Of a stretch of DNA of 64,000 nucleotides, positions 1-64,000 are shown in pieces. The position numbers were made by a program, and so were the translations under genes. The stretch covers positions 4,265 through 68,264 of the forward strand of contig JBLIMK010000007.1 in assembly GCA_047638715.1 (NCBI GenBank), read 5' to 3'. Every line of letters starts with the position of its first letter. Within the stretch, counting starts at the first letter, position 1. Under the pieces are notes generated by a model that was not told the DNA's origin, searched no databases, and was given only the letters and a program-made list of their open reading frames with translations. This stretch comes from Verrucomicrobiales bacterium (GTDB lineage: Bacteria; Actinomycetota; Acidimicrobiia; Acidimicrobiales; SHLQ01).

Positions 1-1116
1 AAATCGTCGAATAGGGCTTCGCCGCTCATTCCAGAATGCGGCGAGATCACCTCACTCGCAGCCTTTGGAGAGCTCTTGATTGGATCTGCGAGCAAAAGAG
101 CACTCGCGATCCAAGGTCTCGATCTTCGCGAATTCACCGATGAGTTGATTGCACGGCCGTGGCCCCACACCGTCTTTCTCGGCTGTCAGATGTCCCCTGA
201 GGCCGAAGCACACGTGGCTCAAAGCGGGGCCACGATCTTTCCAACCTTCGATGGTCTTCCCTACAACCCCTATCGCGGAGCTCTCTACACGTCCGACGAG
301 CTTCGGACGCACGATCTCGACGGCCGCATCTACCATCATCAAGCTCGTTGGCGAGCCGAGCCGCCGGCGCCGATTATCGAAGCCCTCGCTCAACGAATCC
401 ATGATCATGCAATCGACGATGCGCTTCACGCCTATTTGTTGAACCATCCGAAGGTCGTTGCGATCATGGGAGGGCACAGCCTGCATCGCGATCACGCCAC
501 ATACCGCACGGTCGCCGTCGTGGCCCGAGCGCTGACGCGAGTCGGACATCTGGTCGTAACCGGAGGAGGGCCAGGCGCCATGGAGGCAGGGAACCTGGGC
601 GCTTGGCTCGCCCCCCATGAAGACCGCGCGCTCGACGACGCTATCGAGATGCTGTCGTCCGCGGTCGACTTCTCCACGGCCGAATATGGCAAGGCAAGCA
701 TTTCGGTGGTCGAAGCCTTTCCCGGCGGCGCCGAAAGCCTTGCAATCCCGACATGGTTCTATGGGCACGAACCAACGAACGACTTCGCTACCGCGGTCGC
801 AAAGTACTTCAGCAACAGCATCCGCGAGGATGGCCTATTGGCGATAGCGACACATGGCGTTGTTTACACACCCGGAGCGGCGGGCACGGTGCAGGAGGTA
901 TTCATGGACGCCACTCAGAACCACTACAACGTGTTCGGCATCATCTCACCGATGGTGTTTGTCGACTCGGCGTATTGGGCAGATGATCGCCTCGCCGCTC
1001 CCCTACTCCTGCGACAACTCGCTGGTGAACGGCCCTACGCCGACCTGATCGCAGTACTCGACGAACCCGAAGAGGTCGTCGACTTCATCACGTCACATCC
1101 CCCGATCCGCAGTTGA
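1..1116 (+). CDS. LOG-family (TIGR00730 / lysine-decarboxylase-like) Rossmann-fold protein with N-terminal extension; probably 5'-partial
   Basis: ORF track 76..1116. Motifs VVTGGGPGAMEAGNLGA and YTPGAAGTVQEVF match the LOG GGGxGxMxA / PGGxGTxxE signatures. The same frame has no stop back to base 1, so the true start may lie upstream of the window. Confidence 0.65.
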   Translation, partial: KSSNRASPLIPECGEITSLAAFGELLIGSASKRALAIQGLDLREFTDELIARPWPHTVFLGCQMSPEAEAHVAQSGATIFPTFDGLPYNPYRGALYTSDELRTHDLDGRIYHHQARWRAEPPAPIIEALAQRIHDHAIDDALHAYLLNHPKVVAIMGGHSLHRDHATYRTVAVVARALTRVGHLVVTGGGPGAMEAGNLGAWLAPHEDRALDDAIEMLSSAVDFSTAEYGKASISVVEAFPGGAESLAIPTWFYGHEPTNDFATAVAKYFSNSIREDGLLAIATHGVVYTPGAAGTVQEVFMDATQNHYNVFGIISPMVFVDSAYWADDRLAAPLLLRQLAGERPYADLIAVLDEPEEVVDFITSHPPIRS

Positions 1117-1127
1117 GGGATCGTCGG

Positions 1128-2120
1128 CTATGGGATAACGACGATCTTGCCTTTCGCCCTGCGTTCACCAAGCGCGGCAATGGCGTCGGCAGCTCTTTCG
1201 AGCGGATAAGTGTCGGTGATCAAGGGTTTGATCTTGCCCTGCTCGTAGAAGGAGAGGAGCTCGGCAACGTTCGTTTCGTGCACGTCGGGCTGAACCATCG
1301 TGAATGCGCCCCAAAACACTCCAACGACATCGGCCGATTTGAGGAGCGTGAGATTGAGCGGAAGCTTCGGAATACCAGCGGGGAAGCCAACGACGAGAAA
1401 CCGACCCTCCCAGTTCAATGCCCGGACAGCCGGCTCGGCATAGTCGCCGCCAACCGCGTCGTAAATGATGTCGACACCGCCGCCACCCGCAGCCTTGATG
1501 TTCTTGGACAGTTCCTTCTGCTGATCTCGATCGAGGGGCTGACGAGGGTAAACAATTCCAGAATCGGCGCCCTGCCCAAGGCACAGATCGACCTTTTCCT
1601 GAGACGAGCACCCGGCGATGACGGTCAATCCCATCGCTTTGCCCAGCTGCACTGCGGCGAGCCCGACACCGCCAGCTGCACCCATCACGAAGAGGGTCTC
1701 ACCCTCCTTGGCGCGACCTCGCTGCTTCAGCGCGTGGTAGCTCGTGCCATACGCGAGGAGGAACGAACCCGCATCTTCAAAGGTCATTGCATCAGGAATT
1801 CGCCGGACCAATGAAGCGTGTACCGCGACTCTTTCTGCCATCGCTCCGTGCCCGGGCACGGCAAGCACTCGATCGCCAACGGAAAGGTTGTCAACGCCAG
1901 TTCCGACCTCCGAGACCACCCCGGCCAGCTCCGACCCCGGCGAGAACGGCCGCGGAGGCTTCACCTGATAGAGATCCTGGATGATTATTACGTCGGGGAA
2001 GTTAACGCTCGCTGCCTTCACATCGATGACGACATGACCTTCGACCGCTTCGGGATCCGGAACGTCCTCGACGGTCAGTGTTTCGGGTCCGCCTGGATCA
2101 GTGGAAAGAACGGCTCGCAT
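1128..2120 (-). CDS. NADPH:quinone oxidoreductase / zeta-crystallin-type medium-chain dehydrogenase-reductase
   Basis: 330 aa. N-terminus MRAVL..GGPETLTVEDVPDPE, cofactor loop VMGAAGGVGLAAVQLGKAMG and C-terminal RRAKGKIVV are typical of the Qor/MDR family. Confidence 0.85.
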   Translation of the reverse strand: MRAVLSTDPGGPETLTVEDVPDPEAVEGHVVIDVKAASVNFPDVIIIQDLYQVKPPRPFSPGSELAGVVSEVGTGVDNLSVGDRVLAVPGHGAMAERVAVHASLVRRIPDAMTFEDAGSFLLAYGTSYHALKQRGRAKEGETLFVMGAAGGVGLAAVQLGKAMGLTVIAGCSSQEKVDLCLGQGADSGIVYPRQPLDRDQQKELSKNIKAAGGGGVDIIYDAVGGDYAEPAVRALNWEGRFLVVGFPAGIPKLPLNLTLLKSADVVGVFWGAFTMVQPDVHETNVAELLSFYEQGKIKPLITDTYPLERAADAIAALGERRAKGKIVVIP

Positions 2121-2319
2121 GGTGCTCCTTGAAGAGGGTCGCTGGGCCTGCCCAACATAGGCGAGGAGCCAATGCCCAAAGAAGTGCGACGGTTTAGAGC
2201 TCGTGAACTTCGCCGAGTCTCAGCCCGAGTAGATCGGAAATGACGTGGGCGTAGTCGGTTGCAACCCGGCCGTTCGGCAGTGAATCCTCGATGAGAAAGA
2301 CGATGCGCAGGACGCGAAC

Positions 2320-3228
2320 CTAGCCGTCGAGGACGTCCGCGAGAAGAGCGGCGAGCTCCACAGGCATATCACCCTGAATACTGTGTCCGGCCTCGACGAA
2401 GTGTTCGATCCGCGCGTCGGGACGGCGGCGGCGAACCTCGGCTTCATCGGAATCATCGACAACCGATTGTTCGCGCATGCCGCGTGCGAGAACCAACGGC
2501 CCGGCGTGGCTCTCGAGAGCGTCCCATAACGCGCCGTAGTCTCGATCGACCTTCGCCGGCTCGAACACACGATGCCGGGCATGACGCCATACCCAACTGC
2601 CGTCATCACGCTGTTCGGCGTTGTGCAAGATTCCCCGACGAAGTGACGACTCGGTGCGGGTTGGATTGAATTCGACCGCCCGGGCCAACAGATCGTCGAA
2701 ACTTTCGAAGCTCTCAGGACCGTTGACGAAATCGGCGATCTGTTTGGCTTTCCCGCGAGTCACACCTGGAGTCATGTCGACCAGAACCATCGTTTCGAAC
2801 AGCGCAGGTTCCTGAGCCGAAAGCGCCAAGGTGGTCAATCCGCCAAGGCTCATTCCGACCATGGTGCTTGCCTGGGGCGCCAACGCTCGAGCAACGATCG
2901 CAACGTCTTCGGCGTTGCGTTCCACGTTGGCCGCGCCATCCGCGGGCGCGCCCGAGTGGCCATGCCCGGGCAGGTCGATCGCGATGAGCGGGCGATCGAG
3001 GGCAAGGCACACGGTGTCCCAGGTGTGAGCGTTTTGTGCACCACCGTGGATCAGGACGAGCTCGGGTGGGTCCACCCCCCACACGAGCGCGCTGATCGGT
3101 CGCCCGTCGGACATATCGACCGACTCTCGACGCACGAGTGGCGGACCGTCGTAGGCGATCCCAAATTCCGACGCGTTGTCGGCAAAGTAGGAGAATTCGT
3201 CGTATGGGACACGCTCGGGGGCCATCAT
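2320..3228 (-). CDS. alpha/beta-fold hydrolase
   Basis: 302 aa. LVLIHGGAQNAHTWD (oxyanion region), nucleophile elbow GMSLGG, and AGHSIQGD near the C-terminus. The start overlaps the stop of the upstream VWA gene by 1 nt. Confidence 0.8.
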   Translation of the reverse strand: MMAPERVPYDEFSYFADNASEFGIAYDGPPLVRRESVDMSDGRPISALVWGVDPPELVLIHGGAQNAHTWDTVCLALDRPLIAIDLPGHGHSGAPADGAANVERNAEDVAIVARALAPQASTMVGMSLGGLTTLALSAQEPALFETMVLVDMTPGVTRGKAKQIADFVNGPESFESFDDLLARAVEFNPTRTESSLRRGILHNAEQRDDGSWVWRHARHRVFEPAKVDRDYGALWDALESHAGPLVLARGMREQSVVDDSDEAEVRRRRPDARIEHFVEAGHSIQGDMPVELAALLADVLDG

Positions 3229-5255
3229 CAGCCCGCTTTGCGGATCATCTTCCTCTTCTGCTCCACGAAGTCGACCAACACGAAGTCACCAACATTTTCG
3301 TTGTCGGTGAAGAAGGCCCGTCCACCGTTCATCTTCGTGATCTGTTCGATGAAGGACGTGAGATACGGCGTGGCGTCCAACATGAAGACGTTGATTCGGA
3401 TGTTCTCTTTCGTGCACCGATTCACCTCTTTCAACGTCAGGTCGATCGTTTCGCGAGTCGGAGGGTAGTTGAACTCGGGCCGCCCAAAGTCGTTGATGTG
3501 CGCAGTCGGTTCGCCGTCGGTCACCATCAGAATCTGTTTCGTGCCGGACTCCCTCGCCAACATCCGCCGTGCGAGCTGGAATCCGTGTTGCATGTTCGTG
3601 CCATAGACGTAGTCCCAGGAGAGTTCAGCTAGATCCCGAGCCGGAACTTCCCGAGCGACCTCGCTGAACGTCACGATCCCGAGATAGTCCTGCGGATACT
3701 GCCCAGAAATCAGCGACTCCAACGCGAGAGCAACCTTCTTGGCCGGAACGAAGTTGTCACGCATCGGCATCGACAGGCTGAGGTCGAGCATCAGCACTGT
3801 GGATGTGCGAGTCGTCCGTTCCGTCCGTTCGACCTCGAAGTCATCGGGTGTCAGATTTACTGGCGTGCCACCGCCGGTGCGACGTATCGCATTTCTGACG
3901 GTGCGCTCAATGTTCAACGTGAATGGGTCGCCGAACTCGTACTGCTTTGTCTCGAAGTTCCGTTCGTGGCCCACGCCCGAGACCGCGACATTGTGCCGAC
4001 CCAGACGGTCGGCCGAAAGCTTCGTATACAGATCCTCGAGAACGTTCTGGCCAATCCGCCGGAGCGCGCGTGGCGTCAACTCGAGCGCACCCTCCTTGTT
4101 GTTGATGAGCCCTGCTTCCTCGAGCATCTTGGTGAATTGGCTCATGCGTTCCATCGACTCCGCAGTGTCTTCGCCAAGGAGCTCTGCCGCTCGTTCGAAG
4201 TCGATCTCCGCGAGCGCTCCGGGATTCGTCGTGCCGCGCAACATCTGCTCGATCTGATCGAGATCGCCGAGGTTGTTCATGAGGTCCATCGCTTCACCGA
4301 AGTTGAGCGGATCGACTCCGCTCGTGTCATAGCCCTGGTCCCACTGCAGGTCGGGGAACATCTGTTGGAGGTTGTCGCCGAGCTGACTCATCTGGAACTG
4401 GAGATCCATATCCCCGAGAAGCTGATCGGACAGTTCTTGAAGCTGCGCCCGCTGTTCGTGTGACATCGAATTGAGCATGGCCTGCGCCGCTGCCATCCGC
4501 TGCGCCATGTTCTCGAGCAGCTCATCGAGCGTCTCAGGATTCTCGGGAAAGAAGTCGCCATGTTTCTCCATGAAGGCGTCGAAATCCGGCTCTTGACCAT
4601 TGCTCCGCTGCTTGAGCATGTCGTTGAGGTCGGCCATCATGTCCTTCATTCGCTGATGGTCTTCTGGAGACATGTTCTGCACGGCGTCCGTCATCGCGTC
4701 GACCGACTGTTGCATCAACTGGCTTCGCATGTCGTCGAGCAACTCGTCGAAATCTTGCTGCGCCTTCTTCGAGGTGAAGTCGTAGTTCTGCAGCGAGCGA
4801 ACCTGACCGGGTAGGTCGGGCGGCAACATGTCGAGCGCCAGATTGCGTTCGGCTTCGGCCGCAGCGTCGCGGTCTGCCTGTGCAGGATCATCTCCCCCGG
4901 CGGAGTACTCCGCTTGCGCGGTGAGGTTCTGGCGTTCCGCGTCGACGATGTCTCTCAACCGCTCGGCGAGGTCGGTGAAGACGCCACCGACATCTCCCGA
5001 ATCGAGCATCTCCTCACGGCGTTCACGTAGCCGTTCGAGCATCTCGCGAAGCCCCTGCATTCGTTCGCCGTCGTGGTCGAACCCGTTTTGCAACAGATTG
5101 CGAAGGGCAGCATTCGGGTCGCCGTGATAGGCCAAATCGTCGGTCATCTGACGGAACAGATCGTCCGCCGTCATCTCGTAGTCGCCCTGGGTGCCATCCC
5201 ACGCGGAGTACGTGAACCGCTGCTGACGACGTCGACGACCACGGCGAAGGACCAT
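3228..5255 (-). CDS. von Willebrand factor A (VWA) domain protein, Rv0959-like partner of ChlI/MoxR-type ATPases
   Basis: C-terminal VWA fold with MIDAS-like VLMLDLSLSM, and a long acidic helical middle region. The ORF track extends to 5483, but the first 76 codons have poor GC3 and overlap a better small ORF. Start therefore placed at MVLRRGRRRRQQRF (5255). Confidence 0.75.
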   Translation of the reverse strand: MVLRRGRRRRQQRFTYSAWDGTQGDYEMTADDLFRQMTDDLAYHGDPNAALRNLLQNGFDHDGERMQGLREMLERLRERREEMLDSGDVGGVFTDLAERLRDIVDAERQNLTAQAEYSAGGDDPAQADRDAAAEAERNLALDMLPPDLPGQVRSLQNYDFTSKKAQQDFDELLDDMRSQLMQQSVDAMTDAVQNMSPEDHQRMKDMMADLNDMLKQRSNGQEPDFDAFMEKHGDFFPENPETLDELLENMAQRMAAAQAMLNSMSHEQRAQLQELSDQLLGDMDLQFQMSQLGDNLQQMFPDLQWDQGYDTSGVDPLNFGEAMDLMNNLGDLDQIEQMLRGTTNPGALAEIDFERAAELLGEDTAESMERMSQFTKMLEEAGLINNKEGALELTPRALRRIGQNVLEDLYTKLSADRLGRHNVAVSGVGHERNFETKQYEFGDPFTLNIERTVRNAIRRTGGGTPVNLTPDDFEVERTERTTRTSTVLMLDLSLSMPMRDNFVPAKKVALALESLISGQYPQDYLGIVTFSEVAREVPARDLAELSWDYVYGTNMQHGFQLARRMLARESGTKQILMVTDGEPTAHINDFGRPEFNYPPTRETIDLTLKEVNRCTKENIRINVFMLDATPYLTSFIEQITKMNGGRAFFTDNENVGDFVLVDFVEQKRKMIRKAG

Positions 5256-5319
5256 GGCCTGACTGTATCGGCATGTCCTTCGTCGTGAAGAGCGCGCCAT
5301 GTCGGCTAGCGGACCACGG

Positions 5320-5487
5320 TCAGATCGGTAGGTAGTCCCACAGCGTCGATCCAAAGAACGCAAGTGCGGCCACGATGAGACCCAGCAAGATGATCTGGCG
5401 TTCCGCGGGCATGGCGAATTCGGCGAACAGCTTCTGGGCCTCGTCGTCGTCAGTCTTGAGGTTGTTGGTTGGCATGTCGTCATTCAT
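5320..5487 (-). CDS. candidate small single-pass membrane protein (55 aa)
   Basis: Own translation: MNDDMPTNNLKTDDDEAQKLFAEFAMPAERQIILLGLIVAALAFFGSTLWDYLPI*. Acidic N-terminus plus one hydrophobic helix. Roughly 80% G/C at codon position 3, versus about 60% for the overlapping frame of the long ORF. Below the ORF-track size cutoff, and no clear Shine-Dalgarno. Confidence 0.35.
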   Translation of the reverse strand: MNDDMPTNNLKTDDDEAQKLFAEFAMPAERQIILLGLIVAALAFFGSTLWDYLPI

Positions 5488-5567
5488 CACAGGTTTTGCC
5501 CACTTCGATAGATGATTCGACCCCCTGACGCACGGCGAGACCGTTTAGTCGCGCGAGAATTCGGTTT

Positions 5568-6767
5568 GTGACTCAACGCGAAGACTTTTTCTGGGCCGGA
5601 GGCGCTTCTTCGCTGGCCATCGAAGGCGCCGGCCGACGATCGGACTACGCCCGATGGGAGTCCGCTTCTAACATCGAGGCCTCGGCGGACGGCAACGGGT
5701 TTCGCGAGCGATTCGCCGACGACTTCGCGTTGTTCTCCGCCCACGGGCTGCGCGCGATTCGGCTGACGGTCGAATGGGCCCGGCTCGAACCTTTCCCCGG
5801 CCGAATCGACCACGAGGAGCTCGAACATCTCCAACAGGTCTTCACCGCCGCCAACGAAGCTGGTCTCGACGTCTGGACCACACTCCATCACGGATCGTTG
5901 CCCGGCTGGTTCTCCGAAGACACGACGGGATTTCGCACCAACGACGGACCGTCGATTCATTGGAGCCGTCACGTCGACCGGGTCGCCGAGTTGTTCGACC
6001 ACTTCACCGCTGTCTGGGCCCCGATCGAAGACCCGATCGGCTGGGCGATTCGCGGCCACCATCTCGGCACGCGCCCGCCGAGACGACGGTCGACCGCCGA
6101 GTCCCGAGAGGAGGTCCAGAACGGTCTCGTTGGAATTCTTGATGCCACCTTCGACGCACACCGACTCCTGGCGTCAGGCGACACGCCGGTCGTCGGGACC
6201 TTCACAGTGCCGACCCTCCACGCTGTCGAGCCAGCCGCGCAAGCCGAACGCGCATGGTGGGACCACGTGTACTGGAAGAGCTGGACCCAGGCGATTACCG
6301 ACGGCGTGCTCGAGTGGCCATGGAGCTCGCCAACGGAGCGGCCCGATGCGGCTGACGCCTTTACCGCTATCGGCATCGGCATCGCAGCGCCGATCGCTGT
6401 CCAACCCGACGGAACGTTTTCTGCCTGGCCAGCCGCCGGGCGTCGAGACCCCTCGGGATTCGCTCCGCTTCCTGAGCAACTAGCGGACGTCATCCAACGA
6501 GCCGCAGAAGCTCTACCCGAGAAGGATCTTGTCGTGACCGGCCTCGGCGTCGTGAGCGCTGACGACGACTGGCGGGCAGAACTCTTCGAACGATGGCTCG
6601 ATCAGATCTTTTCTGCGGTTGAGGACGGTGTACCGATCCGCGGTGTCGTGCTCGATCCGGTGATCGACGGCTACTCCGAGGTGGCGGGCGCCCATATCGA
6701 CGCCGGCGTGTTCACCCGTGACCGAGAGCCAAAGCCGAGTTTTCGATGGATCGAAGCGCAGCAGTAG
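5568..6767 (+). CDS. glycoside hydrolase family 1-like protein (divergent, non-canonical catalytic motifs)
   Basis: 399 aa. FFWAGGASSLAIEG, GLRAIRLTVEWARLEP, TLHHGSLPGW and the C-terminal REPKPSFRWIE follow the GH1 beta-glucosidase layout. The NEP and TENG motif positions read EDP and TGLG. Confidence 0.65.
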   Translation: MTQREDFFWAGGASSLAIEGAGRRSDYARWESASNIEASADGNGFRERFADDFALFSAHGLRAIRLTVEWARLEPFPGRIDHEELEHLQQVFTAANEAGLDVWTTLHHGSLPGWFSEDTTGFRTNDGPSIHWSRHVDRVAELFDHFTAVWAPIEDPIGWAIRGHHLGTRPPRRRSTAESREEVQNGLVGILDATFDAHRLLASGDTPVVGTFTVPTLHAVEPAAQAERAWWDHVYWKSWTQAITDGVLEWPWSSPTERPDAADAFTAIGIGIAAPIAVQPDGTFSAWPAAGRRDPSGFAPLPEQLADVIQRAAEALPEKDLVVTGLGVVSADDDWRAELFERWLDQIFSAVEDGVPIRGVVLDPVIDGYSEVAGAHIDAGVFTRDREPKPSFRWIEAQQ

Positions 6768-7836
6768 TCCGCAGAGTTTCATAGGGGTCATACGGGTCGA
6801 CCGGCGCACGCTGCAATTCGACGAAGGTACCGCGATCCAATCGGACCGCATGCTCGTGGAACAGTCGAGCGGACAAAAGGTCCTCGAAGGACCAGCCCGT
6901 CGAATCGAAAACCGTGGTCTCGTCAACCAGGGACATCGAACCACTCAGTACATCGACGATGTCGGGTCCAAGCTCGTGGCGCTGCAATCGTTGCGACTCC
7001 CCCTCGACAAGACATTGGTCAGCGATGTCGGGGATGACTATCGCTCGGCGAAGGAAATCGATCGGCAACTCGGTCTTACCGGGAAAGTCAGATCCGACGG
7101 CGTTGACGTGGAGTCCGGATCGAGCGCCGGATAGATCGACGACCGGGCCATCGCCGATGGGTACCGACGTGCACGTGCACAGAACATCCATGTCGCCGAC
7201 CGCGTCACCGAATGCCGCCCGACTCAATACTTCTGGTCGCACGACCTCTTCGGGAAGACGACGAGCGAGCGTCGCAGCGACGGAGCGGTCGCTGTCGGTG
7301 ACGATCAGCCGATCGATCTTGCGCACGCGAGCGATCGCATGAATTTGTGTGACCGCTTGTGCACCACAGCCGACGACACCAAGTGTTATCGGCCCCGGAG
7401 CGGTGAGCGCCGCGGTCATCACGGCGGAGGCGGCCCCGGTTCGTAGCGCGGTCAATAACGTCGCTTCGCAAAGAGCCATCAAGGAGCCGGTCGTTGTGTC
7501 GTATAAGGCCGTCGTGGCCAAGACGCTCGGAATGTTCCGGACGGTCGGGTTCGAGGGGTGATAGCCAACCGTTTTGACGGAGACGACATCTCCATTGACC
7601 ATCGTCGGCATCCACTCGACCAAGCCGTGCGTCGGTGATTCGTAGTTGAAGCCGGCGCGAACCCGGTGCTCGACCTTCGCTGGGTCGAAAGACGCCATCT
7701 CGCGCCGGAGCACATCGATGAGCTCATCCATAAAGGCATCGAGACCAACGTCTGCGATCACCGCCGTCAGATCGTCCACATCCAAGACGAGCGTCGACAA
7801 AGGAACGTCGCCCATCATGCCTCGTTGTTCTTCCAT
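6712..7836 (-). CDS. ornithine cyclodeaminase / mu-crystallin family protein
   Basis: 374 aa. LRTGAASAV followed by the Rossmann loop LGVVGCGAQAVTQIHAI is typical of the OCD family. The 3' end overlaps the convergent GH1-like gene by 56 nt. The start could also be at MMGDVPL. Confidence 0.8.
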   Translation of the reverse strand: MEEQRGMMGDVPLSTLVLDVDDLTAVIADVGLDAFMDELIDVLRREMASFDPAKVEHRVRAGFNYESPTHGLVEWMPTMVNGDVVSVKTVGYHPSNPTVRNIPSVLATTALYDTTTGSLMALCEATLLTALRTGAASAVMTAALTAPGPITLGVVGCGAQAVTQIHAIARVRKIDRLIVTDSDRSVAATLARRLPEEVVRPEVLSRAAFGDAVGDMDVLCTCTSVPIGDGPVVDLSGARSGLHVNAVGSDFPGKTELPIDFLRRAIVIPDIADQCLVEGESQRLQRHELGPDIVDVLSGSMSLVDETTVFDSTGWSFEDLLSARLFHEHAVRLDRGTFVELQRAPVDPYDPYETLRTTAALRSIENSALALGHG

Positions 7837-8047
7837 GAGCCCCTCGCTTCTGGATGGAGTACGTCGACACTCCCTGATTTGGATGCGCGTGTGTGAGTTT
7901 TTCTCGCCGCTCCCCCACGGTAGGCGTTAACGATGTTTCGCCGCCCCGGTCATCGGGCCTACTTGCGATCGCAGCGAAAGGCCCTGAAGCACTCGCGATC
8001 TGACCAACCTGCGGCCGCCCTAATGCGTGTGCCAAACTGCCGCCCCT

Positions 8048-8336
8048 ATGTCGCAGACAACTCGCGCACGGCGTTTGGTGGCGATTCTCGCTTCCGATGT
8101 CGTGGGTTACACCCAGTTGATGGGCCGAGATGAGGTCGGGACACTCGCCGCGCTCGAAACGCACCGACAAGACGTGTTCGATCCACGGCGATCGCCACTT
8201 CGAGCTGTACCAATCCCAGCGGCCATCGTGGTTCGACGAGATGGAACTCTTCGAGAGCCACATGCGAATCTGTCAGACGGCCGAAACCGAGGAACGTTGG
8301 CGGGCCGGCTACCGCCTCGTCGGACTCGACGTCTGA
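8048..8336 (+). pseudogene. remnant of a class III adenylate/guanylate cyclase-type gene (N-terminal fragment only)
   Basis: MSQTTRARRLVAILASDVVGYTQLMGRDEVGTLAALETHRQDVFDP matches the start of the cyclase homology domain (RRLAAILxADVVGYSxLM...). After about 45 residues the similarity is lost in every frame. Total space before the next gene is under 350 bp. Confidence 0.35.
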
Positions 8337-8378
8337 TCAGCGGCTTGGACCAGGCTCAGACTCGTAGGGTGATCAGCT

Positions 8379-9194
8379 GTGCGAACTCCGATCGATGACC
8401 CGAACGATCCGCGGATTGGTGTCTTCCTCGGATTGAGGGATCACGCCGCCCGCCAAAAACGCGAACTCCCCGGCGGAGATATGGCCTCGTTCTTCATTGC
8501 TGAGGGCGACCTCGTTATCGAACGAGCAGTGCACCACGGCTACCGGCTGCGCTCGGTGCTCATCGCTGCTCGCAGAACCAAACCTCTTCCCCCTGAGGTC
8601 GGCGCTTCAGAGGTCTTCGAAGCGAGCAACGATGTGCTGACCGAGATCACGGGACGCCCCGAACTCCGCGATCCGTTGGCGTGTTTCGATCGGCCCGAAG
8701 AATCCGGAGTCGACGAGCTCCTGACAAACCATCGAACGTTCGCCGTGCTCGAGAATGTCAACAATCCAAACAACCTCGGCGTGATCATGCGAAACGCCGC
8801 GGGGCTCGGCATCGACGCCGTTCTGCTCGATCCAACCTGTGGCGATCCGCTCTACCGCAGGGCCGTTCGGGCATCGATGGGGCAGGTCTTCGCGATCCCG
8901 CATGCTCGGATCGACGCTTTCCCCGAGGGTCTCGACCTCTTGCACGACCGGGGCATCACGACCGTGGCGCTCTCACCCTCAGGCGAAGTCGACCTACGCG
9001 AGCTCGAACGACCGGCGAAGGTCGCGATCTTGTTGGGCGCTGAGGGTCCCGGGCTAACCGATGCGACCTTGAGCGCGGCGAACGTGCGGGCACGAATCGA
9101 CATGGCGCGCGAAGTCGACTCGTTGAACGTGGCGAACGCCGCAGCGATCGCGTTTTTTCACCTGACCGAGAAACCCCCGACCACGAATAACTAG
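8379..9194 (+). CDS. TrmH/SpoU-family RNA 2'-O-methyltransferase
   Basis: 271 aa. SpoU motifs NPNNLGVIMRNAAGLG, LLGAEGPGL and SLNVANAAAIAFF. Confidence 0.85.
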   Translation: MRTPIDDPNDPRIGVFLGLRDHAARQKRELPGGDMASFFIAEGDLVIERAVHHGYRLRSVLIAARRTKPLPPEVGASEVFEASNDVLTEITGRPELRDPLACFDRPEESGVDELLTNHRTFAVLENVNNPNNLGVIMRNAAGLGIDAVLLDPTCGDPLYRRAVRASMGQVFAIPHARIDAFPEGLDLLHDRGITTVALSPSGEVDLRELERPAKVAILLGAEGPGLTDATLSAANVRARIDMAREVDSLNVANAAAIAFFHLTEKPPTTNN

Positions 9195-10174
9195 CTCAGC
9201 AGGCCCATGTTTCGTTTCGCCCGAGCCAACACTTCCGAGGCGATCGCTTCGGCCTTGTCGGCACCGATTCGAAGCAAACGCTCGGTCTCGGCGGGGTCGG
9301 CCTGAAGCTCAGCGAAACGTGTCTGGATCGGGCGAAGGAGTTCGATCACAGCCTCGGCGGTGTCACCTTTCAGGGGACCGTATTGGGTGTACTGCTCGGC
9401 GAGTTCGGTAGATGGTGTGCCTGTGCATGCCGACAGAATGTCGAGCAAATTCGATACCCCGGGTTTTTGGTCGATGTCGTAGCGAACGTCGCCATCGCTG
9501 TCGGTGACGGCACGTTTGAACTTCTTCTCGATCTTCTTCGGATCTTCGAGAACGAGCACCGTGCCAGGGCTCTCCCCTTCCGACTTCGACATCTTGCGTT
9601 CGGGATGCTGCAGATCCATGATCCGAGCTCCCGCAGGCGGGATCCTGTGCTCCGGGACAACGAAGGTGTCGCCGAATCGGGAGTTGAAACGCTCGGCGAT
9701 GTCTCGGGTGATCTCGATGTGTTGGCGCTGGTCGTCACCGACCGGAACAACATCGGTGTCGTAGAGAAGGATGTCGGCAGCTTGCAAGGCCGGGTAGGTA
9801 AAGAGCGCGGCGGAAACGAATTTGGTCGAGTCGCGGTTCGACTTGTCCTTGAACGCGGTCATTCGACTCAGCTCGCCGAAGCTCACGGTGCACTCCATCA
9901 ACCAAGCAAGTTGGGGATGTTGTGGGACTTGGCTTTGCACGAAGAGGATCGAACGTTCCGGATCGATGCCCACGGCCATCAAGAGTTGTGCCAATTCGAT
10001 TGTGTTCTTGCGCAGCACATCGGGCGGCTGCGGGAGAGTGAGGGCGTGGAGGTCGACGACGCAGTAGACCGCATCATGGTCATCCTGGAGTTTCGACCAA
10101 TTGATCAACGCTCCGAGCAAGTTGCCGAGGTGAAGTTCACCTGAAGGTTGGATGCCGCTGAACACTCGTTTCAT
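9191..10174 (-). CDS. trpS: tryptophan--tRNA ligase
   Basis: 327 aa. Class I signatures GIQPSGELHLGNLLGA (HIGH region) and KMSKS. The overall layout is typical of TrpRS. Confidence 0.95.
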   Translation of the reverse strand: MKRVFSGIQPSGELHLGNLLGALINWSKLQDDHDAVYCVVDLHALTLPQPPDVLRKNTIELAQLLMAVGIDPERSILFVQSQVPQHPQLAWLMECTVSFGELSRMTAFKDKSNRDSTKFVSAALFTYPALQAADILLYDTDVVPVGDDQRQHIEITRDIAERFNSRFGDTFVVPEHRIPPAGARIMDLQHPERKMSKSEGESPGTVLVLEDPKKIEKKFKRAVTDSDGDVRYDIDQKPGVSNLLDILSACTGTPSTELAEQYTQYGPLKGDTAEAVIELLRPIQTRFAELQADPAETERLLRIGADKAEAIASEVLARAKRNMGLLS

Positions 10175-10192
10175 GGGAGACGAGGCTAGCGG

Positions 10193-11608
10193 TCAGCAGA
10201 GATCCTCGATCGCCTCACGCGCCGCCGTCCGGCTGACGTGCACATCGCGCCAGGACTCATCGTCTGGGCGGGTGCAGATGTGATTGCGCAATCGGACGTA
10301 CCGATCGTTTGGCATCGGACGAAGAATCTCGATGTTCTCGACAATGGTTGGGGTGGCATCTTCGGACAACCAGATCAGCGGCATGATCGCAATCCACTCG
10401 TCCTCACCGGTTGGGGGATTTGCGAAGTTGTGTTCGGCGATTCTTCGATCGGGGTTGAGCGCCCCCATCGCAAAGACAAAAACTATCCAACTCGAGACCA
10501 GCGCGACAGTGAACCAGGCGTCGCTTCCTCGAACTCCCGCAACCCTCAATGCGGCCAGCCCGAGCACGATCAGCAGCCAGAGGCCGAATCCGAATGACCA
10601 AAAGCGAAGTGGGCTGAGAAAGGTCTCGTCCACATAGGCGAGTATCCGAAGCAGGGCGAGACCGTCGATCACGGCGGCGAGTGCGATGGTCAGCAACCCG
10701 AGCCGACGAAGGCGCGTGTCGAGGTTCGGGGAACCAGAGATCTGGCGGATGACGAGAACGAGCACCACCGTGAGCGCGGCTACCCACAACAACTGAAAGA
10801 ACCCCGAGCGCACTTCGGAGCGGAGGGCCGCGTTGGACAGGTCGCGTCCAATCGTCGTGAGTCGCAGAGTAATGAACAATCCAAACAACCCGGCGACAGC
10901 AGATAACACGACCGACGACTCGAGCGAGCCGAAACGTCGACCGTGGCCAGCTGGCGCGCAGGGGCGGCCAATGACCGCGAAACGCGCCACGCCGATCGCC
11001 ACCGGCAGTATGAGGATAAGGAGCGCCGCACGGGCGAACGGGAAGATGAAGGGGTCCACAATGTCTGCGAACACCTCGTCGGCCGAGGCCAGAAGGGCCC
11101 AGAAAACGGCCACGATCGGCGCTGCAATGATGACCCCCCGGATGAGGGCGACGATGGTTTGTTCGGATCCGACGCGAGCGGGGGCCCGGTCGATCACACG
11201 ACGTTCGCTGCGTCTAAAGATTGCACCAACCGACAGGTTGGTGAGCGATTGTTCGGTTCCTGCAGCGAACGCCGAGACAGCAAGGACGAGCAAGGTGGTG
11301 CAGGCGATCGAGATCGTCAACCAGCTGTTGTCGCGAAAGACGAGCCACGGCACCAAAAACGCCGAGAACGCACTCCAGCGCGCGATCGAGGAACGCGGCG
11401 AAATCGCCCACCACACCCCCAGAATGCTGCCGCCGAATGCAATAGCGAGGCCGAGGCCGGTCCGGGTCGATACGGCAACAGCGAACACGAGCGACACGGC
11501 CAAGCCCGCCTGGTGAGCACGGGTGAAACAGCGGCGAGCGACCGCGACATCACGTGAACCGGCGCGCAGATCGACGTCGGCGGTGTCTTGGGCCTCCGGT
11601 GATGTCAT
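10193..11608 (-). CDS. polytopic membrane protein, DUF4153/DUF4173-like (paralog 1)
   Basis: Many predicted TM helices. Conserved SGFFQLLWVAALTVVLV block and a C-terminal soluble tail, both shared with the upstream paralog. Start moved to MTSPEAQD (11608), 1 nt after the upstream gene's TGA. Confidence 0.6.
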   Translation of the reverse strand: MTSPEAQDTADVDLRAGSRDVAVARRCFTRAHQAGLAVSLVFAVAVSTRTGLGLAIAFGGSILGVWWAISPRSSIARWSAFSAFLVPWLVFRDNSWLTISIACTTLLVLAVSAFAAGTEQSLTNLSVGAIFRRSERRVIDRAPARVGSEQTIVALIRGVIIAAPIVAVFWALLASADEVFADIVDPFIFPFARAALLILILPVAIGVARFAVIGRPCAPAGHGRRFGSLESSVVLSAVAGLFGLFITLRLTTIGRDLSNAALRSEVRSGFFQLLWVAALTVVLVLVIRQISGSPNLDTRLRRLGLLTIALAAVIDGLALLRILAYVDETFLSPLRFWSFGFGLWLLIVLGLAALRVAGVRGSDAWFTVALVSSWIVFVFAMGALNPDRRIAEHNFANPPTGEDEWIAIMPLIWLSEDATPTIVENIEILRPMPNDRYVRLRNHICTRPDDESWRDVHVSRTAAREAIEDLC

Positions 11609-11609
11609 G

Positions 11610-13145
11610 TCAGTCCCGGCCTCGAATGTTGCCACCCGCCTCGCGTTCGGTACAGAGGGTGTCGAGAGCTCTATCGGCACCAACTCGCCCGGCGTTGTAC
11701 TCGAATAGCCCGAACGAGGTCTCTCGGTCGGGTCGCAAGCACAACTGGTCCAGCAGCTCGGTGCCAGCGACGTCGGGGAGGTTTGGTTCCGAACGGATGA
11801 GCTCTTCAACCGCATCATCGCTAAGCGACTGCAATGTCTCGACGTCGACCGTGGTCGTTGCTCGGGAGATGTTGTAGGACGCCACTTGCGCGTCGGGGTT
11901 CACCACGTTCAGGCCAAATACGAACAAAGCGGACAGCACGATTGCGGTGCCAGGGAACCAGCTGCGATCCGCCTGCCAACCCGCGACCGAGAGCGCGTAG
12001 GTGGCGATCAAGACCGCAACGCCCCCAGCACCGGCGATCGCCCAGAACCGAAGTGGTGTGAGGCCGAACGAGCCGACGTAGAGGAGCAAGCGCTGCAAAC
12101 TGATGCCCGCGATGACCACCGTCAAAAGCAAGGTGACTAGGGCGAGTGGCGTGAAGCGATCTCGCCCCTTTTCGGGGTTGGTGATACGTACAGCTCGCAG
12201 GCCGCCGACCAACGAGACCGCCAACCCAGCAACCCACAGCAGTTGGAAAAAGCCGCTTCGGGCATGCTCTGCCGACGTTAATCCTTCGGTGCGCAGCACA
12301 TGGTCAGCGCCTCCGAAGGCGACGACGAGCTGCGTGATGACGAAAGCCGAGAAGAGCGCCGCGAGGCTTCCCAGAATGATCGTGACTTCGAGCGAGCCGA
12401 GCATCCGAATATTCAGCGACTTCTGCGCTGGCGGTGTCTCGTGTGCGGCGCGACTCACGAATCCGAAGAGCACGATCGCAACGAGCAACGTCACGATGAT
12501 GTGACCCACGAGGGTCGGAAGGTTTCCGAGTAAAAGGAACTTGGCGAAGACGTCATCGGCCGATGCCAACAGCGTGGTGAAGACGATAAGCACCGGGATC
12601 GCCACCGCAATTCCTCGGAGGAACGGTGCGAGCTTTCTGTCGGTCGTGAGGGCCGTGGCGAAACGACGCAGTAGGCCAAGGCCGTACAACCACTCGAACG
12701 TTGGAGCCCACACATCCATGACGACGTCCCGGACACGAACGTCGAGCGGCGAACCTCGAAGCGATATACCCGCGGCAACGCCGAGAAGAATGAGGACCGT
12801 GACGACGTTCGCCAACGTGAGCGGGGTATCCGCGCGGATAGCGAGCCATGGCGCCACAGCCGATGCGAGCGCCAAGAATAGAAGCGGCTCACGGCGTCGA
12901 ACTCGGCTACTCCAGATAAGCGTCACGACCAGGACGATCACAAGAAGCGCGCTCGATGCAGAGGCGACCGCGCCGGTTCGAAGGATCAGGTTGCCGAGGA
13001 ATCCAGCGATGATCGCGCCAACGATCTCAGGGGTCCGTACGTCGGGTGAATCGCCGCGTTTCGGGAGAACCTGACCTGCCTGGGGTGGTGGGACTTGTTC
13101 TTCTTCGGGCATACCGCTTCGCTCTCCCTCAGGCCTACTGTTCAC
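11610..13145 (-). CDS. polytopic membrane protein, DUF4153/DUF4173-like (paralog 2)
   Basis: 511 aa. Same architecture, with an SGFFQLLWVAGLAVSLV block, in tandem with the downstream paralog. Confidence 0.6.
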   Translation of the reverse strand: MNSRPEGERSGMPEEEQVPPPQAGQVLPKRGDSPDVRTPEIVGAIIAGFLGNLILRTGAVASASSALLVIVLVVTLIWSSRVRRREPLLFLALASAVAPWLAIRADTPLTLANVVTVLILLGVAAGISLRGSPLDVRVRDVVMDVWAPTFEWLYGLGLLRRFATALTTDRKLAPFLRGIAVAIPVLIVFTTLLASADDVFAKFLLLGNLPTLVGHIIVTLLVAIVLFGFVSRAAHETPPAQKSLNIRMLGSLEVTIILGSLAALFSAFVITQLVVAFGGADHVLRTEGLTSAEHARSGFFQLLWVAGLAVSLVGGLRAVRITNPEKGRDRFTPLALVTLLLTVVIAGISLQRLLLYVGSFGLTPLRFWAIAGAGGVAVLIATYALSVAGWQADRSWFPGTAIVLSALFVFGLNVVNPDAQVASYNISRATTTVDVETLQSLSDDAVEELIRSEPNLPDVAGTELLDQLCLRPDRETSFGLFEYNAGRVGADRALDTLCTEREAGGNIRGRD

Positions 13146-13234
13146 GATCTATCGCGAACAGTAGGCAAGGGGATTGAAAATGTCCCGTAAAGAAGTAGTT
13201 GCAATCGTATGACGCAGAGAATGCGTCGATCCAA

Positions 13235-14647
13235 TCAGCTGCGACCCCGGTATTGCGTCGATCCGCCATGCATGTTTTTGTTCAGCCGCTTGGCGAGGTG
13301 CAATCCTTCGAGAACGAGCTCGATAGCCGAAGCCGTGACCGCAGGATGCGGTTCGATGGAGTCGCCCTCGAGTAGTGCGTCGACCGCCGGCTGCAGCGCA
13401 GGAACTTGTGCGAGGAGCTCGACGTAGACGCTCGGGTCGACATCGGAGCCAACGTCGACCGTGACCCCTTCCTCGAAGGCCTCAACGATTGGGCCGTGCA
13501 GCGTTGGATCGACCGTGTCGATAAACGTGGTGTGCACCGCTGAGCGGATCAACGCATCGATCACGCGGCCTTCGCCACCCTCCTCGAAGGCTTCCACCTC
13601 GATCTTTCCCGACGTCGTCGCAGCAATCGCCGACAGGTCTCCGATTCGAGGGACCGCGACGTCGTGACCCGCCAAAAGGCTCCGACGAATCGAGTTCGCG
13701 ATGATCGCCTCGTAGTTCGCAACACTCAACCGGACCGACACGCCAGAACGCTGGGAGATCTGACTTGAGTCGCGCGCCTGCTGGGAGATCTCCGACACGA
13801 TCTCGAGCATGAACTCTGGCACACGAACATCGACAACATCTGCCGGTGGAAGCACGGCTTCTTGCAGCACGATCGTCATCTCTGTCTCGACGTCGAGCGG
13901 GTAGTGCGTTCGAATTTGTGACCCGAAGCGGTCCTTCAGCGGCGTGATGATTCGGCCGCGGTTGGTGTAGTCCTCCGGGTTGGCCGACGCGAAGAGCACG
14001 ACGTCGAGCGGCAGCCGAACCTTGTACCCACGAATCTGTACGTCCCGTTCCTCAAGAACATTGAGCAGTCCGACCTGAATGCGCTCCGACAGATCGGGCA
14101 ACTCGTTGATTGCGAAGATCCCGCGATTCGTGCGAGGTACCAGGCCGTAATGAAGGGTGAGCTCATCGCTGAGATAACGGCCCTCTGCGACCTTGATCGG
14201 GTCGACCTCGCCAATGAGGTCAGCGATCGAGGTGTCCGGGGTCGCCAGTTTCTCGCCATATCGCTGATCGCGATGCACCCAATCGATAGGCGTGTCATCG
14301 CCCTGTTCGGCGACGAGTGCCCGTGCATAGGCCGAGACAGCGTTGAAGGGGTCGTCGTTGATCTCAGACCCCTCGATGATCGGCATCCACTCGTCGAGAA
14401 GTGCTGTCAGGCCGCGAATCATTCGCGTCTTCGCCTGTCCACGCTCGCCGAGGAAGATCACGTCGTGACCAGCGAGCAAAGCGTTCTCGAGCTGTGGCAT
14501 CACCGTGTCCTCGTAGCCAAGGACTTCTGCGACGAGAGGGTCGCCGTTTCGGATGCGAGCGATCGCGTTCCGGCGCAGTTCTTCGGCCACCGGCACGGAC
14601 GCCCAGCCGGTCTTGACGAGTTCACCGAGGGTCGTTGGTCTGCTCAT
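13235..14647 (-). CDS. AAA+ ATPase of the Mg-chelatase subunit I-like / sigma54-interaction type (Rv0958-like)
   Basis: 470 aa. Walker A FLGERGQAKT, Walker B region GIFAINELPDL, then VQIRGYKVRLPLDVVLFASANPEDY. This family normally pairs with a VWA protein. Confidence 0.85.
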   Translation of the reverse strand: MSRPTTLGELVKTGWASVPVAEELRRNAIARIRNGDPLVAEVLGYEDTVMPQLENALLAGHDVIFLGERGQAKTRMIRGLTALLDEWMPIIEGSEINDDPFNAVSAYARALVAEQGDDTPIDWVHRDQRYGEKLATPDTSIADLIGEVDPIKVAEGRYLSDELTLHYGLVPRTNRGIFAINELPDLSERIQVGLLNVLEERDVQIRGYKVRLPLDVVLFASANPEDYTNRGRIITPLKDRFGSQIRTHYPLDVETEMTIVLQEAVLPPADVVDVRVPEFMLEIVSEISQQARDSSQISQRSGVSVRLSVANYEAIIANSIRRSLLAGHDVAVPRIGDLSAIAATTSGKIEVEAFEEGGEGRVIDALIRSAVHTTFIDTVDPTLHGPIVEAFEEGVTVDVGSDVDPSVYVELLAQVPALQPAVDALLEGDSIEPHPAVTASAIELVLEGLHLAKRLNKNMHGGSTQYRGRS

Positions 14648-14801
14648 TACCCGTGCTTACCACAGGACCTCAACAACTCAGCTGCGGAGTAGGGCACCGC
14701 GCGTCTCGACATCGAAGAGGCATCGGATGCTAAACATCTTCTGAGAAATATATGGGTCGCCAATCAGCGCGACCCACCCCACGAATAGGACGGGAACAGC
14801 A

Positions 14802-15311
14802 ATGAGCGATTTTCCAGCAGCACCACCACCCTCGGACATGGCCGCCGGAGCACCGGCGACGTTTGGTCAGCGGTTCATCGCCCTGATCATCGACGCCGTG
14901 ATCCTCATGGCGCTTGGGTTGCCAGGCTTCATCCTTCTGATTCTTGGGAGCGCTATCGGCGGCGGCTTCGGCGTCCTGGTTCTCCTGATCGGAATCTTGT
15001 TGATGGTCGCATCGGTATTCGCTTCGCTCTACATCTACTTCGCCGGCATCGGAAACGAGGGCCAGACCCCGGGCAAAAGGATGCAGGGTGTCAAGGTCGT
15101 GAACGCCAGCGGCGGCACGATCGGTGTCGGCGGCGCGGTCATTCGATACATCGTCCAGTACCTCACGAACATCATTTGTTACATCGGTTCGCTGTGGATG
15201 CTCTTTGATGCTGAAAAGAAGACCCTCTACGACAAGATTCTCGACAACCAGGTCATCCAGGTCGAAAAGGGTGAACTGATGCCCCTCTTCCCTGGCGGAA
15301 AACCCTTCTAG
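14802..15311 (+). CDS. RDD-family membrane protein
   Basis: 169 aa. Pro-rich N-terminus, GQRFIALIIDAVIL (RDD-domain start), two or three TM helices, and a conserved D near the C-terminal end of the domain. Confidence 0.8.
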   Translation: MSDFPAAPPPSDMAAGAPATFGQRFIALIIDAVILMALGLPGFILLILGSAIGGGFGVLVLLIGILLMVASVFASLYIYFAGIGNEGQTPGKRMQGVKVVNASGGTIGVGGAVIRYIVQYLTNIICYIGSLWMLFDAEKKTLYDKILDNQVIQVEKGELMPLFPGGKPF

Positions 15312-15326
15312 AACGCAAGAACGAAC

Positions 15327-15378
15327 GAAGCCGCCAGCCTGGAACTGACGCCGGGCTGGCGGCTTCGACCGTTTTCGA
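15327..15378 (+). terminator. intrinsic-terminator-like hairpin after the RDD gene
   Basis: GAAGCCGCCAGCC ... GGCTGGCGGCTTC forms a 13-bp perfect stem with a ~14-nt loop. It is followed by GACCGTTTTCG, 16 nt after the stop codon. Confidence 0.55.
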
Positions 15379-15388
15379 CCTCTAATCT

Positions 15389-17266
15389 TTGACGATGCGC
15401 TTCGCTGCGATTATCGCCGCGGCATTCTTGGCCGTCGACCCATTTGGTTGGGACCAGTACGGGCCCCTTCGGTTCGCGTTGGTCTCGACGTTGGGATTCG
15501 CGGCCATCGCCGTCTCGCTCGGCTCCGGCGACCTTCGATCGCAGCCGCTGCCTCGCTGGTCTGTACTCGGTTGGATCGGCGTGTTGCTCGCCATGTCCAT
15601 CTCGACGGCAACGTCAGCCGATTCTTGGCACGCCTTGATCGGTACGCCGGAGCGGCACCTTGGCCTCGCGAGCTGGGTGTTGTTCGCAGGCCTCTTCGCC
15701 GTAAGTTCGCTCTATCCGTTCTCCGCCGTCGAAGTGGTTTCGCGAGCCGCTGTTTTGGTTGCTGTCGCCAGCGGCGTTTGGGCAATCCTCGAGTCGCTCG
15801 ACATTGGTTGGTTCGACTCGGCCTTTGCCGGCGATCGAGTCGGGGGACCGCTCGGACAGCCGGCCTATCTGGGCGCCGGAATGTTGCTGGTCGTCCCACT
15901 CGCTGCTGCTGCAGCCGTCGACCGCTTCAACTCGATCACTGCACGACTCCTCGGAGCGTCTGGCACGGCGCTCGGTCTCTGCGCGCTTGCACTCTCGGAA
16001 TCGCGGGCGGCATGGGTGGGGGCACTCGCGGCGGCCGCACTCCTCGTCATCCGCAGGAAGCAGATCATCGGTGGGCTTGTCGGCGCGGCCGCTATCGCCG
16101 CTCTGCTGATCTTCACACCGTTGGGAGACCGAGCAGCAACCCTCACCGATGTGGACTCCGGCGTGGTTGCGGGCCGACTCGACGAGTGGCAGGTCGGCGC
16201 CAGAGCCGTGCTCGATACACCCACCTTCGGCATCACCGGGCATGGTCCAGAGGGATATCGAACCGTCTTCGGCGAACACGTCGACGAGGCCTACGTTGTG
16301 ACGTACGGGCGCGACGTGATCACCGACCGAGCCCATAACGGCATCCTCGATACGGCGCTCACCGGAGGACTCTCCGCAGCTGCGGCAATGTTGCTTCTCC
16401 AGATCGGACTGGTCATCACCGCCCTGCAAAGAATTCGAGCGAACACTCCGCTCGACGTCGCACTCGGCGCCGCGTCGATCGCCTACGTGATCCAACAGCT
16501 CTTCCTCTTTCCCCTCGCCGAACTCGACCCGGTGCTTTGGATCGTTGCTGGTCTGCTCATTGCTCGACGCCCTCATCGGCTCAGCACTCGCGCGCCACTG
16601 TTCCGGCAGGTATCGGGCGGCCGTCGCGCCGCCATGTTCGGCGCTGGATTCCTGTCTGCCGTCGCGGCGATCGCTGGCCTCTCGGACGTAGCCGCCGACC
16701 ACGCGGTTCTTGACGTCGTCGAAGCCGACGACGGTGCGACAGCGCTACGAGCAGCCGACCGTGCTCGCGACCGCCGACCCGATTCGATTCGGTATGACTT
16801 CATCGCTGCTCGAGCAGCCTCGGCGGGAGGAACGGCCGACGACTTCCGGACGTCGCTGGACCGGCTGCAACACGGACTCGCGCTTTCGCCGAAGGACCCC
16901 GCGTTCCTGACCGAACAGGCGAACGTGTTGTTGGAGATCGCACGACGGAGCACCGACGAACGTGACCTCGACGTGGCGATGGACGCGCTCGAGGAACGCG
17001 ACGCGCTCGACCCGAACAATCCAAGCACGCAACAGAGCTTCGGAACCGCCCTAGCACTCGACGGGCAAACCAACGCCGCCATCGCCCAACTCGAGCACGC
17101 GGCAGCTCTCGACCCGACATCGATCGAATCGCTTCTCAACCTCGCTCTCGTGCAACTCGAAGATGGTCGCCTCGACGACGGCGCGACAACCCTTGAGCGC
17201 GTCGACGATCTCGCCCCGACGAACGCGAACGCTCAACAGCTCCGCCGAGACTTTCTTTCAGGCTGA
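15389..17266 (+). CDS. O-antigen ligase (Wzy_C)-domain membrane protein with C-terminal TPR repeats
   Basis: 625 aa. Multi-TM N-terminal part with SESRAAWVGALAAAALLV (O-antigen ligase loop). The C-terminal ~200 aa is a helical repeat region (ALDPNNPSTQQSFGTALA..., ALDPTSIESLLNLA...). Confidence 0.7.
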   Translation: MTMRFAAIIAAAFLAVDPFGWDQYGPLRFALVSTLGFAAIAVSLGSGDLRSQPLPRWSVLGWIGVLLAMSISTATSADSWHALIGTPERHLGLASWVLFAGLFAVSSLYPFSAVEVVSRAAVLVAVASGVWAILESLDIGWFDSAFAGDRVGGPLGQPAYLGAGMLLVVPLAAAAAVDRFNSITARLLGASGTALGLCALALSESRAAWVGALAAAALLVIRRKQIIGGLVGAAAIAALLIFTPLGDRAATLTDVDSGVVAGRLDEWQVGARAVLDTPTFGITGHGPEGYRTVFGEHVDEAYVVTYGRDVITDRAHNGILDTALTGGLSAAAAMLLLQIGLVITALQRIRANTPLDVALGAASIAYVIQQLFLFPLAELDPVLWIVAGLLIARRPHRLSTRAPLFRQVSGGRRAAMFGAGFLSAVAAIAGLSDVAADHAVLDVVEADDGATALRAADRARDRRPDSIRYDFIAARAASAGGTADDFRTSLDRLQHGLALSPKDPAFLTEQANVLLEIARRSTDERDLDVAMDALEERDALDPNNPSTQQSFGTALALDGQTNAAIAQLEHAAALDPTSIESLLNLALVQLEDGRLDDGATTLERVDDLAPTNANAQQLRRDFLSG

Positions 17267-17316
17267 CCGAGAAATTTCCTGGACGATCGTTCAGTTTTAG
17301 TGCTTAGACTCTTTGC

Positions 17317-18429
17317 ATGAATCGCATCACCCTGAGTCCGCGCATTCGGATGACCCCGTTCCACAACTCGACAATCGCCGCCGGGCTGTCCGACATCAGC
17401 GTCTACAACAAGATGGTTTTGCCAACGTCGTACGGCGACCTGAAAGCCGAATACGACCGCCTGATCAACGGCGTTGCGATCTGGGATGTTTCGGTCGAGC
17501 GCCAAGTCCAGATCAGTGGCCCCGATGCCGACGTGTGCGCGCAATATTTCACGACAAGAGACATCACAAACATGGTCGAAGGTCAGGGCAAGTACGTGGC
17601 GATGTGCGATCACGCTGGTCACATCTTGAACGATCCGGTGCTGATGAAGCTGAGCGGTAGCCGTTACTGGTTCTCCATTGCGGACAACGACATGTTGCTC
17701 TTCTGTAAGGGTGTTGCAGCCGAGCGCGGCTGGGACGTCCAGGTCACCGAGCCCGATGTGTCGCCGCTTGCTGTGCAAGGCCCCAAGGCCGAGGACCTGA
17801 TCGCCGAACTATTCGGCGAGCACGTTCGCTCCCTCAAGTACTTCTGGTTCACCGAGACCGAACTCGACGGCATACCGCTCGTTCTGTGCCGCTCGGGGTG
17901 GAGCAAGCAGGGTGGCTTCGAGCTCTTCCTCCAAGACGGCAGTCGCGGCGACGAGCTGTGGGCGAAGGTCGTAGCAGCAGGCGAGAAGTACGACATTGGT
18001 CCGGGCGCTCCGAACCATATCGAGCGCGTCGAGAGTGGCCTGCTGTCGTGGGGAGGCGATAACACGCCCGACTCCAATCCATTCGAGGTAGGCATGGGTC
18101 GTTATGTCGACACCGATACCGATGTTGAATACATCGGCAAAGCAGCGTTGCAAGCGGTCGTCGCCAATGGTGGGCCAGAACGCCTCTTCGTCGGCGTGAA
18201 CATCGACACGCCGCTCACCGAAGCCTGGCCCCTCCCGGAACGGACACCGATAATGCTCGATGGCGAGCAGGTCGGAACACTCAGCGCAATCATCCACAGC
18301 CATCGTCTCGACCGGACGATCGGCTTGGCCCAGATCTCACGTACCGTCGTCGAGGCAGGCCATGGCGTCGAGGTCCAAACACCGGACGGCCCGAGAAGCG
18401 CCACGGTTCAGAAGCTCCCGTTCTTGTAG
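17317..18429 (+). CDS. GcvT-family aminomethyltransferase, DmdA-like subgroup (candidate DMSP demethylase)
   Basis: 370 aa. SPRIRMTPFH, VYNKMVLPTSY, AIWDVSVERQVQISGPDA, PDVSPLAVQGPKAEDL and RSGWSKQGGFELF follow the folate-dependent GcvT fold. From memory they resemble the DmdA clade more than canonical GcvT. Confidence 0.7.
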   Translation: MNRITLSPRIRMTPFHNSTIAAGLSDISVYNKMVLPTSYGDLKAEYDRLINGVAIWDVSVERQVQISGPDADVCAQYFTTRDITNMVEGQGKYVAMCDHAGHILNDPVLMKLSGSRYWFSIADNDMLLFCKGVAAERGWDVQVTEPDVSPLAVQGPKAEDLIAELFGEHVRSLKYFWFTETELDGIPLVLCRSGWSKQGGFELFLQDGSRGDELWAKVVAAGEKYDIGPGAPNHIERVESGLLSWGGDNTPDSNPFEVGMGRYVDTDTDVEYIGKAALQAVVANGGPERLFVGVNIDTPLTEAWPLPERTPIMLDGEQVGTLSAIIHSHRLDRTIGLAQISRTVVEAGHGVEVQTPDGPRSATVQKLPFL

Positions 18430-18470
18430 GAACGCTGCGGTGTCGAAACGTCGCAGTGTCGGATATCAAC

Positions 18471-19364
18471 TCAGGACACGGGCGCAGCGGCGGTACGAGC
18501 GTTTGCGTTGACGAGCACATACACGCCAAACACCACGAGCACTCCACCGACACCCTCGATGAAGCCCAAGACCTCGTCCCGAATCAACCACGCGAAGAAG
18601 ACGCCGAACAACGGGATGAGATAGGCGGTCGAGGCTGCAACGATCGGGGTTGCGCGGGTGACCACGATCACCATGAGTGAGAACGTCAATGCGTTCGATG
18701 GAATGGCGGCGTAGAGCAGCGGCCACAACAACCCGAGTGACCAGTCGGTGCCATCGACACCTTCGACGACCAGCGCGAACGGTACGAGTACGAGCGCCGA
18801 CATCCACAGCTGCACACCCACCAACATGATGGGCGACACCCGCGAGAAGTCTTTCCACTTCATGTAAACCGTGCCGAACGCCCATGCGGCCGCGCTCACC
18901 AGAAGAGAGAGGATTCCGACTGCGGTCGTCTCGCCCCCTAGCGACGGACTCGCCAAGACTGCTGCTCCGACAAACCCGATGATCAATCCAGCTTGGCCAC
19001 GACGGCTCGTCTTCGTGCCGAGTAACGCCAAAGCGAACAACGCCGTGAATAACGGAAGCGTTGCAGAAGCGAGCGAACCCAGTCCGGCGGGCACTCGACT
19101 TATACCGAACAAGAGCAACCCGCTGGATAGGGTCGTAATGCTGAGGCTGACGACCAAAATATTTTTGAGATCGCCGCGATCGGTTGGAAAACGTTCGCCG
19201 CGCAGGCGAGCAAACGCGAGAAGAGCGGCCCCTCCGATCACGGTTCTCATCCCAGCGATCAAGAACGGAGTCGAATGCTCGAGCGCAAACTTGAGTACCG
19301 AGAAGTTCGCCCCGATCAGAGCGGCGATCAGGACGACCGTGGCGAGAATGACCCTCGAACTCAA
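18471..19364 (-). CDS. DMT-superfamily (EamA) transporter
   Basis: 297 aa, about 10 TM helices, two EamA-like halves. The overlapping same-strand ORF 18466..19419 is Arg/Ser-rich junk. The start overlaps the upstream PhyH gene's stop (ATGA). Confidence 0.8.
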   Translation of the reverse strand: MSSRVILATVVLIAALIGANFSVLKFALEHSTPFLIAGMRTVIGGAALLAFARLRGERFPTDRGDLKNILVVSLSITTLSSGLLLFGISRVPAGLGSLASATLPLFTALFALALLGTKTSRRGQAGLIIGFVGAAVLASPSLGGETTAVGILSLLVSAAAWAFGTVYMKWKDFSRVSPIMLVGVQLWMSALVLVPFALVVEGVDGTDWSLGLLWPLLYAAIPSNALTFSLMVIVVTRATPIVAASTAYLIPLFGVFFAWLIRDEVLGFIEGVGGVLVVFGVYVLVNANARTAAAPVS

Positions 19365-20266
19365 CCGAGGATGCCCGGGGTTTCGTCACCAGGACGCACG
19401 ACGTCACAACTTGGATCATCGGTCATGCCGTAACTGGAGAACGGTTTGAAGCCGAGCAGTGCGAGATACTCGTCCGAAGCCACCTTCTTGACCTCGCTGC
19501 GAACGCCGTAGACGTAGTTCGTGAGTTGGCGCATCATCGCCCCACAGAAGTAGGTGGTGATGCCGACCCGAGCACTGTCGGTCACGTTCTGACCAGCGCC
19601 GTGCCACATGCGGGCGTCCCAGGCCACGATCGACCCCGCGGTTCCTTCGCCGACGACCTCGTCGTAGACGCGGTTCGGGTCCGGAAACTGGCCGCTTAGA
19701 TGGCTCCGCGGGACGAATCGAGTAGCGCCGTTCTCCTTCGTGAAATCTGTGATCATCCACATGACGTTCACCGCGACCGGCCCCGTGATCGCTTCGGTAG
19801 ATGGCGTGGGATCGCCCGTGGTGTAAGCGCCGCGCTCGATGTCGCCCTGGCGGATGAAACCAGTACCCGGGACCTGGGGAGATGGCATCCACCACTGATC
19901 GGCGTGCAACGGCATGACCTTGTTGCCGCCGTAGGTGATATGCGCATCGAACGCCGACAACAGGTGATGCGGACCGAGCATGTGCGTAGCGAGATCTCGT
20001 GCGACCGTGTGCAGCGGGAGTTGTTGAAGGAACTCGCCTTTGTTCACCAACTGGTACACCCATTGATTGACGTGATCGCCCTCCGCCTCAGCCATGTACT
20101 CGAAATCGAGGCTCTGCTCGCGCTCGGCTTCTGCCTGGGCCAAGACGCGGTCACGAACAGCGCGTGTGACGTCAGGACTGAGCACGTCGGGAATGATCGT
20201 GAAGCCGTCCGTCTCGAGTTCGGATTTGGCGGTCGCGATCGACGATGAAATTGTCGGCGAGGTCAT
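19361..20266 (-). CDS. phytanoyl-CoA dioxygenase (PhyH)-family Fe(II)/2-oxoglutarate oxygenase
   Basis: 301 aa. GFTIIPDVLSPD, the HADQ metal motif (MPLHADQWW), and WDARMWHGAGQN. Confidence 0.8.
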   Translation of the reverse strand: MTSPTISSSIATAKSELETDGFTIIPDVLSPDVTRAVRDRVLAQAEAEREQSLDFEYMAEAEGDHVNQWVYQLVNKGEFLQQLPLHTVARDLATHMLGPHHLLSAFDAHITYGGNKVMPLHADQWWMPSPQVPGTGFIRQGDIERGAYTTGDPTPSTEAITGPVAVNVMWMITDFTKENGATRFVPRSHLSGQFPDPNRVYDEVVGEGTAGSIVAWDARMWHGAGQNVTDSARVGITTYFCGAMMRQLTNYVYGVRSEVKKVASDEYLALLGFKPFSSYGMTDDPSCDVVRPGDETPGILG

Positions 20267-20343
20267 GCGACATCATCGCTCAAATGCGCCGCCATATCTA
20301 GCTGTCGGCGCCGCGATCATGACTTCTCCAGGCAAGCTGTTTT

Positions 20344-21981
20344 GTGAGCGGCATCGTGATCTCTGAACTTGACTACGCGCACCCCGGTGCAGACTCGTTG
20401 TTCTTCGACATCTCGTTCGGTGTGTCTCCCGGCGACCACGCCGCGATCGTCGGCGCGAACGGCGTCGGCAAGAGCACGATCCTGGGAATCCTGTCGGGTG
20501 AGATCGACCCAGACGGAGGCGAGTTCGCGCTCGCTGGTTCCTTCCTGGCGATGACCCAGGACGTCGGTATGGGACGACCCGACGACTCCTTGCGAGAGAT
20601 GCTTCTCGAGGTTGCATTGCCCGAACTTCGTGAGGCCGGCTTGGACCTCATCGCTGCTGAAGCGGCGCTGGCGGACGGCACCGACGATGGCATGGGTTAT
20701 GCCGAAGCTCTGACGAGGTGGGGCGACCTCGGCGGGTACGAGCTCGAAGCGCAATGGAGTGCAGCCGCCGAACGCAGCGTCAAGACGGCCGTTGATGACT
20801 TCACGACCCGAAAGGTTGGCGAGTTATCCGGAGGTGAGCGAAAACGCCTCGTCCTCGATCTGCTGCTCAACTCTGGTGTCGACATCTTGTTACTCGACGA
20901 GCCCGACAACTACCTCGACATTCCAACTCGGGTGTGGCTTGAAGATCAGATCCGCTCATGTCCCAGCACCATCTTGATGGTGAGCCATGACCGTTCGCTG
21001 CTCGAGCGAGTCGCGACCAAGATCGTCGTGCTCGAGGGATCGGGCTGCTGGGTGCATGGAGGTTCGTATGCGACGTTCCCCGAGGCACGAGCGAAGCGCC
21101 AAGCCCAACTTGGCGACGCCCTCAAGCGTTGGAAAGAAGAAGAGCGTCGGCTTCACGCTCACATGAAGGTGATGAAGGTTCGTGCGGCGCAGAACTTCAA
21201 GAACGCCACAAAGGCGAACGCCGCGGAAACCCGGTGGGAGAAGTTCGTCAAGGCGGGCCCTCCCCCACCCCCCGTGCGCGACGAAAATATTCACGTCAAC
21301 CTCCGCGGCTCAGACTCGGCACGGCGTGTCCTCAATATCGTCGACGTATCGATCGGCGACCTCTTCCTGCCCTTCTCCGACGAGGTGCACTTTGGCGAGC
21401 GAGTTGGACTGATCGGCCCCAACGGAACCGGCAAAACCCATCTTCTTCGCGCGCTCGCCGCCGAGCTCGAACCCGATGAGGGCACGATCGGTCTGGGTCC
21501 TCGGACGTCGATCGGTACGTTCACCCAGGTGAACGACCGCCCTGACTTCCTGGGTCACGAGGCGGTCGAGATCGTCAGGGAACGCCTCCACGACGAGGAG
21601 CAGGCCATGAAGGCGCTCGCTCGATATGGCTTGGCGAATCACGCCCGACAAGAGTTCGAGACCCTTTCGGGTGGTCAGAAAGCTCGACTCGAAGTCTTGT
21701 GTCTCGAACTCGAAGGACACAACGTGTTATTGCTCGACGAGCCGACGGACAACCTTGATATCGACTCATCGGAGGCACTGGAGAAGGCACTCGACGGCTT
21801 CCTCGGCACGGTCATCGCCGTAAGTCACGACCGAACATTCCTCGAGAGCCTCGATCGGTTCATCATGATCAACGATGACGGAGACGTCTACGCACTCCCC
21901 GACTTCGAGATCGCGATGCTCGCGCTCGCGGCCCCTGAAACACTTCGCACGATTCGACTGGCGAAGTCGCTCGTCGACTAG
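20344..21981 (+). CDS. ABC-F family ATPase (two ABC domains, no TM domain)
   Basis: 545 aa, GTG start. First domain: GANGVGKST / LSGGERKRL / ILLLDEPDNYLD. Second domain: GPNGTGKTH / LSGGQKARL / VLLLDEPTDNLD. A charged linker lies between them. Confidence 0.85.
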   Translation: MSGIVISELDYAHPGADSLFFDISFGVSPGDHAAIVGANGVGKSTILGILSGEIDPDGGEFALAGSFLAMTQDVGMGRPDDSLREMLLEVALPELREAGLDLIAAEAALADGTDDGMGYAEALTRWGDLGGYELEAQWSAAAERSVKTAVDDFTTRKVGELSGGERKRLVLDLLLNSGVDILLLDEPDNYLDIPTRVWLEDQIRSCPSTILMVSHDRSLLERVATKIVVLEGSGCWVHGGSYATFPEARAKRQAQLGDALKRWKEEERRLHAHMKVMKVRAAQNFKNATKANAAETRWEKFVKAGPPPPPVRDENIHVNLRGSDSARRVLNIVDVSIGDLFLPFSDEVHFGERVGLIGPNGTGKTHLLRALAAELEPDEGTIGLGPRTSIGTFTQVNDRPDFLGHEAVEIVRERLHDEEQAMKALARYGLANHARQEFETLSGGQKARLEVLCLELEGHNVLLLDEPTDNLDIDSSEALEKALDGFLGTVIAVSHDRTFLESLDRFIMINDDGDVYALPDFEIAMLALAAPETLRTIRLAKSLVD

Positions 21982-23015
21982 GCGAACGCTGGCATCACGT
22001 CGGAGATGAAGAGCTCCATCGATCGTTTCTGTTCGTCCAGCCCGAGGCCCATGCTCGCGTAGTAAATGAACGAATCGACTCCGAGCGCTTCGTAGGTCTT
22101 CAATTTCTCCACGACCTGATCCGGCGTACCGAAGAGCAAGTTTTCGTGCAACGACTGCGTGTTGTAGTCGGGGTGCTTCTCGAGATCGGCCTTCGACGTT
22201 TCGGCAGGGATGCCCTCGGTAACCACGCCATCACCGGCAAAGAGCGTCGTGAACATGCCGAGCTGACGTTGCGCGGCTTTTACTGGCACCATCCACTCGG
22301 CTTCGTCTGCGTAAACCGCAGCGTGTCGCATCATTGCCCACGTTGGCTTCGGCGCATCGGGAGACTTAGCAATGCTCTCGTCGAGCTGCGTGCGGTATTT
22401 CACCATCTCTTCATGGGGCCGAGCAATGGGCCACGACATGATGTTGCAACCGTTCTCAACAGCCCAGTCGAATGTGATCGGCGATCGTGCGGCAACCCAG
22501 ATCGGCGGATGTGGCTCCTGCAGAGGCTTCGGGCATGACGTCGACGTTGGGAACTGCCAGAACTCGCCATCATGGGCATAGTCGCCGGCCCAGAGCTCCT
22601 TGAGAACCGGGAGCATCTCGGCCATGTACTTATAGGCGTCGGACTGTTTGAGGCCTGGACGCATCCGGTCGAACTCGCGCTGGTACGCGCCAGACCCAAT
22701 ACCGAATTCGAGTCGACCCCCACTGATGAGGTCGGTGAACGCCGCTTCGCCAGCGAGGTTGATTGGATGCCAGTACGCAGCCACCGCAACAGCGGTTCCC
22801 AGACGAATTCGCTCGGTGTGCGCTGCCCACCAGGTGAGAATTTGGAATGGGTTCGGCGCGACGGTCATCTCGAGCGCGTGGTGCTCGGCCGCCCAGACGA
22901 TTTCGAACCCCCCTCGATCCGCCATCTGCACCATGTCGAGCGTGTGGGCTTCGACCTTGCTCATATCGATGTCGTGATCGAGGCGTTCAAGATTTATTGC
23001 AAGCTGAAACTTCAT
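21978..23015 (-). CDS. LLM-class (luciferase-like) flavin-dependent oxidoreductase
   Basis: 345 aa. MKFQLAINLERL..., GFEIVWAAEHH and RLEFGIGSGAY are typical of bacterial luciferase-like monooxygenases. Confidence 0.85.
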   Translation of the reverse strand: MKFQLAINLERLDHDIDMSKVEAHTLDMVQMADRGGFEIVWAAEHHALEMTVAPNPFQILTWWAAHTERIRLGTAVAVAAYWHPINLAGEAAFTDLISGGRLEFGIGSGAYQREFDRMRPGLKQSDAYKYMAEMLPVLKELWAGDYAHDGEFWQFPTSTSCPKPLQEPHPPIWVAARSPITFDWAVENGCNIMSWPIARPHEEMVKYRTQLDESIAKSPDAPKPTWAMMRHAAVYADEAEWMVPVKAAQRQLGMFTTLFAGDGVVTEGIPAETSKADLEKHPDYNTQSLHENLLFGTPDQVVEKLKTYEALGVDSFIYYASMGLGLDEQKRSMELFISDVMPAFA

Positions 23016-23024
23016 CTATATCTC

Positions 23025-24521
23025 CTAACGCGGTGCGAACTGGCTGCCGAGTGGTTCACTCGACATGTTGATCCAGACGGTCTTTGGACGGGTGTAGTCG
23101 TACATGGCTTGGAACCCAGATTCTCTGCCGTAGCCCGAACCCTTCATACCGCCGAACTCGGCGACCGGCGAGATCACTCGGTAGGTGTTGACCCACACGA
23201 TCCCGGCCTTGACGGCTTTGGCGACCCGAATCTGTCGGGCCCCGTTCGTCGTGAAGATGCCCGCAGCAAGCCCATGTTTCGTGTCGTTCGCGAGTGCGAT
23301 GACCTCGTCTTCGTCTCTAAATCGAAGAACGGAAACGACCGGGCCGAAGAGTTCGGTGTCGACGATCCGCAGATCTTGACTCGGACACAGGACGATCGTT
23401 GGCTCGTAGAAGAGGCCGTCGAGTCCCTCCGGCCTCTTGCCTCCCGTGAGAATCGTCGCGCCCTCTGTTAGTGCATGTGCTACTTCGCGCTCGCAGTTCT
23501 CGAGCTGACCCACAGTGCACAGCGGCCCCATATGTGAGTTCTCGTCGAGCGGGTCCCCGATCTGAATCGTGTCGATTACCGCCTGCATCTTCTCGAGAAA
23601 CTCATCGGCGATGTCCTCGTGCAGGTACAAACGCGAGCCTGCGACGCAGCTCTGTCCGCTGGCACCGAAGATGCCGCTTACGGAGCCATTGACCGCAGAA
23701 TCGATCTCTGCGTCATCGAACACGATGAACGGCGACTTTCCCCCGAGTTCGAGCGAAACCTCCGCGAAGTTCTCGGCCGAGTTTCTGACGACGTGTTTGG
23801 CTGACTCTGGCCCGCCCGTGAAAGAAATGCGAGCCACGAGCGGATGTGAGGTAAGCGCACGACCACATGGCTCACCGTGCCCGGTGATGATATTCACAAC
23901 GCCGTCCGGGATACCCGCTTCTGCGACGAGTTTGCCGAACTCGAGCATTGCTCCCGAGGCATGTTCTGAAGCCTTGAGGACCACCGTGTTACCTGCCGCG
24001 AGTGCGGGCCCCATCTTTACGGCGGTGAGGAAGAGCTGGCTGTTCCACGGCACGACCGCGGCAACAACTCCGAGAGGCTCGCGATCGGTAAAGACGAAGA
24101 GGTCGGGTTTGTCGATCGGAAGAGTTTCGCCAGCGACCTTGTCTGCTGCGCCGGCATAGAAGTGCAGGTACTCCGAAATGTATTTGGCCTGCCACCGAGT
24201 CTCAGCGAACAGCTTGCCGGTGTCACGGGCTTCGATGGTCCCGAGATTCTCCGACGCATCGGCGAGAAGGTCGCCCAAGTTACGAAGCGTGCGTCCTCGT
24301 TCGCTCGGCGTCATCTTCGACCATGGACCCTCGTTGAACGCGCGATCCGCCGCGCGTACCGCCGCATCGACATCGGCCTCTGTGGCCTCGGGCACCGTGC
24401 TCCAAACCACACCATTCGATGGGTTAATGCTGTCGAAACGTGCGCCATCGGACGCATCGACCCATCGCCCGTCGATGAGCATCTGGTAGTTGACCAGTTC
24501 GTTTGCAATGGTGTCGGTCAT
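23025..24521 (-). CDS. NAD(P)-dependent aldehyde dehydrogenase
   Basis: 498 aa. VVPWNSQL, FTGGPESAKHV, ELGGKSP, and catalytic-Cys region GQSCVAGSR. Confidence 0.9.
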   Translation of the reverse strand: MTDTIANELVNYQMLIDGRWVDASDGARFDSINPSNGVVWSTVPEATEADVDAAVRAADRAFNEGPWSKMTPSERGRTLRNLGDLLADASENLGTIEARDTGKLFAETRWQAKYISEYLHFYAGAADKVAGETLPIDKPDLFVFTDREPLGVVAAVVPWNSQLFLTAVKMGPALAAGNTVVLKASEHASGAMLEFGKLVAEAGIPDGVVNIITGHGEPCGRALTSHPLVARISFTGGPESAKHVVRNSAENFAEVSLELGGKSPFIVFDDAEIDSAVNGSVSGIFGASGQSCVAGSRLYLHEDIADEFLEKMQAVIDTIQIGDPLDENSHMGPLCTVGQLENCEREVAHALTEGATILTGGKRPEGLDGLFYEPTIVLCPSQDLRIVDTELFGPVVSVLRFRDEDEVIALANDTKHGLAAGIFTTNGARQIRVAKAVKAGIVWVNTYRVISPVAEFGGMKGSGYGRESGFQAMYDYTRPKTVWINMSSEPLGSQFAPR

Positions 24522-24525
24522 GAAG

Positions 24526-25350
24526 TCAGTCCTCGGTCTTGTAGGGCGGGTCGGCTTGGCGGACGTTGGCCCGCAGGAAGGTCAAGATTGGGTCGATGAA
24601 GGCGTCTGGGTCTTCGAGCAATCCGAGGTGGCGTCGGTCGGGAACAATAACGGTCTCAGCACCAGCAATCTCGGCTGCGATCGCGTGACTCATCGCCGGA
24701 GTACTTCCGCTGTCGTGCTCACAGGTCATGATTAACGTGGGCGCGGTGATCGCCGGAGTCGGATCGACGAGCTCGATGACCCCATTGGCGAGTACCCATC
24801 GGTTGAGCGCGTAAACGTCGATGTCGTTGTCGAGAACTACGTTGCGAATCATGGCGACGAAGTCGGGTTGTTCCGCTCGGAATGTCGCCGTAAACCATCG
24901 TTCGAGGCTGGCATCGATAGTCGCTGCTGGGCCGCCATCTGCACTGGCTGCGGCGCGTACTTCGACCAGCTGCTGCGCCTCCTCGCCACGCTCGTGCGGC
25001 GAGTTGAGAATCACGAGCGAGTTGACTCGCTCCGGATAATCGATCGCGATTCTGCGATTGATCATGCCTCCGAGCGAGAAGCCGATGATGACCGCTGCCT
25101 CGATGTCGAGTTCGCCCATCAGCGAGATGCACTGCTCGCTGAACAAGGTCAGATCAGGAACATCATTGGGCGGTGGGGTTTGCCCGTGACCAGCAAGGTC
25201 GTACCGCACGACTCGATAACGCTCGGCGAGTTTAGGCATGTGTCCATCCCAGGTCGCACGGGTCATTCCCAGGCCGTGGATGAGCACCACGGGGGGTGCA
25301 TCAGCAGGTCCGGCGATCTCATAGACCGTTCCGTCTGGGGTAGCTCCCAT
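24526..25350 (-). CDS. alpha/beta-fold hydrolase (enol-lactonase-like)
   Basis: PPVVLIHGLGMTRATW and GFSLGG. The ORF track extends to 25413. MGATPDGTVYEIAG (25350) is the more typical N-terminus. Confidence 0.8.
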   Translation of the reverse strand: MGATPDGTVYEIAGPADAPPVVLIHGLGMTRATWDGHMPKLAERYRVVRYDLAGHGQTPPPNDVPDLTLFSEQCISLMGELDIEAAVIIGFSLGGMINRRIAIDYPERVNSLVILNSPHERGEEAQQLVEVRAAASADGGPAATIDASLERWFTATFRAEQPDFVAMIRNVVLDNDIDVYALNRWVLANGVIELVDPTPAITAPTLIMTCEHDSGSTPAMSHAIAAEIAGAETVIVPDRRHLGLLEDPDAFIDPILTFLRANVRQADPPYKTED

Positions 25351-25617
25351 CGTCACGTCGATGAGTCTCGCGCATCTGGCCAGTTTGTGACTATCGAAGA
25401 CATCTGCACACAACGTAGGCGCGCTATGTGGCGCCGCCGCGTCACTACGTAGGCGTCCGTGCTCACACGTGGAGGGGGATTTTCACTGCGCCGTGTCGCG
25501 AAATTGTGCCAGCTCTGTTCATCTCCCGACCGCAGCGGTGTCAGAACTTCCTCGTTTAGGGTTCTTTTGAGGTCGCTCTACTGTTCTCCGCACGGTCCGT
25601 TGAGCACAGTAGAAGAC

Positions 25618-26928
25618 GTGGAACAGTCCCCGGTGAGCCTTTCTGAACGAGTGCTACTGCTCAGCCCGTTCCGCCAGTTCGTGATCGCGGGCTTAATCGG
25701 CATGGTCCTAATCGCTGGTGCCAGCGTGCTGGCATCGGATCGCGCTGGCGAGAGCGAGGCGATGGCCCAGGTTCGCAATCTGACCAAGGTCGTTGCCGTA
25801 ACGGCGGTCGAGCCGAGCCTATCGACCGAACTGATCGAGGGTGACCCAGCCGCCATCGCACGTCTGCACAACATCGTGACCACGCGGGTCCTCGACGACA
25901 AGACGGTTCGCGTGAAGTTATGGGACGCGAACGGAAAGATCGTATTCTCCGACGAACCTCGCTTGATCGGCGAGGTGTACGACCTCGGTCGTGACAAGAA
26001 CGAAGCGCTCTGGTCGGGCGCGGTCGTCAGCGAGATCACCTCGCTCGAAGGCCCCGAGAATCGGTTCGAGGCAGACGCTGGCCGCCTTCTCGAGGTGTAC
26101 CTACCCCTCGATGGACCGAACGGCGAGCCGCTGCTCTACGAGTCCTACTTCGCGATTTCAGCGGTGTCCGATTCTGCAAGCAGAATCCGAGCCGAGTTCG
26201 TACCGATCATCCTCGCCGCACTCGCGTTGCTAGCAGCAATGCACCTCGCCCTCGCCTGGCGATTGAATCGACGGATGCGTCGAGCCCAGCAGGACCGGGT
26301 TGAGCTCTTGCAACGCGCGATCGACTCATCGGACCTGGAACGACGACGCATCGCCGGCGAGATTCACGATGGTGTCGTACAGGATCTCGTCGCGGCCTCT
26401 TTTGCTGCCACCGCTGCAGCTGAAAGCGCTCACCGGTACGATCTCGAAGTCGCCGATGACATCCGTGCGGCCGCGGTCGGCATCCGTCGAAGTCTGCAGT
26501 CGCTGCGGTCGCTGCTCGTCGACATCTACCCTGCGAACCTCTACGAACACGGCCTCGAAGCAGCTCTCGTCGACTTGCTTGCGCCAGCGAGCGGTCTCGA
26601 TATCGAGACGGAGCTAATCGTCAATGGTGACCCCGACGAATCTCCTGAAGCTGTGGCTCTGGTGTACCGGGTTGTACAGGAATCGGTTCGCAACGTCCTA
26701 CGACATTCACAGGCTTCAGCCTTGAAGATCGAAATCGATGCCTCGAGCAAACAGATTCTGGCAACCGTCACCGATGACGGACGTGGCTTCTCCCCTGCAG
26801 ATGCCACCTCTAACGGCCATTTTGGGCTTCGTTTACTCACCGATCTCACCGCCGATGCAGGAGCCGGTTTTCGCATCGATTCGACACCTGACGTCGGTAC
26901 CGAAGTCAGGTTGGAGGTTCCCGCGTGA
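25618..26928 (+). CDS. sensor histidine kinase, NarL-partner type (HisKA_3)
   Basis: H-box RRRIAGEIHDGVVQDL; HATPase region VTDDGRGF...GLRLL. The N-terminal TM is FVIAGLIGMVLIAGASVLA. Start uncertain (ORF opens at 25459; GTG at 25618 chosen). Confidence 0.75.
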   Translation: MEQSPVSLSERVLLLSPFRQFVIAGLIGMVLIAGASVLASDRAGESEAMAQVRNLTKVVAVTAVEPSLSTELIEGDPAAIARLHNIVTTRVLDDKTVRVKLWDANGKIVFSDEPRLIGEVYDLGRDKNEALWSGAVVSEITSLEGPENRFEADAGRLLEVYLPLDGPNGEPLLYESYFAISAVSDSASRIRAEFVPIILAALALLAAMHLALAWRLNRRMRRAQQDRVELLQRAIDSSDLERRRIAGEIHDGVVQDLVAASFAATAAAESAHRYDLEVADDIRAAAVGIRRSLQSLRSLLVDIYPANLYEHGLEAALVDLLAPASGLDIETELIVNGDPDESPEAVALVYRVVQESVRNVLRHSQASALKIEIDASSKQILATVTDDGRGFSPADATSNGHFGLRLLTDLTADAGAGFRIDSTPDVGTEVRLEVPA

Positions 26929-27431
26929 TCAGCGTACTCCTGGCCGACGACCACATATTGGTGCGCTCCAGCCTCGAACGGCTCTTGGAACAGACGGACG
27001 AGATCAAAGTCGTGGGTGTTGTCGAAAGCGGCGAAGCTGCTCTTGAACTCGATGCCCGACTCGAGCCTGACGTGATCCTCATGGATATTTCGATGCCCGG
27101 GCTGAGCGGAATCGAAACGACACGCCAGATTTGCGCAAATCGAAGCGACGCTTCCGTGGTCATGTTGACCGCCTCGACCGACCGAACCCAAGTTCTCAAC
27201 GCACTCGATGCCGGCGCGGTCGGTTACCTCATCAAGGACTCGGACCCCGCCACGCTCATCGAAGGAGTCCTCGAGGCCGCGAGAGGCAATGCACCGCTCG
27301 ATCCACGGGCAGCTCGGGCGCTGCTCGACTCGCGATCGAGCTCTACCCACACGATGACAGCCCGCGAAACCGAGGAACTGCGGTCCATTGCTGACGGACT
27401 TGCCGGCTCGGAAATTCCGAGAAGACAATGA
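26925..27431 (+). CDS. NarL/LuxR-family response regulator with truncated HTH (possible pseudogene)
   Basis: Intact receiver domain (LLADDH, DVILMDISMPGLSG, VVMLTAS, GYLIKD). The LuxR HTH begins (MTARETEELRSIADGLAGSEI) but stops after about 25 residues at 168 aa, where 210-220 aa would be usual. Confidence 0.7.
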   Translation: MISVLLADDHILVRSSLERLLEQTDEIKVVGVVESGEAALELDARLEPDVILMDISMPGLSGIETTRQICANRSDASVVMLTASTDRTQVLNALDAGAVGYLIKDSDPATLIEGVLEAARGNAPLDPRAARALLDSRSSSTHTMTARETEELRSIADGLAGSEIPRRQ

Positions 27432-27470
27432 AGGCACAGCCAGCATCACAACTGACTGACCCGCACATAG

Positions 27471-27613
27471 ATCTCCGTCCCCCAGGATCGACCAAAACGA
27501 GTTGCCGCCCGCACTCATGGTCTGGTCTTGGGGGCCGGAAATAATCTCGGTCCCCAGGATCGACCAAAACGAGTTGCCGCCCGCACTCATGGTCTGGTCT
27601 TGGGGGCCGGAAA
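27471..27613. repeat. tandem direct repeat, two ~72-bp units each with internal dyad symmetry
   Basis: Units at 27471..27541 and 27544..27613 share an identical ~62-nt core: CCCCAGGATCGACCAAAACGAGTTGCCGCCCGCACTCATGGTCTGGTCTTGGGGGCCGGAAA. The arms CCCCAGGATCGACC / GGTCTGGTCTTGGGG are imperfect inverted repeats. Confidence 0.85.
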
Positions 27614-27668
27614 CCTCGCCCCTGATCTGTCGGTCCCTGAGCAGCCGCGGCGGGATTCGCTACCGAAA

Positions 27669-28952
27669 CTACGCTGAGGCGTCGACGGCTCGTGGGAGCG
27701 TGATGGTTACCAGCGCTCCGCCCAGATTACTCGAGTCGATCTCGACCGATCCGTTCGCCGCCTCGGCCATCGCCCGAACAATATCGAGGCCGAGCCCCGT
27801 CGACCCGCTCGACGAGACGCCGCGGCCCGTGGAGGCCGGATCGATGCCAGGTCCGCCGTCAGCGACCCAGATCTTCACCGACGATCCGATCGCACCGAAC
27901 CCGACCTGCATCGACGTGCGTTCCTCAGTGTGGCGAAAGACGTTTTCGAAAAGGACATCGATTGCCGCTGCGAGCTCGGATTCGGAGACGTGTACCCGCA
28001 ACCGACCCGAGCTCTGCTGAAACCCCCAGGGACGCCCTTGGTCCTCGGCCAAGACGCTCCAGAACTCGGCACGCTCGGTCATGACAGCGCCGACTTCGCA
28101 CCCGGCGCTGTTCGCGAGCGATCCACGCACTTCACCAATCAGCCGGTTCACTACAGCGGTGACATCATCGAGGTCCCCTCGCAGGCTGCTCGCAAGCTCG
28201 GGATCGTCAACATGCTCGAGTCGCATGCGGAGCTTGGTGAGCGGAGTGCGTAAACGATGAGAGAGTTCGGCGACGAGCTCACGTTCACGTTGGAGCATCG
28301 ACGAGACTTGAGAGCCCAAGTCGTTGAAGGCGCCCGCCAGTTCGACGAGTTCACTCGGGCCGTCTGGAACGACCCGCGTGTCGAGAGCACCGTCTCCGAA
28401 CAGCCGCGCAGCGCTAGCCAGATTGCGGGTCGGCCGAACGATCGACTGGGCGAGCCGATCAGCAACAACGACTGTGATTCCGACGAGGGCTGCGCCGACT
28501 GCAAGCAGCGCAAGCCATGCCGCGGACTGTCCTTGACGGCGAGCCGAGTCGGGAACAAACACTCGAATTGCCGAGTACTGCCCTGGGCCCGTACTCACGG
28601 CCGACACAAGCTCCAACCCGCCGTCCGCTGGACCAATATTCGACCCACCCGAAGCAAGCGCTTCTCGAACATTGGCGGACCGGTCGACCTCTGGCCCGAT
28701 CGTCCACCCCTGGGACGTGATTACGGTGATGTCACCAGCACGTCCGGCGGAGGTCGCCCGAACGGCTGCTTGGATCTGTTCGGCCGTTCCGGCGATGACG
28801 AGGGTAGGAACAATCGATGCGGCTTCAGTACGTGCTACATCGATCGCTCGATCTTCTGCCGTCCGTCGAACAACGACGCCGAGAGGCACGACAAAAGCGG
28901 ATACGACAAGCAGCGAAACCGCGACGAAGACGAGGATTAGTCGCCGCCTCAT
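27669..28952 (-). CDS. sensor histidine kinase (HAMP-HisKA-HATPase_c)
   Basis: TM1 LILVFVAVSLLVVSAFVV, a second TM plus HAMP, H-box ELSHRLRTPLTKL, and VADGGPGI...GLGLDIV. Start placed at MRRRLILV, overlapping the regulator's stop (ATGA). Confidence 0.85.
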   Translation of the reverse strand: MRRRLILVFVAVSLLVVSAFVVPLGVVVRRTAEDRAIDVARTEAASIVPTLVIAGTAEQIQAAVRATSAGRAGDITVITSQGWTIGPEVDRSANVREALASGGSNIGPADGGLELVSAVSTGPGQYSAIRVFVPDSARRQGQSAAWLALLAVGAALVGITVVVADRLAQSIVRPTRNLASAARLFGDGALDTRVVPDGPSELVELAGAFNDLGSQVSSMLQRERELVAELSHRLRTPLTKLRMRLEHVDDPELASSLRGDLDDVTAVVNRLIGEVRGSLANSAGCEVGAVMTERAEFWSVLAEDQGRPWGFQQSSGRLRVHVSESELAAAIDVLFENVFRHTEERTSMQVGFGAIGSSVKIWVADGGPGIDPASTGRGVSSSGSTGLGLDIVRAMAEAANGSVEIDSSNLGGALVTITLPRAVDASA

Positions 28953-29629
28953 GACGGATCGAGAAACTTCACACCCACGCCCCGAACCGTGTGTATATAC
29001 CGAGGATTCGCGGCGGTCTCGCCGAGCTTTCGCCGCAGCCACGAGAGGTGTACGTCGATCGTCTTATCCGCTCCGCCGTAGGGTTCCCGCCAGACCTCGG
29101 CGTACAGCTCCTCTCTGGTGACGACCGTTCCTGCGTGAGCGACGAGGTGGGCGAGAAGATCGAATTCCTTGCGATTGCACACGACTGGTTCACCGTCGAG
29201 TTCGACCGTCCGGGCACGCACATCGATGGTCACTCCGCCAACCCGCATGACACGTTCGGCTCCGACAGCGATCACCCGGCGAAGCAGCGCTCGAACGCGA
29301 GCTTCGAGCTCCGCTCCAGAAAACGGCTTGACTACGTATTCGTCAGCGCCCGAATTGAGCAACCGAACAATCTCGTTCTCGTCGTCGCGCGCTGTGGCAA
29401 TTATCACCGGAACGTCCGACACGGCTCGGATCATTCGGAGGAGCTCGCCTCCGTCCAGGTCCGGAAGCCCGAGATCGAGGATCACGAGGTCTGGGGCAGA
29501 GTCGACAATCCCCTTTAACGCGTCCATCGCGGTCGCTGCTGAGCGCACGACGTGGCCAGCGTCGGCGAGCGCGCGAACCGCCATTTCACGGATGTGGTAA
29601 TCGTCCTCAACTACAAATATGGACGCCAT
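28949..29629 (-). CDS. OmpR/PhoB-family response regulator
   Basis: 226 aa. IFVVEDD, DLVILDLGLPDLDG, and the winged-helix C-terminus IDVHLSWLRRKL...YIHTVRGVGVKF. Confidence 0.9.
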   Translation of the reverse strand: MASIFVVEDDYHIREMAVRALADAGHVVRSAATAMDALKGIVDSAPDLVILDLGLPDLDGGELLRMIRAVSDVPVIIATARDDENEIVRLLNSGADEYVVKPFSGAELEARVRALLRRVIAVGAERVMRVGGVTIDVRARTVELDGEPVVCNRKEFDLLAHLVAHAGTVVTREELYAEVWREPYGGADKTIDVHLSWLRRKLGETAANPRYIHTVRGVGVKFLDPS

Positions 29630-29730
29630 GAAACAAGACCGTAGCTATCTGGGTGGGCGCAGGTAGCTGTTTAGCGGTATTTTAGGGTTGTGTTCAGACG
29701 CGAATTTCAACGAGGCGTCACAATTACGTC

Positions 29731-30456
29731 GTGCTAAGGACCTCTGGATTCGTCGTGTTGTGGCTCCTTGGTAGTGCCGCGGCCATGGCGGTTGCATGGA
29801 CTGGTGTCTGTTTGGTGAACGACGAACTGATTCGACCTGCTCCTGCCACACAGCAGGAAGCAGCGGTGTTATCTTCGACCGCCACCCGAACGGTGAGCCC
29901 AACCCTCAGCACGAGCAGCACGAGCACGACCGGCCCTGTCTCGCCGACCACATCGGCGGTCGTCGCTTCATCGAATGGGTCTGAAGACGCCGAGGGTGGC
30001 GGAATATCGACGTCCACCGTCAGCCCAGAAACGGCTACGACGCTAACTTCTGCGCTAGCAAGAACCGCTTCACCCCGTACGTCCTCATCCTCGACCTCAC
30101 AAGCACCGGCGACCACGAATCCTGCAAAGACGACGACCACCGCTCCCTCGACCTCACAAGCACCGGCGACCACGAATCCTGCAAAGACGACGACCACCAC
30201 CCCGCCTCCGACGACCACAACCAAAGCTCCGGCACAGGTGCTCACATTCAACTTGGTAGGCGGATCCACGGCGATCAGTTTCTCGTCGAGCGCGACTACG
30301 GTGCTCTGGGCAAATCCAAAGGACGGCTTCGAAGTACGTGTCGAACAAGGTCCCAACGCAGAGGTCGAGTTCCGCGCTGACGACCATCGGTCACGCATCG
30401 AGGCGTGGTGGGCGGGTCAGCCAGCACACCAAATTCGCGAGGACGCAGACAACTAG
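29731..30456 (+). CDS. membrane-anchored Ser/Thr/Pro-rich protein with small C-terminal domain
   Basis: 241 aa. N-terminal TM FVVLWLLGSAAAMAVAW, a ~150-aa S/T/P low-complexity linker containing a 19-aa duplication, and a C-terminal beta-rich ~70 aa. No family recognised. Confidence 0.55.
   Translation: MLRTSGFVVLWLLGSAAAMAVAWTGVCLVNDELIRPAPATQQEAAVLSSTATRTVSPTLSTSSTSTTGPVSPTTSAVVASSNGSEDAEGGGISTSTVSPETATTLTSALARTASPRTSSSSTSQAPATTNPAKTTTTAPSTSQAPATTNPAKTTTTTPPPTTTTKAPAQVLTFNLVGGSTAISFSSSATTVLWANPKDGFEVRVEQGPNAEVEFRADDHRSRIEAWWAGQPAHQIREDADN
30089..30198 (+). repeat. perfect 57-bp-period tandem duplication inside the S/T/P-rich gene
   Basis: CCTCGACCTCACAAGCACCGGCGACCACGAATCCTGCAAAGACGACGACCACC occurs twice (from about 30089 and 30146). 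It encodes STSQAPATTNPAKTTTT twice. Confidence 0.8.
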
Positions 30457-30472
30457 GCAATAGCGTGCCGTC

Positions 30473-31357
30473 GTGGAGCTGAACAATAATATTCGTGGCG
30501 CGGGGTGGATGACCTTGGGCTCAGCTGGATACGTCATCAACGACGCGTTTATCAAGATTGCGGCCGAGGACCTTCCGCTCTTCGAAGCGATCTTCATTCG
30601 AGGCATGTTCATCGCCGTGCTGCTGTTCGTTATCGCGGTCCGTCGAGGTCAGCTCGCTAACGTTCGCGAACATCTGGATCGCCACGTTGCGCTCAGAGTC
30701 ACGATGGAGGCGATCGGCACGGCCTTCTATCTCAGTGCCCTCACTCGGTTACCAATCGCGGGGTTGGTCGCAGTAATTCAGATCGTGCCGCTGATCGTCA
30801 CGTTCATCGCGGCCCGGCTTTTGCACGAAGCGGTCAGTTGGCATCGAGTTCTGAGCGTCGTGATTGGATTCGTCGGCGTTCTCCTCGTCGTGAGGCCGGG
30901 CTCGAGCGACTTCAACCCATGGTTTCTCGCGGGGCTCGCGGTGGTGATCACGATAGTGGTTCGCGAGATGGCAACGAAACGTATTTCGACCGAACTACCA
31001 ACGATGGTGATCTCGATCTGTACAGCACTGGCCATTGCGTCGATGGGCTTGTTGGGCTCGATCGTCGAAGGTTGGGATCGCCCATCGGCTGAACAGACCA
31101 TCCAACTCGGCGCTGCGGCAGCGTTCCTTTCAGTCGGGTATATCGCCAGCGTGATCACGATACGAGTCGGGGATCTCAGCTTCAGCGCACCGTTCCGCTA
31201 CACGGTCCTCATATTCGCGTTGGTCATCCAGATCGTGGTGTTCCAAGACGTGCCAGATGCTCTGACCTTCGTCGGAACCGGAATCATCGCGGCTGCCGGG
31301 CTGTATGCATTCAGCAAGGAACAACGGATCCGCACGGTGAAGGCCCGGCCGAGCTAA
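30473..31357 (+). CDS. DMT-superfamily (EamA) transporter
   Basis: 294 aa, 10 predicted TM helices in two EamA halves. Confidence 0.8.
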   Translation: MELNNNIRGAGWMTLGSAGYVINDAFIKIAAEDLPLFEAIFIRGMFIAVLLFVIAVRRGQLANVREHLDRHVALRVTMEAIGTAFYLSALTRLPIAGLVAVIQIVPLIVTFIAARLLHEAVSWHRVLSVVIGFVGVLLVVRPGSSDFNPWFLAGLAVVITIVVREMATKRISTELPTMVISICTALAIASMGLLGSIVEGWDRPSAEQTIQLGAAAAFLSVGYIASVITIRVGDLSFSAPFRYTVLIFALVIQIVVFQDVPDALTFVGTGIIAAAGLYAFSKEQRIRTVKARPS

Positions 31358-31405
31358 CTCGGGCGGGCGCTCCCAAATCTTGTGCCCCGAAGTAGATGTG
31401 GCAGG

Positions 31406-31422
31406 TGCAACAGTCTGTTGCA
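31406..31422. promoter_or_regulatory. perfect 17-bp palindrome, candidate TetR operator
   Basis: TGCAACAG-T-CTGTTGCA lies about 32 bp upstream of the proposed GTG start of the MFS gene. That gene is translationally coupled to a TetR regulator. Confidence 0.5.
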
Positions 31423-31453
31423 TAACATTAAGACTTCTGCGACAGTGTGTCGC

Positions 31454-32995
31454 GTGACCAAAGCAACAGAAATAACGCACGCTCACCCGCAGCGCTGGAA
31501 GATCCTCGCGATTCTCAACCTGTCGCTCGTACTGATCGTGGCTAGCGTCAGCTCACTCAACCTCGCCATTCCCTCGATCCAACGAGCGCTCAACGCGACC
31601 GCATCTGAACTCGTATGGATCAACGCGGCGTACGCACTCGTGTTCGCCGGCCTCCTATTGCCGGCCGGTGCGTTGGGTGATCGATATGGTCGCAAGCGAG
31701 CACTCGTCGGAGGCCTCACGATCTTCTTGGTCTCTGCGCTGATCGCCACGTTGAGCGAGAACGCCACACAACTCATCGTGCTGCGCGGTGCTATGGGAAT
31801 TGGTGCTGCTTTGACGATGCCGGCCACCCTCTCGATTATCACGGTTGTGTTTCCACGAGAGGAGCGTGCTAAGGCGATTGCGATCTGGTCCGGATTCGCC
31901 GGTGCCGGCGGCGCCCTCGGGATCCTTGCGAGCGGCTTTCTGCTGGAATCCTTCAAGTGGAGTTCGGTCTTCTTTATCAACGTCCCGATCGCAGCGTTGG
32001 CAATCATCCTCGTCATCGCGATGGTGCCGAACTCCAAGGACCCACAAGAACGTCCGCTCGATCCGGCTGGAAGCCTGCTGTCAATCGTGGGACTTGTCGC
32101 GTTCGTCTACGGCTTGATTCAGGGTCCTGAGTTTGGATGGACCGATCCGATCGTCCTCGGGGCGTTCGCCGTCAGCATCCTCGCGATGTTCACGTGGGTC
32201 CGCGTGGGGCTCGCTCATCATGATCCACTGCTCGACCCCCGACTCTTTCGAATCCCCAAATTTCGAATGGGCAGCTTCACTATCACCAGCGCATTCCTCG
32301 TGATGTTCGGGATGTTCTTCGTGCTGACGCAATACCTGCAATTCGCCCTCGGGTACACCCCACTCGAGGCCGCGATCCGAACCCTTCCCTTCGCTCCAGC
32401 GATGATTCTCATCGCTCCACGCGGCCCGGCTCTCGCAGCGAAGATCGGCGCCGGGAAAACCATGGCGCTCGGCATGCTCACATCGACTGCCGGGTTGTTC
32501 GCGTTTGGATTTATGACCGTTTCCACGCCGTATCTCCCGATCGGCATCGCGCTCGTCGTCGCCGCTGGCGGACTGGCCCTCGTTTTCCCAACCGCGACTG
32601 AGTCGATCGTGTCGTCCCTCCCGCAGAACAAGGCTGGTGTTGCATCAGCAATGAACGATGCAACGCGTGAAGTCGGCGGAGCGATCGGTATCGCCCTCCT
32701 CGGAACCTTGTTGTCCTCGGGCTACCGCTCGGGCCTTGGCAACTCTGCCAGCGACCTCCCCCCTGAGGCTGCCGATGTCTTCCAGGACAACGTCGGAGCC
32801 GCACTCGCCGTAGCTGAACAGCTCCCGAACGGCGAGGCCCTTGCAGCCGTTGCGCGCGATGCATTCGTCGACGGAATGCAGCTGGCCATGTGGGCAGGCG
32901 CCGCCGTGATGCTCATAAGCTCAGTCATCGTGTTCCGACTCTTTCCACGAGAAGAAACTCCCGCGATCGAATCGCTCGTCGAAGAGGTTGTATGA
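31454..32995 (+). CDS. MFS transporter, DHA2 (14-TMS EmrB/QacA-like) drug:H+ antiporter family
   Basis: Motif A LPAGALGDRYGRKRAL and about 14 TM helices. The ORF opens at 31382; GTG at 31454 (VTKATEITHAHPQRWKIL) was chosen. Confidence 0.85.
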   Translation: MTKATEITHAHPQRWKILAILNLSLVLIVASVSSLNLAIPSIQRALNATASELVWINAAYALVFAGLLLPAGALGDRYGRKRALVGGLTIFLVSALIATLSENATQLIVLRGAMGIGAALTMPATLSIITVVFPREERAKAIAIWSGFAGAGGALGILASGFLLESFKWSSVFFINVPIAALAIILVIAMVPNSKDPQERPLDPAGSLLSIVGLVAFVYGLIQGPEFGWTDPIVLGAFAVSILAMFTWVRVGLAHHDPLLDPRLFRIPKFRMGSFTITSAFLVMFGMFFVLTQYLQFALGYTPLEAAIRTLPFAPAMILIAPRGPALAAKIGAGKTMALGMLTSTAGLFAFGFMTVSTPYLPIGIALVVAAGGLALVFPTATESIVSSLPQNKAGVASAMNDATREVGGAIGIALLGTLLSSGYRSGLGNSASDLPPEAADVFQDNVGAALAVAEQLPNGEALAAVARDAFVDGMQLAMWAGAAVMLISSVIVFRLFPREETPAIESLVEEVV

Positions 32996-33543
32996 CGGAG
33001 GACGCCCGCACGGCCCGTACCCGCGCTGTTGTCCTCGATGCGACCGCCGACCTGCTTCTCAACGTCGGTTGCGAGCGGTTGACCATCGACGAGATCGCCG
33101 CGAAAAGCGGTGTCGCACGTTCGACGATCTACCGCAACTGGGGCGACAAGTCGGCCTTGGTCGTGGACGCCGTCGACTGCATTGCCGGAATGCCCCCGCC
33201 CCCTGATACAGGCACTTTGGCAGGCGATCTCACCGTGGTCGCCGATCGACTGGCACACAACCTGTCCGACGGCATGCTCGGGAAGCTCCTGCCATCGCTG
33301 GTCAGCGCCGCCTCGTGCGACGACGAGCTAATGGCGCGCTTGCAAGGGATGTCGCATGCGCGTTTCGAACTCACCCGGACCATCTTTGAGCGAGCGATCG
33401 TTCGCGGCGAAATCGGCAATGCCGATGTCCAGGGGCGCGCCGAACGATTCATCGCTCCGTTTTTCGCCCGACACCTACTCCATGGGTGGCCACTCGATCA
33501 GACCTTCCAGGAGAGGCAGATCGCGGCAGCAACTACTCCGTAG
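32992..33543 (+). CDS. TetR/AcrR-family transcriptional regulator
   Basis: HTH LTIDEIAAKSGVARSTIYRNWGDKSALV. The ATG overlaps the MFS stop (ATGA). The ORF-track start at 32890 was rejected because it lies inside the MFS gene. Confidence 0.85.
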   Translation: MTEDARTARTRAVVLDATADLLLNVGCERLTIDEIAAKSGVARSTIYRNWGDKSALVVDAVDCIAGMPPPPDTGTLAGDLTVVADRLAHNLSDGMLGKLLPSLVSAASCDDELMARLQGMSHARFELTRTIFERAIVRGEIGNADVQGRAERFIAPFFARHLLHGWPLDQTFQERQIAAATTP

Positions 33544-33573
33544 ATCTAGGCCCGAGATCGCGTCGCGTCTATC

Positions 33574-35670
33574 GTGAATGACGTGTCGACCGAAGAACCA
33601 ATCGAAAGCGCCATCGCAAATTGGCGTGCGGCTCGATCGACCGAGCAACTGCAGCGACAGTTCAGCGACCCCGACTTCGATGACTCCAACTGGCCACCGA
33701 TCGACGTTCCGTCGCACTGGCAAACACACGACTCGTTTCGCGACTTTGATGGAACGCTTCTCTACCGTGCAGACCTGACCGTGCCGACCTTGCAACCCGG
33801 CCAGCGACGCTGGCTTTGTTTCAATGGCCTCTGTTACGCAGGCGACGTGTTTCTCGACGGCGCCTACGTAGGCCAGACCGAGGGGTACTTCACTCACCAC
33901 CGTTTCGAAATCACCGACCTCGTCGCGAAAGCCGGGCGTTCGATTCTCGCTGTTGAGGTCGCGGCTTCCCGGATGACCGACCCGGCACAGAAGCGCAATC
34001 TCACGGGCTGGTTCACCGAAGGGCCGGGCCTTCCCCGCGACTGGAACCCCGCGGGCATTTGGCGTCCTGTCGTCTTGGTAGACACCGGGCCGGTCGCGAT
34101 TCGTCACTTCCGCGCATTGTGTATCGAAGCCGACGCCGCACATGCGGTGATCGGGCTTCGAGCGGTGTTGCTCGCGGCCGAACCTTGCGAGGTGACTCTG
34201 ACCACCGAGGTCGCTGGCGTCGTCGACGTCACGACCCATACGGTCGCGTCCGGAGAAAACCGAGTCGAGTGGCAGATACACGTCGACAACCCCGAGCTGT
34301 GGTGGCCCACGGGAATGGGTGACCAACCGCTGTTCGACCTCGAGGTCACGGCGCGAACAAGCGAGAGGAAAGTCACCGATCGCAAGCAGCGTCGCATCGG
34401 CTTTCGATCGACGGCTATGGGCGACCTCATACTCCGGATCAACAACCGTAGAACTTTTCTCCGTGGCGTCAACCTTGCGCCACTAACCGTCAACCTGTCC
34501 GCGATGCCCGACGAGGCGATTCGAGCTGAGGTCGAGTCGATTCGCGACGCAGGCTTCAACATGGTGCGGATTCGGAGCCACGTCACGCGACACGAGTTCA
34601 TCGATGTATGTGATGAACTCGGGATTCTCGTCTGGCAAGACCTCCCACTCAGCGGCTCGTATGCGCGAAGCGTCACCAGCGCTGCCGAGCAACAAACACG
34701 CGACATGATCGACTTGTTGTCCCACCATCCCTCGATCGTGATCTGGGGCGGTCACATGCGGCCGCACACCAGTCAGCCCCGATACACCGCGGCCCCCGAT
34801 CTTCGACAGCAACAAATCCCGAGCTGGAACAGATCGATCCTCGACCGGGCGATCAAGCGGGCCTTTCAGCGCGACGATCCAACACGACCGATTATCGCCC
34901 ACTCCGATGTTGCCCCGCACGTACCGCATCTGTCGGGCAGCGATCTGGGGTTGTACTTCGGCTGGTTCGATGGAGAAGCGGCTGACATTGCCGAGTACGC
35001 CGCAACCATCCCTCGCCTCGTGCGTTTTGTTTCGGACATGGGGGCGCAGGCATTGCCCCTGAATATCGACGGCGACCTCGAGGCACTCCTCGACGTACAC
35101 GGATCCGAGCCGGACGCACTTCGAGCGGTCATCCCGCCGGGCACATATCCAGATGTCGCGTCGTGGATCGACGCTATGCGAACGCATCAGGCCGACGTTC
35201 TCAAGACCACGATCGAATCGCTTCGAGTCCTGAAGTATCAGCCCACCGGCGGCTTCTGTGCTGGGGTGTGGCGAGGTGCCGGGCCAGGTCTGAGCCGCGC
35301 GCTGAACGATGCCGACGGTACTCCTCGCCCAGCGCTTGCGGCAGTCAAGATGGCGCTCCAACCGCTGCTCCCGGTGTTGTACCCAGCGGCATCCACGCTG
35401 CCGGCTCGCTCGACCGCGCGACTCGGGCTGTACTTGTGCAACGACGGCATCGCCGCTGCCGAGGTAGAAGCCGTTGTGACGATCGTGGACGAGCGAGGTA
35501 CCGCCACGCGCCGTTGGAAAGGTCAGGTCCCCGGTGACGACGTGCAATTCATCGACGACGTCTTGATCCGCGGTGGCCGAATCGGGAGCGAGATGTCCGT
35601 CGAGCTCCAAATCCTGGATCGCGACGGACACCCACTCTCGACCAATCGATACGTCTTTGCGGCGAGCTAG
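33574..35670 (+). CDS. glycoside hydrolase family 2 protein (beta-mannosidase/beta-galactosidase-like)
   Basis: 698 aa. N-terminal sugar-binding domain signature DDSNWPPIDVPSHWQ, then YAGDVFLDGAYVG, and the TIM-barrel region FNMVRIRSH...WQDLP. Confidence 0.7.
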   Translation: MNDVSTEEPIESAIANWRAARSTEQLQRQFSDPDFDDSNWPPIDVPSHWQTHDSFRDFDGTLLYRADLTVPTLQPGQRRWLCFNGLCYAGDVFLDGAYVGQTEGYFTHHRFEITDLVAKAGRSILAVEVAASRMTDPAQKRNLTGWFTEGPGLPRDWNPAGIWRPVVLVDTGPVAIRHFRALCIEADAAHAVIGLRAVLLAAEPCEVTLTTEVAGVVDVTTHTVASGENRVEWQIHVDNPELWWPTGMGDQPLFDLEVTARTSERKVTDRKQRRIGFRSTAMGDLILRINNRRTFLRGVNLAPLTVNLSAMPDEAIRAEVESIRDAGFNMVRIRSHVTRHEFIDVCDELGILVWQDLPLSGSYARSVTSAAEQQTRDMIDLLSHHPSIVIWGGHMRPHTSQPRYTAAPDLRQQQIPSWNRSILDRAIKRAFQRDDPTRPIIAHSDVAPHVPHLSGSDLGLYFGWFDGEAADIAEYAATIPRLVRFVSDMGAQALPLNIDGDLEALLDVHGSEPDALRAVIPPGTYPDVASWIDAMRTHQADVLKTTIESLRVLKYQPTGGFCAGVWRGAGPGLSRALNDADGTPRPALAAVKMALQPLLPVLYPAASTLPARSTARLGLYLCNDGIAAAEVEAVVTIVDERGTATRRWKGQVPGDDVQFIDDVLIRGGRIGSEMSVELQILDRDGHPLSTNRYVFAAS

Positions 35671-35841
35671 CGTCCGCTAATGACCCTCGCCACATGCCCC
35701 TGTCTCTCAACACCTAGCTAAATCCGCCAAATTCATCCGCTACACGGGCAGACTTCAAGTGGCCGATGGTCTGACCAGTTCACTAAGTTTGTGGAGCTGG
35801 CGGTTGTCGGTACGAACCATCTGTTTTTGAACAGGAGTGTC

Positions 35842-36705
35842 ATGGCGCAAACTACGTCTGCGAATGCTGAGCCCAATCTGCGGGATCCACAGCCGATCAG
35901 GACCCGGAAAAAGCCCCTACCCTTCCCTTTGAACATCTGGCAATCAGCCGTGGGCCGCAAGTGGATCATGGCGCTCACCGGCATTGGGCTCCTGGGATTT
36001 GTCCTCGCACACATGATCGGCAACCTCCATGTGTACGAGGGACCTGCCGAGCTGCACGAATATGCCGAGGCACTTCGAGGTTTGGGCGGCGAGATCATCC
36101 CGCGCACTTGGCTGCTATGGGTTCTGCGCATCGGCCTGATCGCGATGTTCGGATTGCACATTGCCTCCGCCTACACAACCAAAGAGATCAGCCGCAAGGC
36201 CAGTGAAGAAGCAAACTTCATGGATGGCCAAAAGACGTATCCGGGTGGCCGCGACTACATCGCTGCGAACTATGCCAGCCGCACCATGCGCTGGACTGGC
36301 CCGATCATCCTGCTCTACCTGATCTTCCACCTCGCAGACCTCACCTGGGGCCTATTGCCTCACACCGACTACGTGCGTGGCGATCCGTACCACAACCTCG
36401 CGACAAGCCTGTCGAACCTGCCGGTGGCGACCATCTACGTCGTTGCCAACGTTGCTCTCGCGATCCACATATTCCATGGCGCATGGTCGCTGTTTCAGAC
36501 ACTGGGCCTCAACAACCCGAAGTACAACCAAGCCCGCCGAGGCTTCGCTGTTGGGCTTGCCGCCGTGATTCTCTTAGGCAACCTCAGCTTCCCGATCCTG
36601 GCTCAGGCCGGCGTGATCGATGACGACAAGAACGAATGTGCCCAGTACGACACCACCGAAGAGAACACCGCCTGCTTCGAGGCGATTCTCGAGGGAGGCG
36701 AATAG
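35842..36705 (+). CDS. sdhC: succinate dehydrogenase / fumarate reductase cytochrome b subunit (b558 family)
   Basis: Start at [10 protein letters not shown], preceded by [32 protein letters not shown], five TM helices and conserved His residues. It directly precedes sdhA. Confidence 0.75.
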
Positions 36706-36707
36706 AC

Positions 36708-38663
36708 ATGACCGCAACGATGGACGCGAACACCAGGGTCACAAGCCCTCGTCTCGATTCGAAAGTTCCGAGTGGCGATATCGCCACGATGTGGGAAGAC
36801 CACAAGTTCTCCATGAAGCTGGTGAACCCGAGCAACAAGCGAAAGTTCACCGTGATCGTGGTGGGCACCGGACTCGCGGGGTCATCTGCGGCCGCATCGC
36901 TCGCAGAGCTCGGCTACAAGGTGAAGGCCTTCAGCTTCCACGACAGCCCTCGCCGTGCACACTCGATCGCTGCACAGGGCGGCATCAACGCGGCCAAGAA
37001 TTACCCGAATGACGGCGACTCTGTCCACCGGTTGTTCTACGACACGGTCAAGGGCGGCGACTATCGAAGCCGTGAAGCCAACGTGCATCGCCTCGCGGAG
37101 GTATCGGTCAACATCATCGACCAGGCAACGGCACAGGGTGTTCCCTTCGCACGCGATTACGGCGGCCTTCTCGACAACCGCTCGTTCGGCGGCGCGCAAG
37201 TATCGCGCACGTTCTATGCCCGCGGACAGACCGGTCAACAGCTCTTGATCGGCGCGTATTCGGCACTCAACCGCCAGATCGAACTCGGCGGCGTCGAGAT
37301 GCACAATCGCAAAGAGATGCTGGATGTCGTCGTCAAGGACGGCGAGACCTGTGGCATCGTGACGCGCGATCTGCTCACGGGTGAGGTCGAGTCGCACTCC
37401 GCACATGCTGTGGTGCTCGCGACCGGCGGTTACGGAAACGTCTACTACCTGTCGACCAACGCCATGATGTCGAATGTGACCGCCGCGTGGCGAGCACATC
37501 GCCGTGGCGCCTTTTTCGCGAACCCTTGCTACACCCAGATCCATCCGACCTGCATTCCTGCGTCGGACGATCATCAGTCGAAGCTGACGCTCATGTCGGA
37601 GTCGCTGCGAAACGACGGTCGTATTTGGGTTCCGAAATCAGGCGAGGAGGCCCGACTCGCAGCCGAGGTGCCCGAGGGAGAACGTGACTACTACCTCGAG
37701 CGCAAGTACCCCGCGTTCGGAAACCTCGTGCCCCGCGATGTCGCCTCTCGAAATGCGAAGACGGTCGTTGATGAAGGCCGAGGCGTTGGCCCGCTGAAAA
37801 ACGGAGTGTTCCTGGACTTTGCCGACGCGATTGCTCGTGATGGGAAGGAACTCATCGCCGAAAAGTACGGCAACCTCTTCGACATGTACGCCAACATCAC
37901 CGGCGAAGATCCCTACAGCCGACCAATGCGCATCTACCCCGCAACCCACTACACAATGGGCGGCCTTTGGGTCGACTACCACTTGATGACCACGGTGCCT
38001 GGCACGTATGCGATCGGCGAGGCGAACTTCTCCGATCACGGCGCCAACCGGCTCGGCGCCTCAGCGCTCATGCAGGGCCTTGCAGACGGCTACTTCGTTT
38101 TGCCCTACACAATCGGCGATTACCTGGCCGGCAAGCTCGGTGAATCGATCGTCCCTAACGACGATCCAGCCTTCAAAGAAGTCGAAGCACATGTCGCCGA
38201 TCAGACGCACATGTGGCTGTCCGTGAATGGCACACAATCGCCCGATCACTACCACCGCGAGCTCGGAAAGATCGTGTGGAATCGCATCGGCATGGCTCGC
38301 GACAAGAACGGCCTCGAGAAAGCTGGCGACGAGATCACCTCTCTCGAGGATGAGTTCAAGAAGAACGTGAAGGTCATGGGCGACGGTGTCTCGATGAACA
38401 CCGAACTCGAGAAGGTCGGGCGAGTCGCCGACTTCTTCGAACTCGCCAAGCTGAAAGCCCGCGATGCGCTCGTGCGTGAAGAGTCGTGCGGTGGCCACTT
38501 CCGAGTGGAGAGCCAAACCGAAGAGGGTGAGGCTCTACGCGACGACGAGAACTTCCGACACGTCGCGGCATGGGAATGGAACGGCGAAGATGCCGAGCAG
38601 ACCAAACACGAAGAACAGCTCGAATTTGAGAATGTCGCACTTAGCCAACGCAGCTACAAGTAG
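36708..38663 (+). CDS. sdhA: succinate dehydrogenase / fumarate reductase flavoprotein subunit
   Basis: FAD fold [22 protein letters not shown], covalent-FAD region [12 protein letters not shown], and C-terminal ESCGGHFR. Start placed at MTATMDAN, 3 nt after the sdhC stop. Confidence 0.9.
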
Positions 38664-38675
38664 AGGGTCAGAGAC

Positions 38676-39458
38676 GTGAACGACGAAAACAACATCAACC
38701 TCACCCTCGAAGTCTGGCGCCAAAACGGCCCGACCGAAAAGGGACGCTTCGAAACCTATGAGGCGAGGGACATCAGCGTTGATTCCAGCTTCCTCGAGAT
38801 GCTCGACGTGGTCAACGAACGGCTGATCCAGGACGACAAGATCCCAGTCACTTTCGAAAGTGATTGCCGAGAGGGCATTTGCGGCACCTGTTCGCTCATG
38901 ATCAACGGTCAGGCTCACGGCCCCAACAAGGGTCAGGCGACGTGTCAGCTGCACATGCGGACATTCTCGAACGGCGATCACATCACCATCGAACCGTTCC
39001 GCGCGACCAGCTTTCCGGTCATCAAGGACCTCGCAGTCAGCCGTGCCGCGATGGACAAGATCCAGCAATCGGGCGGCTATATCTCTGTCGCTACTGGTTC
39101 AGCACCCGACGCGAACCTCACACCGGTGCCTAAAGAAGCTGCCGACATGGCCTTCGACGCTGCCGCCTGCATTGGTTGTGGTGCGTGCGTGGCCGCATGT
39201 CCGAACTCCGCAGCGCAGCTGTTCACGTCGGCCAAGGTGCAGCATCTCAACCTGCTTCCACAGGGCCAGTCCGAGCGCTGGATGCGGGTCGAGAACATGG
39301 TCGACACAATGGAAGACTTCTTCGGCACCTGCACCAACCATGGCGAATGTCATGAGGCCTGCCCCAAAGACATCAGCCTCGATTTCATCGCGTTCATGAA
39401 CCGCGATTACATCAAGGCCAAGGTGAAGAACCGCAAGCTCGCCGGCCAAAAGAACTAG
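38676..39458 (+). CDS. sdhB: succinate dehydrogenase / fumarate reductase iron-sulfur subunit
   Basis: 260 aa. Cys clusters [28 protein letters not shown] and [13 protein letters not shown]. Confidence 0.9.
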
Positions 39459-39473
39459 GCGGAGAGCTCACCG

Positions 39474-41036
39474 TCATCGGGAGAGCCGAATAACGAAGGC
39501 ATCGTCAAGGTCTCGAACAAAGATCACATTGTCGCGGTTGTAGATGATCGATGGTTGCGACAGCTGCCGGCTCAGCGGATGTACAACCCACGCGGCTGCG
39601 CCGTTCTCCAAGCTCAGCAGCCTTCCTTCGCCGAGCAGCAGAGCGGGCCCATCTTCGGCCTCGAGGGAGAGGACCTGACCATCATCTGGGCGGCCCTCAA
39701 GATCGATGACCCGAGTCCAGGAGCCATTGGCCAGACTCACGTCCCATAACGAGCCGCCCAGGCTGAGGCGTAGTCCATCAGCATGGGAAACGCCTGCGAC
39801 CCGAGCGCTGAACAAGTCGTCCGCAGAAGCGGCATCGTCGGGGATCGCAAATCGAGCGGCCAACTCGCCATCGACCCAGTGTTCGATCGTTGGTTCGTTC
39901 CCTGGTCCGTCTACAAGGCCCTCACACCGGCTATCGATAGCGCCTCGCGGGAGCGGGGCTCTGAGCGCTGCGACCTCTCCATTGGGAAGGAGCACGGGCG
40001 GCCCTGCCGGGGTTCCGAGACGGCCAATTGCCACCGGCTCGGCGTCGCGTTCGACCAAGACAGACGCCTGTGGCGCACCTCGTAGCTCGATTAGCGCTGT
40101 CGCACAGGAGAAGATCGATTCGACACGTTCGGGTTGAACGAGGTTGGTCGCGTCGACGACGACCTCGTCACCCGTGGCGCACTGGTAGAGCCGTAGTGCG
40201 GGGGCAGAGCCCGATCGTGTTCGGGCGGCTGAGCAAAGGTCTTTGAGCGGCCCATCGTCGATCAGGCTCGTCTCCAGAAGTTCTATGAGTTCAACGTTTC
40301 GTCCTCGGTCGTAATCGATGTAGCCGAAGTGCTGCTCGTCGTGGCCAAAGATGGACGGAATTCCCTCGACCTCGATGACCGGGAACCTCGGATCGACCGA
40401 CCACAGTGCACCGCGCTCCGACGTCAGGCGAATGATACGCGTCGTCTCTTGCTGAGCCCCGCCCGCTTCGGCAAAGAGGTAGTTCGTCTCGAGCAACAGC
40501 ACGGCTAACCCTGCCTCTATACGAATGAGCTCGGAGAAGTTCCTGAAGCCATCGTGTCGAGGGACCTCGGTGACGCCCCGAACCAGCGCTTCGACTTCTT
40601 GCCATGTTCTCCCATCGACGGATCGCAGGATCACGGGCGAGCCGTCTCGGTCACCGAACCCGACGCCGAGGAAACCCAGACCGTCCGGCACCACTTCGGC
40701 GAGTCGAGACGCACCGGTCGTGTCGTCGACCTGAAGCACGATGTTGCTGGTGAAAAGATCGCCGGACCGAGCAATCGCGGTTGCGGTCACCGCGGGCGCG
40801 GTGTTCCCTACAGGCGTGGTTGTCGGCGGTATTCGGCGTGATCCGTCGGCCGTCGATGCGTCGTCGGGTCGAATGGCGACGAGCAACGCCAAGAGCGCGA
40901 ACGCCACTGCGGCGAATCCGAGAAATAGCCGCCGGTTCTTATCGCGCTGTCGGCGGATGGTTTTGGGGACGTCGAGCGCGCTCGGCGACGCTTCCTCGAT
41001 CTCGACGCGCACCACCTGGCGATCGCTGTCCACCAC
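39474..41036 (-). CDS. hypothetical membrane-anchored extracytoplasmic protein
   Basis: 520 aa. Charged N-terminus, a single TM LFLGFAAVAFALLALLVAI, then a large domain with no motif I recognise. Confidence 0.5.
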   Translation of the reverse strand: MVDSDRQVVRVEIEEASPSALDVPKTIRRQRDKNRRLFLGFAAVAFALLALLVAIRPDDASTADGSRRIPPTTTPVGNTAPAVTATAIARSGDLFTSNIVLQVDDTTGASRLAEVVPDGLGFLGVGFGDRDGSPVILRSVDGRTWQEVEALVRGVTEVPRHDGFRNFSELIRIEAGLAVLLLETNYLFAEAGGAQQETTRIIRLTSERGALWSVDPRFPVIEVEGIPSIFGHDEQHFGYIDYDRGRNVELIELLETSLIDDGPLKDLCSAARTRSGSAPALRLYQCATGDEVVVDATNLVQPERVESIFSCATALIELRGAPQASVLVERDAEPVAIGRLGTPAGPPVLLPNGEVAALRAPLPRGAIDSRCEGLVDGPGNEPTIEHWVDGELAARFAIPDDAASADDLFSARVAGVSHADGLRLSLGGSLWDVSLANGSWTRVIDLEGRPDDGQVLSLEAEDGPALLLGEGRLLSLENGAAAWVVHPLSRQLSQPSIIYNRDNVIFVRDLDDAFVIRLSR

Positions 41037-41142
41037 CTCATCATCGCGCCACGGCCGAGTGTTGGCACGTCCCCTGGCGCGTTTACCAGAGGACTGAGCG
41101 CAAGCGTTGGCCGCGCCCGCCGACGCACACTACGTTCGGGCG

Positions 41143-41619
41143 ATGCACATTCTCGAAAACGGCACGAAGCTCCCGCCGATCATGGGCGTGAACCACGAAG
41201 GCGAAGCGGGCGACATGGTCGCTTCCGTCGCCGGTTCGTGGGCCGCGGTCCTTCTCTATCGAGGCGACTGGTGACCATATTGCCGTCAACAGTTGGTTGA
41301 CTTCGCAACACACGGATTGCCACTCATGGAACTCGGCATCAAGGTAGCGGGCGGCTCGGTCGATTCGCTCGAGAAGGTGCAGACGCTCCGATCCGGACTC
41401 TATGTCGGCTTCCCGATGTGGGCTGAGCTTGACGCTCCAACGGTCTCTGCCGATACGGGAGCGGCATATCAGGAGGGCGACAAGGTCTTCTTGCACGGAA
41501 CCGCATTTCTGCTAAACCCCGACGGGGAGATCGCACAGTCGCTCTACTCGACCGGGCCGATCGGACGTTTCACCGCGAGCGACATCATTCGCAAGGTTTT
41601 GTTCGAGCGGAGAAAATAG
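41143..41619 (+). CDS. peroxiredoxin-like (AhpC/TSA, PRX_like2-type) thiol oxidoreductase with in-frame TGA at 41272..41274: candidate selenoprotein (or nonsense pseudogene)
   Basis: Own translation: MHILENGTKLPPIMGVNHEGEAGDMVASVAGSWAAVLLYRGDW-[TGA]-PYCRQQLVDFATHGLPLMELGIKVAGGSVD...FLLNPDGEIAQSLYS..., 158 codons. The TGA replaces the first Cys of the family's WCPYC motif. Codon position 3 is G/C-rich on both sides in the same frame. The ORF track shows only the 3' part (41293..41619) from an internal TTG. Confidence 0.6.
41281..41307 (+). other. bacterial SECIS-like stem-loop immediately downstream of the in-frame TGA
   Basis: UGC-C-GUCAAC-[AGUUG]-GUUGAC-UUC-GCA: a 6-bp perfect upper stem, a 3-bp lower stem, and a 5-nt apical loop containing GU. 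The loop lies 17-21 nt after the UGA, within the spacing I recall for bacterial SECIS elements. Confidence 0.5.
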
Positions 41620-41701
41620 ATCGCTCTAGTCGACCAACGACAGCGTCTACGATCACTGGTGCCGAGCGATGGTTCGTTTAGCGCGCCGCTGAGGAGTAAA
41701 C

Positions 41702-42238
41702 ATGAGCGACATCACCGAGACCCAGAGCAATTGGCTCTCCGACGACGACATTGCCACGATGCGCGGCAAGATGCCCGTGATCTACATCAATGCGATCCCG
41801 GTGATCTGCGACGATCTCGGGATCGTCACCCACATTGGGTTACTGCTGCGTCTCGGCGCTGATGGCGATGTGAATCGCGAGATCGTCTCTGGCCGAATCT
41901 TGTATGGAGAGCGCGTACGCGATGCCCTTCTTCGACATCTTGAAAAGGACCTGGGGCCCCTCGCACTGCCCCAGATCCCCGCGTCTCCACAACCGTTCAC
42001 GGTCGTGGAGTACTTCCCGAACCCCGACATCACCGGCTTCCATGATCCGCGCCAGCACGCGGTCAGCTTGGCCTACATCGTTCCGGTCCGCGGTGATTGC
42101 GAACCTTCCCAGGACGCGCTCGACCTCGTGTGGCTACGACCCGATGAGGTCACGAGCCCCACCGTGGCAGCCGAGCTCAGCCCAGGCCATGAAAAGCTCG
42201 TCCGTCGAGCACTAGCGCACGTAGGACGCCTGCCGTAA
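41702..42238 (+). CDS. NUDIX-fold-like protein (DUF4916-like)
   Basis: 178 aa. General NUDIX-like layout (GRILYGERVRDALLRHLEKDLG in the Nudix-box position), but the canonical GX5EX7REUXEEXGU box is degenerate. Confidence 0.45.
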   Translation: MSDITETQSNWLSDDDIATMRGKMPVIYINAIPVICDDLGIVTHIGLLLRLGADGDVNREIVSGRILYGERVRDALLRHLEKDLGPLALPQIPASPQPFTVVEYFPNPDITGFHDPRQHAVSLAYIVPVRGDCEPSQDALDLVWLRPDEVTSPTVAAELSPGHEKLVRRALAHVGRLP

Positions 42239-42286
42239 CTCCCGGGCGTCGGGAAGAGAGCGAGGCGCTAGCCGAGCGAAGAACGG

Positions 42287-43510
42287 TTACCAGTCGAGAC
42301 GTTCTGCTCGAAGGCCATTGTCCAGCAATCGTTGTAACACCCGATCGGCGTGGTCTTCGTCGAGGGTGTCGATACGTAGCTCGAGGACCGTGCTGCGAGC
42401 GCCCGTCGAGCCGAGTCCGTCGTGGTCGACCTGCACGACGTTCGCTGCGCTGTCGGCTATCAGCTTCGATACGAGTGAGAGCCGACCGGGTGTGTCATCG
42501 AGCTCGACGCGTATCCGGTTGAGTCGGCCCTGGTTCGCCAAGCCTCGCAGCGTCACGACAGCCAACGTTCGTGGGTCGATGTTGCCCCCGGAGAGGACGA
42601 CACCCACCTTCTTTCCTGCAAACACGTCGGGGTATTCCATCAACGCCGCCAACCCAGCTGCACCAGCACCCTCGACGACCGTCTTCTCGATCTCGAGCAA
42701 CATTGCGATGCCTTGCTCGATGGCTGCCTCGCTGACGACCAGAACCTCGACGGCGCATTTTGCCAAGATCGCCGAGGTCAATTCGCCCGGCTCGGAAACC
42801 GCTATGCCGTCGGCGATCGTCGATCCTCCGAGGGCCGTCGACAACCTCGACTCCAATCGGTCCGCCATCGATGGATAACGTTCTGTTTGCACTCCGATCA
42901 CCTGAACTGGTGAGGCGTGTGCCGCTGCAGCGACGGCGATCCCCGACGCCAAGCCTCCCCCACCAACAGGGACAAGAATAATGTCGAGGTCCGGAACGTC
43001 ATCGAGCATCTCGACGCCCACCGTTCCCTGGCCAGCGATCACAACAGCGTCGTCGAACGGGTGGATGAATTCGAGGTCACGTTCGACAGCGAGCTCACGG
43101 GCGCGAGTCCCAGAGTCCATGACGTCCGTTCCGACCAGTTCCACTGTCGCACCAAGATCCCGTGTTCGGGCAACCTTCACGAACGGCGTGTTCTCGGGCA
43201 TCACAATTGTCGTCTCGAGACCGAGCAACGCCCCATGATGGGCTACGCCCTGAGCATGATTGCCCGCCGACATGGCGATGACGCCACGACCGGGTTCCAC
43301 GTCGAGAAGGCGATTGCGTGCACCTCGGCCCTTGAACGAGCCCGTGTACTGCAGGTTCTCGAACTTCAATAGAACTTCGGCCCCGACGATTCCAGAGAGT
43401 GTTCGAGAGTGTGTGAACGGCGTGCGCTCGATCGTGTCGGCTATTCGATCCTGAGCGGCTCGGATGTGGTCGACCGTGACCGTTTGTGGATCAGCGTCCT
43501 GCGGAGACAT
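42287..43510 (-). CDS. ilvA: threonine ammonia-lyase (threonine dehydratase), short form with one regulatory domain
   Basis: 407 aa. PLP-lysine region LKFENLQYTGSFKGRGARN, the glycine loop PVGGGGLASG, and a C-terminal ACT-like domain. Confidence 0.88.
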   Translation of the reverse strand: MSPQDADPQTVTVDHIRAAQDRIADTIERTPFTHSRTLSGIVGAEVLLKFENLQYTGSFKGRGARNRLLDVEPGRGVIAMSAGNHAQGVAHHGALLGLETTIVMPENTPFVKVARTRDLGATVELVGTDVMDSGTRARELAVERDLEFIHPFDDAVVIAGQGTVGVEMLDDVPDLDIILVPVGGGGLASGIAVAAAAHASPVQVIGVQTERYPSMADRLESRLSTALGGSTIADGIAVSEPGELTSAILAKCAVEVLVVSEAAIEQGIAMLLEIEKTVVEGAGAAGLAALMEYPDVFAGKKVGVVLSGGNIDPRTLAVVTLRGLANQGRLNRIRVELDDTPGRLSLVSKLIADSAANVVQVDHDGLGSTGARSTVLELRIDTLDEDHADRVLQRLLDNGLRAERLDW

Positions 43511-44288
43511 GTTCGGAGGCTATCTTCAGCACTGAGCTGCTTTGCTCAGGTGCAGCCTCGCGAACCTGGCGGTCAACCCGGACCTTGATCCGAACCACAT
43601 CGAGCAGAGCAGCGAAGTACGCGCCAGGGCGAACGCGGCTGTCCTCGCGATGTTCCCAGGTGATCGGAACCTCGAGCACGTGGTGACCCAACCCCCGCGC
43701 GAGCGCGAGCGCCTCGACATCAAACGCCCAACCGTTGCTCGTGCACCGTCGGAAAACCGCATCGCTCGCCTCGCCGGTGAAAACCTTGAAGCCACGTTGG
43801 GTGTCTTCGATACCGGGCAGAACCAAACGTTGAATGATCTGATTGCCGACGCGGCCCAACGTCGACCGAAGACCTGGCTGACGAATAGCCACGTTGGAAC
43901 CATCGAGAGCGACAGAGCCGATGACCACCGCGGGTTCGATCGGCTCTTCTGCTGCCGCTGCCATCAGTCGGTCGAACTCTCGAACGTTGGTCGAGTTGTC
44001 GGCGTCAAGAAACAGTCGCAGCCTCCCGGTGCCGGTCAGCATCCCCTTGCGGACGGCGTGTCCTTTGCCGACGTTCCGCTCGGAGCGAAGAACGACGAGG
44101 CGTCGGAACAGTGGTGCATACCCCTCGCACACCTCGATCGTCCGATCGGTTGAGCCATCATCCACGACGATGACTTCGTCGTTCAAGTCGCGTTCCTTCA
44201 GGTATGTGGCAATCGACTCGAGCGTCTCCCCAATTCGCTCTGCCTCGTTGTACGCCGGGATGATGATCGAGAGGTCACGCATCAGCAA
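43491..44288 (-). CDS. family 2 glycosyltransferase (polyprenyl-phosphate sugar synthase-like)
   Basis: 265 aa. LSIIIPAYNEAERIGETL, VIVVDDGSTDRT and LFLDADNS. Confidence 0.85.
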   Translation of the reverse strand: MLMRDLSIIIPAYNEAERIGETLESIATYLKERDLNDEVIVVDDGSTDRTIEVCEGYAPLFRRLVVLRSERNVGKGHAVRKGMLTGTGRLRLFLDADNSTNVREFDRLMAAAAEEPIEPAVVIGSVALDGSNVAIRQPGLRSTLGRVGNQIIQRLVLPGIEDTQRGFKVFTGEASDAVFRRCTSNGWAFDVEALALARGLGHHVLEVPITWEHREDSRVRPGAYFAALLDVVRIKVRVDRQVREAAPEQSSSVLKIASEHVSAGR

Positions 44289-45613
44289 AATCCTTCAACA
44301 GCTAGGTCGATTTTCCCCGGCGAAACCCGCAACGTGTGCCAGACCATGGCACCGAACAGGAGCAATATGACGGGAGCGAGTGGTGTGGCACCGAGGCCAC
44401 CTGAAGCGAGGTGCACGAGGCTGGCCGCCCAGATGAGGCCAAAGAGCGCTATCGGTGGCTGATCAATCGTGCGTGAGGCCAGTACAGCTGCACCCGCGAT
44501 CAGGATCAGGCTTGCGTCGTAGAACATGGTGTGGGGGCTCACGAGTGTCATCCCGATGGCGACGGCGCCCATTCGGTTCGCGAGCGAGAATCGGTCCGGA
44601 TTACTCCACAAGAACACCAGCACGAGCACGACGACCGCGGCACCCGCGGCTCCGGCGATCACCACGGGTCGACCACCGGTCGACGACGCTGCTTGCAAGA
44701 AGCCCAGGATCGATATCGAATTCGCGGCGTTTACTTCGGCGTCCTGTTCAACGAATGGAACCACCTCGGCCCACCACGTCGAGAGCCAGTTCACACCGAG
44801 CACCAGGGCAGTACCAGCCCAGGTCACGGTCGCCGTCGCGAACGCCCAAATCACTGCGCCACCGTGGCGAGACAAGAGCATGAGACCAATGATCGGAAGG
44901 GCATATTGGGGTCGGAAGAGCAGGAGCCCGGCTGCGATTCCAGCGTGGTCCTCTCGCCCATCGTGGAGTCCGCGCCAGATCGCTGCAACACACAACACGC
45001 TGAGCGCCGCATTCTGACCACCGCCGATTGCGGTGGCCAGGGGATAGAACGTGAGGCTCGCGGCGAGCAACGGCCAGCGCCATTTATGCAGTAGCGGGAC
45101 GACGTCGGACAACATCACCATCGCGATCACAAATGCTGCGATCATCAACAACGTGTGCACGAGATAGGCGGTTTGGAATCCAAGTGCGCCGAGCGGGGCG
45201 TAGGCAGCAGCGACGTGCGGCGGGTACGCGAACCCAAGATACCCGTCGATTCCGAGCTCGGATTGAGCTTGTTCTTGTCGAACGGGGTCGTAGAGCGAGT
45301 CGATATCGCCTTCCCAGACAATCGAACCCGCTGCGTAAAAGGCTGCGAAGTCACCGCCGAGCCGTGCCGAGCTCTCGGCATCAGGTCCTGCCGTACCACC
45401 GTCCGCTAGGCCATCGAGTCCGGCCCCGGCAAAGGCAGCAAGGACGATTGCGACGATCACGGCGAGCAGGACGGCCCGCGAGATTCGATTGACTCGCGCC
45501 TCGCCCGAGGTGACCTCGGAATCGTCCGCGAGGATGTCAGCGATCGACAGTTCATCGATCATGTCGGTCTTCAGCGAGCTCTCCATCAAGAACAAGATCG
45601 GCATTTCTGCCAT
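44282..45613 (-). CDS. GT-C fold membrane glycosyltransferase, GT87/DUF2029-like
   Basis: 443 aa, many TM helices. The extracytoplasmic loop GGDFAAFYAAGSIVWEGDIDSLYD...FAYPPHVA is typical of DUF2029 mannosyltransferase-like proteins. It overlaps the GT2 gene start by 7 nt. Confidence 0.65.
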   Translation of the reverse strand: MAEMPILFLMESSLKTDMIDELSIADILADDSEVTSGEARVNRISRAVLLAVIVAIVLAAFAGAGLDGLADGGTAGPDAESSARLGGDFAAFYAAGSIVWEGDIDSLYDPVRQEQAQSELGIDGYLGFAYPPHVAAAYAPLGALGFQTAYLVHTLLMIAAFVIAMVMLSDVVPLLHKWRWPLLAASLTFYPLATAIGGGQNAALSVLCVAAIWRGLHDGREDHAGIAAGLLLFRPQYALPIIGLMLLSRHGGAVIWAFATATVTWAGTALVLGVNWLSTWWAEVVPFVEQDAEVNAANSISILGFLQAASSTGGRPVVIAGAAGAAVVVLVLVFLWSNPDRFSLANRMGAVAIGMTLVSPHTMFYDASLILIAGAAVLASRTIDQPPIALFGLIWAASLVHLASGGLGATPLAPVILLLFGAMVWHTLRVSPGKIDLAVEGFC

Positions 45614-45653
45614 TCTTCCCCCGGGTCACTCGACCTATTTCAGCAACGAAACT

Positions 45654-46496
45654 CTACAAATCAACAGAGAATTGTCGCAAGAGATTTCGAGCCCGGAGGA
45701 CGATCGGCGCATCGACCATCGTGCCCTCGTAAGAGACGACACCGTTACCTAGCGACTCGGCGACCTCGGCCGCAGCAACAATTCCGGCCGCCCATGCCAT
45801 TTCCTCATCGCTCGGTGTGAAGGCCGACACGGCCAATCCGACCTGCGAAGGGTGAATGCACAGCTTCCCCGAAAACCCGAGCGTTCGCGCTTCGATTGCT
45901 TCGCGCGTGAACCGCGCATCGTCGCCGTAGTCGACCACAACCTGGTCGAGCGCTGGAATGCCAGCGAGCCGCGCCGCGATGGCTACCCGGGAGCGCGCAT
46001 AAAGAACTTCGGTGTTCGATTCGGTCCGCACGCCACCCAGGTCGGTTATGAAGTCTTCGGCCCCGAAGTACACGAGGTCGCATCCGGCACCAGCGACCTC
46101 GACGGCTTGATACACGCCGGCAACCGACTCGATACCGGCGCACAACATAGCTTTGCTGAGTCCAGACGATGCCATCTCTCGACGCACATCACCGACCTCT
46201 CGATTCGTCTCGAGCTTGGGCACGACCAGGCCGTGCGCTCCGGCGGCGGCGGCGGCCAAGACGTCTTCGGCGAAGTGATGGCTGCCAAGAGAATTTGTGC
46301 GCACGAAGAGCAGCATCTCGCCGAGTTCGATGTCGCCTGGCCTCGCCTCAACAATGGCCTCTCGGGCTGCGCCCTTGGCGGCCTCTGGCGTTGCATCCTC
46401 GAGATCGAGGACGCCAATATCCGCGCCGCTGGCAGCGAACTTGGTGACGAAATCGGTGCGTTGCGCTGGACCGAACAGCATGCTTCGTGACCGCAT
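45654..46496 (-). CDS. HpcH/HpaI aldolase - citrate lyase beta subunit-like (CitE-family) CoA-ester lyase
   Basis: 280 aa. SMLFGPAQ, IGVLDLEDA, FGAEDF and KLCIHPSQV. Confidence 0.85.
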   Translation of the reverse strand: MRSRSMLFGPAQRTDFVTKFAASGADIGVLDLEDATPEAAKGAAREAIVEARPGDIELGEMLLFVRTNSLGSHHFAEDVLAAAAAGAHGLVVPKLETNREVGDVRREMASSGLSKAMLCAGIESVAGVYQAVEVAGAGCDLVYFGAEDFITDLGGVRTESNTEVLYARSRVAIAARLAGIPALDQVVVDYGDDARFTREAIEARTLGFSGKLCIHPSQVGLAVSAFTPSDEEMAWAAGIVAAAEVAESLGNGVVSYEGTMVDAPIVLRARNLLRQFSVDL

Positions 46497-46534
46497 AAAG
46501 CAACGGTAGTACGTGATGTTGGATCGCTGGACGA

Positions 46535-47035
46535 ATGGCGGAACACTTCCATGATGGATTTTCTCCTATGCCGCGCCGCAAGACAGACGCCATCAGTGCG
46601 ACCATGTCGAAGGTGTCATCCGCTGTGCGACAAATCGAGGCTCAGCGCGAGCCTCATGCCGAGTTATGGGATGACTGGAATCAGGCCGCTGTCGTCGAGG
46701 ATGGACCCCTGTGGGTCGCCCTCGGAGATTCGACCTCACAGGGCATCGGTCCCGTCGATCCGCTAGACGGGTGGATATCCCAAGTACTCGATCGGCTTCG
46801 TTCTTCAACAAGCGGTGTCTCGTCGCCCTTCAACTCGCTGCTGGCACGTCGCTTCACCCGAGCGATCGAACGAGCGGGCGAGGAGAAATCGTTTCAGCTT
46901 TTATGGCCATGGGATTGGCCGTCTAGGGACGGAATGGGCGAATACAAGTGGCATCCCGGGCCAAAGGATACGGCTATATGGCGGGCGCTATCTTCGACAA
47001 AATTACCGCCTCGCTCGTGGCCCGATAACCCCTAG
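46535..47035 (+). CDS. hypothetical protein with SGNH/GDSL block-I-like motif (possibly a degraded hydrolase)
   Basis: 166 aa. PLWVALGDSTSQGIG resembles SGNH block I, but blocks III and V are not recognisable and the protein is about 90 aa shorter than typical members. Confidence 0.3.
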   Translation: MAEHFHDGFSPMPRRKTDAISATMSKVSSAVRQIEAQREPHAELWDDWNQAAVVEDGPLWVALGDSTSQGIGPVDPLDGWISQVLDRLRSSTSGVSSPFNSLLARRFTRAIERAGEEKSFQLLWPWDWPSRDGMGEYKWHPGPKDTAIWRALSSTKLPPRSWPDNP

Positions 47036-47046
47036 ATCTGGCGAAG

Positions 47047-48594
47047 TCAGCGGTCGCGGAGTTCGCGGCGCAAGATCTTGCCGGACGCGGATTTGGGGAT
47101 CACTGGGATGAACTCGACCAAACGGATCTTCTTGTAGCTAGCGACCTGGCCAGCAACGAAGTCCTGGATTTCCTCGGCGGTCGCTTCTGCGCCCGGCTTC
47201 AGCGTGATGAACGCCTTTGGAATTTCGCCCGCCTCATCATCGGGGATACCGATCACCGCGGAGTCCGCGACCGCTGGGTGCGTGAGGAGGAGGCCCTCCA
47301 GTTCCGCTGGCGGCACCTGGAAGCCTTTGTACTTGATGAGTTCTTTGATGCGATCGACGATGAAGATGAAGCCATCTTCATCGATATGGGCGACGTCTCC
47401 TGTGTGCAGCCATCCGTCTTGGTCGATCGTCTCTTTCGTAGCCTCCTCGTTGTTGAGGTAGCCCTTCATGACCTGTGGCCCGCGAATCCAGAGTTCGCCA
47501 TCTTCGTTCACGCCGAGGTCGTTGCCTTCCAGGTCGACGATGCGGCATTCCGTGTTCGAGATGGTCACGCCCGACGACCCTGGCTTTCCTTGACCCGGAA
47601 TTGTCGCGTGCGATACCGGCGAGAGCTCGGTCATGCCGTAACCCTGGATGACCGCGCAGCCCAGGCGTTCTGCGGCCTCCTCGCCCAACTCGGCCGAAAG
47701 CGGAGCCGCACCCGAAAAGACCACCTTGATCGAGCTCGTGTCGTACTGATCGATGAGCGGATGTTTTGCGAGCGCAAGGACGATCGGCGGAACGGCAAAG
47801 AACCAGCTGACCTTGTGATCTTGCACGATCGTGAGCGCCTGTTCAAGATCGAATCGAGGCATCGTCACGATGGTGACGCCGTTGGCGAGCAAGCCGTTCA
47901 TCAACACTTGCATGCCGTAGATGTGGAAGAACGGGAGAATCGCCAAAGCGACGTCGCCGCTGGTGTACGTGAGCATGTGCTTGCACTGCTCGATGTTGGC
48001 GGTGAGGTTGTCGTGGGAGAGGACCACTCCCTTGCTCTTTCCCGTCGTTCCCGATGAATAGGGCAACACGACCGGCGTCGACGCGGTATCGACCGGGACC
48101 TGCTCGGTGAGGGGAGGGCTCGACAGGAAATCGAAGATAGAGGGCACGCCCTCGACCGGATCGATCGTGGCGAGCTCGGTAACGTTCGTGCCGATCATCG
48201 CTTCGCGGGCAACATCGAGGAACATCGAAATGGTCACGAGAATCGACGCATCCGAGTCCATGAGCTGGTGATGGACTTCGCCTGCGGTGTAGGTGGGGTT
48301 GATCGTGGTGACCGTTCCGCCGGCGAACGCAGCCCCGTGAAAGAACGACGCGTACTCGGGAATGTTCGGCGCCATCAATCCAAGTGTGTGTCCGGGACCA
48401 AACCCTCGGGCTGCGAGGCTGCCAGCCACGAGCTCAATTCCCTGCTTCAGTTCAGCAAAGGTCTGCGTTCGACCGCTCGGTCCGTCGATGATGGCCGGGG
48501 CGTCGGCCAGTTCATCGGCCATGCGCAACGTGTATTCGGTGATTGAGATACCCGATGGGATTTCGACATCGGGGAGCGGTGAAGTAAAGATCAT
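47047..48594 (-). CDS. AMP-dependent acyl-CoA synthetase/ligase (4-coumarate-CoA-ligase-like)
   Basis: 515 aa. AMP-binding signature LPYSSGTTGKSKGVVLSH, then GYGMTE, WLHTGDV and PKSASGKILRRELR. Confidence 0.9.
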   Translation of the reverse strand: MIFTSPLPDVEIPSGISITEYTLRMADELADAPAIIDGPSGRTQTFAELKQGIELVAGSLAARGFGPGHTLGLMAPNIPEYASFFHGAAFAGGTVTTINPTYTAGEVHHQLMDSDASILVTISMFLDVAREAMIGTNVTELATIDPVEGVPSIFDFLSSPPLTEQVPVDTASTPVVLPYSSGTTGKSKGVVLSHDNLTANIEQCKHMLTYTSGDVALAILPFFHIYGMQVLMNGLLANGVTIVTMPRFDLEQALTIVQDHKVSWFFAVPPIVLALAKHPLIDQYDTSSIKVVFSGAAPLSAELGEEAAERLGCAVIQGYGMTELSPVSHATIPGQGKPGSSGVTISNTECRIVDLEGNDLGVNEDGELWIRGPQVMKGYLNNEEATKETIDQDGWLHTGDVAHIDEDGFIFIVDRIKELIKYKGFQVPPAELEGLLLTHPAVADSAVIGIPDDEAGEIPKAFITLKPGAEATAEEIQDFVAGQVASYKKIRLVEFIPVIPKSASGKILRRELRDR

Positions 48595-48738
48595 GCTGAG
48601 CTCGCTTTTCGTTGATTGTGGTTCGCTGCCGCCGACTGGCGTTGGCCGAGTCTAGACGGCCCTCATCAGTTCGGCCTGGAGCGGGGAATCGACCCAAACT
48701 GACACTCGCGCTTGACGCGCGCCGCGATTTGTTGCACA

Positions 48739-48772
48739 GTGACTACTGTCACCTTTCAGTGACGCTCGTCAC
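48739..48772. promoter_or_regulatory. two tandem CRP/GlxR-like palindromes (GTGA-N6-TCAC), 20 bp centre to centre
   Basis: aGTGActactgTCACc (48739..48752) and aGTGAcgctcgTCACa (48759..48772) lie 145-180 bp upstream of the acyl-CoA ligase start. Both fit the TGTGA-N6-TCACA consensus core. Confidence 0.4.
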
Positions 48773-48912
48773 AATCCCTACCGGGCGTGGAGCGCTCGAA
48801 ACAACCGCCACAATCGACCGGTTTGAGAGCCGTTTCCCTCACGTTCCCTCACCAATTGGCAACTACGCTGCCCTGCGGAACGATATGAGATTGACTCACA
48901 AGACCGTCGGAA

Positions 48913-48961
48913 GAGAGGTCCGTCGCCCGCCACTCGACCGGGACGGGCCTCTCGACTTTTT
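48913..48961. terminator. strong hairpin followed by T5 on the + strand, downstream of the minus-strand hydrolase gene
   Basis: GAGAGGTCCGTC (48913..48924) pairs with GACGGGCCTCTC (48942..48953): a 12-bp stem with one G-U pair and a 17-nt loop, followed by GAC-TTTTT. The T-run is on the + strand and an A-run precedes the hairpin on the minus-strand reading. Confidence 0.4.
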
Positions 48962-49009
48962 CCGGCGTCAAACGAGCTCGCCATGGTCTGATCCTTGCGA
49001 GCTCACCTG

Positions 49010-49927
49010 TCAGCTGGCGAGAGGACCCTCAGCCATGAGCTCCAATAACGATGGAACGAACGCGGCCGGCAACTCGTGACCCAGTCCTTCGATGAGCGTA
49101 AGGCGAGCGTTGCCGAGCAGTTCGGCCAAAGCCTGTCCATGCTCGATTGGATACACCGGGTCGGCAGTGCCGTGTATGACGAGAGCCTTTGCGCAGATCT
49201 CGCCTACCTGGTCGACAACGTCGGGAGCGTCGACCACGGCATGTCCATGACCATTCGGACCCCGCCAGCCCTCAGCTACCTCGGCGACTGCTAAAGCCAA
49301 CGCTGCCTCCCGGTCGAACTCGAACACCGGCCCTGAAAACCATTCGAGCTGCTCGACGATCCATAGGGCGCGGCCCTCGGCGTCTGGCGGTGCTGGGTCG
49401 AAGAGCCGATCCGTCATCTTGTCGATAAGCCACTGCTGGGGCATGCCAAATTCCTCACGCCGACCGGGCGTCGTCGAGAGCAACGTCAGCGAGCGAACAC
49501 GCTCGCGCCAAGAGAGAGCGAAGTGTTGCGCGACCTGCCCTCCCATCGATCGACCGATGACGTGGACCCGCTCGGCCCCGAACGAATCGATCACGGCCAC
49601 CACATCGTCAGCCAAGTCCTGCATCGCGTAGGGCGAGTCGATCCATGCGCTTCGGCCGGTGTCGCGCGTATCGAACCAGATCGCTCCCCCGGTTAGATCT
49701 GCCACGCCCAGCAACAGTTCGCTCGGCCACCTGCTGCTCGGGGCTTCGGCTTCGGAGAGCAGTACACAAGGTTCCGCCACGCCTCCAACAGCCAACAGAG
49801 CTTCAGCATGGAGAGCGATGCCGCCCGACTGCACTTGTCTCGTCGAGTGTTCGAACCCGTCGAATTCTGCGAAAGAACGTGTCACGATCCCATCATGGCT
49901 GACCGATAGGTTGATGGTGATGGTCAC
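49010..49927 (-). CDS. alpha/beta-fold hydrolase
   Basis: 305 aa. Nucleophile elbow GRSMGG and HGTADPV plus GLGHELP near the C-terminus. Start uncertain, because 49927 overlaps the divergent DUF368 gene start. Confidence 0.7.
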   Translation of the reverse strand: MTITINLSVSHDGIVTRSFAEFDGFEHSTRQVQSGGIALHAEALLAVGGVAEPCVLLSEAEAPSSRWPSELLLGVADLTGGAIWFDTRDTGRSAWIDSPYAMQDLADDVVAVIDSFGAERVHVIGRSMGGQVAQHFALSWRERVRSLTLLSTTPGRREEFGMPQQWLIDKMTDRLFDPAPPDAEGRALWIVEQLEWFSGPVFEFDREAALALAVAEVAEGWRGPNGHGHAVVDAPDVVDQVGEICAKALVIHGTADPVYPIEHGQALAELLGNARLTLIEGLGHELPAAFVPSLLELMAEGPLAS

Positions 49928-50840
49928 GCGAGTTCTCGGTCAATTTGTTCGCGGGTTCGCCATGGGCGCATCCGATGTCGTTCCTGGCGTCTCCGGCGGC
50001 ACGGTCGCGCTGATTCTCGGGATCTACAACGGACTCATCACCAACATCGGCACGGGTTCGAAGGCGCTTGGCAGGCTCATTCGAGGTGACTTCAGCGGGT
50101 TTCTTGAACGACTCAGAGCGGTCGATTGGCTGTTCTTGATCCCCCTGCTCGCCGGAATCGGAGCGGCGGTCGTCGTACTGTCCGGCGTCATCGAACGGGC
50201 ACTCCATGACTATCCCGAAGCAATGGCCGGGTTGTTCTTCGGGCTCGTCATTGGATCGATCGTCGTCGCACGCGGTCTATTGCAGTCACCAGCTCAACAG
50301 CACGCCGGAATAGCCGTAGTGGTCGGAGCCGTCACCTTCGCGCTCTTGGGATTTCAGTCCGGGCCGATCTCGGACCCGAGCCCAGTCCATCTCGTCGTCG
50401 CTGGAGCGCTCGCTATTTGCGCGATGATCCTGCCCGGCATTTCGGGATCGTTCATCCTGTTGATGACCGGGATGTACGCAACCGTGCTCAACGCGGTCGA
50501 TGAGCGAATCTTCAGCGAAATCGCATTGGTCGGCATCGGCGCAATTCTCGGTCTTGGCTTGTTCAGCTCGTTACTGACCCGTCTCCTCGACGGTCACCAC
50601 GACATTGTGATGGCCACCTTGATCGGCCTCATGCTCGGCTCCCTGCGAGTCCTCTGGCCATGGCCCAACGGCGTTGGAATTATCGGGTCTGATGAGACGA
50701 TCTCGGGCACTGGCTTGGACCTCCCCAATGGTTCACCGTGGGTGGTTCCGGTGCTGTTGGCGTTCGGCGCTGCGATCGCCGTCTTGGGGTTGAGTACATA
50801 TGCCCAGCCGGGTGCAGGCGAAGACACGCAGACCCACTAG
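49914..50840 (+). CDS. DUF368-family integral membrane protein
   Basis: Signature GFAMGASDVVPGVSGGTVALILGIY, with a second half-repeat LPGISGSFILLMTGMY. The ORF-track start at 49659 was rejected because its N-terminal 85 aa run antisense to the hydrolase. Confidence 0.75.
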   Translation: MVMVTRVLGQFVRGFAMGASDVVPGVSGGTVALILGIYNGLITNIGTGSKALGRLIRGDFSGFLERLRAVDWLFLIPLLAGIGAAVVVLSGVIERALHDYPEAMAGLFFGLVIGSIVVARGLLQSPAQQHAGIAVVVGAVTFALLGFQSGPISDPSPVHLVVAGALAICAMILPGISGSFILLMTGMYATVLNAVDERIFSEIALVGIGAILGLGLFSSLLTRLLDGHHDIVMATLIGLMLGSLRVLWPWPNGVGIIGSDETISGTGLDLPNGSPWVVPVLLAFGAAIAVLGLSTYAQPGAGEDTQTH

Positions 50841-51652
50841 CGCACGATCTCCAGCCACCCGCCGCCGCGGTCGTCGATGAGCATGGCGCGAGCATGGCGC
50901 CGGCCGGCTCCGTCTGCGGGCGCCCAGCCCGCAACGGTCAGGCCTGGGTGAACCTCACCCACAGGAAGCTCGGCGATGATCGCATCGATATCCATCGAGC
51001 CCTCAGCATCATTGAGTTGACCGCCATCGCTATGCACGAATTCGCCATCGCGACTCGCCCACGCTCGCCACGTCGGGCCTGCGTCGGGCACTCCCCACCA
51101 GTGATCTCGGACGCCGACCCCTTCGAGGTCCCAGCGCGACTCATCGAGGAGCACCGTGCCATGCATTTGCCCGATGAGGCGATAGCCCGTCGTGCCAGGC
51201 ACCGGCGACGGGCCTGGCGTTCCCTCGGTGTCCCAGTCGAATTCGAGTCCCACGGCTACTCGATCACCAAAGGCGCCAGACCAGACATCGGTTGGGTTAT
51301 CGATTGCGACACCGAACGCTTCGAGATCGGTGGTGAGATGTTCGAAGGGACGCAGGACCGTGGTCTCGGTCCAGATTCCCGAACCGCGAAGTTCCATAGA
51401 CCCGTCCAGCGGTAGAGGTAAGTCGTCGGCGAGGACCGTGACCAGCGGGTGGCCTGGAAGACCGACCAACGATCCCCAGTACCAACTCGCTCCATCGGAA
51501 GGCCGGATCGTGAGTCGTACATAACCACCCAATCGATCCTCAGGAATCACGAACCAGTTATCCCAGACCTCGACCCAACCGGGGTCGCCATTCCACTCGT
51601 GCAGATTCTCTGAGCCGATCGGCAACGAAGAAGACTCTTCATCTCTGGACAT
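50837..51652 (-). CDS. hypothetical protein
   Basis: Start placed at MSRDEESSS. Trp-rich, apparently beta-rich soluble protein with no motif recognised. GC3 bias is consistent with coding. Confidence 0.5.
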   Translation of the reverse strand: MSRDEESSSLPIGSENLHEWNGDPGWVEVWDNWFVIPEDRLGGYVRLTIRPSDGASWYWGSLVGLPGHPLVTVLADDLPLPLDGSMELRGSGIWTETTVLRPFEHLTTDLEAFGVAIDNPTDVWSGAFGDRVAVGLEFDWDTEGTPGPSPVPGTTGYRLIGQMHGTVLLDESRWDLEGVGVRDHWWGVPDAGPTWRAWASRDGEFVHSDGGQLNDAEGSMDIDAIIAELPVGEVHPGLTVAGWAPADGAGRRHARAMLIDDRGGGWLEIVR

Positions 51653-51696
51653 CGTCACGTTGTGCAGTGTCGCACCGCGGTTGGCAGACTGGAGAC

Positions 51697-52062
51697 ATGA
51701 GCAGCATGGAACTCGACGAGTTCGCAGCACACACCGCTCGATCGATCGCATCGATCGGCGAGGGAGCCCTCCCCGTCGACGTCACGTTCACGATCGAACA
51801 GCAGGTGAGTAATGGCGAGGAGCTCGTTGGGCACTTCCACCTCGTGCTCGCTGGCGGCGCCGCGACGATCCGCGCAGGAGCAGCTGCAAAACCCGACATC
51901 GTCATTCGACAAGATGTCGAGACTGCACGGGCCCTTCAGGATGGCACGATGCACGCACAAGGCGCCTTCTTGACGGGCCGTCTGTCCATCGACGGCGACG
52001 TCCATGAACTTCTCAATCACGGTCCGCTTCTCGCTCAGTTGATGAGCAGCTCGGCGCCCTAG
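51697..52062 (+). CDS. SCP2 sterol-carrier-like domain protein
   Basis: About 121 aa from MSSMELDE. The C-terminal ARALQDGTMHAQGAFLTGRLSIDGD matches the SCP2 consensus tail. Confidence 0.65.
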   Translation: MSSMELDEFAAHTARSIASIGEGALPVDVTFTIEQQVSNGEELVGHFHLVLAGGAATIRAGAAAKPDIVIRQDVETARALQDGTMHAQGAFLTGRLSIDGDVHELLNHGPLLAQLMSSSAP

Positions 52063-52064
52063 CC

Positions 52065-52907
52065 ATGCCCGAGATCGGCGAGATCCAAGCACATGCCGAG
52101 CGAGTCGATGCGGAGTGGTCGGGAAGATCGCTCAAGGGTTTCCGACCGATCACGTTCTATGTGTTGAAGACCTTCTCGCCCGATCCAGCCGGCGCCCACG
52201 GTGAAACACTCCAACGTGTCACGACGCGGGGCAAATACCTGCAGATGTGGTTCGAGAGCACGGTCTTCACGGTGCATTTGATGCAAGGTGGCCGCCTTCG
52301 ACGAGACGAAAAACAATCTGCAAAACCTCGTAGTGGCCAGGCGCGATGGACGTTCGATGACGGGTCGGCGCTGCTCCTCACCGAGGCGGGTTCAGACAAG
52401 CGGGCTGGCGTCTGGGTCGCGTCATCGATAACCGACCTAGAGACCATCGAACCGCTCGAAGGGCTCGGTCCAGATGCCGACTCGATCGACATCGGCACCT
52501 TACAAAAGCTCCTCACCGAGCACTCCATGCGCATCCACGGATTTCTGCGGCGCCAACGCATACTCGCCGGCCTCGGTCGCAGGCTGGCGAACGATGTTTG
52601 CCACGAAGCCATGATCTCGCCATTCGCCACAACCGCGAAACTCGACGGCGATCAGGTCTCCGCTCTTCGCTCTGCGATTCGATTGTGCATCGACCGTTCG
52701 CTCGAATTCGAGCGCGCCCAGACCGAAATTGTCGCATCAGCGAAGCGGCCGTCGGCGATCCACAAGAACACGGGCGGGCCATGTCCGCACTGCGGCGACA
52801 CCATCCGTGAAGTCGCCTACGTCAAGTATTCGGTCAACTACTGCGCCACGTGCCAAACAAACGGCAAGGTTCTCGCGGACAACACCACGTCCAAGTTCCT
52901 CAAATAG
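52065..52907 (+). CDS. Fpg/Nei-family DNA glycosylase / AP lyase
   Basis: 280 aa. N-terminal MPE (catalytic Pro2/Glu3), H2TH region, and C-terminal zinc finger CPHCG...YCATCQ. Confidence 0.85.
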   Translation: MPEIGEIQAHAERVDAEWSGRSLKGFRPITFYVLKTFSPDPAGAHGETLQRVTTRGKYLQMWFESTVFTVHLMQGGRLRRDEKQSAKPRSGQARWTFDDGSALLLTEAGSDKRAGVWVASSITDLETIEPLEGLGPDADSIDIGTLQKLLTEHSMRIHGFLRRQRILAGLGRRLANDVCHEAMISPFATTAKLDGDQVSALRSAIRLCIDRSLEFERAQTEIVASAKRPSAIHKNTGGPCPHCGDTIREVAYVKYSVNYCATCQTNGKVLADNTTSKFLK

Positions 52908-52911
52908 GCAA

Positions 52912-52951
52912 AGGGGCCTGGCCCCTAAACGCGATTAGGGGTCAGGCCCCT
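52912..52951. repeat. two REP-like 15-bp GC-rich palindromes between convergent fpg/nei and mdh
   Basis: AGGGGCCTGGCCCCT (52912..52926) and AGGGGTCAGGCCCCT (52937..52951), each flanked by TA/TAA. Confidence 0.75.
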
Positions 52952-52972
52952 AACCGCACCGACTGGTCGGGC

Positions 52973-53959
52973 TTAGATCAATCCAAGGCTCGCGACCGTG
53001 TCGCGTTCACTTGCGAGCTCCGAAGTCGAGGAATCGATCCGTCCTCGGCTGAACTCATCGATCTCGAGTCCACGGACGATCGAGTACTCGCCGTTTGCGC
53101 ACGTGACCGGGAAGGAGCTGATGATGCCCGGGGGCACGCCATAGCTGCCATCGGATGGGATGCCCATCGAGACCCAGTCGCCATCTGGCGTACCGAGTGC
53201 CCAGTCGCGCATGTGATCGATGGCCGCATTCGCTGCCGACGCCGCGGAGGAGAGCCCCCGTGCCTTAATCACCGCGGCGCCCCGCTTCTGCACGGTCGGT
53301 ATGAAGTCGTTCTCGAGCCAGTCTTGATCGTCGATCAGTTCGACAGCGTTTTGGCCCTTGACCTTCGCATTGAAGATGTCTGGGTATTGCGAAGCGGAGT
53401 GATTTCCCCAGATCGTCATGTTCGTGACGTCATTAACCGACGTGCCGGTCTTTTGCGCGACCTGAGTCATTGCGCGGTTGTGGTCGAGACGCATCATCGC
53501 TGTGAACTGTTTTGGGTCGAGGTCCGGCGCAGCGGACTGCGCGATCAAGGCGTTCGTATTTGCCGGGTTCCCAACGACGAGGATCTTGACGTCTTTGTTC
53601 GCGTTTGCGTTAATGGCCTTGCCCTGTGGCCCAAAGATGCCGCCGTTGGCCTCGAGCAGGTCAGCGCGCTCCATACCATCTCTGCGTGGCATCGCGCCTA
53701 CGAGCAGGCCATAGTCCGCGTCGCCGAATGCGACGTTGGCATCATCGGATTGCACCATGCCGGCAAGAAGAGGGAAGGCGCAGTCGTCGAGCTCCATCGC
53801 CACGCCCTCAAGGACTCCCATTGCCGGAGTGATCTCCAGCATCTGCAAGATGACAGGCTGATCTGCGCCGAGCATCTCTCCACTCGCAATACGAAACAGC
53901 AAGCTGTAGCCGATCTGCCCAGCTGCTCCGGTAACGGCGACGCGTACGGGACTCTTCAC
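52973..53959 (-). CDS. mdh: malate dehydrogenase (NAD-dependent)
   Basis: 328 aa, GTG start preceded by [44 protein letters not shown] and IWGNHS. Confidence 0.95.
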
Positions 53960-53977
53960 AATTGCTCCTTGTTAGAA

Positions 53978-54042
53978 AGGGGCCTGGCCCCAAATGCGAG
54001 CTAGGGGCCTGACCCCTAATTGAACTTAGGGGCCAGGCCCCT
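53978..54042. repeat. three REP-like 15-bp palindromes between the glsB-like gene and mdh
   Basis: AGGGGCCTGGCCCCA (53978..53992), AGGGGCCTGACCCCT (54003..54017) and AGGGGCCAGGCCCCT (54028..54042). Same family as at 52912..52951. Confidence 0.75.
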
Positions 54043-54121
54043 AAGTCACTGTGCACGATATCGGACGCGAAAGATGCCGGACCAATAGGCCCGGCATCCG
54101 CAACGTCGAATTTGAAATTGG

Positions 54122-54367
54122 TTAGCTGCTGGAGGCGAGCCAGCCCTTCTTGATTGCAAGCCAAAGCAAGCCAGCTGCCACGAGTGATCCGAGGATGACC
54201 TGGACAAAGAAGCTGGTCGTGCTCGTCGCAAGCGAGACAACAAATGACGACACGACGCCGAGGCCGATCGTCTTTGGCAAACCAATATCCTGTCCACCTG
54301 GAAGGATCGCGCGGCCGCCGTATCCGATGATTGTTCCGAGTATTACCGCAGTGATGATTCCCCACAT
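54122..54367 (-). CDS. GlsB/YeaQ/YmgE-family stress-response membrane protein
   Basis: 81 aa from MWGIITAVILGTIIGYGGRAILPG. Three TM helices, with the typical transglycosylase-associated-protein signature. Confidence 0.8.
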   Translation of the reverse strand: MWGIITAVILGTIIGYGGRAILPGGQDIGLPKTIGLGVVSSFVVSLATSTTSFFVQVILGSLVAAGLLWLAIKKGWLASSS

Positions 54368-54476
54368 AGTGAGCTCCCTAGTTCGTATCGTCTCGGAATT
54401 GTTATCAGGCAACCGTGAACAGTGCTATCCGAGCTGAAAACGTTTGACCGATGCGGAGCGACGGCTTACCCAACCC

Positions 54477-56387
54477 CTAAGCAGATTGGGTGTTTCCAAT
54501 CCAGTCACCGTAGAGCTCCGCGTACCTTCCACCCAGCTCGAGGAGCTCGGGGTGCGAGCCCCTCTCGACGATCTGGCCGGCATCCATGACGAGTACAAGA
54601 TCGGCTCGCTCCGCTGTTGACATGCGGTGCGCAATCGACACCGTCGTACGTCCCTGACTCAAGCGATCGAGGGCATTCGCCATACGCACCTCAGTCTCGG
54701 GATCCACCGCGCTCGTCGCCTCATCGAGAATGAGCAAGCCCGCGTCGGCGAGCTCGGCCCGAATGAGGGCAACCAGCTGACGCTCACCGACCGAGATGCC
54801 CTCGCCCCGTTCACCGGCGAGCGTGTCGATGCCGGCAGGGAGCGTCTCGAGCCACTCGTCGAGACCGAGCGAACGCACCGCCGAGTCGATGTCGGCGTCG
54901 GTCGCTCCCGGGCGCCCGAAGCGGATGTTCTCGCGCAGGGTCGTGTCGAACAAGAACCCGTCTTGGGGCACCATTCGCACAACCCGATTGCGGCTTTCAC
55001 GCGAGACGTCACGCAGGTCTGCGCCTCCCACAAGCACCTGTCCACTGGTCGGATCGGCCAACCGGGTGAGCAGCTTCGCCATCGTGGTCTTGCCGCCACC
55101 GGTCTCACCGACAATCGCAACCGACGTCCCCGCTTCGAGCGTCAACGAGAGATTGTGCAGGACCTGGTCGCCGGTGCGATAGCTGAAATCGACATTGCGC
55201 AACTCGACCTCGGGAGCACCCGCCGCCAGCTCTAGCCCCGGCTCGGCCTCGACAACATCGATCGGCACGTCGATCATCTGCAAGATCTTCCACCAACCCG
55301 CCAAAGCGGTCTGCGTCTGGTCGAGAATCTCGCCGAGCTGGCTTATCGGCTGAATCAGCAACGTGACAAGAAAGAGGAAGGCAGTGGCCTGTCCAACAGT
55401 GAGCGTGTCCGGACCGAGCAGGACTCCGCCGACAGCAACCGCGCCCGTGGCCACTCCGCCAAACAGGTCCATGGTTGGGCCCAACACGGAGAAGAACTTG
55501 TGCGCATTGATCTGTGAATCGACGAGCGACCAGTTGCCTTCCTCAAGACGTGCCCCGACTTCGTCTTCGTATCCGTAAGCCCGGATCGTGGAGGCGCCAG
55601 ACACGGCTTCGGACGTCCGCCCGATCGTCTCGGCAGTTCGCGAACGCACGGTGTTGTACGCGCTGAGCTGGCGCCGCTGGATATTGCGGAGGATGGGCAG
55701 CAGCGGGATGTAGATCACGATCGTCAACAGCGCCAACTGCCAGCTGTAGATCGTCATCACAATCAACGTGCCGACGATCAGTGCCGAGTTCACGATCCAC
55801 GACAGCGCTCCCCATTGAGCAAACTGCGCCAGCGTCTCGACGTCGCTCGTCACCCGGGCCGTAAGGACGCCTTTCCGACTCGTCGTGTGCTCGGCCATGC
55901 TGAGCTGTTGAATGTGCGCAAACGTTCGAACCCGTAACGCGAGCAGCGTGTTTTCTGCGGTTTCGATGACGCGCCGATACGTCTGCGTTGTGAGTCCATA
56001 GATGACGAGCACAACCGCACCTGCGGCCAGCGCGGCGCGCACGATAAAGCCGACGTTGACCTCACCTTGATTGAACCCGCCGTCGATCGCCTGCTGGATC
56101 AGGACCGGCAAGATGAGGCGTGCGAGTGCGCTGAGCAAGGCGAAGACAACGGTGACTCGAATGCCCTGTCGAAGCTCGGGGCTTCCGCGCAACCCGCGTC
56201 GCAAGATCTCCATCGCCGCTGGTTGCTCGGAGTCGAGCTGCTCAAGAGACCCCAATCGGCTCACTGTTTCGCTCCGCGCTGCCGGCGGAGATCCGCGGAA
56301 TTCAACATGATCGATCGGCTCATGTTCCTGCCCCCTCGTAGGCCTGGACGAGGGTCTTGTAGCCATCATGTTGGAGCAGTTCTTCAT
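54477..56387 (-). CDS. ABC exporter, fused permease/ATPase (heterodimer partner B)
   Basis: Six-TM N-terminal domain, Walker A GETGGGKTT, signature ISVGERQ, Walker B LLILDEATSAVD. Start uncertain: 56387 overlaps the upstream gene by 68 nt, and MEILRRGL at 56213 is an alternative. Confidence 0.85.
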   Translation of the reverse strand: MKNCSNMMATRPSSRPTRGQEHEPIDHVEFRGSPPAARSETVSRLGSLEQLDSEQPAAMEILRRGLRGSPELRQGIRVTVVFALLSALARLILPVLIQQAIDGGFNQGEVNVGFIVRAALAAGAVVLVIYGLTTQTYRRVIETAENTLLALRVRTFAHIQQLSMAEHTTSRKGVLTARVTSDVETLAQFAQWGALSWIVNSALIVGTLIVMTIYSWQLALLTIVIYIPLLPILRNIQRRQLSAYNTVRSRTAETIGRTSEAVSGASTIRAYGYEDEVGARLEEGNWSLVDSQINAHKFFSVLGPTMDLFGGVATGAVAVGGVLLGPDTLTVGQATAFLFLVTLLIQPISQLGEILDQTQTALAGWWKILQMIDVPIDVVEAEPGLELAAGAPEVELRNVDFSYRTGDQVLHNLSLTLEAGTSVAIVGETGGGKTTMAKLLTRLADPTSGQVLVGGADLRDVSRESRNRVVRMVPQDGFLFDTTLRENIRFGRPGATDADIDSAVRSLGLDEWLETLPAGIDTLAGERGEGISVGERQLVALIRAELADAGLLILDEATSAVDPETEVRMANALDRLSQGRTTVSIAHRMSTAERADLVLVMDAGQIVERGSHPELLELGGRYAELYGDWIGNTQSA

Positions 56388-58053
56388 GCGACCCGACCGC
56401 CACGATCTTGGCTCCTTCGAGATACGCGATTCGGTCAGCGAGCATGATGGTCGACAGACGATGGGCGACCATTAAAACGGTCATGTCATCGCCATCGATG
56501 CTGCGCAGAATCTCGCGTTCAATCGTTGGGTCGACGGCGCTTGTCGCATCGTCGAGAAGCATCAAGGACGGCGACCGGAACATTGCTCGGGCGAGCGCCA
56601 CTCGCTGGCGTTGACCGCCGGACAACGTGACTCCACGCTCGCCAACAACAGTGTCGTATCCCTCCGGGGTGTCCATGATGAAGTCATGTGCCTGGGCAGC
56701 GCGTGCCGCTGCCTCAAGTTCACCGGGCTCCACCTCTTCGCCCATCGTGATGTTCTCTCGAATCGATTGGGCGAACAAGAACGTCTCTTGAAAGACCATG
56801 CCGAGCTGCTTTGCCCGAGCGTGTGGCTGGAGATCGTCGTACCGAACCCCGGCGAGCGAGATGTCACCGGAATCTGGAGGGACGAGGCCCGCGGCCAATT
56901 CGAGAATGGTCGTCTTGCCGCTACCCGTCACTCCCACCAACGCCATCCGCTCACCGGCGTGAATGCGAAGATCGAACCCGTCGAGAACCGTATTGGCCTC
57001 GTGAGTATTGCTGCCATGTGTGAACGTCACGTTGGCAAACTCGAGAGCGACAGCACCGTCGGGTAGAGCCGCCACTGTTCCGGCGTGATCACCGGGCACC
57101 GGGAGATCAAGAACCGAGTCAATCCGATCGAGCGCGACCACCGACGCAGGCATCGACTGTAGAAAGAACCCGACGATTCGAATCGGCAGGCCCAAGACGC
57201 TGAACAGCGACATGGCGCCGACGAGCTCCCCAACCGTGACACTTTCGTTCGCGACCAGGCTTGCCCCGATGAGCAGCAAAACGATGATGCCGAGATTCGG
57301 AAGCATTTCGAGGAGCGGCTCAAAGACCGCCCGCAATCGACCCACCACGAGTCGCTTCTCGCGAAGGCTGGCCGACACCAGCCGCATCCGTTCGACCTCG
57401 TCATCGGTCCGCCCGAGGGTCTTCACGACCATGACCCCGTCAAAGCTCTCGTGCGCTACTCCGGTTACTTCGGCGATGGCTTCCTGCACGTCGGCAGCGG
57501 GCCCCGCCATCCGGCTGGAGAAAGACCGATTGAGAAAGAAGAGAATCGGCAGCACGAAGACGGCAACGACGCCGAACGCCCAATGCACCAGCGACAAGCT
57601 GATGATCGCGAGAAGAGCGAGGACGACCGTCGCAATCGCGAACGCCAGCGGACGCAACATTGTGCCAGCAACGACCAGATCACTATCTGCGTGTGCAATC
57701 AGTTGTCCGGTCGGGGTCGACCGATGGAAATCCAGTGGTTGCTTCAGGTATTGGCTGTAGATCTGGCTACGCCAGGTGCCCTGGGTCCTGGACTCGGCCA
57801 TCGAGAGGAAGTATCGCCGGATGATCGCGCCCGCACCGCGGACGACAGCGATGACGAAAATGATCAGAAAACCGGTGACGAGGCGATCGTTCCCGACGCC
57901 ATCTCCTCCGAGCCCGGGCACGATGAGCTCGTCGGTTACCCATCCCAAGGCGCGGCTCAGGGCGACCATCGAGATCGCGAACAGAACCGCGCCAACGATG
58001 GCTATTGCATGGGGAATTGGATGCGCTCGAAAACTGCGACCGATAAGCCGCAT
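56320..58053 (-). CDS. ABC exporter, fused permease/ATPase (heterodimer partner A)
   Basis: 577 aa. Six-TM domain, Walker A GVTGSGKTT, signature LSGGQRQRVALARA, Walker B LMLLDDATSAVD. Confidence 0.85.
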   Translation of the reverse strand: MRLIGRSFRAHPIPHAIAIVGAVLFAISMVALSRALGWVTDELIVPGLGGDGVGNDRLVTGFLIIFVIAVVRGAGAIIRRYFLSMAESRTQGTWRSQIYSQYLKQPLDFHRSTPTGQLIAHADSDLVVAGTMLRPLAFAIATVVLALLAIISLSLVHWAFGVVAVFVLPILFFLNRSFSSRMAGPAADVQEAIAEVTGVAHESFDGVMVVKTLGRTDDEVERMRLVSASLREKRLVVGRLRAVFEPLLEMLPNLGIIVLLLIGASLVANESVTVGELVGAMSLFSVLGLPIRIVGFFLQSMPASVVALDRIDSVLDLPVPGDHAGTVAALPDGAVALEFANVTFTHGSNTHEANTVLDGFDLRIHAGERMALVGVTGSGKTTILELAAGLVPPDSGDISLAGVRYDDLQPHARAKQLGMVFQETFLFAQSIRENITMGEEVEPGELEAAARAAQAHDFIMDTPEGYDTVVGERGVTLSGGQRQRVALARAMFRSPSLMLLDDATSAVDPTIEREILRSIDGDDMTVLMVAHRLSTIMLADRIAYLEGAKIVAVGSHEELLQHDGYKTLVQAYEGAGT

Positions 58054-58079
58054 ACCCCGTCGAAGGATGGTTGCTTCGC

Positions 58080-58937
58080 TCAGGGGTGAGCTCGCTCAGC
58101 GGCTGCCACGGTGTTTGCGAGCAGCATCGCAACGGTGAGCGGGCCAACGCCACCAAGACGAGGCGTGATCCACGATGCGACCTCTCCAACATCCTCGTTG
58201 ACATCGGGCAGCAGCTTCTTGCCCTCCCAGCTAATCCCGCCACTAACGACAACAGCGCCCGGCTTCACCATGTCCTTGGTGATCGTGCCCGGACGACCAA
58301 CCGCTGCAATAACGATGTCGGCCTGGAGCGTGTACTTCGAAATGTCGGGGACACCGGTGTGCACGACGGTCGTCGCCGCATTTGCGCCGGCCTGTTTCGT
58401 GGTCATCAGCAGCGCCATGGGTCGGCCGAGGGTTGTGCCGCGACCTACGACGACCACGTTCTTTCCCGCGACGTCGACGTCGTAATACTTCAGCATCTCG
58501 ATGATTCCAGCAGGCGTGCATGGCAACGGCCCAGGCTGTTGCAGAACGAGCTTGCCGAGGTTTTCCGGATGGAGCCCATCTGCGTCTTTCGCCGGATCGA
58601 TCATCGCGAGCGCTTCGGCGGCGTCGAATCCATCGGGCAGAGGTAATTGCAGGATGTAGCCGTGGACCGAAGGGTCGTTATTGAATTCGTTGAGCGCATC
58701 TACCAGCGCTTGTTGTCCGCCGTCTGCGGGGATCGCCTTGTGATGCGACGTCAGGCCAACCTGCACGCACGTCTCGTGCTTCTTCTTCACATACGAGGCC
58801 GACGGGCCGTCGTCGCCGACGAGAATCGTGCCCAAGCCGACCTGCACCCCTTTCGCAGCGAGCGCAGCAGCGCGGGTCTGGACATCTTCGAGAACTGACT
58901 CGGCCACGGGGCCACCGGCAAGGAATTGTGCGCTCAT
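58080..58937 (-). CDS. folD: bifunctional 5,10-methylene-THF dehydrogenase / 5,10-methenyl-THF cyclohydrolase
   Basis: 285 aa. SASYVKKKHETCVQVG, PCTPAGIIEML, VVVVGRGTTLGRPMALLM and GGVGPLTVAML. Confidence 0.95.
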   Translation of the reverse strand: MSAQFLAGGPVAESVLEDVQTRAAALAAKGVQVGLGTILVGDDGPSASYVKKKHETCVQVGLTSHHKAIPADGGQQALVDALNEFNNDPSVHGYILQLPLPDGFDAAEALAMIDPAKDADGLHPENLGKLVLQQPGPLPCTPAGIIEMLKYYDVDVAGKNVVVVGRGTTLGRPMALLMTTKQAGANAATTVVHTGVPDISKYTLQADIVIAAVGRPGTITKDMVKPGAVVVSGGISWEGKKLLPDVNEDVGEVASWITPRLGGVGPLTVAMLLANTVAAAERAHP

Positions 58938-58985
58938 AGGACGTGAATCTAGCCGTGCAGGTCGCTGCGACTACTGTCGCATCCC

Positions 58986-59347
58986 ATGTTCCCGTTGAAG
59001 GACGAAAACCCGACGATGCGAACGCCCATCGTTACCTTCGCGTTGATCGCACGGTTTTCGGGAACAACGTCGAAGATCACATCGGTCGCGTGAAGTATCA
59101 CCTCTTCTACATCGCCGCCGGATTCGTGGCGACGGCTGCGCACGTAGCTGGAGATCCGAGCTCGACAATTCCCGTGATCGGAGCGTCCGGCGCTGTTGCC
59201 GGCATGACGGGCGCGTGGATCGTCCTGGCTTTCTGGTTTGCTAGCCAGTTCTTCATTTCTCCGAGCGAGGGATTTCGCGCCCAGCAGCTCGGCGGGCGTG
59301 AGATAGTTCAAGACGGCCACACCCCGACCTGGCACACAGGAACATGA
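58986..59347 (+). pseudogene. rhomboid-family intramembrane serine protease remnant (frameshift plus internal deletions)
   Basis: Frame 0 gives the canonical rhomboid start MFPLKDENPTMRTPIVTFALIA and then stops after 35 codons. The next frame continues with VFGNNVEDHIGRVKYHLFYIAAGFVATAAHV and the catalytic GASGAVAGM motif. The total is only ~360 nt, where at least 600 nt would be usual. Confidence 0.7.
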
Positions 59348-59991
59348 ACCGACAACACATTCTCCTAAAAACCCTCCCCGTCGCTGTTGTGACTGCGTTC
59401 GTCGCAACGCGCCTCGGGCGCGGGCGGGCAGGGACCGAGACATTCCTTTGCGAGGGCTCACGATGCTCGTTTGACTCGGGAGCGACCTGGCTGCTGACCG
59501 GCGTGACGATCATCGGCCCGTTCATTGCGGTCCTCGGGTTCTCCTTCGCCCGTCGGCTCCACTACCGCGATCGGCTCGGGCCTTTCAGCCACCGCGCAAT
59601 ACCCGACGGCGAACAGATCCTCGAGGTCTTGGGCATCGTTGCATCGGGCGCACTCGCTTACTGGGTGTTGCGCAACGGACCGACGATCGAGGCCATCGAC
59701 GACGGCGGCCTCAATCGCGTCGCCGCCGACATCTTGGGCGAGGACGACGTACCGAGCAGTCTCGTACCCAATCGACAGAGCTGGTTTGCAATCGGGGCGA
59801 TCCTCAGCGCACCTTTCGCGTTCAGCCTCGGGTCAATGTTCGGCCGCGAATGGTATGGGCGCAAGCGTCGAAAGACGCAAGAGCAACTCGCTGCGACGGA
59901 GGTGATCGTCAACGACGATCAGCTACTCGAGTTGGACTATGCCGATGAAGTCATCAGCCTCATCGATGAACGCGAGGATGAGGGTGAATGA
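59344..59991 (+). CDS. hypothetical membrane protein
   Basis: 215 aa, about four hydrophobic segments and an acidic C-terminal tail. No family recognised. Confidence 0.45.
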   Translation: MNRQHILLKTLPVAVVTAFVATRLGRGRAGTETFLCEGSRCSFDSGATWLLTGVTIIGPFIAVLGFSFARRLHYRDRLGPFSHRAIPDGEQILEVLGIVASGALAYWVLRNGPTIEAIDDGGLNRVAADILGEDDVPSSLVPNRQSWFAIGAILSAPFAFSLGSMFGREWYGRKRRKTQEQLAATEVIVNDDQLLELDYADEVISLIDEREDEGE

Positions 59992-60649
59992 AGATCGGTC
60001 ATCGTTAGGACGAACTCGGTATGGTGACCTGGTGGAAGAATCAAACGACAACGCTGAGTCGACTCCAACTCATGCAACGCAGGAGGTGGGACGAGCCGTC
60101 GGCGCACGCGTTCGGGAGCTTCGGACCGACCTGGGCATGACGATGGCGATCTTCGCCGAAGCGGCCGACATCTCCCTCGGCATGTTGTCAAAGATCGAAC
60201 ATGCCCAGACTGCGCCAAGCTTGAACACCCTCGTCGGGCTCGCAAACGCTGCGGGCGTACCCGTGACCGCGCTCTTCCGTGGGCTCGATGAAGAACACGA
60301 CATCGTGATCACCCGCTCGGGCGAGGGTCAAGAGATCATCCACGAAGGCAGTAGCCCAACCCGGTTGTACTCCGGTCTTGGCTCACTTCGTGGGCCGCAT
60401 CGCATCATCGAACCCATGCTCACCGTGCTCACTGATGACAGCGAAGAATTTCCCTTGTTCCAACACGAAGGTGTCGAGTTCATCCACATCCTCGAGGGTT
60501 CGATGGAATATGGCTATGGCTCAAAGAGTTACAAGCTCTTCGTCGGCGACACCATGCAAATTCACGGCGAGGTCACCCATGGCCCGGTGGCGATTCTCGA
60601 GACATCGGTCCGATTCTTGAGTATCAAGGTCTACCCCGCCGCCGACTAG
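59978..60649 (+). CDS. XRE-family transcriptional regulator with C-terminal cupin domain
   Basis: HTH_3 region VGARVRELRTDLGMTMAIFAEAADISLGMLSKIEHAQTAPSLNTLVGLANAAGV, then a cupin fold (HEGVEFIHILEGSMEY...GDTMQIHGEVTHG). Start uncertain (ORF opens at 59939). Confidence 0.8.
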   Translation: MRVNEDRSSLGRTRYGDLVEESNDNAESTPTHATQEVGRAVGARVRELRTDLGMTMAIFAEAADISLGMLSKIEHAQTAPSLNTLVGLANAAGVPVTALFRGLDEEHDIVITRSGEGQEIIHEGSSPTRLYSGLGSLRGPHRIIEPMLTVLTDDSEEFPLFQHEGVEFIHILEGSMEYGYGSKSYKLFVGDTMQIHGEVTHGPVAILETSVRFLSIKVYPAAD

Positions 60650-60701
60650 TCGATCTCGAGAAACTAAATCGGAGACATTTTCACTGGAGCGGTAGGTACA
60701 T

Positions 60702-60711
60702 CTACTAGTAG
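60702..60711. promoter_or_regulatory. 10-bp perfect palindrome in the AT-richer region upstream of tdm (candidate operator)
   Basis: CTACTAGTAG lies about 36 bp upstream of the proposed tdm start. The surrounding 60650..60746 is visibly less GC-rich than the coding flanks. Confidence 0.3.
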
Positions 60712-60746
60712 TATCTCCTCTTGTTGCTAGACATCGTGAGGCCATA

Positions 60747-63122
60747 TTGAGTATCACCGTGCCCCCGGGTATTACCGTGCCGCGAGTGCGGCTCGCACAG
60801 TTCGCTCCCACCGAGCCTGGTCTCGAGCGATATCGCATCAACGGTGGAGCTGCCACCGTGATCTCACTCACCGCCGGCGACACGCTCGAGCTTCGCAACC
60901 TCGAGGGACGTCAACGAGCCGAGGTTCTCGCTTTCGATCCGGACGGACGTTCGAGCCCTGCACTCCTCGGCGCGTCCAATGATGGCCCGGCCATTGGCGC
61001 CGCATCGATTCTGACGCGCAACGTCATCGACGCCCGTCGAGTTCGCGCAGGGCTCCAAGCGGTCGGCATCGACCTCACGACCGCGAACAAGACCGACGCG
61101 TTCAACCCCGACTCCCCCGCAGGCGACGCGGTCACCTATAACGCCGAGTCCAACTGCACAGTCGCCATCGCCGCACCCGGCGAACCAATGAACCCTCACA
61201 GCTCGGACCCGACCACCGCACTCATCGCATTCGTCCGTCGAGCCAGCACACCGGAGGTGGGTGAGATCCATTTGCCCGTACCACTCGGCGACCTCGAACA
61301 AGACCTTTTCGTCGAACGGCGAACAGCGTTGGCCTTTGAAGTGAAAGCCGGGCAGTACATCCAGGTCATCGATATCGAAGGACGAGAGTGTTCGGACTTT
61401 CAAGCGTTCGACGCCCACGCGCTCGACGGATCGATCGAGCAATGTCTCGACGCGACCACGACTCGGAGCTTGATGGGAGCAGCGTTCCCCGGGCCCGGCC
61501 TCTATTCGAAGTTCTATGACTCCACGATGGCACCGCTCCTCGAGGTCGTCCAAGACACGGTTGGCCGCCACGACACGTTCAACCTCGCATGTACCTCAAA
61601 GTACTACGACGACATGGGTTACCCCGGCCACGTGAACTGCACCGACAACATCAACCGAGCAATGGACCCTTACGGCGTCGCTGCTCGCACCGGCTGGGAA
61701 GCGATCAACTTCTTCTACAACACCAACGTCGACGACGCGAATCAGATCTACCTCGACGAACCGTGGTCTCGCCCCGGCGACTACGTGATGATGAAAGCAC
61801 TCACCGACCTGGTGTGCGTCTCAACGGCATGTCCATGTGATGTCGATGCAGCCAATGGCTGGTCACCAACCGACATTGCAGTACGCGTCTATCCAGAAAC
61901 TCAACCCGTCACGAAAGCGATCGCCTTCAGAATGTCTGCCGATGCCGACCCCGAACTCACCCGCGAAACCGGGTTCCACCCACGTACCTCGGAGCTCACT
62001 CGCAACTACAGCGAGTACGAAGGCTTCTGGCTCGCCGATCACTACGGCAGCTCTGGCCATGGCGCAATCAAGGAGTATTGGGCTTGTCGAGAAAAGGCCG
62101 CAGCGATCGACCTCTCGCCCTTGCGCAAGTACGAGGTAACTGGACCTGACGCTGAGGAGCTTCTGCAAACGTGCCTGACCCGCAACGTTCGCAAGCTCGC
62201 CGACGGACAGGTGAGCTACAGCGCCATGTGTTACGACACCGGCGGCATGATCGACGACGGCACAATCTTCCGCCTCGGCCGAGAGAACTTCCGATGGATC
62301 GGCGGCAGCGATGCGAGTGGCCTCTGGCTCCGCCAGCAGGCCGAGGAGCGCGGATTGCGCGCGTGGGTGCGCAACAGCACGAACGAGCTCAGCAACCTGC
62401 AGGTCCAAGGCCCGCTAAGTCGCGACATCATGCGAGAGGTCATCTGGACCCCGCCCGGTCAGCCCACTATCGACGAGCTCGGCTGGTTCCGCCTAACGAT
62501 TGCTCGCATCGGCGGTGAACTCGGGATCCCGGTCGTCGTTTCACGCACTGGTTACACGGGGGAGCTTGGCTTCGAAGTCTTCTGCCACCCCACTCGCGGA
62601 GCCGAGGTATGGGATGCAATCTTCGACGTGGGCGGACCGCTAGGCCTGGTGCCGATGGGTCTCGAAGCGCTCGACATGTTGCGCATCGAGGCTGGCCTGA
62701 TCTTCGCTGGTTATGAATTCTCTGATCAGACCGATCCATTCGAAGCGGGCATCGGGTTCACCGTGCCACTCAAGTCGAAGGACGACGACTTCATTGGACG
62801 CGACGCGCTCCTTCGCCGTAAGGAAAGCCCCACCCGCAAACTCGTTGGACTCGAGCTTGTCGGCGGCGAGACCGGTGCGAATGACGACGGCGTTTTCATC
62901 GGGCGTCAACAGGTCGGCGAAATAACGAGCGGCACGATCTCGCCGCTCTTGAAGAAGAATATTGCGCTGTGCCGCATGGCTATCGAACACTCCGAGATCG
63001 GCACGACGGTCGAGGTGGGCAAACTCGACGGACATCAGAAGCGAATCCCGGCGACGGTGGTTCGATTCCCGTTCTACGATCCGGACAAGACCAAAGTTCG
63101 AGACGTACAGCCAGACAACTAA
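60747..63122 (+). CDS. tdm: trimethylamine-N-oxide demethylase-like protein (N-terminal DUF1989 domain fused to C-terminal GcvT/THF-binding domain)
   Basis: 791 aa, TTG start 6 nt after GAGG. The N-terminal half has DUF1989-type blocks (ALAFEVKAGQYIQVIDIEGRECSDFQAF, ACTSKYYDDMGYPGHVNCTDN, VSTACPCD). The C-terminal half has GcvT blocks (VTGPDAEELL, VSRTGYTGELGFEVF, LRIEAGL). This is the domain fusion described for Tdm. Confidence 0.75.
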   Translation: MSITVPPGITVPRVRLAQFAPTEPGLERYRINGGAATVISLTAGDTLELRNLEGRQRAEVLAFDPDGRSSPALLGASNDGPAIGAASILTRNVIDARRVRAGLQAVGIDLTTANKTDAFNPDSPAGDAVTYNAESNCTVAIAAPGEPMNPHSSDPTTALIAFVRRASTPEVGEIHLPVPLGDLEQDLFVERRTALAFEVKAGQYIQVIDIEGRECSDFQAFDAHALDGSIEQCLDATTTRSLMGAAFPGPGLYSKFYDSTMAPLLEVVQDTVGRHDTFNLACTSKYYDDMGYPGHVNCTDNINRAMDPYGVAARTGWEAINFFYNTNVDDANQIYLDEPWSRPGDYVMMKALTDLVCVSTACPCDVDAANGWSPTDIAVRVYPETQPVTKAIAFRMSADADPELTRETGFHPRTSELTRNYSEYEGFWLADHYGSSGHGAIKEYWACREKAAAIDLSPLRKYEVTGPDAEELLQTCLTRNVRKLADGQVSYSAMCYDTGGMIDDGTIFRLGRENFRWIGGSDASGLWLRQQAEERGLRAWVRNSTNELSNLQVQGPLSRDIMREVIWTPPGQPTIDELGWFRLTIARIGGELGIPVVVSRTGYTGELGFEVFCHPTRGAEVWDAIFDVGGPLGLVPMGLEALDMLRIEAGLIFAGYEFSDQTDPFEAGIGFTVPLKSKDDDFIGRDALLRRKESPTRKLVGLELVGGETGANDDGVFIGRQQVGEITSGTISPLLKKNIALCRMAIEHSEIGTTVEVGKLDGHQKRIPATVVRFPFYDPDKTKVRDVQPDN

Positions 63123-63161
63123 GTCCGCTATTGGGGACGACATAATCAGGGGGATGAGTAC

Positions 63162-64000
63162 ATGACACGAGTCGCGATCATCGGTGCAGGCCCGAGCGGG
63201 CTTGCGCAGCTACGCGCATTCGACAGTGCCGCGCAAAAGGGCGCCGACGTACCCGAGGTGGTCTGTTACGAGAAGCAGAGCGACTGGGGTGGCCTCTGGA
63301 ATTACTCGTGGCGAACCGGTCTCGACCAAAACGGTGAAGCGGTTCACGGAAGCATGTACCGCTACCTGTGGTCGAATGGTCCCAAGGAATGTCTCGAATT
63401 TGCCGATTACAGCTTCGAAGAACATTTCGACAAGCCGATTGGGTCGTTCCCGCCCCGCGCAGTCCTGTGGGACTACATCAAAGGCCGCGTCGAGAAGACG
63501 AACGTCCGAGACCACATCCAGTTCAACACGTCGGTCCACAACGTTTCGTTCAACGCTGATGAGAACAACTTCACGGTCACAATCCACGACCACGAAACCG
63601 ACGATACCTCGTCATCGGAATTCGACCATGTCGTCGTGGCTAGCGGACATTTCTCCACGCCCAACATGCCTCACTACCCTGGATTCGAGAAGTTCCCAGG
63701 GCGGATTCTGCACGCACACGACTTCCGAGACGCGGTCGAGTTCAAGGGCAAAGACGTACTGATTATGGGCGCGAGCTACTCCGCCGAGGACATTGGGTCG
63801 CAGTGTTGGAAATACGGCGCCAAGTCGATCACGTGTACAGCGCGCAGCGGTCCAATGGGTTTCGACTGGCCCAACAACTGGGACGAAAGGCCGATCCTCG
63901 ATCGTGTCGAAGGCAGCACGGTGCACTTCACGGACGGAACGTCCAAGGACTTCGATGCAATCATCTGCTGCACGGGATACAAACACCATTTCCCGTTCAT
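63162..64000 (+). CDS. tmm: flavin-containing monooxygenase, trimethylamine monooxygenase-like; 3'-partial (runs off window)
   Basis: Own translation: [85 protein letters not shown]... It has the FAD motif GAGPSG, the FMO motif [11 protein letters not shown] (FxGxxxHxxxF) and the NADPH motif GASYSAED. An AGGGGGA Shine-Dalgarno lies upstream. Not in the ORF track because the ORF is open-ended. Confidence 0.85.

Follow-up and report, generated by a model that had tools for sequence, protein, structure and literature searches.

The question raised by this locus is whether a TGA codon at 41272-41274 on the plus strand ends a gene or is decoded within one. A single reading frame extends from the ATG at 41143 to the TAG at 41617-41619, and that TGA is the sole stop inside it. 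Read straight through, 41143..41619 comprises 158 codons (43, the TGA codon itself, and 114 more) followed by the TAG stop, with the conceptual product MHILENG...AAVLLYRGDW*PYCRQQLVDF...STGPIGRFTASDIIRKVLFERRK, where the asterisk is the TGA. The ORF listing of the window, by which we mean the whole 64-kb stretch of DNA that was analysed, offers only fragments at this locus: 41107-41274 (55 aa), 41293-41619 (108 aa), and an antisense ORF at 41083-41496. Elsewhere in the window, which has a G+C content of 60.7%, TGA is an ordinary stop. It ends 21-23 of the ~52 called genes (about 40%), and ATGA sites are present at 28949-28952 (minus) and 32992-32995 (plus). A first inspection of the letters, called here the sequence-only reading, had described the frame and the ordinary use of TGA correctly, and had proposed that the TGA encodes selenocysteine (Sec) in a UxxC Prx-like protein and is followed by a SECIS hairpin. 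That proposal is borne out by the conservation of the TGA, a Cys/Sec pair, the pattern of selection, a covarying hairpin and a Pfam match. We conclude that 41143-41619 very probably encodes one 158-residue cytoplasmic protein of the thioredoxin/peroxiredoxin fold with Sec at residue 44. Sec insertion at UGA 41272-41274, and its dependence on SelB, are predicted from the sequence comparisons described below.

The DNA of relatives was gathered at one genome per species, giving 57 loci, of which 55 are full-length and cover the TGA site. Most are from Acidimicrobiia/Acidimicrobiales MAGs, among them nine complete Ca. Poriferisodalis chromosomes, and a few come from bins labelled Burkholderiales, Syntrophales or deltaproteobacterium. 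Over a range of protein identity of 35-94%, 55/55 full-length relatives have TGA as the aligned codon, and TGC, TGT, TAA or TAG was found there in none of the 55. In the protein, the TGA at 41272..41274 would supply U44, the first residue of a U-P-Y-C redox motif. The TGC at 41281..41283 encodes Cys47, the putative resolving partner in the UxxC, and this Cys is invariant in all relatives. The start is kept as well, with an ATG 42-44 codons ahead of the TGA.

In protein databases, the gene appears cut short. A homologue search over 5.8 billion predicted proteins retrieved 81 sequences, and all 81 are fragments of 90-114 aa that cover only the C-terminal 55-68% of the query. They begin at M/L-V-D-F or later, just past the position of the TGA, and several are named 'hypothetical protein'. 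Since every retrieved homologue is a fragment without the active site, the gene is systematically mis-annotated across the Acidimicrobiia, including the genomes of sponge symbionts. In the window, the corresponding annotation artefact is the TTG-started 108-aa ORF at 41293..41619 on the plus strand, which is what gene callers report instead of the full gene. The initial remark that the gene lies hidden as ORF fragments holds for the databases as it does for the ORF list.

Forms of the protein with Cys in place of Sec are found among more distant sequences. With the 114 residues after the TGA as the query, an exhaustive HMMER search of 1.84 billion cluster representatives recovered 217 relatives. 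Full-length forms (~160 aa) align from end to end at 25-39% identity, and the full-length Cys homologues as a group span 25-41%. It had been suggested at the outset that such homologues should be aligned to the TGA column, and in 25 of the 28 full-length distant ones the residue there is Cys, within a W-C-P-Y/F-C motif; YRGDWCPYCRTQL and YRGHWCPFCNEQL are examples. A further 91 representatives are short, many beginning M/L-[AV]-D-[FY], and from their sequences they look like additional Sec-type lineages cut at the TGA. No Cys form above ~41% identity was found in either the 5.8-billion-protein search or the HMMER search of cluster representatives.

If the UGA were a true stop, the functional product would be a 43-aa peptide or, by re-initiation at TTG 41293, a protein of 108 aa, with the hairpin past the UGA serving as a translational coupling or attenuation element. 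Gene callers do predict a product of ~108 aa everywhere, many relatives have an in-frame start (TTG, ATG or CTG-like 'M/LVDF') past the hairpin, and no Sec machinery is found in the window or the flanks of the 57 loci. However, the 108-aa piece would contain nothing of the CxxC active site and would lack the first beta-strands, and a re-initiated product of this kind is very unlikely because it would have no active site. The N-terminal 43 codons are in the same frame, align with the N-termini of the full-length Cys homologues and have been selected as strongly as the rest. Relative to L002, the closest relative of the window in this comparison, dN is 0.010 and dS is 0.80 over the upstream 43 codons, and dN is 0.044 and dS is 0.79 downstream of the TGA. 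Judged by these substitution rates, both halves of the gene are under strong purifying selection in the same frame. Furthermore, a stop that is TGA in every relative and never TAA or TAG, and at whose exact column the homologues place a Cys, does not look like a site of termination. We regard termination at this UGA as highly improbable.

The protein that results from reading U44 as Sec is recognizable by family. With C substituted for U, it scores 46.5 bits against Pfam AhpC-TSA (PF00578), for which the cut-off is 26, with E = 4.4e-12. None of the NCBIfam models reached its cut-off, the scores being 15-28 bits versus cut-offs of 211-456; the best peroxiredoxin score was 28 bits versus 272 (TIGR03137), and the PrxU model NF040737 scored 22 versus 270. 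In an alignment with solved AhpC structures, Cys47 (of PYC) falls on the peroxidatic Cys and U44 falls on the Thr of T-x-x-C. The catalytic Arg of AhpC (in ...ADRATF...) aligns with Gly119, where the consensus of the present family is LH[AG]T. This alignment agrees with what we take to be the traits of cd02970 (PRX_like2), namely that the second Cys of the CxxC is the peroxidatic Cys and that the other residues of the triad are absent. Since the Thr is replaced by Sec, the Arg is missing, and the NCBIfam cut-offs are not reached, the protein would not be a canonical peroxiredoxin. By alignment and by model, it is instead a thioredoxin-like UxxC oxidoreductase on a Prx scaffold. Of the AhpC/TSA Prx-like assignment made in the sequence-only reading, the PF00578 membership and the UxxC motif stand, and any implication of a true peroxiredoxin does not.

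The model in question is the AlphaFold model of a Cys homologue (P0131, 41% identical over 119 aligned residues), which has a pLDDT of 93.8. It places the CxxC at the N-terminus of helix 52-63, the first long helix. The nearest structures found for it by Foldseek are Prx/AhpC and TlpA/ResA-type oxidoreductases, with TM of 0.7-0.82. The present protein shares a common fold with AhpC/Prx1, BCP/PrxQ and Prx6, at the TM values just given for the Cys-homologue model, and has Cys47 at their peroxidatic Cys; it differs from canonical peroxiredoxins in having Sec in place of the Thr of PxxxTxxC and Gly119 in place of the catalytic Arg. It also differs from PrxU, in which the motif is T-x-x-U, since the Sec here is three residues earlier. 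The W-[C/U]-x-x-C at the N-terminus of the first helix is instead like that of the TlpA/ResA/DsbE-type CxxC proteins and the W-C-G-P-C of thioredoxin, in which the N-terminal residue of the motif is the nucleophile; the structural neighbours of this type include 4nmu and 3gl3. Unlike the TlpA/ResA/DsbE type, the present protein has no obvious signal peptide or membrane anchor at its N-terminus, and its sequence similarity to that type is weaker than its similarity to AhpC.

A Sec family of this description is already known. Among the selenoprotein families predicted in prokaryotes with high confidence is the 'Prx-like thiol:disulfide oxidoreductase' (PF00578, UxxC), which dates from 2004 (Kryukov & Gladyshev 2004), and 'Prx-like 1' (pfam00578, UxxC) in the GOS metagenomes comprises 225 Sec sequences and 2,740 Cys homologues, which agrees with the initial statement that a Sec-containing Prx-like family is not new. 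The present protein resembles both in its PF00578 match, a UxxC with Sec first and many Cys homologues. The criteria are also the same as for the Prx-like thiol:disulfide oxidoreductase family (a Cys/Sec pair, TGA orthologues and a bSECIS), with the fit being by description rather than by alignment to the reference WP_010940744.1. The originally described members were mostly from Deltaproteobacteria, whereas the present subfamily is centred on the Acidimicrobiia.

The candidate for a bacterial SECIS lies inside the coding sequence on the plus strand. Its core, at 41285..41301, consists of a 6-bp stem GUCAAC/GUUGAC (41285-41290 with 41296-41301) closed by the 5-nt loop AGUUG (41291-41295), so that the apical loop starts 16 nt past the UGA and has G-U at loop positions 2-3. 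A lower-stem extension pairs UGC (41281-41283) with GCA (41305-41307), and the entire hairpin at 41281..41307, UGC-C-GUCAAC-[AGUUG]-GUUGAC-UUC-GCA, is the MFE fold of the window sequence at -9.8 to -10.2 kcal/mol. For this single sequence, the stability is no better than that of shuffled sequence (z = -0.25 to -0.56), and thermodynamic stability was therefore dropped as support for the hairpin. Since single-sequence stability is within chance, the significance of the hairpin comes from the comparative data.

These data are of two kinds. First, the synonymous sites are frozen in the 18 nt CGUCAACAGUUGGUUGAC, which lies 12-30 nt past the UGA. In the relatives, codons 48-53 are CGT (55/55), CAA (46/48 of those encoding Gln), CAG (55/55), TTG (52/55), GTT (50/53) and GAC (53/54), so that a mostly A/T-ending run is held within a GC3-rich gene. 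Codon entropy over codons 48-53 is 0-0.3 bits, compared with 1.4-2.0 bits at other invariant residues (e.g., STGPIGRFT), and the hairpin stretch has the lowest third-position entropy among the 146 six-codon windows of the gene (0.28 versus a median of 1.40 bits). Some of the nucleotide conservation could come from the conserved peptide CRQQLVDF, though that does not explain the frozen wobble positions. Second, pairing in the 6-bp upper helix holds in 96.9% of cells over 43 distinct sequences, and there are compensatory changes at two of its pairs. One is A-U to G-C in L030 (CGG...GTC), and the other is A-U to G-C in L033, L049 and L055 (CAG...GCT). The covariation score of the hairpin was reached by 0/500 shuffles; the element varies very little, and the independent events behind the score number only two or three. 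RNAalifold independently gives the same six pairs, and the consensus upper stem by itself has an energy of -6.7 kcal/mol. Variants with His (CAC) retain the hairpin through a register shift of one base. The lower UGC/GCA stem is less constant, being paired in 76.7% of cells in the relatives and lost in the Poriferisodalis clade, and we regard it as clade-specific. Therefore, of the hairpin drawn in the sequence-only reading, the upper stem is kept in relatives, covaries and fits the bSECIS model, and the lower stem is the part that does not carry through.

The published bSECIS constraints (PMC13188914) are a loop of 3-9 nt, an upper stem of 4-16 bp, a G in the first two loop positions, a spacing from UGA to loop of 16-37 nt and an MFE of -7.5 kcal/mol or lower. 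The hairpin here has a loop of 5 nt, a stem of 6 bp, a G at position 2 and a spacing of 16 nt, which sits at the lower limit, and the MFE of the window hairpin passes the energy limit. In comparison with the SECIS elements of E. coli fdhF and fdnG, it is likewise a stem-loop within the coding sequence directly past the UGA, with a loop G-U at a similar distance; it differs in being much shorter (a 6-bp core), in having no bulged U and in showing no sequence similarity. The loop G21-U22 of the present element compares with G23-U24 of fdhF. Rfam, run on the window, found no family in it. For a bacterial SECIS the element is very compact, and its core is invariant, which makes it a clean example for SECIS models; these are not represented by any family in Rfam.

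If this interpretation is followed through, the ribosome would reach UGA 41272-41274, and the mRNA hairpin at 41285-41301 would act as the SECIS, recruiting SelB.GTP.Sec-tRNA(Sec) so that Sec is inserted in place of a stop. Sec44 and Cys47 would then form the U-P-Y-C redox centre at the N-terminus of the first helix, with Sec44 as the nucleophile and Cys47 resolving the selenenylsulfide. The protein would work as a thiol:disulfide (or peroxide/sulfenate) oxidoreductase rather than as a canonical peroxiredoxin.

We looked for the machinery that such decoding would use. ARAGORN found no tRNA-Sec in the 64-kb window and the 57 related loci, and tblastn found no match to selA, selB or selD in the same sequences, using E. 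coli SelA, SelB and SelD as probes that are approximate and serve as a screen only. Thus, the 64-kb window and the ~1.1 Mb of flanks of the 57 loci yielded none of selA, selB, selD and tRNA-Sec, which shows only that the Sec machinery is unlinked to the gene in the sequence covered. Related organisms are documented Sec users. In Tables S1 and S2 of Peng et al. 2016 (PMC5029168), three cultured Acidimicrobiales are given as SelD+/SelA+/SelB+: Ilumatobacter coccineus with 15 selenoproteins, I. nonamiensis with 10 and Ca. Microthrix parvicella with 7. A 2026 preprint reports selA, selB, selC and selD in 84/84 complete Actinomarina genomes (Actinomarinales). The sequence-only reading had considered a Sec-decoding trait notable for this lineage; since the trait is published for Ilumatobacter, Microthrix and Actinomarina, it is not.

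The same lack of linked machinery bears on whether the UGA might be read through with no Sec pathway, by a near-cognate tRNA-Trp or tRNA-Cys or by Cys-tRNA(Sec), to give a protein with W-W/C-P-Y-C. It fits with such read-through, as does the fact that a Cys at the position of residue 44 is functional in homologues. Against it, the element downstream fits a SelB-type bSECIS in loop sequence and spacing, and the Acidimicrobiales related to this lineage include the Sec users just named. In addition, if Cys or Trp were the residue meant here, some of the 55 lineages, in which synonymous sites are otherwise saturated, should have TGC/TGT or TGG, and none does. We give this reading scarcely any probability, and to decoding of the UGA without selABCD in general we would assign that much at most.

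A lone in-frame stop in one window is by itself indistinguishable from an error, and it may be asked whether the gene is a nonsense pseudogene or whether a TGC was misread as TGA in sequencing or assembly. The same TGA recurs, however, in 55 assemblies made independently by different projects with different sequencing technologies, and dN/dS is ~0.01-0.06 on either side of it. The sequence-only reading had named as the mark of a nonsense pseudogene relatives that carry the TGA with no conservation of the hairpin and with further disruptions. The opposite is seen: the hairpin is kept, and the frames of the relatives are free of other disruptions with the one exception of L055, which has an additional TAG. 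Purifying selection on both halves rules out a pseudogene or a sequencing error, and the probability left to either is negligible. No more credible is the antisense ORF at 41083-41496 (minus strand, 137 aa) as the real gene with the plus-strand frame incidental; no uninterrupted ORF at the locus is longer, and a simple GC-position heuristic picks it, but its frame is unconserved. In most relatives, the closest (L001, L002, L003, L009, L011-L013) among them, stops interrupt that frame at varying positions, and the Pfam match and the selection pattern are on the plus strand.

With the Sec reading preferred, the value of the gene is mainly corrective. Fixing the annotation adds a Sec-dependent redox enzyme and flags the hosts as selenium users. 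Nothing about it is new in kind, as both the selenoprotein family and the use of Sec in the class are already published. We also considered whether this is a distinct and effectively always-Sec subfamily, whose gene and SECIS have spread horizontally as a self-contained cassette and in which the RNA, rather than the protein, dictates the peptide CRQQLVDF. An always-Sec subfamily is suggested as a possibility because no Cys form above ~41% identity was found, and the 18-nt core hardly varies among genomes labelled Actinomycetota, Burkholderiales, Syntrophales and deltaproteobacterium. Taken as a whole, we think this proposal rather unlikely, and offer it as speculation.

A scan for TGA-interrupted redox genes across the window and all loci found no second selenoprotein gene. 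The candidates that it raised were antisense or frame artefacts, or adjacent genes sharing a frame. The sole candidate present in multiple loci, L035 19827, consists of an ordinary TGA stop and, after it, the antisense strand of an acyl-CoA-dehydrogenase-like ORF.

The genomic neighbourhood varies with distance. A search of the literature on 'Poriferisodalis' returned nothing. In the more distant relatives, the TGA gene is found in other neighbourhoods, and since synteny is restricted to the close clade, we draw no operon-based function from it. Within that clade, at identities of at least 77%, the order Sdh operon, gene, DUF4916, PALP is kept. On one side of the gene are the sdhCAB operon and a poorly conserved 520-aa ORF, and on the other side are the DUF4916 gene, the PALP enzyme and glycosyltransferases.

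The gene for the predicted UxxC selenoprotein (41143–41619, +; Sec codon TGA at 41272–41274) sits in an ordinary housekeeping setting on the chromosome. Upstream on the same strand lies a succinate dehydrogenase/fumarate reductase operon (35791–39458, +) encoding the cytochrome b subunit, the flavoprotein and the Fe-S subunit, itself preceded by a GH2-like glycosidase gene. Across the relatives, sdhB and the Sec gene lie anywhere between about 0.4 and 7 kb apart, so the interval is a variable insertion point. In the window, it holds an oppositely directed frame of 520 aa (39474–41036, −), which has no match in Pfam or NCBIfam and is only 27–29% identical to its counterparts in the three closest loci possessing any. 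On the downstream side, a DUF4916 gene (41702–42238, +; E = 4.5e-77) follows after 82 nt on the same strand. It is found directly downstream of the Sec gene in 13 close relatives at 86–95% identity, and it is possibly a co-transcribed partner.

Among the related loci, L001 (CAXMRH010000155.1) is labelled Chthoniobacterales, and its order of SdhA, SdhB, Sec gene and DUF4916 matches that of the window at 90–94% protein identity. The contig is almost certainly from Acidimicrobiia and was assigned to the wrong bin. L026, labelled Acidobacteriota, carries a Sec gene copy of typical Acidimicrobiia type and may likewise be misbinned.

In the Ca. Poriferisodalis clade (L034–L054), the minimum free energy fold of columns 10–40 past the TGA is unlike that of the other relatives. 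Here a lower stem of 7 bp (GCCGUC.../...GACGGC) supports a small AGUU/GACU stem that carries a GGUU loop. Covariation across the whole family speaks for the 6-bp GUCAAC/GUUGAC helix, but an extended or alternative SECIS may be at work in these genomes. In the Sec forms, the peptide C-R-Q-Q-L would be dictated by the SECIS. It is retained in some full-length Cys-type homologs (P0089, P0091 and P0156), which hints at recent Sec-to-Cys conversions carrying a putative “fossil” SECIS. Eight further matches (P0086, P0102, P0118, P0123, P0139, P0160, P0162 and P0178) are giant proteins of 1,700–4,300 aa that align to query residues 44–96 in 7–24 repeated stretches. They probably reflect a repeat similar to the ...FLHGTAFLLNPDGEI... 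segment, with no relation to the redox site.

The codon preceding the Sec TGA is otherwise invariably TGG (Trp). In L055 (metagenome-assembled genome MFD01476.bin.2.167, labelled delta proteobacterium), it is TAG, giving ...RGA-TAG-TGA-PFC... at 10118–10123, with the remaining gene and the hairpin undamaged. The TAG could be a nonsense mutation or a long-read assembly error; a third option, offered speculatively, is that it is a second recoded stop.

Follow-up and report, generated by a model that had tools for sequence, protein, structure and literature searches.

Methylated amines are a major pool of nitrogen and carbon in the sea and precursors of climate-active aerosols, and what is known of their oxidation comes, to our knowledge, almost wholly from Alpha- and Gammaproteobacteria. 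The locus described here raises the question of whether the same chemistry is encoded in a different lineage, and under which control. In the last part of a 64,000-nucleotide stretch of DNA (the window), which belongs to an Acidimicrobiales MAG of 3.64 Mb and 93% completeness, two genes resembling tdm and tmm follow a putative regulator gene. Comparison with related genomes makes it very probable that positions 59939-64000 are the start of an accessory methylated-amine island in marine Acidimicrobiales. The enzymes they encode are already known, but the lineage is new, and the regulator and partner genes differ from those of Proteobacteria (Table 1).

Table 1. Features at the end of the window; positions are counted from its first letter.
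Feature	Position	Strand	Remarks
folD	58080..58937	-	Pfam THF_DHG_CYH and THF_DHG_CYH_C; conserved flank, outside the island
215-aa membrane protein, no family match	59344..59991	+	last conserved flank gene before the island
XRE-HTH/cupin regulator	59939..60649	+	first gene of the island; longest ORF 236 aa
conserved 23-mer ATTTTCACTGGAGCGGTAGGTAC	60677..60699	+	candidate operator and promoter upstream element
palindrome CTACTAGTAG	60702..60711	.	overlaps the -10-like hexamer
TAGTAT, -10-like hexamer (TAnnnT)	60709..60714	+	fixed 8-9 nt after the 23-mer
tdm, predicted TMAO demethylase	60747..63122	+	791 aa; TTG start, GAGG before the start
Shine-Dalgarno AGGGGGA of tmm	63147..63153	+	within the 39-bp tdm-tmm spacer; read from the sequence
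tmm, predicted trimethylamine monooxygenase	63162..64000 (window part)	+	first 279 of 446 codons in the window

The products of tdm and tmm

The initial annotation had read the product of tdm as a DUF1989-GcvT fusion and, more precisely, as a TMAO demethylase, and both readings are borne out. Pfam assigns to it DUF1989 (residues 189-356), GCV_T (411-671) and GCV_T_C (697-778), and it displays the whole arrangement by which Tdm was recognized here, i.e., an N-terminal region, a DUF1989 core, a GcvT folate-binding domain and a GCV_T_C barrel. It scores 1180.6 bits against the NCBIfam equivalog NF053776 (cut-off 1100; profile positions 10-762 of 763) and matches the Paracoccus TDM structure 9Q59 with an E value of 1.3e-269 over residues 13-785, the identity read from this nearly full-length alignment being about 57%.

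The likeness to the Paracoccus enzyme (9Q59, 9Q5L and 9Q5A) extends from the three-domain architecture to individual residues, mapped after PMC13619132. The three cysteines of the zinc site (C282, C298 and C362, corresponding to C285, C301 and C365 of Paracoccus), the substrate residue D217 (D220) and the residues of the tetrahydrofolate (THF) site R479, F581, F671 and K781 (R480, F582, F672 and K782) are retained, and all of them are invariant among 74 Tdm homologues. The two proteins differ, in contrast, at two positions of the pocket, where F327 is replaced by tyrosine (Y324) and D367 by cysteine (C364), and at the domain-interface residue W476, which is threonine here; all are common natural variants. 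The pocket substitutions, together with a chemical mechanism of Tdm that is still unsettled (PMC13619132), could be taken to mean that the protein is a DUF1989-GcvT fusion acting on a substrate other than TMAO. We consider this highly improbable, given that the equivalog cut-off is exceeded, that the zinc cysteines, D217 and every named THF residue are invariant, that the tyrosine and cysteine variants occur in 17/46 and 23/46 sequences, respectively, outside the Acidimicrobiales clade, being common in proteobacterial Tdm, and that tdm adjoins tmm. Moreover, in the Paracoccus enzyme the mutation D367A costs no more than about 10% of the activity (PMC13619132). The loss caused by F327A is far greater (PMC13619132).

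The reading frame that opens 39 bp downstream, also annotated initially as Tmm, passes NCBIfam NF058570 as a full-length protein (781.9 bits, cut-off 675). The complete protein has 446 residues (L001:1501-2841), its gene ending at C7:68766, 502 bp past the window; the window fragment alone reaches 534 bits and is assigned by Pfam to the FMO-like family. The motifs claimed for it were all found, namely GAGPSG (residues 8-13), which corresponds to the FAD motif GxGxxG, the FMO motif FxGxxxHxxxF/Y, and GASYSA, corresponding to the NADPH motif GxSxxA, as was the strong Shine-Dalgarno sequence, located 8 nt before the ATG. Alignments run end to end with the Methylophaga FMO structures 8B2D and 2XVE (E 1e-205 to 1e-212) and with the FMO of 5IPY (E 2e-202), and 6KBW, deposited as 'Trimethylamine monooxygenase', is matched with an E value of 6e-169.

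Altogether, homology argues very strongly for the functional assignment of both enzymes. The plus strand between tdm and tmm was scanned and contains no terminator-like site, and the same order, tdm followed by tmm, is repeated in about 12 Acidimicrobiales loci, where the spacers measure about 35-235 bp; that the two genes form a single operon belongs to the overall explanation, which we hold, taken jointly, with considerable confidence. As a flavin monooxygenase using FAD and NADPH, Tmm would convert trimethylamine to TMAO, which Tdm would bind at its three-cysteine zinc site and split into dimethylamine and formaldehyde. The GcvT domain would then combine the formaldehyde with THF into 5,10-methylene-THF, from which the housekeeping FolD and formate-THF ligase could yield formate.

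Host lineage, flanks and extent of the island

Gene order in relatives was compared by tblastn. The flank ABC-ABC-folD-membrane protein is common to four genomes of the same genus at 63-89% protein identity; the island is missing between these same flanks in the congeners G426, G439 and G445, and stands at the same site in G427. The ABC-folD arrangement is found at 88-89% identity in G439 and G445, which are devoid of tdm, and homologues of the 215-residue membrane protein (about 50% identity) follow folD in the equally tdm-less G426 and G445, where the next gene is one that the host genome carries on contig C142.

This synteny agrees with the actinobacterial origin proposed from the outset, and bears on the possibility that the contig came from a proteobacterium and was mis-binned. 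Proteobacterial proteins share 61-65% identity with Tdm and up to about 70% with Tmm, and two bins labeled 'Acidimicrobiia' (L050 and L070) do contain tdm loci of proteobacterial type. Nevertheless, the flank shared with four congeneric genomes, the presence of the island at the same site in G427 and the uniform GC content of the contig (0.59-0.62) speak against mis-binning; because of the synteny of the flanks it is refuted in practice, and its probability is close to nil.

The proximity of folD, initially taken as a sign of pathway clustering, does not have that meaning in this genome, where it is the only folD match: a single-copy housekeeping gene already occupies the same site in tdm-less congeners, so that its closeness to tdm is positional. 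Elsewhere, folD lies beside related clusters in three contigs (L110-L112) and in the gammaproteobacterial loci L040, L042 and L050.

In the closest relative the island spans about 22 kb, beginning with the XRE gene, continuing with tdm and tmm and ending with a GS-like gene, and a DAO flavoprotein gene stands there between the XRE gene and tdm. As for dmmDABC, gmaS or a transporter downstream of tmm, the host contig (C7) ends, and the islands of relatives continue with an Amt-type channel and a non-canonical GS-like/Mgs-like set. By comparison with them, the rest of the host island would lie on contig C96, with an Amt-type channel, two small membrane proteins and a GS-like/MgsABC-like/c14 set; no contig-end overlap joining C7 to C96 or C142 was found.

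Among other species of the genus, 1 in 25 has Tdm; the figures are 2 of 41 for the other genomes of the family and 5 of 400 for the genomes sampled from the class. Public MAG collections contain about 28 Acidimicrobiales species with this route. The best matches of the host protein come from Acidimicrobiales MAGs (74-79% identity), and the Acidimicrobiales sequences constitute one clade in the Tdm tree (28 rows, SH-aLRT 99). The notion of an under-described route stands within the literature searched and has to be qualified by these numbers of carriers, as well as by a Tmm-type FMO match in Corynebacterium glutamicum. Tmm and Tdm are in themselves ordinary enzymes, annotated automatically by current pipelines; the point is that some marine Acidimicrobiales carry both, in fully canonical form, on an accessory island, and hence belong in tmm/tdm surveys.

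The regulator and the DNA upstream of tdm

The presence of an XRE-HTH/cupin regulator directly upstream of tdm was corroborated by the Pfam domains HTH_3 (residues 58-110) and Cupin_2 (169-229) and by its conservation as a neighbor: the gene adjoins tdm or shares its island in about 24 Acidimicrobiales loci, and among proteobacterial loci it was found in only one (L075, partial, 37% identity). Regulator paralogues adjoin GS-like/Mgs-like clusters in tdm-less relatives. The homologues number more than 1200, with names mostly from Acidimicrobiales MAGs; since they are mostly 203-215 residues long and begin to align near residue 32-45, the regulator is probably shorter than the longest ORF, with its start at GTG 60032 (205 residues) or at ATG 59966/59978.

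The known regulators of the TMA pathway are the AraC-type TmaR and the GntR-type TmoR (PMC13390433). The protein belongs to neither family, in line with its initial description as uncharacterised, and in the loci compared GntR genes adjoin tdm in gammaproteobacteria only. Its closest solved full-length relative, 1Y9Q (E 5e-7), is of unknown function. The best NCBIfam match is PuuR (NF007408), with 37.9 bits where the cut-off is 211; the regulator is hence not a PuuR orthologue. With PuuR of Escherichia coli it nonetheless shares the two-domain architecture of XRE-HTH and cupin, and both are tied to a pathway starting with a glutamine-synthetase-like gamma-glutamyl-amine ligase.

The spacer between the regulator gene and tdm (60650-60746, 97 bp) is 44% GC, a value lower than the 0.1st percentile for stretches of 97 bp, which upholds the earlier remark on an AT-richer promoter region. 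The palindrome CTACTAGTAG singled out in that region is indeed there. However, it is not conserved in relatives, of which only L005 has a similar one (CTACCTGTAG), and it is insignificant alone, because a perfect 10-bp palindrome arises in about 9% of spacer shuffles and 96 such palindromes occur in the window; it was discarded as an operator. Judged by comparison among relatives, the conserved element is instead the 23-mer, 3 bp upstream of the palindrome.

In 14 related Acidimicrobiales loci the 23-mer occurs once per locus, always intergenic and upstream of tdm. In the tdm-less contigs L110-L112, which carry the same regulator family, it lies some 100 nt ahead of the GS-like gene; its instance at 60677 is the sole site of at least 17 bits in the 3.64-Mb genome. 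A TAnnnT hexamer keeps the same offset in 14 of 15 aligned instances (L004 being ambiguous), and the one in the window was assigned by eye as a putative -10 element; a sigma-70 consensus scan returned no promoter. The 23-mer is absent where tdm comes after c16-amt-c21, and at the paralogue loci beside canonical gmaS, and is thus not an operator common to the whole regulator family.

Other readings of the sequence were dropped. The block CTGGCA-N-GGTA resembles a -24 element of sigma-54 promoters, but the -12 TTGC is missing and, as far as we know, Actinobacteria lack RpoN; a GlnR box in TTCAC...GGTAC was rejected on account of its unsuitable spacing. Upstream of the host GS-like gene there are two TTTCAC palindromes, with about 0.6 expected genome-wide; a third (C13:8261), the only other in the genome, was set aside as parS.

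From the co-occurrence of motif and regulator family we infer that the 23-mer is a candidate operator of the XRE-cupin protein, which is most likely the local regulator of tdm-tmm. It would bind at or beside the 23-mer with its TTTCAC core, overlapping the tdm promoter, and might sense a small amine-derived ligand through the cupin domain; ligand sensing and operator binding by PuuR in the gamma-glutamyl-putrescine pathway work likewise. It is possible, though on the unlikely side, that the target of the protein is not tdm-tmm but something else in the island, for example the DAO flavoprotein gene or the GS-like/Mgs-like set, and that the 23-mer is bound by a different factor, for instance a nitrogen regulator or a dedicated sigma factor. 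Indeed, 1.3-2.8 kb with another gene separate the XRE gene from tdm in L003, L004, L006, L007 and L009, the paralogues mentioned above stand beside GS-like clusters without tdm, the 23-mer of the window has no clear dyad symmetry, and C96 additionally encodes a LysR regulator. Yet no regulator gene other than the XRE-cupin gene recurs across the island arrangements, the 97 bp between its end and tdm in the window contain the motif, and motif and regulator family appear together in three different gene arrangements. Local control of tdm-tmm remains our preferred reading, and it would bring to the study of the TMA pathway a regulator family new to it, endowed with a well-defined candidate DNA target.

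Partner genes and the dimethylamine step

By its profile scores, the island GS-like gene (C96:346-1737) is not a canonical GmaS. It obtains 310.6 against TIGR03105 (cut-off 469.6), and 184 and 213 bits against the solved GmaS 7CQL and 9QUR, values equal to its GlnA scores; the GS copy at C3:1196-2512 reaches 576.8 bits with TIGR03105 and 398 bits with 7CQL. PDB structures served as the reference GmaS; a plasmid collection was tried as a source and discarded, its best match being an unrelated alkylamine/P450 cluster. The host also possesses a canonical GmaS-MgsABC set (C3/C25), for monomethylamine together with a SoxBDAG-type enzyme (C100), and fhs fragments are located at the starts of C96 and C4. 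C96 has its first 127 bp in common with C164, which points to a fork of the assembly at fhs.

Of the genomes sampled from the class, all 5 with Tdm and 1 of the 395 without it have the GS-like/MgsABC-like/c14 set. This tight co-occurrence bears on the proposal that the tmm/tdm pair serves mainly non-catabolic ends, either the oxidation of DMS to DMSO or the use of TMAO as an osmolyte or piezolyte as in Myroides profundi. Marine surveys cite Tmm as a DMS oxidase (PMC13280387), a Tmm-to-TMAO accumulation pathway is reported in a Bacteroidetes bacterium (PMC7997507), and a DmdA-like gene lies on the same contig. The proposal is nevertheless quite improbable in our opinion: besides the co-occurrence, tmm appears to share an operon with tdm, a TMAO consumer, and the island of the relatives also includes an Amt-type channel and amine-assimilation genes.

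With a catabolic role as the preferred reading, the fate of dimethylamine has to be considered. A search for DmmA (Pfam PF11927), run without a positive control, gave no match in the host genome, which is complete to 93%, nor in 10 further genomes with tdm, and the other GcvT-like genes of the genome are GcvT, DmdA-like, DMGDH-like and SoxA-like, none in a Dmm-type cluster. SAR11 carries tmm, tdm and methylamine-assimilation genes without dmmDABC, a situation termed the 'DMA bottleneck' (PMC5520151); within the limits of that uncontrolled DmmA search, the host resembles Candidatus Pelagibacter ubique in this gene content, and differs from it in lineage and regulator. A more ambitious proposal, which as a whole we find doubtful, is that the island is self-contained and horizontally mobile, that the XRE-cupin protein on a TTTCAC-core element replaces TmaR/TmoR, and that the GS-like/MgsABC-like/c14 set and a SoxB-like flavoprotein process the dimethylamine released by Tdm. 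If true, the island set would fill the step of the bottleneck in organisms lacking DmmDABC. The GS-like/Mgs-like set inherited with tdm is, at least, a concrete candidate for dimethylamine disposal where DmmA was not found.

The best-known counterpart is the pathway of Ruegeria pomeroyi DSS-3 and Methylocella silvestris, which comprises Tmm, Tdm, DmmDABC, GmaS-MgsABC-MgdABCD, TmaR and TmoR. The first two enzymes are the same, Tdm having the same zinc and THF sites, C1 units would likewise pass through THF (FolD, Fhs), and canonical GmaS/MgsABC and a SoxBDAG-type enzyme exist elsewhere in the Acidimicrobiales genome. Unlike that pathway, the one described here belongs to the Actinomycetota, places tdm before tmm, probably in one operon, has an XRE-cupin protein as presumed local regulator in place of TmaR or TmoR, and gave no DmmA match, again in a search devoid of a positive control. 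Furthermore, the locus has no TmoXWV importer, the island carrying an Amt-type channel, and the island GS-like/Mgs-like genes constitute a separate paralogous set, followed by an extra protein of 139 residues.

Identity of Tdm and Tmm

The ORF positions proposed in the initial annotation were exactly matched by ORF calls (table). The 791-aa product, read there as TMAO demethylase (Tdm), scores 1180.6 bits on the NCBIfam TMAO demethylase equivalog (cut-off 1100) and matches the Paracoccus TDM cryo-EM structure 9Q59 over residues 13-785 (E 1.3e-269). When the site residues defined in the Paracoccus structure paper (PMC13619132) are mapped, the zinc cysteines (Paracoccus C285, C301 and C365) are found here at C282, C298 and C362, D220 at D217, and the THF-site residues R480, F582, F672 and K782 at R479, F581, F671 and K781, all of them invariant across a 74-homologue alignment. 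Unlike Paracoccus TDM, this Tdm carries Tyr for F327 and Cys for D367; both are also frequent among proteobacterial Tdm in that alignment, and the Paracoccus D367A mutant loses only ~10% of its activity (PMC13619132). The cut-off passed, the structural match and the retained residues thus uphold the reading as Tdm.

The flavin-containing monooxygenase (FMO), open-ended in the window, is complete at 446 aa in the sequence of contig C7, of which the window covers 4265-68264 and which ends 848 bp beyond it. The full-length protein scores 781.9 bits on the trimethylamine monooxygenase (Tmm) equivalog (cut-off 675), can be aligned over its whole length with the Methylophaga FMO and with further solved structures of bacterial FMO/Tmm, and bears the announced motifs GAGPSG, FxGxxxHxxxF and GxSxxA (as GASYSA), in agreement with its proposed identity. 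On sequence grounds neither assignment could be firmer, and the two predicted enzymes are canonical family members that the NCBI pipeline would name automatically. The genes are separated by a 39-bp spacer that has AGGGGGA 8 nt 5′ of the tmm ATG and whose + strand is free of terminator-like sites. As to what follows tmm, extension of the contig gave a zinc-ribbon/membrane ORF running off the C7 end; in relatives the island goes on beyond this point.

No description of tmm/tdm in Acidimicrobiia was found in the searchable literature; one sponge study assigned FMO transcripts to Actinobacteria and tdm to Alphaproteobacteria only. The NCBIfam Tmm equivalog is matched above cut-off in Corynebacterium glutamicum, a control genome, so that a Tmm-type FMO is no novelty for the phylum Actinomycetota: within that literature the idea of an under-described route stands for the class, but not for Tmm in the phylum. 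The locus departs from the known system in its lineage, in being an island, in a regulator family that comes with a candidate DNA target, and in a partner set that is not canonical.

Coordinates of the features discussed (window positions unless a contig, C, of the source Acidimicrobiales MAG or a compared locus, L, is named)
Feature	Position	Strand	Description
folD	58080-58937	minus	
XRE-cupin regulator	59939-60649		HTH_3 + Cupin_2
Conserved 23-mer, 5′ of tdm	60677-60699		ATTTTCACTGGAGCGGTAGGTAC
Palindrome	60702-60711		CTACTAGTAG
tdm	60747-63122		791 aa; DUF1989 + GCV_T + GCV_T_C
tmm	opens 63162		FMO-like ORF
DmdA-like protein	17317-18429	plus	stand-alone, 370 aa, GcvT family
Island GS-like copy	C96:346-1737		TIGR03105 310.6 bits (cut-off 469.6)
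Second GS-like copy	C3:1196-2512		TIGR03105 576.8 bits (cut-off 469.6)
c14	L082:4963-5379		139 aa; no Pfam or NCBIfam match
c17	L003:8706-9959		DAO-family flavoprotein
c12	L011:14774-16117		DAO-family flavoprotein
SoxB-like	L083:7588-8940		DAO-family flavoprotein
Possible serine-cycle or glyoxylate module	C96 (L082) 9328-14751		beside Amt/c16
SoxB/D/A/G-type cluster	C100:2705-7762		
Common prefix	C96:1-127, C164:1-127		identical
Formate-THF ligase, C-terminal end	C4:1-120		start of C4
parS	C13:8261		TGTTTCACGTGAAACA; perfect site

An accessory island in an Acidimicrobiales genome

The nearest Tdm relatives are found in Acidimicrobiales MAGs (74-79% identity), followed by gammaproteobacterial (~61-65%) and alphaproteobacterial (~60%) matches. 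In a maximum-likelihood tree, rooted at midpoint only and with characterised Tdm brought in by PDB comparison alone, the Acidimicrobiales form a single clade (28 rows, SH-aLRT 99) beside the gammaproteobacterial one. Two contigs from bins labelled ‘Acidimicrobiia’ (L050 and L070) carry a Tdm placed among Proteobacteria and a proteobacterial-type gene order; they may be mis-binned or represent separate transfers. For the contig studied here, the initial annotation had raised a proteobacterial origin as a check on binning. Four genomes of the same genus share its flank (two ABC exporters, folD and a membrane protein of 215 aa) with 63-89% protein identity, which rules out a mis-binned fragment and places the contig in Acidimicrobiales.

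Tdm occurs in one of 25 other species of the genus, two of 41 other family genomes and 5 of 400 sampled genomes of the class; Tmm was found in one of the 41 family genomes. A 741-aa gene comes right after folD and the 215-aa protein in G426 and G445, two congeners without tdm; in G439, also tdm-less, it adjoins folD itself, on the far side from the exporters, and in the source genome it sits at the beginning of contig C142. The tdm-positive G427 (L003/L095) presents, between the same kinds of flanks, a contiguous ~22-kb block: XRE-cupin, DAO flavoprotein, tdm, tmm, three unrelated genes, c16 (c-numbers are protein clusters of island neighbours), Amt channel, c21, SoxB-like flavoprotein, c14, and then mgsC-, mgsB-, mgsA- and glutamine-synthetase-like (GS-like) genes. 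By this comparison an island-type insertion or deletion begins with the XRE-cupin gene. In this assembly the remaining island genes, as judged from relatives, are on contig C96 (GS-like, MgsA-, MgsB- and MgsC-like, c14, LysE-type exporter, c21, Amt and c16); no join between C7 and C96 was found.

The vicinity of folD, brought up for the methylene-THF that FolD would process, does not amount to pathway clustering here: this is the sole folD of the source genome, part of the flank kept in tdm-less congeners, and therefore its proximity to tdm is positional. folD belongs to the old flank, not to the island; FolD would nonetheless use the product of Tdm. Among other C1-unit genes PurU was not found, and fhs fragments lie at the starts of C4 and of C96, there divergent from the GS-like gene. 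The 127-bp prefix common to C96 and C164 ends exactly at the formate-THF ligase start codon and is an assembly-graph fork, which might mean that fhs is present twice or that the population is polymorphic, part of it being devoid of the island.

Relatives repeatedly have DAO-family flavoproteins in their tdm islands, of three different kinds. The source genome encodes the SoxB-like one on contig C11, and c17 and c12 have no clear orthologue there (best matches 31% and 43% identity). In the tdm-linked set c14 always comes after the MgsC-like gene (homologues in L003-L081), an order spanning Actinomycetota, Gamma- and Alphaproteobacteria and Gemmatimonadota. Next to Amt/c16, C96 also has what looks to be an incomplete serine-cycle or glyoxylate module: a CitE/malyl-CoA-lyase-like gene, malate-CoA ligase subunits (beta at 635.6 bits, equivalog cut-off 604), a class-V glyoxylate-type aminotransferase and a LysR regulator.

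The XRE-cupin regulator and its candidate DNA target

In Ruegeria the pathway is controlled by the AraC-type TmaR and the GntR-type TmoR (PMC13390433), whereas the regulator gene next to tdm here is of XRE-cupin type. By tblastn, it is found within the tdm island in ~24 Acidimicrobiales loci and in one proteobacterial locus only (L075, partial, 37% identity); gammaproteobacterial tdm loci have a GntR gene in its place. Since its more than 1200 metagenomic homologues typically measure 203-215 aa, the true start is probably 60032 or 59966/59978. No characterised close relative was found, the PuuR model being far below its cut-off (37.9 against 211 bits), and among solved full-length proteins a structural-genomics entry comes nearest. 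Paralogues with 57-63% identity adjoin canonical GmaS/Mgs-like clusters in tdm-less congeners, and in marine contigs that are abundant a 61%-identical member adjoins a cluster of GS-like, Mgs-like, c14 and folD genes; these neighbourhoods suggest that the family regulates amine catabolism of the gamma-glutamyl type.

The higher AT content described for the region upstream of tdm was confirmed: at 44% GC the regulator-tdm spacer ranks under the 0.1st percentile among 97-bp windows (window GC 61%). The palindrome reported in it is present, but ~9% of shuffles of this spacer contain some 10-bp palindrome, and the conserved element is instead the 23-mer, followed 8-9 nt later by a conserved TAnnnT hexamer. 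The weight matrix built on it gives a single site in each of 14 related Acidimicrobiales loci, upstream of tdm in every case; in divergent GS-like/tdm loci it points toward the GS-like gene, and in tdm-less marine contigs a 26-bit site lies ~100 nt upstream of that gene. The 23-mer is absent from the paralogue loci and from loci in which c16-amt-c21 immediately precedes tdm. The 3.64-Mb source genome has a single site of at least 17 bits; for its island GS-like gene the matrix gives a weaker one of 12.8 bits, embedded in two TTTCAC/GTGAAA palindromes 44 bp apart. We infer that tdm and the GS-like operon would share the 23-mer block as promoter plus operator, most likely bound by the XRE-cupin protein.

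About 0.6 such TTTCAC/GTGAAA palindromes are expected genome-wide. The sole other one is parS, between rsmG and parA/parB, with the same half-site as the palindromes upstream of the island GS-like gene.

Dimethylamine and the GS-like/Mgs-like set

The DmmA model (PF11927) gave no match in the source genome or in ten other tdm-bearing genomes, in a search that had no positive control and matched nothing anywhere. In SAR11 and marine Gammaproteobacteria, the lack of dmmDABC in tmm/tdm carriers is known as the ‘DMA bottleneck’ (PMC5520151). Besides Tdm, the GcvT family is represented by the glycine-cleavage T protein, a DmdA-like gene, two DMGDH-like fusions and the SoxA-like subunit of a SoxBDAG-type cluster.

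The island GS-like gene was rejected as canonical gmaS: it falls below the TIGR03105 cut-off, and its scores against solved GmaS (184 bits with 7CQL, 213 with 9QUR) are the same as against ordinary GlnA (~203). The second copy, with Mgs-like partners on C3 and C25, scores 398 and 382 bits against those structures. The island copy is present in all three Tdm-positive family genomes and none of 39 others; in the class sample, where related genomes are not independent and the matches span five families, it occurs in 5/5 Tdm-positive and 1/395 other genomes. The non-canonical scores, together with this co-occurrence, argue for a distinct, uncharacterised paralogous system inherited with Tdm; this system may act on monomethylamine or on dimethylamine.

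The SoxB/D/A/G-type cluster on C100 is a candidate for an N-methylglutamate dehydrogenase or a sarcosine oxidase; its SoxA-like subunit reaches 849.6 bits, below the cut-off of 1164. C7 may also carry DMSP demethylation, the DmdA-like protein scoring 395.4 bits on the DmdA (DMSP demethylase) equivalog, just below the cut-off of 410.
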